A stretch of DNA of 64,000 nucleotides from Bigelowiella natans CCMP2755 (GCA_000320545.1 ADNK01000090.1:28692-92691), one strand, 5' to 3'. Shown: positions 1-64,000, counted from the first letter of the stretch. Notes: a model not told the origin generated them from the sequence alone. Translations and numbers: made by a program.

Positions 1-68
1 AATTCTTGAGTGATTTATATCGACCCAAAACTGTCGCTCCCCGATAAGCTTGGCTGCCCCATCGCGCG

Positions 69-2617
69 ATGGTGGAGCCCGGCCGCACCTTGACCAGTCG
101 AAAGCCGTTGTTATTATCGAGCTTTTCATTGTGTCTCATCGTCCTCGCCTTGACTGTAGTGAGATACGCCGTCCCCCAAGGCACTCTAGGTTTGTATGTC
201 CTGTGTGCGGAACATAGTTTCGCGTTGCTGAAAAACTCCTTCACGCCGCACGGGTATTCACAGGTGCTGGTGCAATTGCAGGGCGTATAACCGCTTCCAT
301 TCGTGATCCACTACGAATATTCGGAGAGACAACGACGCTTGGGCGTTCGGGGATCACGACAGCGTTCGCGACCACTCAGATGCGTCTCTTGCAACGGAGG
401 TAGCGACGAGCACGTTTGTTTCGTGAAACCCGTCCCTTCCATGGTATGTCTGATACGCTGTCCGCCTCTTTTCTTGTTTTGGATACGCAACAGTAATAAG
501 CTCTCAACGAGACAACGAGGACGTCGAATGGTATAGAGCATTGTCATCATCATCCTGATCAGCATCGTTAGTTAGCATATCGGCGCTCATCATCACCATT
601 ATTGTTTATCGGTGTCATCATCATCATCATCATCATCATTATCCAAATGTAAGATAACGTACTAGAGACACTTATGCATTTGAATGATGGAACAAAATCG
701 CCTTGAGTTCACTTAATTCTGAGTCATACAGCGCTGTAGCCCGCTGGATGATACGCATCTAAGATTATTCGAGTGGCGTCGTACTTACTTTCGGATTGTC
801 TCCTCAGGGCTTGAGGCCGGCCTATTCTTCATCGTCTTACACAGTAGAAGAGCTACCAGACGGCTCAAGAATCTATCGATTCGACGGCAATTCAGTCCAA
901 AACGAGCGTGTCAAGGTGGGCCATCAGCGTTCCCGGCAGCAACAGCAAAGCTTATCAGACAGCAGGCAATCTGCACCCAAGCCGTCACCGCCCTCGCGCG
1001 CTCCGTCGAAAACTGTAGCAACTGTGGGAGCGGAGGCCACCACAAATATGCGGGAAGACCTACGCAATGAAGAAAATGGCGAGGGCCTTGGCACGAAGAG
1101 AGGCGCACCGGAATCCGATGCAGAGGACGCTATGATGTATAGATTTCAGCCTCAGTCGGGATTTGAAACCCCACTTGAAGCTACTCCAGTGATAGGGAAG
1201 AGCGGACGGAAGAAGAGCCCCGGTATACAATCAACCCATCCCCCCCCCCTTTAGAAAACAGGAAACCGTAGCAACAAAAGCTCCACCGATGATCTCGAAT
1301 TAAAAAAAACACCGGACTAAGAACAGTTTTATTTTTTATGTACATATCTTTCAAGAGGAAAAGTGTAAAGTCCCTCCCCTCCTCCCCCCCTCCACCCTCT
1401 AACAGTTCGGTCATGTCCACAAAGTGCAATATTAACCCTGATCAACCATTTCTGTATCTCCCCCCACCCCCCTCTCTCTCTTGCACTTGCATCCTCCCCC
1501 TTCGCAGATAGTGACGAGCAAGAGGTCTCAGACAGTGAAGCTACTCCGCCAGCGGCAGCTATCGCAGGCGTTCAGTCCGCTGGAAACGCTGAGGTAGCAG
1601 ATGCAGCGGCAACGAGAATATAACAACAACAACGACAACAACAACAACGAAGATTACTACTTTTCCTCATGTTTACGGATTAAAAGACTCATGATGGCGG
1701 GTTCCATTCCCCCCATCCCCCCCACCCCCCCCTCTCCCTCCAAACCTCTCCTTAGGCGTTTCGGAAGACCGTTTTAGATTGGCTCCAAGGTAAGTGTGTA
1801 AAAAGTATTACAACGACAGATTTTCTTTCCTTCAGAGCTGCCGCTGTGTCTACTCTAGACAAAGCATGTATTGTAATGTAAATGAGGGCCTTGCCCCGCT
1901 CCCCCCCCCCCCCCCTCTCCACACACCCAACTCGTTCCTTCGTCCTTCTCCACTGTTTCATCACAGAACGGATCGATAACATTGAGGATGAGAACCCGAC
2001 GGGCGCGTTTGCAGCACGAACTGTGAGTGCGACATGTATGCATGCAAGAGTAGAACGGAGTGATTGATGGAAACGGGCTACGACGCGATGGGCTTTGCTG
2101 TTTTACGATCGATACAGAAACAACCTCCTGCATTGAGTCGTACAGAGTGGAAATATGGCAGAGATTTTATCATTTTCCTATTTGCAAAAGAAAGCGACTC
2201 ATTTTTAAGATTTGCTAGCGCGCAATCTCGCCACTCCGTGGTTTTTCTTCTTGCTATTCTTATTGTTCTCCTACCCTTTTCCCCGCCCTCCCTTCCTCCA
2301 TCCCTCCCTCTGCTTCTCCCTCTTCGAGGTGCTCAAATGGGCGACTAGTCCGGAGGAGGTAGACCAAGGAATAACTGAGAGTGTTTAGCTATTATTACAA
2401 CTACTGTATGAATGAATACTGATGACGATGATGGTGACGACGACGATGGTGGTGGTGACGATGGTTATAATGATAATAATGCTGCTGCCTATAGAGGTTT
2501 CTGGAGGCCATCTACAAATGCATACAGTCATTGATTGCGTCTGGTTGTTGTTCTTAGGTCATCCGAGCCGCCCAGGGCGTCATAGACAAGGCAAAAATAA
2601 TAATACACGTGCCAACA

Positions 2618-2662
<45 letters not shown>

Positions 2663-3024
2663 ATTATGTGAGTGTGTGCGTGTGTGTGTGTGTGTGTGTG
2701 CGCGCACCCTCCCAAGTGGGAGGAGGTTGAGGAATTACTGTCGCCCTGGCTTCAGCCCTTCCCCGCCCCATTGGAAAGTGTCAGGTTCGAAGCGATAGCT
2801 ATACTATCCACATGCGTCGGAGAGGGGAGGAGGGGGGGGGGGGCAACATCCTCCGACATCGAAGGACAAGATTCTTAGAGTTCATGATTACATAAATGCT
2901 ACTGGTAGGAGCCCAACAGATCTCGCAGGGCCAGATTCGAGATTCGTCCGCGTTTTGGGATTGAAACTTCACTACATCCAGGCCTTTCCGCGCACTGCTG
3001 CATCTAGGTTGGATGACCTGTACG

Positions 3025-3104
<80 letters not shown>

Positions 3105-3511
3105 GGGGGTAGGGGGGTAGAGGGAGAAGACATTTCGAGTCTCTTCCTACAATTCAGATTTCCCCCCACGACTTGCTCACTGATGGTGTGTTCGTTTCCC
3201 ACAAACCCGCTGCGATCGCAGGCCTAAAGCTCCAACCCTGGTGCTGATGCATGGGTCGTCTCACTCTGCGCACAACCCACACCGTGCTTGAAACAACGAA
3301 AACCACGCGCGCCACACAATAAGCAACACAGTAGACATAACGAAGGGCAAGGCCGCCTTTAAGAGCCTGTGAGCGCCATTCGTAAAGCCTCCTCTGGGGC
3401 GGCGTGGCTTAGAACAGGAAAACCGTGCATGTTTACTGTGCTTCATCAATTCTTTCGGGGTGGTTGCTGCTCAAATCCGACATTGCAACGCCACTTCCCC
3501 CCTCCTCCCCT

Positions 3512-3557
<46 letters not shown>

Positions 3558-3658
3558 CTGACGTATTATTTTTCGGTTGTTGTCCAGGTTCAATGGGTGC
3601 ACATTCAGCTGGCGGCATGTGATGCAGGAACTCGGTCTCTCTCCCCCCCTCTCTCTCC

Positions 3659-3715
<57 letters not shown>

Positions 3716-4047
3716 TTTGCTAGTACCGATCATCTAAGCAAGATGAACGCGATGATGATACGAGAAATGCTGTTCCCCCCCCCTCTGATTATTTTCTTCA
3801 TTCCACCACGGTTCTTGATGAGAGCGTACGCTTCTTCTCTACTCAGCTGATGCCGTTGGGGGCAGAGTCATCGCGTTTGACAGGCCTCCATTCGGTCTTT
3901 CCGAGCGCCCAACGCAATGGAACGGGTACTTTATTTTTCTTAAAAAAAAAAAAAGTCGCTTCGTTGTTGCCCTTATTGGGACGGTAGAGAAGTAGGCTGT
4001 TTGCCTAGAACGTCGTAGCAATAGGAAGCGGGATCATAGAGTGTGTG

Positions 4048-4113
<66 letters not shown>

Positions 4114-4404
4114 TGTGATTATGCGAGAGAAAGGGGTACGAAACTTGTGAGTCTTATGTTGATTGTGTTATCGTCGATAGTAACATCATCACCATCATAT
4201 CATCACCACCACCATCATCATCATCATCATTATCTTCTTCATCATTAATTGTCATTATCATCATCGTTATCATCATAATTTCAGTGGGATCGAAAACAGT
4301 CCTTACTCTGCTGCGGCTGGGGTAAGGCAACATGCACTCGTATGCGTGAAGAGATGTAGAAATCGATACAACTTTCCAACACACACACACACACACACAC
4401 ACAC

Positions 4405-4447
<43 letters not shown>

Positions 4448-4775
4448 TAATCCTCCGCCCCCACCCCCACTCCCTCTCTCCTTCTTCTCTAGGTAAATCT
4501 TACGACTGCTCTCACAAGAGCTTTGGGCCTTGGAAAGTAGTATCAATGCGAGCAGACAAGCTCATTATATTCATTATACGAAACCTGAAGCCAGTCCTTC
4601 CTTTTTGTTACAGATACGTGCTCGTAGGGCACAGTGCGGGAGCTCCGATCGCAGCAACTGCGGCCACTCAATCTGATAGATGCCAAGGTTTCTTTCATCA
4701 CATATGTTCGCATCATGCGTACTACGATGTATATGCGCCAAGGAAATGCCTTGATATGTATGTATTACTCTCTCT

Positions 4776-4827
<52 letters not shown>

Positions 4828-5501
4828 CTCTTTCGCACTCGTCCGAATGCTACCTCAGGGCTAGTCCTCGTCGCACCTGCGGTGTCATTGCCGAAGGATT
4901 GGGATAAGAAGAAGGACGCGGACGGCTCGTCGTCGTTGTCTTCAACCGATGGTAATGTAATGATGGTGCTTGTGATGTGTGTGTGTGTGTGTGCGTGGCG
5001 TTTATTACGCTCTTACTACTGCTCAGTTGCACTATGATGATAACGGTATTGTCTGCTAGTATTTACTCTTTTGGGTACGGCGTCTTTAAACAACAAAACA
5101 ACGTCGGCTAGAACTTTTCTTAACCCCCTCCCCCCCTTTCCTCCCTTCTCCGCCCCTTCAGATCGCGGTAATTCATCGAAGCAGTGGCCTGTGCCCGTCG
5201 ATAACTTCAACACCATCCTGCGTATCGCTTATACAGGAGCTGTTATCAGGGTGCGATCTCTTTAAGACGAAATCATATTTGTCGTTTCTAAATGTTCTCC
5301 TTTGCCCCCCCTCCTCCTCCTTCCCCTTCCTTCCCGTCCTTGCATCTGAAGGTACCTGGGGTGGGGATTAGCTATGTTCGTGCCTCCACCGAGAAGCAAG
5401 CGAAGGAGCTGCGAGAAAAGGGTAGAAGTTGGCATTGCCAGATCTAACAATACAGCAGCGTGTGTTTCCTGTGTGTGCCCTGGCCTTGTTATATGTAAGC
5501 A

Positions 5502-5542
<41 letters not shown>

Positions 5543-7078
5543 TCATGTAGAAAGGCCACTTGCTTCTTCTACTGACTAGTGCTGCTCCTCCTCCCCTCCC
5601 TCCCCCCCCCTCTTCATGTTCATCCTCTTCCCACGCCTACCGCCTCTGCCTTGCGTAGGGGTCGATTACCCGTGCCCTTACGACGACTCACCGATCACAG
5701 TCGCCGAGGGCTACCTGAAGCCGCTCGATTCCTCTAACTGGTTGCTCGAGCACACGAGACTTTCCGAGCATAAGAAGAGATGATGATGATGACGATGATG
5801 ATAATGATGGTGATGATGTGAAAGAAGAGGAGGAGGAGAAGGAAGAAGAAGAAGAAGAAGAAGAAGGGAACAACTCTCTCACCTCGCATAATACTACAGG
5901 GATGTTGGCGTTCTGGAGCACTACAAGGCGTTGCTGAATGAAGGTCAGTGCGCGCGCACGGAATTGTGACGATATTAAGAAAACAGCATTGAGGACTTAA
6001 ACAGACACCCCTGCTTATTGATTAACGATAACAGGGGGGCTACTTGCTCCTGGACCGTCGCGCGAGGAGCTTCCAAAGAAAGTACTTATCATCCAGGTAA
6101 TTACGATGCTCAGATGGCATGGTGATTGAAGCAGAGGAAGAGCATTGTTGTCTCGCGCTAGAGGAGGGGGGGGGGAGAGGGGGAGGGGGTAAAGGGATAC
6201 TCAGGCGATGATATTCTTGTTTTCCTGCGTATGTTCATCGCACAGGGAGAGACAGACCCAACGGTTCCTGCGTGGGTAATGAAATTGAGGGAGTAGAGAA
6301 AGACTCGAGCGGGGGGGAGGAGGAGAATGGCGATCGACACTTGGAGATGTTTCCCACGATAGATATTTGGACGTTATGGCTTTCAACATGCGAAAGCATA
6401 CCTCTTCCATCAACCAGATGAGAATCACGAACAGCCCCTTCCCTCCTCCCCCCTCCCACACTAGACAAAGACGATTCTGAGAGAGACTTTCCCTTCTAAG
6501 AATCTTGACTCACTCCTCGTCTGTTTTTCATTTTGATATTAGGTGGCAAGAGCATATGCAGATGCGCAGGTATTCCACCATCCAATTCTAGTTCCCAATG
6601 TTTGAGATTCTGTTCTCGCTCTTTCCTTCTTTAATCAACACTAGTCGAATCTTCACTCTTGTTGTGAATTTGACGGATATTGACGAGCCATTTCCGAAAA
6701 TCATCACGGATCTTCACGATTCTATGGTGTATTTATTGCGTATCAAATTTTTGCACGGAAGAGGTGTGTTTCCGCTGTCGGCTCTGACAGTCGCCTATCT
6801 ACCTATTATTTTAGGGAGGATTTGACAATGGAATGATTTATGAAGAGTATAAAAGTGAGCCGCAAGTAGAGGCACGCCGAATGACGATATGAGTTCTGCA
6901 AATGCCGCACGCGTGACGTTACATGATGCAGTTTCTCCTCTTTTTGTAAATTTTGCGTAATACGTCGCCACAAAATTGATCTGGGCAACTTCTACTCACA
7001 GACATAGGACATCTACCGATGGAGCAAGCTCCTGCAGAATTTGTCAAGTCTATTAAACAATACTGCGATGGGATTTAG
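69..7078 (+). CDS. Multi-exon alpha/beta hydrolase (ABHD family, plant At1g15490-like) with predicted bipartite (signal + transit-like) leader
   Basis: Spliced exons give PKAPTLVLMHG|FNGCTFSWR (intron ~3255-3587), RVIAFDRPPFGLSERP (~3860-3915), nucleophile elbow VLVGHSAG (GHSAG 4627-4641), GLVLVAPAV, EGYLKPLDSSNW, KVLIIQ, and C-terminal IGHLPMEQAPAEFVKSIKQYCDGI* (stop 7076-7078). The link to the N-terminal exons (69-2870) comes from plausible GT-AG joins and is less certain than the hydrolase core. Confidence 0.8.
3033..3098. repeat. Compound (AT)n(AG)n microsatellite, representative of the many intronic microsatellites in the window
   Basis: Read directly; similar tracts at ~4050-4090, 4380-4445, 24985-25150, 29690-29790, 48185-48258 and elsewhere. 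Confidence 0.95.
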
Positions 7079-8477
7079 GCCCTTTCGTCACAATCGTAGC
7101 ATTCGCTCACATGCGAGAAGTTAAAAGCAGCGATTAGTTTGGCAAAATATGTGATGTGTACAGATCTAGAGATGTCACAAGTGATGACACCCATTGAAGA
7201 CTTGGAGTACCTCGATGTGAGGAACGAAACAGTCGTTGGCCCGCCTAAAATTCTCATGCAACAATGGCATGCACTCACAAATGGGACACAAATGCAGACT
7301 CTGTGACACACACACACACACACACACACATGCATGCATGCATGCATGCATGTTCATTCACATGTGCACGTGTCACGCATTGCAAGTGCGATGTGCTTAC
7401 TGAGTTCATGCATCGCAGACTTGTCAACTTGGCTCTTGAGAAACACAGACCTCCAAGCCATGCAATGGCCATCGACATCACTGGCGGTGAACATTGTCAT
7501 GATGCCACTGAAGACACACGTGCAATGTGTGCACACAATTCATGCATGCATGCACACACATGTGCATCATGTGCATGTGCAGTGCATGTGTTCACACAAC
7601 ATGCATGATGTGTTTTGTCCATTCCAGCATTGCTGCCTCAATTTCCAATTTGCTGTCTAGCCGTGCTTCTGTCTAGCCATGTGATCGACATGACGGACTG
7701 CAGTTTGCTGGATACGATGATGGAATTTCTGTGCAACCTGTCCACACGTCGCCTGCTGATGACCCAGTGATGCGCGAGCACATGCGTTCGCTGCGATGCA
7801 GCAATGCAGAGTCGTCATGGCACACTGGTCGGCACGTTCAGACGACACATGCAAGCTTCCTTGCTAGCTTGGTCCACAAAACTTTGCATGCCAAATGCAG
7901 CATGGCTAGATGGCCAAGATCAAACTGTGTCAATGAGTCACCAGCTCGTGTGTGCAAGTGTCTCGATCAAAGTGCGTTTGAAAGGAAACACACACGTTGA
8001 CAAGGCTTTGCGCACCTGCAGCAGCGCGCGCTGCTGCGTGTACCACCTAGCAAACAAAGCCTCAACGATCTCTTGCGTGCCCTGCAGTCACCAGCGAGGC
8101 GAGAGTCACAGATTTGATGTTGTTGGTGCGATGAGCATCGTCCAATGGCAGACTTGCTTCACGCCAATGCACGTGACATGAGTGAATGAAGGAATGAAAA
8201 GTGGCAATGTGCAAGTGAGAACAATGAGAACAATGATGAAAAACTGCATTTCCAAAGTGTGATGAGACACTTGCAATCACAACATGCGAAATGCAGTGCC
8301 TCGAACTGGCTCCAGTGAGCATCTCACGCTGCCTCCTTCCCGTTTCGGTTTAGTTCGAAGGAAATCCGTGAAATGGCATCGAATTCCAATATTTTATACG
8401 AAGATTTCATGTCGTACTTATTAAACAGAACTAGCATTCTTGTGACACGTCGACGCCCATGATGAATACATGAATGG

Positions 8478-9651
8478 ATGAGGCTGTTGTCAATGAGGTT
8501 CTCCAGAATAGGATGCATTCTAGCCGTCCTCCTTGTTGCCTGTGGCAAGACTGAGGGGCGATCGGTGAGAAGTCTTGAGCGACTTCGAGCTGGCTATTCA
8601 AGCACCCATCGACTTGCAAGAAACGCCGGCCCAGTGCAATCTCGGGTCCCGACCCTTTCGTTTTCATTTGTTCGCAATGAGCACGTTGCAAAACATGGAG
8701 TAGCCTGCCCAAATCTATATGATTAGAATATCTTTTCTCCCTCCTCCTCTTCCCTTCTATGGATCTCAGTGCTGCTGATACTTCGATGAACGAGCTGACT
8801 CTTCTTTTGCACAGATGCCAACCAGGGCAGCTCAAAGCAGGGCGGTTAGAGCGGCACCATGCACAGCAGCAGCGGCAACAACGGGAAGAATGACATCGAT
8901 ACAGACGTCAAAAGCTCAACGATCAAGCGGCGTGATTAAGCGTGTCCTTGTTTTTGGCGGAACGGTTGGCACTTGTCATATGTGTTTCGTAGCTTCCGAA
9001 ATCATCCCTTCACCCCATTTACCCCCACTCATCAGGGTCGCGTGGGCGGCAGTACAATAGAATGGCTTCAGAAGATGGCAGTAGAGGAAGGGTTTGAACT
9101 GGAAATTGCCGTCGCAGGCCGAAATAGGTTTTTCTATTGAATGTGCAGCAGATCTCATCATGACAGTCACTCGCCGGATGCATGTTGATCAGAGGGCGAT
9201 TTGACGCTTTGCAACGGAGTATAGACGCTCAGGAAGACCTTGGTGGCCGTAGATATAACCCCCTATCCTTCCTCGAGCTTGACTTTCGTGACTCCACGGC
9301 CTTGCAGCAAATCTTTCTGCCTCGGAAATCTGCCTCTCCACCCTCCTCCTCCCCGCGATCGTCGTCTTCGCCATCAGAGCAGGCCTGGGACCTCGTCATC
9401 CACACCGCAGGCCCATTCCAGCAGAAAAAAGAGAACGAAGTCCTGAGCGCATGCCTTGAAGCCGGTGAGTATATTTGCGTAAAGAGCCCTGTTGCTTTGT
9501 TGTGCTTACTCAAGAGAGCGTCAGTACACTTTGGTGTTGCCTTTGAAATTTCCGCTTCGTTATAAGACCTTTCGAGGCCATCTTAATAGCGTTATGATAC
9601 TGCTACTACAATAGTAGTCGTAAGCTGTAGTAGTAGTAGTAGTCGTAAGCT

Positions 9652-9684
<33 letters not shown>

Positions 9685-12404
9685 TTTGTTGTTATTGTTG
9701 TGATAGATGTAGGAAGAGGAACAGCTGCGTCATAATAGCTGTCGTCATTGATGCACGACCGAACCTATCGTTTCTACTGCGAGGATATAGGATCATACAT
9801 CATCTTAAAAAGAGCCATCCCACCCTCAACACAGGCATTGCCTATGTCGACGTTTGCGACGACACAGAATTGGCGCTTTCCGCGAAGAGAAATGGGGATT
9901 CGATTGCAAAAGAAAAAGGTTAGCGGAGGGAGCCCCCCATCTTCATCATCCAACAATAAGTTACACATAGATGAAAGTGGTGGCGATGATAATGATAATG
10001 ACAATGACAATGAGAATGGTGATAATAATGATGGCACTAATGATAATAACAATTCTGATATAGTGCTGCTACTGCTGATGACGATGGCGATAGATTTGAA
10101 GAAATACACCTTTAACATCGATTTCACGCAGGAATACCTGTCTTAATCTCAACCGGAATCTGGCCGGGGGTGTCCGCTCTCATGGCTAATAAGGCCGTCC
10201 GTGCGATGGAGCGTAAGGAGGGGGCGAAACCGACGCAGATCGACATGAATTTCTTCACAGCAGGGACTGGAGGGGTACACGAACCACTTGCCTGCCAACA
10301 TTTAAGCTGCGCAAAAAAAGCCTTTGACATGACGTTCAACACCGCGTTGTGGAAGATGATCTCTCACGAGTGCGCACGGTGTATGTGATGCCCCATGACT
10401 ACTAGCCTGTGAGATATGCTTGTGTTTCTTTCTTTCACAATGGCGCAAAATGGTAGGCAGGGGCTACGATACTGAGCGCGACCTTCCTTCTCCTCTGCGA
10501 GCCGGTGCGGGTGATGGATGGAGGCCGACAACGGTAGAGAGCAAGGAATTTTTTGGGAGGGATTTCAAACGGAAGATTCTCATTGATTTCTACAACTGTT
10601 TTGAGATCTGAAATCGTCAATATCTGTAGCAAAAGGAAAGGCATGGAATGTGTCCTCCGTGGCCATCGGAGAGAAACATGTTAAACGCGCGCAGTTCTAT
10701 CCAAGAGCGTTGCAGCTAATTGGGCGATACCTGGACTAAATTAGTGTTTCCCCTCTCTACTCTCCTTGTTGGCACATTAGGACGAAGCCGCCTTGGAGCT
10801 CTAACAAAAACGTGGATTTTGGACCCCACGTTGGAATCAAACCGACGTATCTGCTCGATCAACCGGAGGTTGGTGATGAAGAGATAGGGAGAAAGAGCTG
10901 CTATCTCTAACTTCTCTATTCCTCTCCCATTTTCTGTATCCGAATTTTCTTTTTCTTCTTCACATGGGTCGAATCTATCGAGGCAGCGGCTTGAGGAAAA
11001 TAGCGCCGACTAATGTGCATCGTCGCTGTCTGTCCTCTCGTCCTCTAAACCAACTAGTAATTTTTCCACATGTCGTTGGATGGCTGTTGCAGTTTATCTT
11101 TTCTAATTAACAGGTGATAATGTGTGGGGAAAGCCTAGATGTCCCAAATGTGGAATCAAGGTGTGATGTTTGGTTGTTTTTGAATGAAACAAAACAGAGC
11201 AATATTTTCAGCCATACCGTATCATGAATACCAGACGAGAACCACAAGAATTGATACTTTTGATCTCTCTATCCTCTTTCCCTGATATCGGTTCCATTCT
11301 GACAAGGTTTGGAACAGCGCCAGGGATGTGGAACGAGCTGTTCAAAGCTATCGCGGTTCTCCCGGTAGCTCTCCACAAATTACCATTGTCTTCTTCCTTG
11401 CTTTTGCCACAAATTCTTATCATTTCTACCGTTATTACGGTCATTGTAACGAGGTTCTATTATATTATGATTTCAAGTCCTCGTTAGCAGCAGTAATAGC
11501 AACGAGAATGTACTAACCTGCATTCGTCTGAAAAATCTCCTGAAGCGGTTTGATGATGGCTGTGATGACAGGCATCGTTGCTGAGCAATAGAGACTTGAT
11601 GCAGAAATTCGCTGTTTTCTCGCTCCCAATAGTCCAGTACGACCTCCCTCCTGTCCAGTTATCTTTTTATTTTTTGTATAACCGTTATATGCGCGCAACA
11701 CGAAGTAATGCCATTCCGATGATATGACGACGGCACTGGTGTTTTGTTTACAGCAATTAGATACAAGCGCCAAAGACTTTACACAGCTATACGTCTTAAC
11801 TCCCCACTTCTATCCGCTCCTTACCCGCATATAGGATAGTAGATGCTCTAGTCGGGTCGACAAACGCAATGCGTGTGGATGCTGTCCTTGAGAAAGTACC
11901 AGAGGAAGGGGGGGAGCCCGAGCAGCGCCGTGTCTCTAGCCTGGTTGTCCATGAGAGTCTTTCCTCTTGCGTAGGACAAGCCACAGCTGCGTTTGCAATT
12001 GAGGTGCAAAGGAGAAATGAAAAGAGGACAACATTGACGACGATCATATGAATCAAAACCGCACACTTCCCTTACGAAGTCATCTTCTCCCCGCACATAT
12101 CTTTCTGAATATCGTTTTTCTCTCGCTCACAACACAGGTTCTGAGAGGACGAGTTCAGAACGGAGTCCACTTTCCGGTGGAATTGAACAACGAGAATGTG
12201 GACAACATTCTAGCAAGGTATTGGCGCATTGACTTTTGTCGCCCGTGTCGAATTACTCTTCGTTTAGAACATTTTTCCATTTACTTGCACATTATTGGAT
12301 TGTTTGTTTTGCAAGTTTCATTGCTACGTTCACATTTCACAACGTTGTGTCCAATTGTTTGTCGCAGGGTGAAGAAAGGGGCACTGACATGGCAGATCCC
12401 GTAA
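8478..12404 (+). CDS. Saccharopine dehydrogenase-like NAD(P)-dependent oxidoreductase (plant At1g50450-like), predicted plastid-targeted
   Basis: Exons give KRVLVFGGT|GRVGGS (Rossmann), IAVAGRN, DLVIHTAGPFQ, YVDVCDD, STGIWPGVS, FFTAGTGG, TILSATFLLL, VDFGP..YLLDQPE, RFGTAPGMWN, AMRVD, CVGQATAAFA, GVHFPVE, ending KKGALTWQIP*. The N-terminus is a hydrophobic signal followed by an Arg/Ser-rich stretch. One base appears to be missing at ~10460. Confidence 0.85.
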
Positions 12405-14141
12405 ATACGCACAATGATGCTAGATGCACATCGATCGATGGCAAGCACCAAAATGTGGTTTTGATGCTGTGACGTAGCCGTCGTGGAAAATGCTATAATG
12501 CTCGTCACGTTGCATGTCTAGGTGCGCCCATTTGCGAAACTTTGAAACGCTAGACGCCGTGCATGCATTGTGACTCGACTCATTGGCCCACATGTGCATT
12601 TCTTAGCGACGGCAATTTGACACGCTTCAATGAGCATGCACGTACAGCTTGTTCTCATCCAGCACTAGAGCATGCAGTCCGCCAGCAGTCGCAGCGTTTC
12701 GATCTCCAGTCGATCGCTGCAAGTGTGGGACGTGTGCTCAATCTGCGATCGATGAGACGCATCTTCAATGTTCAATGTTCAATGTTCAATCTGACAAATG
12801 CACGCACATGCATTGAGCTTTGATCTCGCAAAGCACGAAGCCAGCAAGGGCAGCGGCGCCACTGCCAGACTGACCCGCCATCCTTTCAACCGCTCGTGTT
12901 CGTGTGGAATTGTTTCACTTGTTCACTCATTCACTCAACGTGATCTCTTCTTCTTTGATCAGAGCTTGGAGCGCACCTCCCGAATCTTCTCGCTTCCGAA
13001 CCCCGTGATTCTCGGTCGCAATCCCGGTTTTCCACCGAGATTACGGGATTGCCGACCCAGCTGTTCTCCTAGATCCGCCCGATAATTGCCGTTGCGGGCC
13101 ACTGTCAATTGCCGCTTGTACCGGGTACTGCCGTAATGTATACAATTCATCGGTTATTGTCTTCCTCTCAGCTTGCCGACACAGGGGAGTTCTTTAGAGC
13201 TTTCCATGCTTGCCACGAGGCCAGATTCTCGTCTGCTTTCCCTCGATATTTGACCTGTATGCTCTGTTTTCGGAACAATTTCCCTGCATTAATCCCCCAC
13301 ACGAGACTTGTTGAGCTTGCGATTGGCTGACCCTGAGAACCCGCGCAAACCAGTTTCCAGATTCAGGATCGGGCTGCTTTCCGGGGCGCTTTTTTTTATT
13401 GGTTTTTTCGTATGTAATTTCAAGAAATGAAAGTCCAGGAAAAGCCTACGCCACCTTCGTGTGCTTGACGCTAAGGCAGGAACACATCTTTAAGATCTTT
13501 AATGCTTGTCGTTACAATGGAATATCAAGGCATTTTTAATATTTGGTTGGGTGTTGCTGTGAAGATAATCTGACTCATAACCAAGGTGCCTACTGGCAAA
13601 CGATTCGGAAGGTCTCGACCACCTCTTCCTCCGAATCATCGCCTCGGGTTGTTAACAGGCAAAGGTGGTATTGTATTTGTTGGGATCTTCTACACACATG
13701 TTTCCATAAGAGATACAAATAACTGGAAATTTTGAGTTACACTCACCAGCAACGATTCGATGAGAACTACCCGCACAAATTGAACTGTACACAATTTTCG
13801 CGCAACCATCAGTCATTCCCGCAAGAATATTCTATGCCAGAGTCATTGTTCCATGTATAATATGACTAAAGTCGATTTATGGTTACATTTTGATTTTACA
13901 CTGTGGTATCGGATGAGCACCATGATGTGTCAATGTGCCACAACCAGCGTACACTATGTTGAGTGACTTACAATGCCTCCCGTAAAAATGCATTTCTTAC
14001 TCTTTGGATGTCCCCACCTTGTTGATAAGCCACTCGGTTTGATCTAATTTACTTCATATTTTTTTCCAGCCTGCGAGAAGAGCCGCTGGGGCCTTTTCAC
14101 GTCCCGAACGTAGTTCCCACCCGAAGCTTATCCCGGTGAAG

Positions 14142-17100
14142 ATGCTGCCATCTAAAATCACCACGCCAGGAATTGGTGTCATTGTGGTAGTAGCATGCTG
14201 GGCACCGCTGTCAATGGTAGACGCGGTCGATGCGTCGATGGCCTACGGTCAGATCGCAACCCCTGCAGCCGACTTCGCTAATCCAATCGGCACTTCAATG
14301 AGAAGGGAAGCCCTCATTTCACGAACCATGAAATCTGAGAAAGGAGCGCGTGGTGTTGAGATCGGGTACTCCGGCGATCATCAACAAACGTCCTCTTCGA
14401 TGGCCTCATATGCAAAGAGGGCGTGGGGGCGGATTTTCGGCTCACCACAGCGGTCGCGGCCCAACCTGAACACACGAAGTTCGATGCTTACCAAGGATCC
14501 CTTGCTAAACTCCGTGGAGCCCTATGTAATAATTCTGATATGAAGATAACTTTATTTTCCGGGGGAGGAAGAGGGATAGGGGAGGAAGAAGGGGGCAACA
14601 TTCATGTGTGTATGTATGCGTTTTTACGGAAGATTGACTTAAATCTCCCACTCGATTAATCATCACTTTTGGACTACAAAGAATTCCGTCTCTTCCTCGC
14701 CTTGTCGCACCACGGCTTTTTTTAAAAAAAGAACTTATCATTGGCAGGCTAAATTCGAGGTTGAGTACGACCTTGCGCACGGTGGCGGCGGAAGTAGCAA
14801 GGACGTAACAATCACCGCAGCGCAGACTCTGAAACTGGCTTCGTCCGTCATCACCCCGGAAGCATGGATGGCTGATGTGAAGGGCTTGACCGAAGTCTCT
14901 AATACACGTTTTGCTGGGAGCGACGGCTGCGCCGTTGCTCGGGGGTATCTGCAGCAGAGGCTGATAGAAATTGGGTGATATGATGAATAACTAATGACAA
15001 CGCAAACATATTGGAATATCTTTTAGATGGCGTGGTAGTGTGTGTGTGGGGGGGGGGGGGTGAGAGATGGCACGATGAGAAGAAATGGTCGTGAAGGTTG
15101 CAGAAATGGGTGCGTGTTTTGCACCAATTCACTCGCTGATGCTCGTGTGTTTTTCTCCCCCCCTCCCCAATATTACGCAAAACAGGCTCCCTGTCAAGGA
15201 GCACAAGACTGAGATCTTCGTCAAGCAGGACGGGAAGCAAAAATCATCCACCTCGCCCGATAAGGCCTACGAGGTTGTAAATCTCGTCGGGACTCTTGAG
15301 GGCAAGCCGGCGCTGGGCCAGACTCAGGATGACCTTCCCGTGGTGGTCGTTGGCGCTCATTACGACTCACGCGGAAGTATCCTGTGCGAGAAGGGCAGCT
15401 CCCCGGGCGCGGACGACAACGCCTCGGGAGTCGCCGGTGTCCTCGCTGCTGCGCGCTACGCGAAAGCCCTCTCCGACTCCCGCGGCGGCCTCCCCTGCAC
15501 CATCAAATTCGTGCTATTTGGCGGCGCTGAGGTAGGTTGCTGTGTGTGTGGGCGCTGATACCTCGAAGGGTTGATTTGATAGTGTGCAATTGGGATATTG
15601 TTTTTTTGAAAAAATTGTTCCCGGCGCAATCCTTCCTTCACTCCCCCGTCCCTCTCTCCCCCTTTAACTTAAACAAAAAAAACTTGTGTGAGCGTTCGCG
15701 TTAACTCCGCATTTACACCTTCCCCCTACGGTTCTCCAGGTGGGGACGATAGGCTCCGACCGTTTCGTGAAGACACTCGTCGAGCCTAAATTCCGCAGGA
15801 ACTTTGCTGGCGCTATAATCCTGGACCAGATTGGGTACAAACAGCAGCGGACGAATCTCCCTGGCTCCCCCATCGCACGTCTAGTTATCGACACAGTAAA
15901 GAGCGCCAAACAAGGTCTTGACGAGAAGGCCAAGGCACTTGTGAGGGGTCTTGGAGAAGTAGCTAAAAAGGTCTTCACACAAAAATAGATTCTCCCCCCT
16001 CCCCCATTCCCCACTTCCAACCCTTGATTCGCAAGAGTGGCGCGCTCTATCCCTTCCCAGCGTAATCCCCCCCCCCCCCCCCCCGAAAACATCATAGGTC
16101 GCCGGAAAACCGCACCTCGCAGAGACTTTCTGCAACTGGTTCGGCGTGGGTTCCGACCACACGCCCTTCTTGAAAGAGAACCTGCCCGCCGTGCTCCTCA
16201 TCTCCCGCGACTACATGAGCAACCCCGGGAAGTTCTCTGCAACGGATATCGCTGACCGCCTCGACCCTGCCCAAGGCGCGCTGATTTCCCAGGTCGCAGC
16301 GCTCGGCGCGCTGCACATGGGCGGCGTGCGCTCAAAGGAGGGGGAAAATCTCGAGAACCTGTGCCAGCGCCTGGCGAAGCAGCAGGCTGCGGGGGCTGCG
16401 GAGTCCGATCTCTTCGGCAGCAGCGGCCTTCCAAAGGTGTCGTACGACAGCCACGCAAAGGTCACAGAGACAGCCGAGGGAGTCGTAATCTCTTCGAGGG
16501 GTGAAGCGCAAGCGACAGGCGCCGCCGCCGCCGCCACCACAAGCAGCCCGAAGGAGATGCAGACTGTACCAGCAGCAGTAAGGGGCGGCCACGCCTCGGC
16601 TTCCTCCGGCGGCTCTGGTAGCGAGGATGGGGTGGCAGCTGCCCTGAGGGTTGCTGCGGAACAAGCCAAGAAGATCTACAACACCCTGGACAAGTCTCCT
16701 CCGCCACCAAACGCGCGAGAGAGATCATCACGTGCTAGTAACCCAGAACCCAAATCCCCCCCCCCGTATCGCGGCGAGACGGCCAAGAAAGGAGGGGAGG
16801 ACGAGCCGCTCCCTCCGGCGTTACGGGATGCCGCGGAGACCCAGAAGAAAGAGGTGTTTGCCTCGGCCTTCGCCCAGTACCGAAAACAGAAAGCGAGCAG
16901 CTCGCCGTCCTCAGACGCCCAGCCAGCGTCCCCCGTCGACACGAAATCGGAGGATCAGCCGATTGGATATGGCTTCTCGGTTCCGAAGACAAGCGCTCTT
17001 CCGGAGAAGCCGAAGCCCGGCATGCCCAAGCCTTACATCGCGCCTGGGTTCTCAGCGCCGGCCTCCACGGCGTCCGGGGAGGTGGCTGCCGCCTCCAATG

Positions 17101-20100
17101 CTGAGCTTAAACAGCTCGGCTACGGCTTCTCAGCACCTGTTTCGCCGCCTCCCACGCAAGATAAGGAGAAGCCTTCTCCTTCCTCCTCGTCGTCCTCTGC
17201 CTCAACGCCTAAGGGGGAAGGGGCAGCAAGGAAGACGGGTTGGAAGATGCCGAAGCCATACGTTGCTCCAGGTCCAGCAAAGTCGGAGGAGGAGGGGGCC
17301 AAGTCAAAGCCTCTGGGCTGGGGTTTCTCAGCGCCAGTTTCCCCCGAAAAGGATGATGCCGAGAAGCAAAAAAAAGCACCTCTTTCTTCTTCTTCTTCTT
17401 CTTCTTCTTCTTCTTCTCCCCCTCCTACCTCTCCGAAGCCTGCAATGCCTAAGCCTTACGTTGCCCCAGGATTTTCCGCTCCTGTATCCACAGCGTCTGG
17501 CCAGCCGATTGGTGGGGACACCTCCTCGGCGGCAAAGGGCGGGGGGGGTGACTCTGCGGCACCGAAAAAGAGCACACCGAAGCCTTATGTGGCTCCACCA
17601 GCAAGTGCAATGTCTCCGGCAGCAGCAAAGAAGCCATCATCATCTTCATCATCATCGTCGTCCTCCTCCTCCTCCTCCTCCTCGTCCCAGACGCCCAAAC
17701 CATACGTAGCTCCAGGGTTCTCCGCCCCCGCTTCTACGCCTGGAGGACAGCCGATTGGAGATTCCAGCGAGAACAGGAAGGTATCTCCCTCGAAGCAAAC
17801 GCTAAAACAACAACAGGAAGCGGGAGCATCGACGACGACGACGACGACGACGAGCACACCAAAGCCCTACGTGCCTCCCGGGTAAGTATCTCTGTAGTTC
17901 TTCGGTTTCATGAGGAAAAAACATCCCGCCCCCCTCCCTTCTTTCATCATGCGATGGAGTCTTCCTACGTCACCAGAACTGAAAAGATTTGAGGAGATGT
18001 ATGTACACTGATTGTTTCTCCCGCTCCTCTTCCCTCCTTTTAGATATCCAGCGCCGGTGTCGACGGCCTCTGGGCAGCCATTGGGGGGAAGCTCCGACTC
18101 CTCCCCCCCCCCGTCAGGAAAACCCTACACCCCCCCTCCCGCTGACTCCTCCGCGGGTGGCAAGATGAAGAAACAGCCGTCGTCCACACCAAAGCCTTAC
18201 GTGCCTCCGGGGTATTCTGCGCCAGCCTCCACCGCCGCTGGGCAGCCCGCTGGCGATGACGGCATTGCCGCCGCACTACAAACAGCCACGGAGCAAGCGA
18301 AAAAGATCTATAAGACGCTCGATGACTCGCCAAAGAAGTCGTCGTCGTTTGAGATGCCCAAGCCGTACATCGCTCCTGGCTTCTCGGCGCCCGCCTCCAC
18401 GGCCTCTGGGCAGCCACTAGAAGCCGAAGCCAACGAGGAGGAGCAAAGAAAGATGAAGAAGAGCCAGAGCGGGTCACCCGCTGCTGCTGCTGCTGCCTCT
18501 GGAGGGCAGCAACAGCAGCCTTCTGCGACTAGTGCTGCAGGACCAGCACAATCCTCATTCTCATCTTCTCCTCCTCCTCCTCCTCCTGCTCCTTCGGCAC
18601 CCAAACCGTACGTTGCTCCAGGTTTCCCTCCTCCCTCATCCACAGCTTCTGGCCAACCCCGAGATCAGCAGCAGCAGCAGCAGGTGGCTGAAGCCCCCGC
18701 CCAGCAATCCAGCTCTGGCGCCAAGAAGAGTGCCGCACAAACGCCGAAGCCATACATCGCCCCTGGGTTTTCCGCACCGGCGTCGGCAGCGTCTGGCCAG
18801 CCGGCAGCCGCCTCCACTTCGGAGACTACGATGAGGCAGCCTCCTCAGACCAAGCCTTACGTGCCTTCGAGTCCATCCTCCTCCTCCTCCTCGTCAGCCT
18901 CGTCCTCGTCGTCATCGACAATAAAGCCAACCCCCTACACGCCTGCAGGCTACCCAAAGCCAGCGTCTACAGCTGCCGGACAGCCTCTCGCGCCTACAGC
19001 CAAAGATACAGGCACTGGAGGAGGAGGAGGAGGAGGAGGAGGAGGAAGGTCCCTGGACAAGCAGCCGCCAGCGCCCACCACCACAACTCCTGCTGCCACA
19101 GTCTCTACTACAGCATCATCGCCGCCACCTCCTAAGCAAGGGGCACCGAAGCCATACTTGGCGCCTGGTTTTCCAGCCCCCGCCTCAACGGCATCTGGGA
19201 AGCCAATCGGCGGCGATTCCAAGGTCACGTCTCCTCCTCCGGCCGCAAAGAAGCCTGTCTCCTCGGAGACTCCTAAGTCAAAAACGTCGGCCTCTCCACC
19301 CCCCCCTTCCACCACTCCAGCAGCAGCAGCAGCAGCAGCTCCGAAGCTTGTTCCTTACACGCCATCGGGGTACGCGAAGTCGGCCTCCACTGCCGACGGC
19401 AAGCCTAGACCTGAGGTAGGGGCGGGAGAACCAGCATCAGCAGCCGCCACAGCGCCGACGACGAAGACTGCTCAAAGCAGCAGCAGCACCACCACCACCA
19501 CCAGCACCACCAGCAGTAGCACTGAAACAGTCCCCTACACGCCAGCGGGATATCCGAAATTTGCCTCAACCGCCGACGGGAAGCCTGCTCCTGGCGCTCA
19601 GCAGCCACAGCAAAACCAACAGCAACAGCAACAGAACCAACAGCCACAGCCGGGGAAGATGGCGAGCGAAGGTACGCACAGCCGGTCATCCTCTCCCCCC
19701 CCCCCTGCTGCTGCTCAGCCGTCGCAAGGCAAGCCGGTGCCGTACACTCCAGCGGGGTACCCGAAGTCGGCGTCCACGCCTGATGGAAAGCCAATGCCGT
19801 CTGCCTCTTCCCCCAAAGATGCCAGTGCCAGTAACACAGGCTTTGGGACGGGAGGCTCATCATCATCATCATCATCATCCTCGTCGTCGCATAAAGGACG
19901 CCCCATCCCCTACACCCCAGAAGGCTTTCCGAAGCCCGTTTCGAAACCCTGGGGTGACGCTCCTCCCTCACCGTCATCATCGCCCAGGACTACTCAAACT
20001 CCAAAGGCGACATTGACGACGGCAAGGGACTATTACTACGCAATACCGCAGCCGTACAACCCGTATCTGAAGACGTCCTCGGCTAGTAAGAGCTTCGAGG

Positions 20101-22547
20101 AGGTGGTGGCTAGAGAGCGACGGCAAGAGGTCCCTGCTAATGCTGCTGCCCCTGCTGCTCTGCACACTACTCCTCCTCCTCCGACATCTTCAGATGAGGT
20201 CTCTGTTGGTAGTAGTCCTGCTGCCACCACACCCTCCACGGGCCACGCGCCTGCTACAAAGGCAAAGGCGGCGACCATGACGACGACTGAAGCGCAGGGT
20301 CGAAAGGAGAGCGCGGCCCCCGCCGCCGCTGAGAAGGCGAGGGCCGCGATAGAAAAGGCGGAGAGACTCGTCGCCTCCCACCTGAAAGACGACGACAAGA
20401 AGAAGGCCAGCGCCTCTACTCCGCAAACCAAGTCGTCAGCGTCAAAAGGCAGCGACCTTTTCTCAGACTTCATGCGCCGTGTGGGGTCCTCCTTGGGCCT
20501 CCGTAGACCACCTTACCGCGGGACTACAACCACATCAAAGCCTGAACCGTCCTCAGCGGCGGCGGCGACGGCAGCAACAGCAGCAGCGGCGACCGAGGGA
20601 GCGAGTGGTGCAGAGAAGGAAGTGCCATCCCAAACAAGCTCAGCACCACAACCACCACCATCACCAGTATCATCTGGAAAAACAACCGCAGATATATTAC
20701 AGCAGCAGCAGCAGCAGCAGCAGAAGGAGCAGGAGAAAGCGCCTTCTGCTTTCCCCCCGAGACATTTGATCGAAGGGCGGGAAGGGAATGGCAGAGCATC
20801 ACCAACTCCAACACAGATGGCTGGGCCCCATACCTACCCACCCAAGCACCTGATCGAAGGAGGGAGGGGCGGCGATCCGGGGGTGATCCCGCAGCAGAAA
20901 TCGCCCAAGTTTTCCTACATCCCGCAGCCTTACAATCCTTACCTCGGCAAGAAGGAGGAGGAGAGGAGGAGGAAAACGGAGGGAACGGCACACTACTCCG
21001 CGGCGGCGGCAGCAGCAGCAGCAGCACCCTCCATCCCAAAGCCATACACACCGCTGGGCTATGCGCCGTACGCTTCGACGGCCTCAGGACAGGCGATCGG
21101 CGGCAACGACGCCGCCTACACGCCGTACGGTGCTGCGCCCCAAAAGAAGCCGTTCGACATGTCGATACCGTACACGTCTGGCCGCTCAACTCCGCCTGGG
21201 GTGACAAGCAGCCAGCAGTCGCCGGAGATGTCTCCCCCTCCTCCTCCTGCTGGCTCCCAAATCCCTCGGCCGTACATCCCGCAGGGCTATGCGCCGTACG
21301 CCTCGACGGCTTCAGGACAGGCGGTCGGCGGGGGGTCAGCACCCTATACGCCGTTCGGTGCTGCACCTCAAACAAGGCCCTTCGACACGCCGAGGATGCC
21401 GTACAACACGCCGTCATCTTCAGTGCCGTACACGCCGCCGTACACGCCGCCGTCCTCCCCCCCACCCCCACTTACACAAATGCACGCGCAGAGGACACCC
21501 TCCCCTGTGCGAACGCCGCCAAAACCTTACCTGCCGCCTGGGTACCCCGAGTACGTCTCGTCACCTGCAGGTGTGGGCTCTCCTTCTCCTCCTCTCGCCG
21601 CGTCCTTTGAGCCGCAGCAGCAGCAGAGGAGGAGGATAGCAGCAGGCCTTCGGGAACGGGAAGCAGCTGCAGCCTTCTCCTCCCCCTCCTCCTCCTCCTC
21701 CTCCTTGCTTCCAGCAGGCAGGGAGGAGGGCAATGACGACAGCAGCATAAACCCCTTGAAGAAGCTTGTCCAAGCGATGTCCTCGCCCAAATCGACCAAC
21801 TACGGCCTCCGTGGCCTCAACAACGACAGCAGCAACAACAACAACAACAACAACAACAACCAGCACGAGGGGCAGGAAAGTGGGAGCAGGCCCGGGCCGC
21901 ACGACTTCCCCGATCTCCCCGCCGGCGCCAAGGTGCAAGTCAACGGCGTGAGCTACAGGGTGGAGGAAGCGCCGGCCGCGGAGTTGGCGGCGCGGAGGAG
22001 CCGGTGCGCGTCCATGGTTCACCTGGTCTTCGACGAGCTGGGCACGAGGGAGGCGAGGGGGCAGGAGGCCATCGAGGAGCTCTGCCAGCGGTGGGGCCGC
22101 CACAAACTCACCCGGGAGAGCGCTATCGAGGAGGGGAAGCAGGCGTACGAACGCCTCGTCGGCGACAACGGCGCCAGCGGCCATGCAACCCCCTCCACCG
22201 CCTCCTACGCCTCTCCCTCCCCCCCGGCCTCCGCTGCCGCCGACGAGAGAGAGCTTCTGGAGAAGATAAGGGTCGCACGCGAGGCGGGGCGCGAGATGGA
22301 GAAGATCCGCGAGGACGGGAGCAAGGGGCTTCCCGTGCGGATGGGGGAGGAGGCGGCCGATGACAAGTCGTCGTCGTCGCCGCATCATGGGTTCACTCGG
22401 AACCAGGCTGCGCGCCTTGCGTACAGGATAAACAGCAGAACGGGGAGGCCAGAGGCGGCCGGCTGGCTGCAGAACTTTGTGCCTCCAAGCAGTAGCAGCA
22501 GCGGCGGTGATGGCACTCGAATGAATGATGCCGTCAAACGCCATTAA
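14142..22547 (+). CDS. Secreted M28-family peptidase-like protein (~2,500 aa) with very long Pro/Ser/Ala-rich repeat tail; probably catalytically inactive
   Basis: N-terminal hydrophobic segment GIGVIVVVACWAPLSMVDAVDA. M28 motifs NLVGTL, VVVGAHYDS, GADDNASG, FGGAE|VGTIGS, ILDQIGY and GSDHTPF. The 16146-17885 and 18012-22547 ORFs join through a GT-AG intron at ~17883-18042 that falls inside one repeat unit (PKPYVPPG|YPAPVST). Confidence 0.85.
16950..21580 (+). repeat. Coding degenerate ~20-aa repeat, consensus PKPY(V/I/T)xPG(F/Y)xxPASTASGQP, about 17 full and 4 partial copies between low-complexity linkers
   Basis: Counted directly in the translations of 16146-17885 and 18012-22547. Confidence 0.9.
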
Positions 22548-23784
22548 GAGCCTTAATCAGCTGCGCTGGTGGTCGCAGCCTTTCGTCGCTGCACACTCCT
22601 GCAATCCATAAGCCCTCATCATCTCACAATCTCCTCGCCCTTTACATCCCCTAGATCCAACCCCCCCCACCCCCCCCCCCTCCACACACACACACACTCT
22701 CCGAACCTCTCACCGCCACATTCATCCGTAACGTTCCGCACGCGCGGGATGCTACAGCAGCAGGAGGATTGCCGAATATGTGGATTGCATTTATACTTTG
22801 TGACATAGGAAATCCATACATACACAAGGGGCATGAGATCGCTCTTTACCCCACATCGATCGTCAACCTACTGGATGTTCACTCCAAAAAAAGGAGTAAT
22901 TTAGTAAGAAGGGTCGAAATGCTCACATATCGTCTATGATCGTCGCGGTCTAGCATGTATGTGCGCCGCTGCCTTCGTTCAGGAAGCGAACAGCGTGAAG
23001 AGCAAGAAAGATTTATTCCATAATAGATCATCAACTTGAGCGAAGAAGTAGATCGATGCCTCATGCATGCTAGCATGCACATGCGCATTAGACAACGCGT
23101 GTTGAAATCTCGCCCCTGCTAGCCTGTCGTGCGCGCCAGAGATGATGATCATAATCACAGGCCTCGATCACTAGATAGATAAGCTCTGGCAGTGTGGCTG
23201 CCTCTAGGTGGACTGTGGTCGTAGTTCGGCTAGCGCAGACACGTCTAGACGTGTGTACGTCTTGCTAGCTTGGTGTAATGAAGGAAGGTTTATTTAATAG
23301 AATCAAAATAGCAATGCAGAATGCTAGAATGACATGTTAATGTGACACACACATGGACCCAGCTAGCCAGCTAGCCAGGATGCTGGCTAGCATGCAGCGC
23401 ACGTTGGTGCACATGATAAAAGCATTTCTAGATCGCGAGTTTACATCGTAGTATCGTAGCATATCGTAGTAGTTGCAAGTCTATGGAAATGTGCATGTGA
23501 CTAATGACATTGTTCTAGTATTGTACATCTAGCTTGCCATATGTTGTAGCTTTTCGATCGACAAATTGTTGCGAGAGCTCCCAAAGCTTATCTTACTAGC
23601 TTACTACGCATCCTTTATGTATCTATCTAGCTATCCACAAAATACGAATTTCTCTCCCTTTCGACGTAAGCAGTCTTCTACGAACTCAACTATGTTTTCC
23701 GCCCTCCGCGTGATCTGAAACACAAAGCATAATATGAGAAATACGCTAGCGTACAGTACCTTAGTAAACGTCACATGCTAGCAT

Positions 23785-24980
23785 TCATGGCGTGCATGCG
23801 AAAGTTGTTGGGTTTCTCCCATTTCTAAGGACCTGCGTACCCTCCAGCAGGTACGTGTCCGCCCGGAGCAAAGATTCGAGGCGGACGCCATCGTATGTCA
23901 TGTTGGAATTCGAAAGCACATCACGATTCAGCTCTTGAAATGTTTGCCAGAGAGCTTCGGCCAGCTTTCCGGACTCGACGAGGGATTTGAGTTTCATGTA
24001 TGGCTCCTTATGCACGCGGCAGTACCGGATTCTCATCGGAATAGGGCCGCTGACGAGCTTATCATGGTCAGCGTAGAGAAACACCCCATTGACATAGAAC
24101 TCGTTCGCTCCTCGGTCGATGTTGCCAATGAGGTAGTCAAACATATCCCTAGTCCCGTATTCGCGCTCGTAATACGGCATGTATTTGGCGAGTTTGCGCG
24201 CCCAAAGCCTGATACGGTAGTAGGTGTGAAGATCCGGGACGAACTCTACCGCCGACCCCAGCACGTACTTTTCCCCGTTACTGATGTCCACGCCAATGCT
24301 AGCCCCTGAATGACCAAAAAGAAGCGGGAAAACAGAACAAATCAATCCATCAACATCCTTACATTCCGCAATCTCAGGTTGTGAGCATACTCGTTTTTAG
24401 TCTCCTTTGTCGTCCCTACCGTCTCCTTTCTCCTTCACAGAATGAATCCAGTTATCAAACATTTCAACCTCCATATGTCCCCATTTATCCTGCATATACG
24501 ATATGAACGGGGCGCAAACATGAGAGGGCATCCTTCCCCACATCTCATATTGACATCTTTGTCATCTTATCAATGATCATAAATGATTATATCATCATCA
24601 TCATCATCATCATCGTCGTCGTCATCATCGTCATCATCGTCGCACGTCACCTTCTTGCACATCTTAAGTCTCTTGCTTCTGGGCCTGATAGCTCTGTTAT
24701 CGTGTATTGCATGCTCCAAGTCGTCCATACGAACGGACGTTAGAAGTGCTGGTGGTACTCTCTCAAGGCCGAGCATACGATCAACAGCGTAGGCGGCAGC
24801 CTCGGTGCTGGGGCCCCTCTCGGCTGTTGGCTTCCATATAACCCTGCTCGTGGTGGACTGAATCCAGAACTTTGGGTGACAGCCGTCTGCTCGTGTGAAA
24901 GCAGAAAGGAGGATGGTGAACGAAGGATGAGTTCCTTGGATCAATAAGGATGATGTATATCATACGTGTATATATCATAC

Positions 24981-25023
<43 letters not shown>

Positions 25024-25044
25024 CAGAGTGTATAGACAGTGTGT

Positions 25045-25101
<57 letters not shown>

Positions 25102-25110
25102 CGAGAGAGC

Positions 25111-25155
<45 letters not shown>

Positions 25156-26196
25156 GGGGGAGGGGGAGAGACCAATGGTGTAAGGTAATGAGAGAGCGCA
25201 AGTAGGGAAGACAGAGATAGAGAACGATAGACCAATATGAGTGACTTAAGAGCAGAGATATAAGAAGGAAATGCTTTCTTACTAAGGTCCCAAGAAGGAA
25301 TGATATCTTTTTCTTCCGAATTCATCAGTCTCACGATCTCCTCCGGCTCGAAGTGAAGTTTTGCAAAGGGCTCAGGACAGGGTTTTCTCCGCATTATCAA
25401 CGCTGCAACCATCGGGTGAGGATCGCGACATGTGAAAACGTACACACCCGAGAGTACCAGGATCATGCATGCAGAGATCGCTGCGAACTTGGCGCCGGCA
25501 TTGCACACCCTTTTGAGATAGAGTAGTATTAAGAGTTCGTTCCTTTTTCTCGTTGTCTTCACTTTGCATCGTTCCTTCGATTTGCCCGGTTTAGAAATGC
25601 CCTAAGGAATGACACCAACAAGGAGAGATTAAAGGAGAAGTAAACGGGAATCATGTGTTCCAGATGCACAGTTGAGAATTGGAATTCGGACGCCAAACAC
25701 ATCATACGACCCAACGAACGAAATTACCTCTTCCTGAGGCGGTGGAGGAGATTTGTCCTTGAGAATTTCGCTGGCAGGACCACGAAGTACGGAAGTGGGA
25801 GACCGCAATGGCCGGCGCGAAACAGTTACCGTTGGCGATGTCACTGTCGGCTCGGGCGTTGGCTTTGATGTGGGCGGTGCCAGTAAAGCAATGTTGTTGA
25901 TGTGGCCATTCGTAGTGAATGTTTGCGTTTCGCGGAATATGTCAGGAGCGGCGGCGGATATGGACGTTGGTGTTGATGGGCGAGGCACATGGCTAGATTC
26001 AGCAATTTGATGACGGGTATCGCCAAGGTTGGTTGTGCTGTGGTACGTGCAGAGTCATCACTTATGATGGTGATGATGATTGATGGTGATGTGTGTTAAC
26101 TAATTGACGATGAAAAACACAAACACACACACTCACACACACTCACACGCAAACACACTTTGGCCTTCCGGCGGCGCTCCTTCTCTTCTCCTCCAT
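23785..26196 (-). CDS. FAM20C/four-jointed-like atypical kinase with a type II membrane anchor
   Basis: Exons give MEEKRRSAAGRPN (ATG at 26196), a Ser/Pro/Thr-rich region, hydrophobic FAAISACMILVLSGVYVF, then VIWKP, STEAAAYAVDRMLGLERVPP, DMFDYLIGNIDR and YADHD. These match FAM20-type beta3 Lys, alphaC Glu (EIAAFHLDRILG.RRVPP), catalytic FDFL.GN.DR and Mg-binding Asp motifs. Confidence 0.65.
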
Positions 26197-26285
26197 CTGG
26201 ACACCACCGCCACTTCGTCAGTACAAAAAATACACAATAAAACCTACAATCACACACACACACACACACATGAACGTACACACAC

Positions 26286-26324
<39 letters not shown>

Positions 26325-28062
26325 ACATGCACACACCACGCCAAAAAATGCTACACCGCCTTCCGTAAGATCCACGCTTTTCCTGAGGATAAGTGGAAAA
26401 ACGTTGAAATGTTGAAAAGAACTCATGCCTTTTTGCAGAAAAAGCCTACAAAACCTCGTTTACTCCTTTAATCCCGGCATTTTCTAGACGGAAGCCAGTG
26501 TGTTCATGAATCGGAAGAACTTCGGTAAGAAGAAAGGGGTGTGACAACAATGTGATGCCCACTGTCAAATAGAACCCTTCTGAGATGAAATTAGGTAAAA
26601 ACACAACACACTTCCCAAGAAATCGCCGACAAATTAATTATTTGAGATCCTGTGTCAAAAAATATCGGGTGCCAAACGATTTCGTTGTCGCAGTCAAAAA
26701 GTCAAGAAAGAGCATCATCCGAAACCCATTTGCGCGGCTTCGTGCAAATGGCTTCGTGCAAATGGTTCTTGCGCATGCAGATTTGATCAATGCTTCATTC
26801 ATTGTTCATTGTTCATTATCTTGCTTCGTTCACACATTTGCACACGTGTGTGCATGATTCATCATGTGCATGACATGGATGAGATGAATTGATCGCACTT
26901 TTTCAATGCAGACACCATGCGTGGGTGTGCAAGCAGATGCGCAAACGCGTGCGCACGACAGTGCACGATGAAGGCAGGATTCATGTTCGTCCATCGTTTC
27001 ATGCCTCAAGTTCAAGCACAGGTGTTTGTTTGATTGACCTTGCGAAGTGGCAACCTGTGATTTGACAATGGACGTGCAACGATGACAACGTGTGTGCTGT
27101 GGAAGTCACGTGCACACAACTTGTGTCCACAGCTCTGCGTTTGACGAGTGTGCACATCGCACGCATCCAGGCATGTACGATGCTTGCTGAGATCTCACAC
27201 TGCTGCGTGCATTGCTCCATGCTAGCATGGCACCGTGGTGGACACAACGATCGTGTTGATCATCTGTGTGACGACTGCGCGGAGCATGATCATGGGAAAC
27301 ATCACATGTAGTTGAACAAAAGAAACATCACATGAATTGTGAATTGCATTGCTAGATTGTGCCCATGTTGCCGTTTGGGAAGACGGCTGCGTGCATCATT
27401 ACCCATGCCAGCATGCTGCTAGCACGTGCAGGCTTGCATGCACTCGTGCACATTGTCCAAGCGGCACAACGTTGTCCCGCTATCTAGCTCTCATCGCTGC
27501 AGCTCCAGAGACGATGCACACACACTCACATGCAGCTTCACAATGCAAACACAAAAGAGCGTGCGTGATCATCGTCTAACAGCGTGCACGTCGTCATCAA
27601 GCACACGACTTGCACATCAACCATTTCGCTGAAATCAGAGTTCATGTGTGGCGTGTAAGCTGGCAGACATGTGACTCTTAGTCGTGCACTTTGTCCGTAG
27701 CAAAACACATGAAAAAAGCTGCGATTCCGTGTCAACCATGATCATTTGCAAAGGGTGGGCAAGCTAGCTGTTTCTGGTGTCGTAGAGTGGCGTGTGGCTT
27801 TGATGAGCCCTTGTTGCAAAGAGTTGTAGACAAAATTGCAAGCATGCCCTGCTGTCATGGCACACTGCATCTAGGTCTAAAATTTCATAGTTTCACACAT
27901 TCATGCATGCGAAGCAAAAATGGGGTTGCAATGCAACGTTGAGTGTCATTCGCGACTTTCAATTTCAACATTTCGCAATTAGATCATGCAAGAGTACGAA
28001 AAGGGAAAAGGGTGGCTGGGCGTGAGGTTCGGCGACGGCGGGATGATTTACAAAGAGCACCG

Positions 28063-28950
28063 TCAATGTGTTGAATTGAAACGATCCATGTCTGTGAATC
28101 TAGGAGGCAAAGTGGGAACAGCTGTTCGCGCCTTCATGACCCTTGATGTTGCTTGGATGGCATAACTGCAACTATCTCTGCAAGGTGCAAATGTCATCGA
28201 GGTGTGCTCCTCAAAACCGTATCCTTTTCCAGTAGCTATGGCATCTTGATTCGCTCCCAAAAAGAATGCTGTGAAATCCTCTTCCTTGCGAGCCTTTTCA
28301 AGCTCGCGCTTGAGAGCTTCAGCCTTCTTCACGGACATGTTGTCCTCTCCGTCTGTGAGTAGCATGAAATTCTGGACAATCTTTCCAGGGGTCTTCTCAT
28401 CTGGCATTTCTTCTAAGCCCTCTAAGTGTAGTTTGACATTAGATTTCAGCTGTCCTAACCGTTCAAAGGCTGTGTCGATTAGTCTGGTCAGTCCTCTTGG
28501 CTTGAGCCACTGTTTCAAGTCCTTGTACGTTGGCAATTGGGCTTTCAAAACATCAACATTCTCTAATCGTATCTCGGCCTCATTATCGAAAGTAGTCAAT
28601 GAAACGAAGGTCGGAACTTTTGTCTCTTCTGCCGTTTTCTTTTGCTCGAGCAAGAGATTGAATATCTGCTCCACAGTTCCAGATCCCATAGCGGACATTG
28701 AGCCTGACCGGTCAATCACGATCTCTACGAAAGTTGCTATTGGTGGCTCATCATTCCGTGTATTTTGCTTCGATGAGGAAGCTGCTTTGGCCGTTACCGG
28801 AGATTTTGCGGTCTTAGGGAGCTGGACCCATTCATTTTCTTCGACAGCTAGACCTCTCTTTGAAGTCATTCCCTCTCGAGGTTGCTCACGATTGTGGTCT
28901 TCATCGTTCCTTTCAACAAATTTGGTATGTTGCTGACGTGTTGATGACAT
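28063..28950 (-). CDS. Intronless von Willebrand factor A (vWA) domain protein, bacterial/viral-like type
   Basis: 295-aa ORF with complete MIDAS: IVIDRSGSM, PRGLTRLIDT, FMLLTDGEDN, and C-terminal FFLGANQDAI..G.GYG. Confidence 0.85.
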   Translation of the reverse strand: MSSTRQQHTKFVERNDEDHNREQPREGMTSKRGLAVEENEWVQLPKTAKSPVTAKAASSSKQNTRNDEPPIATFVEIVIDRSGSMSAMGSGTVEQIFNLLLEQKKTAEETKVPTFVSLTTFDNEAEIRLENVDVLKAQLPTYKDLKQWLKPRGLTRLIDTAFERLGQLKSNVKLHLEGLEEMPDEKTPGKIVQNFMLLTDGEDNMSVKKAEALKRELEKARKEEDFTAFFLGANQDAIATGKGYGFEEHTSMTFAPCRDSCSYAIQATSRVMKARTAVPTLPPRFTDMDRFNSTH

Positions 28951-29000
28951 GTCTTCGTTCGGGTTGCGGTGGTCTTCGTTCGGGTTGTGGTGGTCTGCGT
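28951..29000. repeat. Short 21-bp tandem repeat (gtcttcgttcgggttg(c/t)ggtg, 2 copies plus a degenerate third) directly upstream of the vWA start codon
   Basis: Read directly at 28951-28971 and 28972-28992. Confidence 0.8.
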
Positions 29001-29242
29001 TCGTTGTTGGTCTACGTTCGGATTATGGTGGATGGGGGAGAGGAGAAGAAGTTCAACCGTCCTCGGCTTTGGAAAGATGAGGTGAAACGGAGGCGATTTC
29101 CCCCTCTCAGTGAGTCTTTTCTTGTGCTCATACATTTCTCGGGAACGAGAACAACAGAAGAAATGAAGAAGGAATCCTTCACGTAGAAAATATGGAAATT
29201 GCAGCGGATTTGTTCTGAACGACGATCTCATTTGACCATTTA

Positions 29243-29759
29243 ATGTCCAAGATTATCGTTTTTGGCCTCGATCGTTCGCCATCCTTCTTCTCAGCCGCAT
29301 CACCGAGAGACCATTTCGCTGACAAAAAGTGTGGGTGGCTTTATCGAATAGAGGGCAAATTTCACAGAAGACATCACCGTGAGTCGCAACATCCTGGAAA
29401 TCGCCTTGTCTCAAGTGCAAAATGTCCGAGGATCATTCTTGGTGTTCCATTTTCTGGAGAGAGAGAAACACAATTTGAGTCCAATCTTTGGTGGGGGCAT
29501 TTCAGTGAGAATTGAAATTGGGGCGGGCCACTTGTAAACATGTCGTATTCCAGAGGTCTCCCTATAAAACACAGATTTTCCAATAGATTTGCCGGTGTGT
29601 TGAAAGTGACAATCACAAGAGACTCTAACAACAAGGTTGCTATTGATGTTTTTAGTTTTGAGTTGGCGCGCGATGTGATGATAACAGTGTGTGCATGTGC
29701 ATGTGCATGTGCATGTGTGTGTGTGTGTGTGTGTGTGCGTGTGCATGTGTGCATGTGTG

Positions 29760-29795
<36 letters not shown>

Positions 29796-30997
29796 TGTAT
29801 ATTTTTGCATTCTGAACATTGCAATGCATCACATTGTGCACTCTGTGTGCTTTGTTTTCATTCTGCAATCTCTTTTGGACACCATGTTCTGTGCCATGTA
29901 ATGTTGTAATCTACATTTACATTGTGCATATTCTGCGCGCTTTGCTCTCATTCTGCTTTCTCTTTTCCACATTCTATGTCATGCGTTGTGTCTTAATTGT
30001 GGGCTCAATCAAACAGATCGCCAATTACGAACCTTTCAATCTTCATTTCGCACAAAACAATGATGGAAGGCTGGGAAGTTGGGAAGAATTCCGCGAAATA
30101 TTCGATGATAAAAAAGGCGAAACTGGAGGCATTATTTCTTCACGTGTAGAGTCAAAAATATGGGCATCTGAGATTAAATCTCAAGAAAGTTTCAAGAATT
30201 TCTCTTGTGAGAAAGTAATTAGGTATTTGACAGCTGTGCAGCATCTACACAACCTACATGACGACACTATAAAGCTTTTGAAAGACGAGGAAGTGGATGC
30301 TGAATTTCTCCTCGGAATGGAAAAGAAAGAGCTAAAAGAAATCTTGAAAAAGTCCGGGAGAGTTTTTCGAATCCAAAAAGTGTTAAAGAGCTTCAAATAT
30401 ACTTCAGGCTCTCTCAAAGACGACAAAGAGCATTTGAAAGTGATGTCGCTCAGACGTATTACGTTCACAAAAGCTACTATTTATGCAGCACCTCTACCCG
30501 GAAAGGCTGCAATTGAAGCGGGCCGAATCGCGTTGGAAGTGCTAACTTTAGGCCTAGCTTCTCTGTCCCGAGCAACAGCTGGAAATGCAAACCACTGGTT
30601 TGTTGTTCTTGAGGGAGAATTCACATCGATTTCAGAACGAGGTTCTTCTGTTAGAAAGTGCTACTGTGCGATTGACTACGGTGCAAGGGACGTGTTTACA
30701 ATGATGCAGGTTGCAGCGAAGGGCTTTGTGCAAAACATCACTCACAAAGTTCCAAACATTACCCTCTTCAACACAAAGGAAGATGCCCTTAACTTTCAAA
30801 AATGTCACAAAAATTCGCGAGTCTTTCGAAAAGGTTCTCAGAAGAAATTAAGGAAACCGATGACCCTTGAAGACATTGTGCACAATTTGTATACTGAGGG
30901 GAGTGAAACAAGGAAATCCATTCAACGTGGATACAAATGGGATTCTAACAATTGCCAACACTTTGCCACGAAGCTGATGAACCAGATAGCGGGTTGA
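29243..30997 (+). CDS. SAM-like domain + permuted papain-like (PPPDE/LRAT-type) domain protein; exon 1 contains an in-frame TGA, or the gene starts at ATG 29540
   Basis: Exon 1 (29243-29686) and exon 2 (30017-30997) join in phase 0 across a GT-AG intron. Exon 2 has a SAM-like segment (NFSCEKVIRYL...LLKDEEVDAEFLLGMEKKELKEIL..SGRVFRIQKVL), NHWFVVLE, and terminal YKWDSNNCQHFATKL. TGA is at 29513-29515. Confidence 0.6.
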
Positions 30998-31120
30998 AGC
31001 TCTTCGATCGATTCCATTAATGCAGTCTGGTGGAGCATGCACACGTAGACACAAAACCCAAGCTTAGCATGGTGGTGATAAAATGTGTAAGGGGCTGTTG
31101 TATTAATAGACATAGTGATA

Positions 31121-31233
31121 TGAGACGGATATGATGAAGTGATTCAATCTTTTCAATGGTCATTCTAATGAAGCTATACAAAGCTGCGGCTACAGCGCTT
31201 GTGTTGTATCTGTCTGTTTCTGCTGTTACATGC
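31121..31233. repeat. Dispersed repeat, copy 1 (other copy 47052-47164)
   Basis: Ungapped 113-bp alignment with about 22 mismatches (~80% identity), counted by hand. Confidence 0.85.
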
Positions 31234-31745
31234 TTCGTGCATTTGAATTGCGGCATCCTCATCGCGTCGTTGATGTCGCACAGCGGTGCGCACTTCTCTC
31301 TTGCAGCTAGCTTACATGGCTGACATATGAATATGTGATATGTAATATATCGTCGATACTTCGTATGTAGTTTGTATATCATTACAGCGTCTATGGATTG
31401 CATGCGCATGTGGGTGAACGTGCGTATGGCACAGCAAGATTATGCCATGGACACTTTCCAAAGGCACAAATTGCAACGTCCAAGTGCTCAATGTGCAACT
31501 TCCCACATAAGTAGCTCATTCCGCGTGCCTACTCCATGAATGCACTCATATAATTATTCATATGTGCTCTACTTCACAATTTAGTACTTGCCCACACAGT
31601 GACATCGACGACATCGATCGCACATCGCACATCGCATATTTTGTCATGCATGAGATGCAGTACCGAATTGATTGTCCACTGTCTCTTGATTTGACTCACA
31701 TTGTGCAACAATCACCACCTTTAATGGGAGTAGAAGCGAACAAGA

Positions 31746-32110
31746 TCACTTGTTCGCAGCATCGTAGAATCCGAGGTCAATTTTTACGCCACCGAAATCA
31801 TAGTATGTTGGTTTATGAGCCCCTCCGGATGCAGCCAACTTCTTAACTGATTGATATCAAGGAAATGATAGCGGAATTGATGCACAACACTACAGTGCTG
31901 CGTTTGCGTTGACAAATAAATGTGTACTGCATGTTTGATATAACAAAATTAAGTGAGGAAGAATACAGTTTTAACTTACCTATCTCCTTTGCGTTTATGT
32001 CATCTGGGGCGTTGGCGTCAAATGTTCCAGCTGTTGTGATGTAATGTTTCTTAAAAATCTTGGCGTGCTACGGCAAGTGTGTATGCAAGTTCAACACACA
32101 TTGCACGTAT

Positions 32111-32151
<41 letters not shown>

Positions 32152-33779
32152 TTATTTATATTTGTTTATTTATGTCCATAATTCTGATTTAATGAAACAC
32201 AGTCTTGTTCCATTCCCCAAACATCCCGAGCATGCACACATCCAGAGTAAAATTTCACCTATCCCTTTGCATATTTTAGAGATCTTTTGCTTCCCTGCCA
32301 GTGCTGCCATCTTCTTCATTGTAGGAACCTTCTCTCCTACCCAATTGATTAGAACAATTTTGCTGCGTACAGACTGGACGTTCTCGCGCACATCGACACC
32401 ATGAACATTCAAGCACACCCATGAGCACTTCGATTTGTCGAGTGCTTTCTTGAGGGCCTCGAGGCCTAGAGAAAAGCTAATTGAGTTGATGCTGCAAAAA
32501 GTCCCCAAACAAATATGGGTTACGTCGCAGGGTGGTGGGAAAGTATTCTGCGAACAAAACAGTGTTCTTTCCTCACAAAGATTTAGAGTAAGCTGAAACA
32601 CCTTGTCCTTTCGCGTCGACGACAAGCCTCTTCTTGGAACGAAGGCTGCTCACCATCCACTGGCCGGCGGTAGCGTCCTTTCGAGATATAGCAGCAAATA
32701 CTGCAGCTGGAGAGTCGTTCTTGATATCTCCATCCACAGATATTGTTGTTCGTTCAGCAGTCTCTTTTGTGTCGTCTTCGCTGATACATTCCTGAGCCTT
32801 GTCATCCGGGCCCGATTCTTTCTCCTCATACTTCTCCTCCTGCTCCGCCTTTGCCGCCAGCGCGGTCTTGATCGCGTTGTTGATGACATCTTGTATGCCC
32901 GTCTGATCTACCGCAGAGCACTCGAGATATCTGATAGAGAGACGGTGAAATCCATCAGTTCTAGGAAAAGCTGTCGCAACTGCACAGGTCTGGAGCGCAA
33001 GGTATACACATACAGCAAGTTGCTACAATGACCACCGACTTTGCGAAGCCCAGCTTCTCTGCTAAATCGTTTCCCATTTCAGGAGTGACAACAAATTGCC
33101 CTTTATTATCAAGATCTTCTCGGAGATCCGACTTCGTGCCGACAAGAATCTTGGGCACTTTGGGGCACTGATAGTTGATTATTCCCGTGTGAGAAACCTG
33201 CTTCTCTCCATTCGTTATTGGATTATTTCTCGCATTCATTTACATGTTTCTGAAGCTCCGGCACCCACTTTGATTTTACATTCTCTAGAGACTTTTCCGT
33301 ATCAATGGGGAAAAAGACAAGGAATATATCCGTTTCCGGGTACGCCCTGCAACGAATAAAACAATCAGGTGCCTGCATGGGGCGATGGTTGTTTTATTTC
33401 TGGGCGTTTGAAACTATACAGGGCTCTTGATTCGTAGGCATCATCCTGCCCTGCAGTGTCCCACAGTCCTTCAATAATGGTAAAACCATCGTCAAAATCA
33501 TGGTGCAGCAAACTTAAACCGTCCTATGCATGTTAGGGTGACATCCCGCTTTGTTACCAATATTAACTGCCTTATCGTCAACCAAGACGTTTGCGGAGTA
33601 CTCGTCGAAGACTTTTGGCACATACGCCCCAGGGAAAAAGTTAGTAGTGTACGTGATGACCATGCAGGTCTTGCCCCTGACGAATTATGATGGAGATGCT
33701 TGTAAGCCCACCAGGCGCAGGTTGCGTGAAGGCACTTACGCAGCTTCGTCGCCAACACAACGCACTTCAAGGTCTGCAT
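31746..33779 (-). CDS. Rho/Rac-family GTPase fused to a C-terminal coactosin-like ADF-H domain; 1-nt frameshift in exon 1
   Basis: Exons: MQTLKCVV(V)GDEAA|[39 protein letters not shown]|[17 protein letters not shown]|[28 protein letters not shown]|[16 protein letters not shown]..|[20 protein letters not shown], an acidic linker, then [13 protein letters not shown]..|[50 protein letters not shown]..|..[18 protein letters not shown]. All joins are GT-AG and in phase. Confidence 0.85.
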
Positions 33780-34106
33780 CGTTGAGATATGAGCAGATGC
33801 GAGTCGGGTATGCACAGGCACGTCCATCTGTCTCAAACTGGCCCCATCTGCACGCTGCGGCAGCCTGCTCGGCACACTCAAGTAGCGGATTTCGGGCGGA
33901 ACGAACGAACTGCCTCAAAACCCGATCCCCAACGGAAAATCGGATAATCACAGGCCGTTTTTACCGTTTTTAGACGGTTATTTCAGGATCTCCAGATAAT
34001 CTCCTGAAACGGGCCTGTGGCAGTCGATCGCCCTTAAGCGCCTCTGGACGAGGAGGACCCAGACCTGTTGATAATTAGGAAGAAGAAGAACAAGAATCGT
34101 CGCTAA

Positions 34107-35578
34107 ATGGAACGCCACTCGCCCTCACAAGCCGTCTGCCTTGCGGCCTGCGCGACGTTGGCCTACGCTGTAGTTCGGATTTCCAGCCGATCCAATCGAG
34201 GCGGCGAACAGAGCAGCGAAACAGAGCAGGATGCGGACACGAAAGCGAGCGGCGAGGGCAGCAAGGGCAGCGTGCGCATTTGTGCCACCGACGCCCCGTG
34301 CATTGTTACGATGCAGGTAATTACGAGCAAGTTTGACTCCACAAATGGGATGCGCTGCCTGTCATTGCGGCGTGTTTCAGTGATTCGATCTTTACCCGTC
34401 GGTGCAGACGGAGGGGTGCCTTCTGGATTATACATGTTTTTGCTACATGTCTTGCTAGCCCCTCACCATTACAAATCTTATATTTCGATGAGAGGACGCG
34501 ACTGAAGCCCTAACGCCGTCATTACCCTGCTTCCCCTCCTCCTCCTCCTCCCCCCCATTTACTTTCATCTGCCTTCTTGAATCCTGGCAGAACTTGATGA
34601 AAGGGTCGTCAGACGTGTCGAAACTGAGTCAGGGTATTGTACACTGGAAGGTACTGCTGCTATAAATTGAAAAGTCTTGTGAAAGGAAGCGAGAGAGACC
34701 GGGAGAGACCGAGAGAAAATGCAGAGCGAGTTAATTTATACATATCGTTCTGTTTCCCTGTACTCTCCTACCCAACCTCTCATAGCCACCGAAGGAGTCT
34801 CTCGAACGAGCGCGAAAGGCGTTGACCACCGATGAGATCCATGGCTACGGCAATGACGAAGGGTGCACTTGTCCTCTTACACAGCACCTCGTGTTCCTTC
34901 ATTTATCAACCGAGCTTTTGACTCCCATGTTTCTGGGTGGAAATAATGCTGTTACGGATGCGTACGGATAAGGGGAATCGTAAGACTACTGCTTAGTCCG
35001 ATTGTACATGTTTTCGCAGGTCTGCTGAGCTTCGGGGAGCTATCAAAAGAAAACTGGCGCGGGAAAACGGCATTAAGAACTCTGAGGTCCGTTACTCATG
35101 AAGATCTGCCCCCGCCCCCCTCTCTCCTTCTCTCTCTCTCTGATTTTTCATCATAACGGAAATTATTAACCCCCTATCCTCTCCTCCCTTGATCGTGACC
35201 AGGTGATGGTGACTTGTGGGGCAAACCAAGCCTTCGCCAACGTGATTCTTTCTTTGGCAGACCACAGCGACGCAGTAAGTGATGCGAGTGTAGGACGCCG
35301 CAGCAGATAAAATTTAGAAATAACTAAAATTGACCTCATCTGATTGGTCGCATGGAATTAGAATGTAGCCGATGAGAACACCGAGAAACTCCTTCAACAG
35401 CAGCCTATAATTCAATTTTTGGTTCGCCATCGCACGGATGATCTCCTCGTCACCATCACCTCCTCCCCCCCCCCCCCTCCTCAGGTAGTTTTGTTCCCGC
35501 CGTACTACTTTAACCACCTCATGGCCGTGCAGATGACGGGGTTAGGAGCTGAACGACCCTGCTTTCTCCCACTTTTAT

Positions 35579-35618
<40 letters not shown>

Positions 35619-35681
35619 TGTGCGTGTGATGATATTTAATAGAAGTACATCGCGCACACAAATTACACCCGGATTTACATA

Positions 35682-35718
<37 letters not shown>

Positions 35719-36253
35719 TAATACACGTGTCCATATTGCGTGATCCTAACGCGCTTTCAGAGGGTTTCATACGGTTGAGATGGGCAAGACAGACCCGAAG
35801 ACAATGGAGCCGGTACGAGCACTAGCTACTTCTTAGAGGGGGCAGAGAGGAGAGGAGGGGGGTAGAGAAGGATCATCGATAAAGCCTAGCAGCATTAGTA
35901 CTAGTTGTGCTGCACCCACCTACGCACAGTGGAGAGAGAGTACATGGCCCCTTCCCCCCCCACACACACACCACCACCACATATAGAGCGCGGAGTGGCT
36001 CGAGAGACGCCTTGCCCAGCAGCAAAGATCCCCCCCCTCGTCGCCATCTCTATCACCGCCTTCTCCGAAGATCACGGTCCCTGGGAAGAGAGGGAGGGTC
36101 GCCGCAGTGGTGCTCTCCAATCCATGCAACCCAACTGGTAGTAGCAGTAGTAGTCGTAGTAGTAGTTGTTGTTGTAGTAGTAGTGGTAGTAGTAGTATAA
36201 GGTCACTGTCGCCGTTGTAGGGGAAATTACGCATAATTATTCATAATTCCAAC

Positions 36254-36300
<47 letters not shown>

Positions 36301-36891
36301 CATCAGAAGTACATAGATCGAATTCAATGCGGAAAGAGAAGTGATGCCTCTCGCAGCGCTTGGAAGCTCTCGCAATGGCTGATTTTATCGGTTTTCCGTG
36401 CCCGCTGTGATGGTACGTAGGAGTGGTCACAGACGGGAAGGTCCTCGCGCGGATATCCAGAGCATGTATAATACGCATCGTTCCCTCCCACTTCGCTGAT
36501 CCACGCCATTTTGCGACGCAAATTACGCGGCGGTTTGTGTTCCCCGACAAGGCCAGAATGCGCCTCGCGGGGGGCACATCCGATCGGTGTTTCAAGCGCG
36601 TCTGTTATTTTTCCGTTTTTTTTGCGGTCAATTCTGGGGAATCCATCCATGCACCCCCCACCTGGGCAGAATGGAAGGGACACGAGGAATTGCGACTCAC
36701 CCGCTTAACCGCCAAAAATAAAACTAGTTGAGGAAGGGATTTCCGGTGTCATTTTGGGCCCGTTGCGGGCTAGACTCCGCGACGAAAACAAACCTCTCCA
36801 TTCTCCATTGCTTTGTTGTTGGCGCGTAGGTGAAAAGGCCGGTGTTTGGCTGATTTTAGACAACACCTATGAGTAAGCAATTCTAGTTGTT

Positions 36892-36924
<33 letters not shown>

Positions 36925-38923
36925 ATGGTGGTGGTGGTAGTAGTATAGTAGTGATGGTGGTAATAATGTTATCGTGTGTAGCAGCAAGATACTTTTGAAT
37001 ATAGTTATACGCTCTCTACTCCAGGTACTTTACATACAATAAGCACTGCCCGCACGTCTGCTTGGAGGCGCCGCACATCGTGAACATATTTAGCTTCTCG
37101 AAGGTTGGGAACACTGATAGGAAGTAGAACGGGATCCTGGTTCGCATTGGGATGCACTGAAGGAGGGGGGGGGGGGACGTTTTGTGGGAACAGAAATTTT
37201 TTATGAGTCTGATTGTTCTACCGCCATGTGGGAGTTTCACGTTCTTCGCTTGTTTGCTGTCTACTGCTGTTTTCCACTCACACATAAAGGCTTTCGGAAT
37301 GATGGGATGGCGTGTTGGGTAGGCACGGGCACACCAAGATGCACATAGCACAACACACACACAAACGCACATACACGTACACATACACACACACACACAA
37401 ACAACACGCTCACACCTCACTTTCACATTCAAATCCATCCTACAAAGCACTTTGCGTGCTTGAAGCACCAATAATAGAGAAACCCCCTTCTTCCTCTTCA
37501 AATCCTCCGCCCCCCCCCTCCCCCTGTTTGCTCTGAACCATATAATATTTGTGTGCTGATGCTCAAGAGAGGTTGACCTATGACCTACATTATGTTCCCG
37601 TCAAATGCTAAAATTCGTCGTCGTCGCTGCTTTCAGCTACATAGCCTACCACCGCTCCCTAAGGAACTCCCTACTAAAAGCCCAGGACACCATTCCTATC
37701 TGCCCGACACAAATTAGGTATGCACAGCACAGGGATAGTTGAAAAGAGAGTTAGGATTGGGACGGGGGGGGAGGGGGGGTCAATTTTAGATGTAGTAGGT
37801 TGACCGTTCATCGCCGTGAAATGCAGCGTTCTCTAATGTGACAGTGAGAAAATGGCTCTGGGAGCGCTGGAGGCAGGTGTGTTGCGATGCTTCCTCAACC
37901 CCACCCTCCCCCCCCTTTGGAGTATGCTTAGAGTGGAAGATGATGATGATGAGCAGGAGGCCTTTTTTATCCGATGTTCTCCCGGGCTAAAATTGCTTTA
38001 TTTTTCTTGAAGCCAACGGCGAGTTTTTTGGTCTCTTGCAGCACGGCCCCGGCCTCTTACATACTAGCACTTTGTCAGAGCATATAATATATACATATGC
38101 GTGAGTGTGTGTGTGTGTGTGTGTAGTATATCAATATGTACATACGTCCGCTCTGCTGTGTTTTGGAAAGCTTTCTTCTGGTTCCGAAAACCCATCGCAT
38201 GCGATTGATTTTAGCATGTTTTATCGACACCGTGGCGGGGGTAATTCGTTCGTTTCCCTTGTGTGTTGCCAATACGCTGCTAGGGAGAGAGTGGGTGCTT
38301 TCTAAGCTGCCGTCTTTGGGTAATAGCTAGCATATTGCATCGGATATTCCCTTCCTAAATAGCACCTTTCACCTACGTATTTCTCTCTCGCCTTCTCCCC
38401 CCCCCCCCCTCTCCTAATTTTATCTATGTGGGTGGCTATTCATGTTGTCGTAGTGAGGAATCGTGATTTGCTGCTTGAGGCGTTGAAGCCGCTACGCGTG
38501 ATCGGGGGCCAGGTGGTTGCCATGTTACAACCTGCGAGCGTGTGCAGAGGCGCACGGATGTATCTGATTTTGAATTTTATTAATCTGTGGGTAATGCGAA
38601 CTAAGGGCGCTATTTACCTATTCGTGGAGCTCCCGGAGAAATATAGGAACCATGATATGAAGGCAAGAAACTGCGCACACACACATACACAGCACGCCCA
38701 CAACAGCACGTCGTACATAAGCGGCCAGATGAACTTCCTACTAACGATATTCGCTTCCTCCAGCCTCCTGACCCCTCCCCCTCCCCCCCAATCTCTGGCC
38801 TTTGGTGTACATATTGTGACTAGGTCGTAAAATGGGTTGCGAACACTCACAAAGTAGGGCACCGAACACCGAGAATCCACATGCCTTTTTCATTCCGCAA
38901 TCTGGCGCGAAAATAATCACACA

Positions 38924-38970
<47 letters not shown>

Positions 38971-39296
38971 GGGGGGGGCGGGGGAGCGATGTAAATATAA
39001 GCAGTAGAACATATATACACATACAGCATTTCCGTGCGGAACATCTTCTGATGGGGTCCGTCTCGAAATGGTTGTTTTTTAGGTCGGGTTGATCCCTGGA
39101 AGTAGCTGTGGAGCCCCTGGATATGTGCGCGTGGCCTTCGCGAATATGGTGACCCACGTGTTCCTCTCTCTCTATATTCTACCGTCAAATATTTTCGTTT
39201 GTTTATTTTCGCTTTTGTGAAACTAAGGTCGGGCCCGACATGCAACGAGCCGCCGCGAGGCTTAAGAAAGCGGTATTGGGGACGAATGTAGTATAA
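34107..39296 (+). CDS. Class I/II PLP-dependent aminotransferase (plant ISS1/VAS1-like) with N-terminal hydrophobic segment
   Basis: About 17 exons give TDAPCIVTMQ, LSQGIVHWK|PP, YGNDEG, VMVTCGANQAF, PYYFNHLMA, VVLSNPCNPTG, WLILDNTYE, NIFSFSK|AFGMMGWRVG (PLP lysine), QDTIPIC, GAIYLF and IPGSSCGAPGYVRVAF. The last exon is uncertain. Confidence 0.9.
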
Positions 39297-40330
39297 CCTG
39301 CTAGCGCACATTTCTCGCATATTAGCATTAGTGCAAATACAGCGAGAGTTCCATCTGGACTGTTACTTCGCTATCGATTGTCGATTCCTTTGTTTGGCGT
39401 GGCTCTGCACCTTAGATGTTGCTTCCTTTAGGTGGCGCAGTTGGTTGATCCCAAAGAATCTCCGACATTTTGAGTCCCGGCACGTCTTTTTTTTTGGATT
39501 TGTTTACCGATCTCCTGTACTCCTCCGGAGTAAGGAAACTCAGCTACTGCTGCTGCTGCTGCTGCTGCTGCGGCTGCGAGTCGCATGATGTTCTCATTAG
39601 GCTTCAAACTTTGGATAATCGTAATATGAAGCTTCCGCCGCGATATGTGTTCACTCTCCCACAACTGTTATGTTGTACATATTCCTGCGTGGTCTCCATG
39701 TCAATGCATCATTTTTAGATGTTGACGCGCTGCATTCCGGCGTCACATGCACAGACAGTCCGTGGCCATTTTTTCTCGGTTGCATGCGCGCACACATGAA
39801 ATGGCTAAGTCGCCTTGATCTGAACGCTATGGGGACTTGGCGCTGTGTTAGCCATGTGTGCAATTAGAGACGCGCTCGCAGATGCAGCTTAGCTAGGCTA
39901 CAAGTCATAGCTACATTGCTCATTGCGTCTTTGGCGCTATTTCTGCAGATGAAAGGTGACAGAATACAATATGCCCGCAAAAGTATTCGAGATTATGCAG
40001 CATGTAATTCGCGTCACAGCTCAGTTCTATGCAAGCCACGCTGCGAGCAAGCTAGATTGGTAGGAAATCTAAATGATGCAGCATCGCAGTGTGTGCACAC
40101 CATGCCTACGAGGCATTCGATACTTATTCTGTTATTTACTTGTTAGTTTTTAGAACATGTAGCCATATGTGACCTTACAGGTGGATGATCGATCTCACGA
40201 TGAAAGCGGTGCATAGACGACAAATCCTTCAACGAAATAAATACGCTGCGCACCGCACCGTTCTCTAACCTACCGATGGATGAAGCTCATTTCGCGTCGC
40301 GCCCGCCCGCTCGAGCCAACCACTAAACCT

Positions 40331-40840
40331 TCAGATTTTGCCGTGGGAGAGCGCGTCGATAGCAAAGCGGATCTGCTTCATGTGAAGACCGGTCTGCGTG
40401 GCGTAGTCCAACCCCGTTTCACCGTAGGCGTCCCAGCATGCCTTTGTGCCCGTATTACCCCAATCGGGGTGCGCAGAGCCTAGTCGGGGGTTCGCTGGAT
40501 TTATAGGGTACAGCACCACGATTTTGTTGGTAGCCGCCCACACGTGGAAGTTGCTCGTTAAGAGTCTCGCGTCCTTGCGCGCGTATCCCATCTCGTCGAG
40601 GGGGTTGTGCGGCGCGTCGTGGCAGCCGTAAAGGTGGACGTGCAGGCGGCAGCGCGCGCCCTTCCTGCATTCCCGAGGAATGAAGGCGTAGAAGGTGTTG
40701 TCCTGCCCCGTGTACCCGTGACGTGCCGGTACCTCAACTCGGGCGTGGAGGTGATACTGTGATAGCCAATCCGTCGGTATCTTGGTCTGGAATGGAATGG
40801 GGAGGGGGGGTGAGGGAGTGGTATCAGCGGAAATGAAAAC

Positions 40841-40881
<41 letters not shown>

Positions 40882-41918
40882 GGGGAGGTGAAGGTGAGAA
40901 CGAGGGGAGGGGTTTATGCGTATGTGAAGGCTTGTGCAGGGCTATGGGCTGATATCAACTGGTAGTTCGTTCGTGTGAATGGAAGTGATGATAGATAGTG
41001 GGAGAATAGGGGGTGTACATGTAGCAGCAGCAGCAGCAGTAGTAGTGGCAGTAGTAGTAGTACTAACAGCAAACAGCAGCAGCATGGTACCAGCATAAGC
41101 AGTTATAGCGATGGTTGTTTTAAAATGTCGATGCTTCTATCGATGAGCAGGATAAGATATAGTACCTGATACCATGCATTCCACACGAAAGGGTCCTTGA
41201 GCCTCTTACCACCGCCACCATTACCACCACCATGGTCATCGTCGTACATCCAACGCATACACTCCCTGCCCCGTCCATTGGCGGGCCCTCGCATGGGCGG
41301 TTTTGATGTGCCCACGCCGTATCGAGAGACTCGCCGTTGAATGTATTGCCGCGGCACATCCAAGGCATGGGCGTTGCGTGGCCGATCCTGATATAGTCGT
41401 TCAGCTTTAGCTGTCTTCCAGGGTTTCGAGCCCAGCGCTCGAACAGCTGCAGCGAGTTTTTGCACACACCCTTGCGATGAGAGCTGTCATATTGCCCCCT
41501 GAAGCCGTAGGCGCGAGCTCCCGGTAGGTTCTGATCCGCATCATCAATGCATCCAGGAATCTGATCGTGCCACGAACGGTTTTGCGCGCAAACCGGCGTA
41601 GCACGCACCACCTGCTCCAGCTCTCCGACTTTCACCGCAGATGGGAAGAACTTACAGTGATCGTACCTCAGTGTCAGGTTCGCACCGCACACCGCGCCGC
41701 TCGCGTCTACGCAATGGGGGACCGCCATACCGACATCGTATGGGGCCGCGCAGTCGTACGCCTCACAGCTCTCGTTTCTCCGAACGAGGGTCTCGTTGCT
41801 GAAGTGCGTAATCGCACATCGGTACGGCTGGCCCGTGAAGCCGCACGACCCCGACACGATGCGGGAGTAGGCAACGTGGAACTGAACCTGCATATTTTTA
41901 TTATCATTATTATTAATA

Positions 41919-41954
<36 letters not shown>

Positions 41955-43007
41955 GTCATTGTTGTTCAGATCCAAGGATTTGAATATGATAATGACCGAT
42001 TTTCTGTTTCCTTACAAATCGGAATAAGGCCGGTTCAGAGAATGTGATTATAATCATTGATGGGCAGAGCAGGCAGGCGAGGCTCACACAAGGCCTTACA
42101 CCCCCCCTAACCTTCCACACATCTGCTACTACTATCGTTGCTCTTTGCCCGAAAACAAAAATCAGCACTTAACTGCCATGTCGCCGCCAGCTGAAGAGCC
42201 GCTGATGGTAAGCGTTGGCTCGAGATCGAGATGGGGTATGGTGTCAAGGTTTACGATACACGATCTTCCTTCAAGAAGGGCAACAACGCTGTACCATACT
42301 ACAGACGCCAGGAGCCAGTAAAACAGCACTATCCCGACAGCTGAAGTCATGCTGACACACGGCCACATCGCTTTGCGGAACGAGCAGTGCTCTTTCTCTG
42401 CACGCTGATCCTCCGCTGCCCCTCCGATTTTCTCTTCCTCTTCGTTGAGGATGCCATCCTTTGAATCGGCCTCACAGTCCGGGTCCAACCCCCTAGGCGA
42501 CGATGGCGTTGACATCTCCATCATCGACACCCCGTCCACCGTCGAGGAGGCTTCGGAGTTGTTCAGCCCGTTTGGATTTCCCGACGCGCTGCCTAGGTGA
42601 GAGTAGCGGGCTCTTCGGTGAAGGAGGTTCTGGTAAAGTGTGCCAAAATGGTCGCAAATTTGGCGGTAGATACCCGGGTCGTCGTGCCGTAGATAGCGTG
42701 CCTGTGCAAAACCTACAAGGAACACAAACGCCAAGACTTCCAGCGACTCTTTCAACATCTGGTTCACGAGTATCCCAGTGGCGCATTCAAATTGCGCAGC
42801 TGTATAACCCATAGTCATCGCCACGATCGTCGTAAGAGCGTGATAAATGAGTACCCTCCACAACGGAGTGGCATTTTCGTTACCCACGCGCTTTGGATGG
42901 CAGCACCTCACGATAACTCGTAGCGTGGTAGTCACGATGAAAAGGCAGGCCAAGGTCACCACCCCGGCAATAGGGTTATCCACCGCCTCCCATGTCAGGT
43001 AGAACAT
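40331..43007 (-). CDS. Multi-pass membrane protein fused to a C-terminal poly(3-hydroxybutyrate) depolymerase (PhaZ-like esterase) domain
   Basis: Exon 43007-42174 has 3-4 hydrophobic helices and ends TISGSSAGGDMA. It joins in phase 0 to VQFHVAYS..GQPYRCA (exon 41887-41166, also containing GQYDS, IGHATP and MDGAG). The last exon (40756-40331) gives YAFIPRECRKGARCRLHVHLYGC..WAATNKIVVLYP..CWDAYG..YATQTGLHMKQI. One base appears to be missing at ~41265. The 5' end may extend to a signal-peptide-like exon at ~43488. Confidence 0.8.
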
Positions 43008-43554
43008 GGCGCCGGAGACCTTCTCCTCCACTCCGAGCACCGAATCTGAAGAGTTTCACCTGGACCCTTTACAATCTGAATAAGCGAAATTATCATTTCA
43101 AGATGCACAAAAACAAGGGCATTTCTAAAATATATCAGACAAAGGCCGACATTAATTTCAAAAGCGACCGCGAGGGCAGGCTTCCTTACTTTCTTCCGAA
43201 ATATCTTGGAGTAATAAAAGTATACATGAAACAACACATATAACAGCTTCTTAATCCCTAAACTACTACTTCTAATCTAGATAAAATTTAATGCCATTAA
43301 CTTCAATTGAGTAAAAGAGTTTCTACAGGTTTAGAAGTCCCATACCACCTTCAATACGATTTAAATTCTGTTAAGCGTGAAAGTCTAGAAATTATTGGCC
43401 GAATTTCGAAACTTTCGCAACATCCGTTATCATGAGACAACATCCACAACAACAAACTAACTTGCACAACCAGACGGAAGGCACGCATTGCACGCGGGAT
43501 AGCCGAGGGAGAGCGAGAACGCTCCCCAGCCCCCACACCCTAATCGGTTAACAA

Positions 43555-43868
43555 ATGATCGGGTCAAAGTCGTGGTTTCTTCTCACCGTAGCTTTGTGGT
43601 CGATTTTGTCTTCATCGTCCCCGGCCGAGTTCTCGCTCACTGAAATTGATGGCGTGCCTTACGAGAGCTTGCCCGGCTTAGTAAGTAGGCAGTTCTGTTC
43701 CGACTACATCGCCCGTGCATTGAAGGAGGCCTGGGATACAACGAACGACAGCGTGGATCGCCTTCCGCAGTTCACGATTGACGTCTTTGACCACGGGCGA
43801 GTCGAGAACCCCAATGTATGTGCGTGCAGCAGCCGAACAAGAGTTTTGTGGAAACATAGTGATGGGAA

Positions 43869-43913
<45 letters not shown>

Positions 43914-44058
43914 ATGTTTTAAAAGAATATGGTAATTATTGTTTTTTTTTCCGCAGCTTTGGAACTTGCTGAGACCCAAGTTGGGATCCATCGAAGAAAG
44001 ATTACGTAAAAGGTCGCTCGCCGGCAGTCGTGTGATGTGCATGTATATATGTACATGG

Positions 44059-44109
<51 letters not shown>

Positions 44110-45027
44110 CGCTCGCTCGCTCTCCGCCCCCTTACTTCTTTCTGAGTTGATAGTTATTCATCAGATTTCCTGGTCAAGCTAAGTCGCTAGACTGGGTATT
44201 CCTTCGCAAATACGCCGAAGGAGAACGAACAAAGCTTCAGGTTAGGAGCATGTAGACGTTGCCGTGTGAAACCATGCTGCGGTTACTCAACAGCGGCTTT
44301 GTCTGATAAAACTTCTAGTTTATTCCCATCTACCTCATCATCATCCTGCCCCCCCACCCTTCTGCCAAAGGCCCATAAGGACGTAAGCACACTATCCGTC
44401 ATCGTTCCTCTGAACGTGGACTATGAAGGGGGAGAGCTGTATTTTATCCGGAAGAATTCGTCGCTTCACGCTTTAGATACACCCGAGGTCTGCTGCATGC
44501 ATGTAACAACCTCGATCATCACGAAGCAGCATACGCGCCAAACTACGTGAAGGCACCATGCACAAGAGTGACGGGCCTGACATTCGTTTTGCTATTTTTG
44601 CAGATGCCGACGGGGGCTGCCAGAAACTCTTCGGACTTTTATTTCCCTTACCTGCAGCCTGGTTGGTTATAGGCGGGGAAACGATGAGACATTCGCACGC
44701 ACTCACACCCTCCTTCGTAGTGTTTTACGGGAATAGGGATGTTGTATGCGGGGAGAGGATACCTGTGTTGCTGTGACTGAGACCTCATAGAACTTGAGGC
44801 GTGTCTCAGGCCAGCTTTCTCGTGAATACCATTAGTTTATAATAGTGACGATTTTCCCGAACGGAGAATTAATGGAACGTGAATGGGAAATAGGAGTATG
44901 TTTCTCTTCTTCTTTCTCTCCCCCTCCTCCCCATGCGGCAGTAGTCTTAGGAATAATGGTGCGAATATTCAGGGTCCGCATCCTTGTACGACAACTCCGT
45001 CTATCATGGCATTCGAACGGTCACGAG
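43555..45027 (+). CDS. Secreted 2-oxoglutarate/Fe(II)-dependent dioxygenase (prolyl-hydroxylase-like fold); 3' end unresolved
   Basis: Signal peptide MIGSKSWFLLTVALWSILSSS. Exons give WVFLRKY..GERTKLQ|AHKDVSTLSVIVPLNVDYEGGELYF (HxD at 44374-44382) and GSASLYDNSVYHGIRTVT (distal His at 45005). Confidence 0.7.
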
Positions 45028-45229
45028 GTCGCCACATGCACACCCCAACGAATGTTTGCACTGCAGAGATATTTTTTAATGACTCGAGCTCCTGTTGCGG
45101 CGTTCGGTCGTTTTTTATGGGTGATTTCCGGGGGTTTCTGTTGTCCAACATCCTCCCTGGAGAGTTCTATTGTAAGCGCCCGGGGTGGGGGGCTTGTTGC
45201 GGGGGGGAAACGCTCGGGACCTTGATACG

Positions 45230-46658
45230 CTAGCCTTCTTGATACGCTAGCCTTCGACTGTAGAGCAGCCATTGGTGGTGCTTTTGTGGCTGCGTTTTTC
45301 TCATTTGATATTCATCTTGTTGGTGAACACGCTTCTCTTCTCGAACGACACGCACATCACCGCAGGGGGGCGAAGTTTTCGCTGGTGTTGTTCTACGATA
45401 TGCCGGCAATAGACGGGTAAAAAATGTTCCTGCCCCTCGCAAGATAGTATTTAGACGAATCAGCGGAGTTTCTCTGAGACTCTCCTTCCTTCCTTCCTTG
45501 CTTGCTTGCTTCCTCAGCGTGATTGAGTCCTCGGCGACCTTCATAAATCTGCGGTACATCGCCCGCCGCAACATGATATGATGATGGAACACAATGAGAA
45601 AACATAGCAGAGAGAGGTCGAAAAGCTTTCTGGGGTTTGGCGGCGAGAAGACCAATGATTCGGCTTGATTGGCTCTGCCGCACGACGAAGATCATCGGCG
45701 ATTTTAGCCAATATCCGAAAACAATTGTTAGAAAAAGCTTCTTTTGCAAGACTCGATCGTTGGATAGTTAATCCCTCTTACTCATCCGCGTCTCTTCTCC
45801 CCCCCCGCCCTGTTTTCCTTTATCCTTCTCCTTCTCACATGGGTCTTTGCGCGTACAGCGATGCTAGTTGTCACCTCTTCTTCAACGCCGAGTTTGACGA
45901 ACCTTATGCTGAGAAGAAAAACTGGAAGTATGGAAACATGCCTGGCACGACACAATAATAGCAACAACGACAACAACAACAACTACAACATAAACGCCCC
46001 CACCCCCCCCCCCTCTCTCTCTCTAGCCTTCTGTTTCTGTCTCTTTGTTTGATCAATCAATTTCTTAGAGAGAGAGAAGGAGGGAGAAGAGGAAATAGAA
46101 AAATATTTAGAGGGGAAAACAGGAGAGAAGAAAGACGGAAGAGGACGAATTATGCTATGATGAAAACACGCGCCGATGAAAGAATTTTATTAAGTTGAAA
46201 ATGGTGGCTAATATCTAGTCCTGGAGAAGCGATTCGGATAGACACATTCGTCGGCCATAATTTCTTCATCACTGATGCGTAATTCTTCAGTAGAAGTCGA
46301 GGGGGGAGAGAGGCATGAGGGATTTTGAGGGAAGGAGGAGGAGAGCAGGAACGAGAGAGGGGGGGGGTGGGAGAGAGAGAGAGAATAAGGCAAAGAGGGA
46401 GGGGGTAAACGTGCACTGATTTGGATATGTCGCCATCGTTCGTTGCTCAGGAAAACAGAGCGAAAGATCCACGACATTAAGATTAAAGGTCAGCAGCCTA
46501 CCCAACGATGTAGCGCATAATACTACTGCACTGATTCCTCCTGTATTCGAATCCACACGCATGCACAACGCACTCGTGCAGTTACCAGTCACAGCAAACA
46601 GGTGGTGACATTGCGCCGTTATTCTCGCGGCGGTGCATGGTGTTATTTGTACAGACAA
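45230..46658 (-). CDS. Possible multi-exon hypothetical protein
   Basis: Several protein-like minus-strand segments bounded by AG/GT (e.g. NYASVMKKLWPTNVSIRIASPGLDISHH; HVSILPVFLLSIRFVKLGVEEEVTTSIAVRAKTH). No recognisable domain, and boundaries are uncertain. Confidence 0.3.
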
Positions 46659-47051
46659 ATCCCCTCATTTATACGTCGTTCGGGAGCAAAACGTCGAAGT
46701 GCTGCCGGTTGACTCTGAGAAAGCTATTCGCATATTAAGCGTGCCAGGCGAAAAGATGCCCGGCAGTGGCAGTTCGGCCACGAGTACTGCACGCGATGAA
46801 CTCTAACAGAGCTTGCATTGCCTACGCGTACGTTGATAGTCTAATGTGTTATTTAGAAAGAAGAATGATGTAGATGTAGAGATATTCCCCAGCTTGTGTG
46901 TGGGCATGAAACGTTGTTGCTGACAAGCGGTTAACAAGCGTGCGATGATCAGAAGCTTTACTACTACGCGGCGGTAGTCTCATATAGTTCATGTGCTGAT
47001 TAGCGTCTTTGTCGTAATCGAAGCTTTGCTATCGTGCTCTGCATGCGCATG

Positions 47052-47164
47052 TGAGACGGATGTAATGAAATGTTTAAATTGTTTCAATGGTCATCCTAAT
47101 GTAGCTGTGCAATGCAGCGGCTACAGCGCTTAAATTGTATCTGTTTGTTTCCTTGGTCACATGC
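47052..47164. repeat. Dispersed repeat, copy 2 (other copy 31121-31233)
   Basis: See copy 1; same orientation. Confidence 0.85.
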
Positions 47165-47650
47165 GCATGTAGACTTTGTGTATTGCAGGTGCTGCCTTTC
47201 TTGGTGTACCACCACACTCGTCGATCGATTAGACATAAGTGTGCGCACGCATACGGTAAAATAAACTGTGCAATATAAGCTAACGGAGTATGATTATACG
47301 CAAAATGGGCACATGCACTATATTCACAGTGCCATCCATGCATGCCTGTTGTAAGCAATTAGCAACCATAAACTTCGATGAAGTGCTACATCTAATAATA
47401 TAAACAAATTCGTAAAGGCCTATAAAACGTACTACGACTACCGTAGCACATCTAGATATTTGTGACATTCAGAACATACTCATTGGCACTATGATCTCCC
47501 CAACGACTGACATTCATTCGTGGGCGTGGTTACCTCCTATTTTTTATGTCGCAGTACCCGACGTGTCACAGCCCCATTCTCACCGAGAGAAAAGACGCGA
47601 ACATCGGAAGAGACGAAATTTTAACTTATAACTCTTTGCTGCTATGGTTG

Positions 47651-48182
47651 CTATCTGGCCGTTTTGCCCTTATTTGCCTTCTCGGTCGTCCCTCCCTTCT
47701 TCCCTAAACCGAGCGCAGCTTTGAAGCAATCATAAGCTGTGAATTGGATCGCTGCTCCGGGTATGCACCTATACGCATATTTCATAAGAATCGTCAGGGA
47801 GGGAAAATACAGTTTAAGTTATCCCGCTGTATGCATACAATGGCAGCCGTTTTAAAATCATCAATACTTCGTTGCGGGCTTTCTATATTCTCTTGACATT
47901 GCTAATTTCTCTGACGAATCCTCTTGAATCACTGTAGGCTCTCGCTACACGGTCACCATCATGATCATGATCATCATCATCATCATCATCTCCTTATCGC
48001 TCTCGTCCTAGTTTGCCGTAGTTTCATGACCGAAGTGCGTTGGCGCCAATGCCCCTGTAGAGTCCCATGACGCCTTCTGTGGCCAGAATGCTTTGAAAGC
48101 AATGGAAGAAGTTGCGGTAAACCTGTAGGGCACAATTACAAGAATAAGAATACATCGACCCACTTAGCTGCACACTCTAACA

Positions 48183-48261
<79 letters not shown>

Positions 48262-48475
48262 GTAGAGGTGTTTCCCCACCTTCTTAGCGCCATCAATGCC
48301 ATCGACTTGCATTCGCCTCCGCATCGTGTCCCCGGGGTAAACTGCGCCACAATGTATCATCATCACTGCTCAGTAGTCTCCCTTTGTGCACACAAACACT
48401 GAATTCCAGTATGATTGGCCAGTTGGCGGGGTTAAGATGTGCAAGGTTAAAAGGGCTATATATATATATTACATA

Positions 48476-48519
<44 letters not shown>

Positions 48520-51175
48520 CTCTAATCTCATTTTTCTGTTTATGATCTCTGCTCCGTAACTGATGCTCTGAGCGGAAAGCCCGGCCAGCGCCCCACCCAG
48601 CAGCTTGAAATGAATGGGGACCTTTCCGGTGTCCGGATCGAGCGGCATGTACCTCTGCGTGCGCACACGTGGAGATTCATACGAAGAGGAGGCCGAAGGT
48701 AGAGGAAATGGAAAGAAGAAGAAAGCGATGAAAGTGTGATTAATTTGTTGTGTTTTATGCTTGGAGTACAGCAAAGAGAAGGGAATATAACCACGACAGC
48801 ACTACACTATTTCACTTCATCCTCTCCGCCACCCCTCCCCCTTCCTCCTCCTTATGCGTACACAACCTACCAGTAGCATTGTGTTGAAAGTCATTTGGAA
48901 GCCGACATACGGGGTGCCCGCGATTAAGCTAATAGGATATCCGTTGTACCTAGAAGTTTGGCCGGTAAGAAACGAATGACTGTCAAACCGAAGCAGATCT
49001 TGCATCCACCACGGTTTTTGGTAATAATTTCATAACCGCCAGCGACGTAGGAAAGCTCGCACGACGTCGAGCTCTTTCTATCGCGTTCTTGTTACTTTCT
49101 CTGAAGAATCTCCACCCACCCAACCCCACCTCTCTCATTCACCCACAGGCATCAGGGCCTGGGTGGAAACTACTTACAATGCAAGCCAGCCTTCCTTTCG
49201 CACTGTTTGGACCGCACAGTCCAGCATGCCTATGCGTCATCACCCATCATTTCACAAGCCCATCAGTAAATGACTCGTTTAAAGATGGGGAGAGAGGAGG
49301 GGAGGGTAAGGGGGGGGGCTACTATGTTTCGCCGGGCGACACGCATCCTAAATCTAAATTTGCAGCGTTCACTATTCGTTTTGTGTTATTTATATCCATA
49401 GCTCAGTCCCTCTGGTCCCCTCGGCTTTATATCCCCCCCCCCCCCCCCCTCCCCTTGTTGGCCACTCACCGCTGTAGTGGTTCCCGAACGCTGCCGACAT
49501 GGACGTCCTGGCGCGAATGACCTGCGATGACAAAATGGCATTTCTGATAAAACGACCACGGACAAACATCTCCCGAATTCCTCGTCAAGGCGCAGCCGCG
49601 TTCACTCGTGTCCCCGGTCTACGAAAGGACTGATCGAAGCAATGGAAATCTAGCGGTCCTCCACCTCGAGGGGTAGGTCATCGTCAGCTGGAAAGAACCC
49701 GCCAGCGAACCTGAGAGTAAATGCGAGTGCGTGGCGTATCACCACAACAGCATCTGCGCGTTCTGCTCTGATCACAGTTATTTCCAGATTTCAAGGTTCG
49801 TGCGCGTGTGGCATGCATTACCCGCAATCATAAGCTGATTAAAGCCTAGCTGTTTTTGTCCTGGTTTGCGAACGAGTTCCTGCGATGAAAGAAGAGAAGA
49901 CACGAGTGGACGATTATTAGTCTGTGCATCGTCTAGGTAGTGGACAATAGAGTCATCGTATCCTCGATCCAGCTGAGTCGTCTACGTGCGTGCGCGCTGA
50001 GAAACGGTGAGGATTGCACTGCTGTGGCCCACCTTGAAGGTGTCGTTGAACATGAACTTCAGAGCATAATTCGGCATAACCTGAATATTGTATAACAACA
50101 CGACGAGGCAACGGGACGTTTTTGGTGTGCACAGAAGGTTTTACGGGTATATTTGTGTGAGTGATTGTGTGTGTGTGTGTGTGTGTGTGTGTTAATGAAT
50201 ACCCGTAGACAGTTAGCCGCATTTCCGTGGTAAAATCCCATGATTCCATTTTCATGGTAAATAGTACGTATCGCGCCTGCAACACACATAAGTTGCTATC
50301 CTTAGGTTTGCTGTTATTGCCCTATTAACTCTCCGCCATTTCCTCCCCACCTAAGTTGATCTCTCACACCAAAAAGGATGCACATTGGGGAGGAGACAGA
50401 CATATTGTTGCATGGTGTAGACGTAGCGCATCTACGCGCCTTCCGAATTTTAGCTAACGACTCATACATGTCGCCCAACGGTATAAAATAGATCTGCATG
50501 GCAAAAACGTTCAACAGATATTTTTTTATTTTGAGCGAAGAGAATGACACCCGTGATGGTTCGTCCGTAGTGATTTGTTTCGCCTTTCATCATTCCTTGG
50601 ACCTGCCAGCCGATTAGTCAATTCGTATGTTTGGCGAAGACGACGAAAAGAAGTGATGAGCTTATGAACCTGGAAGAGAATCTTGATTCGCTCTAGGGGC
50701 GCAATGCAGGTCTTCGTCACCAGGCCGGCTCTGAGGAAAACAACGCGCCAATGAGATCAATTTGAGATATCTTTGTCGATCGGTCTTTTGGTCGATCAGC
50801 ATGAAAGAGGAAACAAACAGGGATATACTAGTATGAATACCGAAAACTGAAGAATCAACGCAAAAGAGAACGAAATCTCCAAATCATTGTGGATGATGGT
50901 ATGCAATCATTGGTTCCTTACCCCGCTCCGCACACCATCTTCAATATTGCATTTTCTCCAGCGGTTTTTGGACTGTCCCTCCTTATAAAATTACAGATGC
51001 TGTCATGGCGGAGCTGGATTTACAGGTATGGATCTTATTTGAAAAGGATTCGCGAACAAATTCTTATCGGCATTCGAAAGATATTCGTTTTCATCGGATG
51101 CTGCTTTCACACACAAAAATGAGTGGAAGTCGCTAACCATACTCTCCAGCTCTTGTTAGCGTCTAGTGCGGACAT
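47651..51175 (-). CDS. Mitochondrial carrier family protein (SLC25A16/A42, Leu5, ADNT1-like CoA/adenine nucleotide carrier clade)
   Basis: Three carrier repeats: CGAGAGLVTKTCIAPLERIKILFQ..GFYHGNAANCLR|VMPNYALKF; GSLAG..TYPLE|VIRAR..KEGWLAL|YNG..PYVGFQM; GGALAGLSAQS..YPGDTMRRRMQV..EGVMGLYRGIGANALR|CIPGAAIQFTAYD. Confidence 0.9.
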
Positions 51176-52106
51176 TGGAATGAATGATAATGATGGTGGG
51201 AAAGGTGGGGAGCAGGGGAAGGCGCCGTCGGTGAGAGCCTGCCCTGGATACGTTTACACGTGGGCTGGGTAAGATTAGTCGAAAGTTCTCAAAGTGTCAA
51301 ACCAGGATTAAATCCCCCAAATTTTGGTTCTGCGCCATAGCTCAATCGGCGAAATTAAGAAATAACAGTTTTAAAAGTAACGTAAGGTGAGTCAAATATG
51401 TGAAAATAATCTCCATGTCTGAAGCGCAGGAAAATTGGGCTGTCGCTTGGCCAACAAACATCACCGATTTGACTATGAAATGTCGACCATCAGTTTTCCA
51501 TGTACCGGTAATCCCAAACAACGACCTTACCTGCCAAACAAAAGAACAAACCTATTCAGATATTGACGGGATAGAATTTAAACCAGTGACAGGGCGAGTT
51601 CTTCCAGAATACTGCGATATACGAGCACGGGATGCTACCAGCGAGGGTATCATTGAACATGTTTTTCCAATAATTGCCTTGTCGCAGGGCCCAAACCCTG
51701 CATGTTCTCGCAGGATCTTCATCCTGTTCATTTTTCAAGGAGACCCGCTCTCAAACATCACGTGAGCACGCGAGCCGTTTCGGGGATTTCGGGATTTGTT
51801 CCCCCCTTTTTTATCTTAAGACACATAAATTGTGATGTCTTCCCGGTGTTATTGGACCCCTTTCCTGTGGATTTTTTCCCGAGTTGGGTAAATGAGCAGC
51901 ACCTTTCCGAGGACTCACTATTGGAGGGTGCTGATCGATCGGAAGGAAGCCCCCCGCCATCACGCTCCCAAACTCCCTCTTCTGTGCAAAAGTGCGATCT
52001 CTGCTACCCAGACTGAAAGCGGAGAAAGGACATTCCGGTGGATTTCACGAGGGACGCAAGCTATATAGGTTGCCGAAGAAAGAGATCCCGACGGATAATT
52101 CCATAG

Positions 52107-54867
52107 CTCCATCCTCGGACGCCTTCATTGCCAATCATGTCTCCCATGTTTTTCGCAGTCATGGTAGGCCGAGTGCCCCGAAAACCTACGATAAAAAAAA
52201 ACCCTCGCAAACATGAATCAAAGAATAAATTATATACCTCTCGCCATGCAATCCTTGGTAACTACTACAAAGGTGCTGGCATTCGTGGCTATTTTCGTGG
52301 CCTCTGGTGTTGGGATGGGCGGAGGAGGTATTCTTGTGCCCATGTACACGATCCTCCTTGCTTTTCCCTCCAAGGTAGCCAAACCGGTGATGGCAATGTA
52401 ACGAAGGGAGTGAGAGGGGTGGAGAGAAGAAAGGCCTCAAATCATGTACTCCAAGCAGTAGGAGACATTTCCCTTTACTTCGTGTTGTTTGGTTGTTGTA
52501 GAGCGCTGTGGCTCTATCGAATATCACCATATTTGGTGGCTCGATCGTGAACGTTGCTATTTACTTCCGGAGGAAGCATCCTTTGGTACGGTGACCATTT
52601 TCCTGCGAAATCATGATAATAGAGGCAAAAGTATACGAGTATTTATGACGAATACCGCTTAGGCTGACCGCCCGCTGATAGACTGGGATTTGATTATGGG
52701 TAAAATTATCAGAAAGACATATTCTACCCGAATATATACTTCTTGGGATATGTTATCGTGTTTTCGTGTGGGTGTGCCCCTCCAGTGCCTCACTGCCTCT
52801 ACTTCCACCTCTCCATTTCTATATCTCCCTCCCTCCCTCCCTCCCTCCATCTCTGAATGTGTATCTTGAAAATAAAATTCACAGTGATGGAGCCTGTGAC
52901 CATTCTCGGAGCTCTGGCTGGAAGTTTCATCAACAAATTACTGCCAGGTCCAAAGATAAACACGCACACTTTGGACGAAGAGATGGGGAGTGATACGAAC
53001 CAAGTGAGATTGTACGGGTGTCCATGCGACCAATGAACCACCAAACGAAGTCCGATAAGGAAAACAAGGAGAAAAATGTGCTTTTCTCCTGTTAAGTGGT
53101 CATAGCTATTGCTACTTCTACTGTTGTTTTCTTCAGGGTGGTTGACGTCCATCTTCCTGGTAATTGTTTTGACCATAACTACCTACCGTCTATTGAAGAA
53201 AGCCATCAAGCTCTATCAAAAGGAATCCACGGTGCGACCACCCTCGTTGCAGCATTTCTCTTTTCGATCCTGGGAGAATGTTAAACGGAACCTCTATCCC
53301 TCTCTTTCTCTCTCTCCCTGCTCTTTCCCCTCCCCTTTTCTCCATCAAACACTTTTCTCTTTGTTACTCTTTTCTTCCTCTTTTTGCCTGGAAGGATATG
53401 GAGGGTACACTGGAGGCGACTGTAGAGGAGGGGGTGAGTGATCTCGTCCTCAACGATGATATGGATGCTGATTTCAAGGAAGGTGAGCATTGCCAGTGCT
53501 ACGGTTGTAATTAAAGTGCAGTTTACTTATACATGCAGTTTCATCTATTTTAGCTGCGTCCACTATGAAAAATGCATGCCCAGAAAAAGATCTAGGATGG
53601 GGGAAAGGGGTGGAGGGGGACGGAGAGAAGTTGGAGATTGGCATTTATTCATGTTTTCAGTGCATATATGTGCTCTCATTGCGATTTAGACGATGGTATG
53701 AGCTTGAGACCTGACTCACCGAATATCAAGGTATTGTTACATTGTTCCTAGCAATGGCTGACTTATGGAGAAACACTTTGTGCATCAAAGCAAACAAAAA
53801 GTGAAATGGCTGCTTATGAAGAAAAGTGTCTAATCTTTCTCTTCGTGTGTATCCCCCCCCCCCCCCCCCCCCTCTATCACTCTCGCAACTCGTAGAGGGA
53901 ACTGGGGGCCCAATCTTCGTACTCGCCTCTCAGCTTTTTTGCCCGTCTCTTCTCACCCAGGGTTGCCAGAACATATTTGCTTTATTTTTCATACGTTTGC
54001 CTTCGCGCTATGTTCGTATTCGTAGTTTTTACCGCATAATCGTATGCTGTGAGGCCGATTAGGAAAATTCAGCTGCCCCCCTCCCCCCTCACCTCACCAT
54101 CGTAACCTTTCCCATCACAATCAGCCTCACGGCCCAGCGGGCGAGGACGAGGAGGTGCTGGAGCTGCGGGGGAGGGAAGAGCTAGGTTTGACCCCTAATT
54201 CCAATTTCACCATCGATGTTAGCGATGATAATGATGATGATAATGATGATGATGAAGTTGGAGAACAACGAGTAACGTAGTATGGTGTTGTATCACCTCC
54301 TCATTTGCCGATGCAACATCTCCTCCATGGCCGCAAATCAGGGGCACCCAGCGCACAGTCTGAGACGAAGGCGGCTATGGCGCAATTAACCGCGACCGTG
54401 GACACGGAGATCCGAGAGATCTCGGCAGCCATGGGGGGAGACGACCGCGAGGAAGCGAATACAGATATTGCTGCCGCAACTGGCGACGAAGGCGATGGGG
54501 CGGACGTTGGTAGCGGGTGCACGGATGAGGAGAAGAAAGAAGCAGCAGCAGCCAATAATGAAGATGCGAAAGTGGGGATTACTGGCCACATCAGCAGCAG
54601 TAGAGGCAGCAGAAGTAAGAGGCCCCTCCCTGCACAGGCACAAGGTCAGCCTTTTGCCACACATTCAAGAGAAGAGAGGGAGAGGAAGAGGGGGAAAGTT
54701 GAAGCACAACCACACGCAAGCCCTACTCACCATATTTCTTAAGTAATAAAGCAACACCTGCTGTGCACCCTACCACATTTGACTGCTTTTTTCATTTCTC
54801 TGCCATAGATCACGAGAATCTGGTGGCTATTTTGGCCAAAGAAAGCGAGTTGCCTCCCTGGTGGAAG

Positions 54868-54910
<43 letters not shown>

Positions 54911-55456
54911 ATTGTGTGTGCTTGCGTCGGAAGTCCCCCTGCCTCCTACTCGCACTACTGCTACACAACACTACTACTATTACTATAGGTCGGCGCTGTG
55001 ACAGCAATATTTGCCTGCGTGTTGGTTCTTACCATTTCGCGCGGGTTTGTGGAGTGCGGATCAGCCGGTGAGGATGGAAATTTTATCAACACATAAAGTA
55101 CATGATGGGAGCAGCACCACCACCACCATCACCACCGCCAGCAGTAGCATATACTAGGTGGCTTCCTCCTTCTGTACCTCGCCAGATACTTTTGCGCTGA
55201 CGTATTTTTCATCATCGTCGCTGTATTTTCCATCATCGTCGCTGTAGCAGCAAACAACCTCTCTATCATCAGGTTTCTTTCTCCTCGTTTTCCTCAACCT
55301 ACCGATCGTGGTCATGCGTTTTTCGTATGTGCACACCGCTTGATTTGACCTTCGTCGATCATCGATCACTTGCTGCCATTCTCCCTTCCTCTTCTCTGTC
55401 CTCGGAGTGATATGGTGCCGAGAAAAGAGGATGCTTTATCTCATATCTCTATTTCT

Positions 55457-55500
<44 letters not shown>

Positions 55501-55818
55501 CGCTCACCTACGCATAATCAAACACAGGGAATAGCCATGTATATCTTGAGGAAGTACCTAATCAAGCAACACCGACTCAAACAAGCATGCGGTTTGTACC
55601 CCCCACCCCTCCTCCCGCCTGATGATAGTGCTTCTAAAGGTTACTACCGAGGAATAAATCATGATTGAATGCACCTAATTCAGGTATGACTACATCGATG
55701 GCGATGTTAGATGGGATGAAAGAGCCACGGTGAGTGGTGAAGAGGAGGGTTCATCGTGGGATTATCAAACGCAACAAAAAACGATTGATCTTCATAGGGT
55801 CGGTTGGTGTGAAGGCAA

Positions 55819-55857
<39 letters not shown>

Positions 55858-57127
55858 CATGTTTTTGGTGCATTATTTAAAAACGGTATATGAAATGACA
55901 TGAGAGTCTTGTTTCCAACCAACAGGTGCTTTATCCTGCTATATGCGCTGTGGCAGGGATTTTTGCCGGTAAGTACTCTACCTTACATCAACACACACTC
56001 AATATATATATGTACGCATATACATATGCTCATGCTTCTCCTCATCCAATATCTATCTGCCATTGATTGACAGGCATGTTCGGGATCGGGGGGGGGATCA
56101 TAAAGCAGCCGCTTATGCTCGAGATGAGCATTTTGCCTGGTTGGTGTTCTTGCCCTTAATTACAACGGTTCCTTCCGTCTGTTGTTATCTACTGTCTACT
56201 GTGTTCGAGGGATGGGTCTCAGAAATCAACACCTTTCACATCGAGCATATAACCGGCCGCGCTTTTGATTTTCAAAAATGTTATAATCATCGTCGTCATC
56301 GTCGTCGGTGTCGGTGTCGATGTCGATGGCGCTATCACCACCATCCTCAACACCAACCTTGATAACGACAGAAGTGGCGGTGGCGACCTCATGCACGATG
56401 ATCTTCTTCACCACTGGCGCAGCTACCGTCAGCTACCTTACCTTCGGTACATCAGGATGTTGTTTTCATCATTATCGTCACCGCCATCGCCATCGCCATC
56501 GCCATCGCCGTTCCATTGAGCGGATGTTGCGTTTTCCCGTTCCATTGAGCGGATGTTGCGTTTTCCCAGCCGAAAACTCGATTCGGCGTTGGAGGCGGTG
56601 TCGATAGCGCAGAGCACGTTTCACCAAGTTGTTGTTGCGGCATATAGGGCTCCTCACGCTGGATAACGGAGTACCATTCTTTATCGTCGGCTTTCTCGCA
56701 ACCATTGGAGGGAACAACATAATGAGGTAGATACCATTTCTTCAACGAACTTCTTATCGGCGCCGATCACATTCCGTACGTCCACTCTCCCCCCCCCCCC
56801 CCCCCACTTGCAATATTCGCAGGTTGGTCCTGAGCAAGCTGAACCGGAAATCACTCATCTTGTTTGCCGTCGCCGGAATCATCGCTCTGAGCACGGTTGT
56901 AGGATATTCGCGCGCAATATCTGAATCTCGTCCTTGTGGAGTGAAAGCAGCAAAAAAGGATGCAATTTGTCGTTTTTCTTATTTCCTTGCAGTCTTTGTT
57001 ACTTGCCTCACAAGTCATCCTAATTCTTGATTTATCCGCCTGTTAGTTGCTCATGACGATCGCATCAGTACGTGCGACACTAACCGGCAAGACGCACATT
57101 TCTCTCTGCAGTAGCACTGCCGAGTAA
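52107..57127 (+). CDS. TauE/SafE (sulfite exporter family) membrane protein, plant/protist type; 5' end unresolved
   Basis: GVGMGGGGILVPM, ALSNITIFGGSIVN..RKHPL|ADRPLIDWDL, MEPVTILGALAGSFINKLLP, a long acidic loop, YIDGDVRW, GIFAG|MFGIGGGIIKQPLMLEM, EVAVATSCTMIFF, RKSLILF, ending ISLCSSTAE*. Confidence 0.88.
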
Positions 57128-57764
57128 ATGCGCTTATTAGGTACGGTTCGCCCGGAGACACACATGCACGCTGCCTCGAATGCATGTTTCCTCGATATAA
57201 TAGGCTTACGCCCAGCATGCAGAGGATAAGATTAGTATCAAATTGTTTGCTTAGGCAACCATCAGCAGACTCACGAATATCTAGACATATAGGCACAAGA
57301 ACGACTAGACGAGTATTAAACATGATGGCAGGTATATGTCGCTCTTGCCAGTATGTAAATCGGTGACGAAGCTTATAGATCTCGAGCAAGGGTGACGCAT
57401 TTGTGTACAGCATGCGGTGCTTGTGTATTGTGTACCACGGTACATGCGATGCACATGTATGTCATACAATCACCTACTACTAGATATATCTAGATACGCC
57501 GTGCGGACGACAAAATATCTACAACACGCACAGCATAGTGCCCAACAAAAAGGAATATAACTCATGCCACATCATGCCCTTAGTCGCGTGGGAAGTTCCA
57601 CGCCTAGTTAATTAGACGCTGCTGCCTAACCGTACATAGCGTCGATCTACATGCGTCTAGCTAGTGCGTGTACAGCTATGCACGGAGCATGTACGTAGCA
57701 GTAGCTAGCCAGCATCATCGCATGCACATATGGATTTGTCTCTGATATGCAAAGGAAATAATCA

Positions 57765-58511
57765 TCATTCTAACATGAATATCCGAGAAGCTACGTCGGA
57801 TACTATCCAATCAACACCCTTAGCAAGACCCTCGCCTGTTACCGCACTGCATTTCTGTACCTTATGATGTCTAGATTTCATTTCTTTTAATTCTAATATT
57901 TTGGTGATTTGATCCGGAGACAGGGCCTTGGGAAGGTCTTGCTTGTTAGTGAATATCAGTAGCGAGGCTCCTGCTAGGCGCTGAAAACGAGAAAGATAAG
58001 TACGGTTTGCGTTGGACGGGAACCAGAGATATATTTATTTACCTCTTCTTTAAGAAGGGCGTGGAGTTCCTTCTTGCAGTCTAATAACCTCTGGGCATCG
58101 ACACTTTTAATAGAGCAAAGGGTTTTTATATGGATAATGCGATGCAGTGAAAAGCGTTCACGTACCTGTCTACAACCCAGATGATCCCGTCCGTTTTCTC
58201 GAAGTAGTTACGCCAGTATGAGCGAATCGTCTGCTGCCCGCCAACATCCCATATATTCAAGGTGTATTCGTTATAATGCAGAGTCTTGATGTTAAACCCA
58301 AGGGTCGGGCTTATTGTTTTAATGTCCTCCCCGCAAAACTTTTTCACGATCGTCGTCTTCCCAGCATTGTCGAGCCCAAGAATCAGGATTCGAATTTCCT
58401 GACCATGAAAGTTTGTTAAAGGTGCCTGATATTCTGTTGACTGTAATGTAAGGGAAAGCCGCGTACCTTCTCGCGCTGTTTTATCTTCCTGATGATCTTT
58501 AGGAGTCCCAT
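57765..58511 (-). CDS. ARL2: ADP-ribosylation factor-like GTPase 2
   Basis: [15 protein letters not shown]|[106 protein letters not shown]. Confidence 0.95.
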
Positions 58512-58970
58512 CGCTCCTGGCGGGAGGCGTTATGTGCTTTGTTGTGAGTGTCAGCGGATCCAGCTAAGTTCAGAATAAATGAAAGGGCTCTGTTTCATCG
58601 AATATATTCATACTATTAGTAAAATAATTTAGCGACAATAGATTTTTGTCATTTTTTCTAGATTTTTACAAAATAATCTAATACATCAAAAAAAAGGTAA
58701 ACCGGTTCGCTCTTAGAATATCGGTTTCGTACACGATCTTGGTTCAAGGGCTGGAACATGAATCATACCAAGAATATCCTCCACATTTCCCTACTTTTCT
58801 CATGAAAGATCACTGAGCGAAGCTATTCATCAAAAAACTCTTCGATCTTCTGAAAGAAAGATTAACATGTTTCTGGTGTTAATTATTGACTTATTTTTTG
58901 AAACGTCAATTCTCACGTACTGATCTCAACTGAGAGACCAGCTGGACAGCGACCACTCCCAGCGCGCACC

Positions 58971-61900
58971 ATGCTGAAGGGGAGATTCAGGGTCAACTAT
59001 GGGGTGAGTGACTCCTTGCGTGCGCATGCAAGCGCAAGATACGTCCTGACTTAGTAATTGATAGTCTCCACTTGAACTGTCTACTCACGTAGGGGCGGGT
59101 AAAGAAGGTGAAGGTGGACTTCGAAGGTAACGAAGATGATCATCGGAGCATGCCTATGTGACTCCTTGTGAGGGAATTCCTAACATAAACTGATGGCCAG
59201 GCGAGGGACTGTTGGACAGGTTCCAGGAATATTTAGCCGAAAAGTTCAGAATTCGAGGTTTGAAAGTTGAATGAGCAAAATGATGTCATCTGACATTGGC
59301 CTTTCACCCCAATCAGGCAAAGCTATACACTTGGAATATGAGGTTTAGAACGTGCTTAGCATTCCTGATTCAGACCTATTCTGCGAGCGTATTGGTTAAA
59401 ATCGACAGAGTGCTGTCTGCGATGATGACTCTATGATCCATGCAGGATTCGAGCGGAGAGCTGATCTTGATCGACCATGACGATGAGTTGAAAGGTAGTG
59501 GTAGTAATGATGCGGACATTAAACAATGTCACCGCTGACAGCAAAATGCTGGATTTAACGAGTGCTGTGTGGCGCTGTGCTCTCGTGCCGGTACACGTTC
59601 CCATTCTTCCCTTTCAATGAAACAACAGAGGCATTGGCGGAGATGAAAAATGCTGGCCAAGAAATCCAATTTGTGATATCGAACGTAAGATAATGAGTTG
59701 AAAATGTCTCTGATATGAAATAATGAAGAAAATCAACGATACCGCCGATTCGATTTCCTCACTGTGCTTCGCATGTGCTTATCTCCCGCAGAAAGAAACC
59801 TACAGTGATATGGAGGAAGACGAAGGTATTTCCCATGCGCACTCAGGATGTAGTGTATGTAACATCTGCAAGCATTATTCCGTCGATGTTTTATGCAAGA
59901 GAATTCATCATCATGTTCTTTCTTTTCGAAGCCGAGGAAAAGTATGCTGCGGATACGCAGAGACACCGACATGGTAAGTTCGCGCGTTACGCTCATTCCA
60001 ACCATTTGCCTGATGCGAGACGGGAAACGTCGATAATACATCATTTGCGACACGACGGGCCGTGGCATAAGATAACGACCATAGAAGTGTTCATCACACA
60101 CAAAGATATTTTCACAGACTTTGAGCAATTCTTTCTAAATCTACTCGCAGTTGAGGGCAGTGCAGGGGGAGACGGATACGTGATGGCCCGTGGTACTTAC
60201 CAGAGATTTGAAAAATAATATCGAAGTATTGACCTAGAATCGGTGAATACTGTGGTCACAAGAATAGAAACGATCGTTTTTTTTAAAAGTCATCAGAATA
60301 CCCCGTTTTCAGCCAAAAAACACGCCCTTTTCTGCACGTTCAGAAGGGGGGCACGAGCACCGCAGCTTCCACACGCACGAAAACGAACGAATCTTAATTA
60401 TTTCAGGCAACAATGCCGCCTTATTAAACCCTGTGGCGCAGGTGAATGAAACGACTACGACGATAGCAACCGCACTGATGATGGTTGCAGTGATGTTGGT
60501 GATGCATGACAGCTCTAATGTTTCCAGAGGTCCTGCTCAGCCTCATTCTAGCTCGGTTTTTGAAATCTGTTTTGGCGACGATGATGTTTGAACAACAGCA
60601 TGAAGGCGCTGATGGGCTGGAATCGGTCGATGCTATGCTCCTGTCCTTCCCGCAACCTGTTCGGGTCAGAACCACACGATCCCCAAAACAGTTGTTATCG
60701 AGGAAGTAGCGAGGGTGTGCTGATAATCTCTCAGTGACACTTCAGAAGTGCTTTTTAAGTTCCAACCCCCACCCTCCCCCCCATCCCCATCCCCATGCTC
60801 CTTGTTTTCCCGTTTTTGGTTCCTTTCTTTTTGTGATCATCGTCGGGAACACCCCACTTTGGATTAAAAAACAACGCGTCATATTTCGAGCGCACGCCCG
60901 GCATTCTTGACCCGCCTCTGCAAACTTCTGCGGTAATACGTTGAGGAGACTCTGATTGTCCCTCCCCCCCCCCCCCCTTCCTGTGTCGATCGAAAACAAC
61001 ACGACGCAACGAAATAGAGAGGTGCTCGTCAGTGCAAGAGATTCGCCTGGAGGCGCCGAGCCATGCCACGCGACGTGAAGCTACTGACGGCCTTGTCTTG
61101 TTGCTGCGGGGGCCAAAATCACTGAAAATCCTCTGCGAGATTGGGGATTGCCAAATCTATTTCCCCCCCGCACACATGCGGCACAAATCGCGGATTCCGT
61201 CGTTTATCGCACATTCTCTCGGAGCACACTAACTTCCCCCCCTCCTTCGCAGACGACATGCCTTCCAACTGCGGAATATGCTGGAAGAATACTACTGGGT
61301 AAGTCACAGCCGATTACGGGGAGGAGGAAGCAATAGAGCGAAGGATATGCGGTTAAAACACGCATGTGTGCCTAATATGCGCATAGTGTTTTAAGAGTGA
61401 TGGTTTTCTTTACTTCGTCCTCCTCCTCTATTCCAACAAATATCCTCAGGGGAAACGGGCACTTTGGGAGTCTATGTACCCTAGAGCGACGGAGGCGGTA
61501 TTATTGCTAGCAATATTAGCACCAGCAGCCATTTGCAGTGCTATGTGAAAGCATGTGAGAGAGAAGAAAGAGAGAGAAGAGAGAGAGAGGGAGAGGGGGA
61601 GAGGGTTCTTAGTTGTGTATCCCCCCTCGCAATAAAATTAACGATTATTACAGACATATGCGAAGGGCATGGAAGCCCTCTCAGACGCCCTCGCCAGGAA
61701 GATTGTGCATCAGGTCTTTATAATGATGGTGATGATGATGATGATGATCATGGTTGCGCACAGGTGTAGATGCAATTATTATTATTATTATTATTATTGT
61801 TATTATTATTATTATTGTTATTATTATTATCGGACATTGCACATTAATGACGTGGCTTTCGATAGAATTCTCCTCATCATCGTCGTCGTCGTTAATATAA

Positions 61901-62226
61901 TCACATTTTTTTCAGAGAGACTTCGTGATGGGGTTCTTTGGATCTTCCGTCGTCGCCGCCCAGGACAACTGCTTTCACTACGCGTAATAGGATGTTTGCG
62001 GAGAGGAAGAGAGAAGGGGTGTAAGGGGGGGGGGGTCGGAGAAGATGGGGTGCGGAGATACAGTGAATCATCACATGTGATGATTAAAAATTGTCAGGTA
62101 TCCTCTGCAGCTCCGAAGGACTTTGTTGCCCCTTTTTGAGGCCGCCGGGGGTATATTTTCACATCATCATGGGGATATATAGCGGCGCGGTTCTACGAGA
62201 CTCCGCAAACTCTACTGTCGCAGAGC

Positions 62227-62261
<35 letters not shown>

Positions 62262-64000
62262 CCGTCTCTCGATCTCACAACATACGGCGTATCTGCTTAT
62301 TATGCACAGACACAACAACACCAACGCCGAAACCAACTCTCGCACCTTCGAAGAAAGAGCTTCCCTCACCGAAACCGACTCTAGCGCCTTCGAAGGAAGC
62401 GGCAGCTGCGTTGTTCCCGACTGCTCAGCCTTCGATATGGCCGACGTACGGGTAATAAATGAATAACACGGCACACGGGGGGTTGGCGCGAGAGACGCCG
62501 GCCGAGCGCGCCACCAAAAAACATCGACGGTTTTGTCTCCGCATCTTGCTCGATATAACCCCAATATTCTCCACCCCGGAGAGGGTGGTTTTTTATGGGA
62601 ACGTGCCGGGCTATTGCTTTCTTTCTAATGCCGGTGCAGATGACTGACTGACTCACTGACTCACTGACTGACTGACTGACGGCGGTTGTTGCTTTGTATT
62701 GTATCATGCGCTGGATCCACGCAGGCCTGCGATGGCTACGAATTGGCCGACAGCCAGCGTCAGTGAAAAGGTACACGACGCGTCAGTTCATGCCGCATAC
62801 ACATACAAATGTTTTCCGCTCTGCAGGAGAACATAGCCTGTTGATCCCCCCTCCCCTCCCCCCAGCTCCTCCTCCTCCTCTTCCTCCTCCTCCTCCTCCT
62901 TCGTCTCCCTTAATCTCCTAGTCATTCGAGTGTTTGCTAGCCTGACATCGTTCTTGCCCGCATGATGAAAGATCCCCCCTGTGACGACGCCAAACGATGA
63001 GCGATACGGGAAGGAGGACGCAAAGCTCATACGTCATCAGAATAGGTGCAGGCGCAAGCTATAACACAAGCCGAGCTGTGTTCACCCCTTTCCCGCTACT
63101 TCGCGCTTTCCACACCCATCACTCACTAGCTGCGTGTGTGCGCTGAATACATCCTACGCATCCTATCAGGATTAAGTTTTGGGAGTCGATGAGAAAGCAC
63201 CTGGCAGACGAGGCCGCATACAAGCAAAGGTAGGGACGAGGCGGCCACGAGCGCGCCGCGCGCCATCGTCGTCGTTTGATATGACTGCATAAGCATTAGT
63301 GATCTGACGGATGGCTGATGATAGCTGATGATGATATTTGCCCACACAGCAGCAGGCAGCCGTTGTATAGTCGTCGCATAGATAACTAACTCCACGCAAC
63401 CGTTGATCTTGTTCTTCCAGCAACTTCCTCAGATGGGGGAAGGGCTTTGATATGCTTAACACCTGGGAGAGTGAGCGAAATCAGACATGCACAGCTGTCC
63501 ACAAGGCTATGGTCGCGATTCATAATCCACCCCCCCCCCCCCCCCCCCCAAACCTCTTGCAATGTGATATGTGTGGCAGCATCCAGCTCTTTCCGCTTCT
63601 CCGTCGCTGCTTTCTCCCCTCTCCTCTCTCCCCACGAGCGCAGCCGACACTTGAAAACGCGCGCGCACACACACAAATCACCAAACACACACACAACACA
63701 CACATTTCACAAAACACACACCACCATTTAGGCGAATCATTTTCCGCCCGTCTACGTGTTTCCAGGGCAGCAGCCCCTTGAGCGAGGAAGCCCTACCAGG
63801 GGGCTGCCATTCAATCCTGAACTTCTGCGGTAATACGTTGAGGAGACTCTGATTGTTGCCCCCCCCCCCCCCCCTCCTGTGTCGATCGAAAACAACACGA
63901 CGCAACGAAATAGAGAGGTGCTCGTCAGTGCAAGAGATTCGCCTGGAGGCGCCGAGCCATGCCACGCGACGTGAAGCTACTGACGGCCTTGTCTTGTTGC
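58971..64000 (+). CDS. N-terminal PB1-domain protein; downstream exons hypothetical, may be more than one gene, runs off the window
   Basis: Short in-phase exons give MLKGRFRVNYG|GRVKKVKVDFE|GEGLLDRFQEYLAEKFRIR|GKAIHLEYE|DSSGELILIDHDDELK|EALAEM, which fits the PB1 fold with an OPCA-like acidic motif (Y.D.EGD.I.I..D.DL). The extension beyond ~60000 is tentative. Confidence 0.55.
60923..61104 (+). repeat. Near-identical ~182-bp direct duplication, copy 1 (copy 2 at 63820-64000)
   Basis: Identical except around the poly-C tract; spans an exon end, a whole GT-AG intron and the next exon. Confidence 0.95.
63820..64000 (+). repeat. Near-identical direct duplication, copy 2 (truncated by window end)
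   Basis: See copy 1. Confidence 0.95.

Follow-up and report, generated by a model that had tools for sequence, protein, structure and literature searches.

Comparison with atypical Rho proteins and ADF-H proteins

In the usual view, Rho GTPases work at membranes, for which they rely on prenyl anchors and on effectors that are separate proteins. RhoBTB proteins carry a Rho domain together with BTB domains and are not prenylated, and Rnd and RhoH are GTPase-deficient through positions 12, 59 or 61. The locus described here was found on the minus strand of a 64-kb window (the whole stretch of Bigelowiella natans DNA that was analysed), and its spliced model encodes, in this order, a Rac-like G domain, an acidic linker of 47 residues and an ADF-H domain. 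By analogy, the encoded protein may be regarded as an atypical multidomain Rho with a logic like that of RhoBTB, Rnd and RhoH and with a new partner domain.

In this protein, as in RhoBTB, a domain that is not a GTPase comes after the Rho G domain and a CAAX box is lacking, but the appended domain is ADF-H, and Pfam found Ras and Cofilin_ADF only, with no BTB. The likeness to Rnd and RhoH lies in a residue other than glycine at position 12, which predicts loss of GAP-sensitive hydrolysis; the difference is that the protein retains Gln61 and lacks Thr35, a pairing unusual for Rnd or RhoH. Canonical Rac/Cdc42 proteins (human Rac1, Rac2 and Cdc42) resemble it in the MQTLKCVV start, the GKTC, DTAGQ, TKSD and ECSA motifs and the TTNxFPG.Y.P.VFD.YSANV signature. 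Compared with them, the fusion protein has Glu12, Lys35, a divergent switch II, a Rho insert shorter by 6 residues, no polybasic/CAAX tail and approximately 200 extra C-terminal residues. Coactosin (COTL1), drebrin and Abp1 share with it one ADF-H domain with a ...LINWVGE... core, and its short tail after this domain presumably resembles that of coactosin. However, the ADF-H domain of the fusion sits behind a GTPase and is too divergent for a match in proteins of 83–264 aa among 5.8 billion clusters.

An ADF domain is given among the domains of Dictyostelium CRIB proteins in a figure legend (PMC8847673). As far as that legend describes them, these proteins are alike in that Rac-family signalling is coupled directly to an ADF-type module, whereas the link between Rac and CRIB is non-covalent and in trans, and the GTPase and ADF-H domain of B. 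natans are one polypeptide. Rac effectors which carry actin-binding modules in trans were the nearest idea in the literature. The initial annotation knew of no described Rho-ADF-H fusion, and text searches of the full-text literature likewise found no description of a Rho or Rac domain fused to ADF-H.

The reading preferred here, which is given about an even chance, is a genuine lineage-specific fusion in the B. natans nuclear genome, made of a Rac-type G domain without a membrane anchor, a disordered acidic linker and an ADF-H domain. The product would be a non-prenylated atypical Rac that would be anchored on F-actin, from a gene that is now silent, stage-specific or freshly broken. If true, a Rac covalently wired to an F-actin-binding domain would mean a different placement of Rho signalling in the cell, and nature would here have put a pseudo-switch to use as an adaptor of the cytoskeleton. 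In Rhizaria, where the set of Rho signalling components is greatly enlarged (PMC5499878), the fusion would extend the record of GTPase domain shuffling. Its weight is modest, as it is one unannotated, frameshifted locus in one genome and becomes interesting only given transcripts or orthologues.

Gene structure and the frameshift at codon 9

Three-frame translation and direct reading of the DNA gave a nine-exon gene on the minus strand at 33779–31746, in which eight of the eight introns were GT-AG with lengths of 63–228 nt. The features of the spliced model are as follows, with the evidence for each in brackets.

33740–33779, minus strand: exon 1, with the ATG at 33779, MQTLKCVV, a one-base gap and GDEAA of the P-loop (direct reading)
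33558–33676, minus strand: exon 2, with GKTC of the P-loop, switch I (YVPKVFDEY) and strand beta2/3 (Pfam Ras, E 8e-5; Rac1/2/3, E 1e-14)
33420–33468, minus strand: exon 3, with LWDTAGQ (G3, Gln61 kept) and a divergent switch II (DDAYESRAL) (direct reading, spliced model, tblastn of the model to the window)
33244–33346, minus strand: exon 4, ending in KWVPELQKH and equivalent to Rac/Cdc42 residues 71–104 (Pfam Ras, E 6e-4; Cdc42, E 1.5e-8; Rac1, E 3e-7)
33040–33167, minus strand: exon 5, with TKSD (G4) and the shortened Rho insert (RhoA 105–150, E 3e-4; Pfam Ras, E 3e-3)
32602–32930, minus strand: exon 6, the junction exon, with YLECSA (G5), helix alpha5, the linker and the N-terminal ~45 ADF-H residues (109 codons without a stop)
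32717–32857, minus strand: acidic linker within exon 6, residues 172–218, 47 aa (composition, pLDDT)
32259–32465, minus strand: exon 7, the ADF-H core including VLINWVGE (Pfam Cofilin_ADF, E 4e-9)
31980–32030, minus strand: exon 8, 51 nt, the putative last strand and start of the last ADF-H helix (sole frame-keeping GT-AG pairing between exons 7 and 9; no independent database support)
31746–31846, minus strand: exon 9, the C-terminal tail ending in ...YDAANK, with TGA at 31748–31746 (direct reading; no PDB or Pfam match)

A tblastn search of the model onto the window recovered every exon and showed no second copy, repeat or paralogue of the fusion gene within the 64 kb. The CDS was 1127 nt (3n-1), one base short of 376 codons, and the spliced model has 375 residues. 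In the remaining 366 codons there was no stop in the coding frame, against 13 and 20 stops in the two other frames of the same exons, and the introns contained 40 stops in 905 codons. The GC content was 0.49 in exons and 0.39 in introns. The locus is a real eukaryotic protein-coding structure and not a chance ORF. The absence of stops in 366 codons, compared with the 13 and 20 of the other frames, shows in addition that the gene was shaped by selection and that its death, if any, is recent. The observed/expected ratio of TpA over the gene was 0.62–0.72, which is ordinary. The Rfam scan of the window produced no match, and the Pfam scan of five neighbouring ORFs produced no families.

The fusion itself lies within exon 6, whose 329 nt contain no stop and code in turn for YLECSA, helix alpha5, the linker and the start of the ADF-H domain. 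The claim of the initial annotation that a Rac-like domain is joined to ADF-H inside one exon with no stop between them was therefore borne out over 109 open codons, and the single exon stood, while its bounds, previously given as 32927–32603, were corrected to 32930–32602. It is barely credible that adjacent Rac and coactosin genes were misread as one or that the assembly is chimeric at this point, since G5, helix alpha5, the linker and the N-terminus of ADF-H share this one unbroken exon, with neither stop nor CAAX box, and the window holds no repeat or second copy; the only point in favour of such an artefact was the lack of an annotated model.

At codon 9 only two bases (TT at 33755–33754) were present, after MQTLKCVV (33779–33756) and before GGC GAC GAA GCT GC|GTAAGT. 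The ATG that reads MQTLKCVV is consequently out of frame with the P-loop by one base. The G1 motif (GxxxxGK[ST]) is read as GDEAAGKT across the junction of exons 1 and 2, one base out of frame with the ATG and with Glu at position 12, and splicing from the GTAAGT donor to exon 2 yields GDEAAGKTC only in a reading that is shifted from the frame of the ATG. Upstream, this shifted (GDEAA) frame was open for approximately 75 codons and contained no ATG. Alternative donors and acceptors which might rescue the ATG frame were tried and rejected, since no donor is in phase other than AA|GTGCGT and AA|GTGCCT, and the use of either would remove or disrupt the P-loop. Because the strong GTAAGT donor fits the shifted frame only, no upstream ATG exists and the alternative donors lose the P-loop, one base of codon 9 is missing from the assembly by a deletion which is either real or an assembly error.

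A different gene structure would account for the same frame in another way. An unseen upstream exon could be spliced to the acceptor ...GATGCAG|AC and supply an N-terminus in the GDEAA frame, for which the open upstream frame of ~75 codons, itself without an ATG, and a pyrimidine-rich stretch ahead of the AG at 33774 could be cited; alternatively, the transcript could be processed into separate Rac-only and ADF-H-only products. Both forms of this structure are very improbable. The N-terminal match of the other frame to the canonical Rac/Cdc42 start is too good for chance, and an N-terminus from an upstream exon would put Arg in the buried beta1 strand. With regard to separate products, a transcript that retained intron 5 would lack the G5 motif and helix alpha5, and there was no internal start ahead of the ADF-H domain.

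The G domain, acidic linker and ADF-H domain

The exon-by-exon Pfam scan matched Ras in exons 2, 4 and 5, and the top solved relatives of these three exons were all of the Rho family (Rac, Cdc42 and RhoA) and not Ras, Rab or Arf. For exon 2 the nearest were Rac1/2/3 (E 1e-14), with 27 of 39 residues identical to Rac1/2; for exon 4 they were Cdc42 (E 1.5e-8) and Rac1 (E 3e-7) over residues 71–104. Exon 5 was nearest to RhoA 105–150 (E 3e-4) with a gap of 6 residues in the Rho insert, and residues 1–33 of exon 6 aligned with Rac2 154–186. An insert is present, but it is 6 residues shorter than that of RhoA (the family norm is ~13 residues between beta5 and alpha4). The G3 (DTAGQ, exon 3), G4 (TKSD, exon 5) and G5 (ECSA, exon 6) motifs were present in the spliced model.

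The G domain had been described as complete, which does not hold in several respects: codon 9 is one base short, the Rho insert is short by the 6 residues above, and residues 12 and 35 are replaced. Residue 12 is Glu in place of Gly (codon 33747–33745). Residue 35 is Lys in place of Thr (codon AAA, 33615–33613), where YVPKVFD stands opposite YIPTVFD of Rac1/2, so that the invariant Thr of G2/switch I (Thr35 in Rac numbering) is absent. A single nucleotide separates the codon of Glu12 from the canonical Gly codon, and likewise that of Lys35 from the Thr codon. In addition, switch II is unlike Rac at 8 of 13 positions. In the Ras superfamily, Thr35 couples the gamma-phosphate and Mg2+ to switch I and is needed for GTP-dependent closure, and any residue other than Gly at position 12 blocks GAP-assisted hydrolysis. 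Judged from these replacements (Gly12 to Glu, Thr35 to Lys and the altered switch II), a normal GTP/GDP cycle of the G domain is unlikely.

These changes bear directly on the initial annotation, which had proposed a single-chain switch. In this model the G domain would cycle between GTP and GDP, and through the attached ADF-H domain its nucleotide state would either control the actin filaments or be sensed at them. In agreement with such a switch, the motifs GKT, DTAGQ with Gln61, TKSD and ECSA are preserved, the rest of switch I is like that of Rac (exon 2, as above) and the fusion lies inside one exon. Nevertheless, with both Thr35 and Gly12 replaced, the first needed for switch I closure and the second for GAP-assisted hydrolysis in the Ras superfamily, and with switch II remodelled, this proposal is doubtful and is considered quite improbable.

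The protein ends in ...YDAANK and has no C-terminal CAAX box, as had been noted initially. The sole Cys past the G domain is in the linker (QECISED), far from the end. QECISED was considered as a relic CAAX box and rejected for its acidic context and its position away from the protein end. The linker, estimated earlier at ~45 aa and acidic, was found to have 47 residues with 16 Asp+Glu and 7 Lys+Arg; it had no family match in Pfam and stands where an ordinary Rac has its polybasic/CAAX tail.

For the ADF-H domain, exon 7 alone matched Pfam PF00241 Cofilin_ADF with 36.6 bits (cut-off 22.4; E 4e-9) over profile positions 42–105 of 125. Its best solved relative was the drebrin ADF-H domain (E 8e-4, 22.9 bits), followed by cofilins (~14 bits) and coactosin-like proteins (13.9 bits). 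The tail of exon 6 and exon 9 had no sequence matches in Pfam or among solved structures, and database support within the ADF-H domain was limited to its central 68 residues. The single-sequence AF2 model of exon 6 alone, which was of low confidence (mean pLDDT 54), showed a helix at 9–30, disorder at 31–60, a helix at 74–82 and strands at 89–94 and 99–104, with pLDDT < 50 over most of the linker. In this low-confidence model the helix and beta-hairpin follow the order expected at the start of an ADF-H fold. Exon 9 presumably resembles the C-terminus of coactosin. From these sequence matches, the appended domain is a single ADF-H domain, probably of the drebrin/Abp1/coactosin kind.

Under the preferred reading of a genuine fusion, the ADF-H domain would hold the protein on the sides of actin filaments rather than on membranes, as coactosin, drebrin and Abp1 do. 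Since the acidic linker replaces the polybasic/CAAX tail, neither a seat on membranes nor handling by RhoGDI would be expected. As its motifs GKT, DTAGQ, TKSD and ECSA are preserved, the G domain has probably kept its nucleotide binding; with Glu12, Lys35 and the remodelled switch II, GTP hydrolysis and normal closure of switch I are both unlikely. In the most economical reading, the protein would then not cycle as a switch but would sit constitutively on filaments, where it would dock the partners of Rac (GEFs, GAPs or effectors) or act as a decoy for them. An extended form of this proposal is unlikely, although it is retained as a tentative idea: a filament-resident Rac module, localised by its built-in F-actin-binding domain and not by a lipid anchor, would trap or recruit Rac regulators, would be conserved in amoeboid chlorarachniophytes or Rhizaria and would be expressed in a stage unsampled in B. 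natans cultures.

Searches for orthologues and transcripts and the present state of the gene

The protein collection that was searched includes entries of the B. natans JGI Bigna1 catalogue, EukProt and MMETSP, as the neighbouring gene was found there. The neighbouring ORF at 29819–30994 had 97% identity to EP00466_Bigelowiella_natans_P014875 (jgi/Bigna1/85072), which is also an MMETSP transcript. A JGI/IMG contig of a near-identical strain covered positions 29710–31210 of the window at 98.6%, and the MMETSP contig of the neighbouring gene was found in JGI sample 3300017170, by a different tool from that used for the scans with exons 6 and 7.

The exon 6 protein had no match by phmmer in 1.84 billion cluster representatives, among which a Rac representative could mask a fusion; the probe was a weak one, with 25 residues of Rho tail, the low-complexity linker and a poorly conserved ADF-H start, and has little bearing on distant fusions. 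A word-index search with the ADF-H core (region 55–122 of a stop-free 151-aa frame) returned 13 candidates, none of them scoring, from proteins of 83–264 aa in the 5.8 billion clusters. Among proteins of 197–626 aa exon 6 was not found, and only P0001 and P0002 scored; the query was a two-row alignment of exon 6 with the unrelated neighbour protein P0001 (358 aa), which makes this a crude, identity-level search and not a homology search. Exons 6 and 7 had no match in JGI metagenome contigs, in scans without a positive control, and exon 7 had none in viral contigs. The locus thus appears to be without a gene model and without an assembled transcript in the collections searched.

That the gene might be an untranscribed pseudogene had been named in the initial annotation as one of the outcomes which would speak against its reading. 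This is not established by the present results and has become a live possibility, as exons 6 and 7 are without gene model or transcript ORF and codon 9 is frameshifted. As a dead relic, the locus would be a Rac-ADF-H gene that is unused in flagellate B. natans and decaying, with the frameshift, Glu12 and Lys35 as inactivating lesions and with no present function. Several observations point in this direction. The frameshift falls in codon 9. One base change accounts for each of Lys35 and Glu12, which stand at the two switch positions that matter most and could be damage of recent date. Neither a gene model nor a transcript ORF was found where JGI, EukProt and MMETSP entries of the neighbour exist, and the JGI contigs gave no match. 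The cells of B. natans are, moreover, swimming flagellates (PMC12730881).

However, no other lesion was seen in the 366 stop-free codons and 16 intact splice dinucleotides, which caps neutral decay at a few percent. Of all possible substitutions in the CDS, 4.3% would create a stop, and when any change in the 16 splice dinucleotides was also counted as disabling, the chance of the observed intactness was ~0.45 at 1% neutral divergence, 0.2 at 2% and 0.02 at 5%. At such low divergence the loss of both Gly12 and Thr35 by chance is unlikely, and the frameshift could be an assembly error. The dead relic is accordingly held to be possible and rather unlikely.

As neutral change of a few percent would hardly suffice for the chance loss of both glycine and threonine, Glu12 and Lys35 are read here as part of an older, selected, atypical state. 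In addition, the ADF-H part is without a match among proteins of 83–264 aa and yet open and correctly spliced, which points to long evolution under selection for an open frame. The chances are about balanced that the locus encodes a functional atypical fusion protein or did so until very recently. At present the gene would be one of two things: silent or stage-specific, with an error in the assembly, or a pseudogene of very recent origin. The initial annotation had found the fusion suited to an organism with filose or reticulose pseudopodia, and this fit is weak for B. natans, whose cells swim with a flagellum and are not amoeboid, while other chlorarachniophytes are amoeboid (PMC12730881). 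The flagellate habit agrees with silence or ongoing loss of the gene in B. natans.

Introns of the fusion gene

Intron 7 of the gene encoding the Rac-like G domain and the ADF-H domain was the longest and most AT-rich of its introns, with a length of 228 nt and a GC content of 0.30, and carried a microsatellite.

32111-32150: (TA)n microsatellite of approximately 40 nt, within intron 7

Retention of intron 5 (read-through at 33040-32960) would give the Rac part a Cys-rich tail of 29 residues and leave it without the G5 motif. Read-through of this intron is a possible source of an alternative product, though probably a meaningless one.

Flanking regions and the neighbouring gene

On the upstream side of the fusion gene, inspection of the translation of 33900-40300, a region some 6 kb long, showed no convincing ORF or exon, and several simple repeats there translated as poly-Val, SLSLSL and CVCVCV runs. 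The fusion gene therefore adjoins a gene-poor and repeat-rich stretch. The neighbouring gene is convergent with the fusion gene.

29819-30994, plus strand: neighbouring gene, JGI Bigna1 model 85072 (protein P0001)

A paralogue of this model with 74% identity, model 85051 (P0002/P0007), was found on the same scaffold, and a Pfam scan of the neighbouring ORF matched no family. The contig Ga0186113_100841 (L001; 2948 nt) from JGI sample 3300017170 (MMETSP/IMG) matched the window at 29710-31210 with 98.6% identity, and the match was confined to contig bases 1456-2948.

L001:1-1455: first half of contig Ga0186113_100841, without a window match

Comparison of bases 1-1455 with the window produced no match anywhere in it, and two further ORFs of 112 and 234 aa were called in this half. 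Either the contig is chimeric or the arrangement differs in the source strain.

Dinucleotide composition

The observed/expected ratio of TpA was only 0.32-0.39 at 26001-30000 compared to about 0.6-1.0 in the rest of the window, while that of TpG was raised to 1.3-1.8 compared to about 1.1. The fusion gene was outside this TpA-poor effect, with a TpA ratio of 0.62-0.72.
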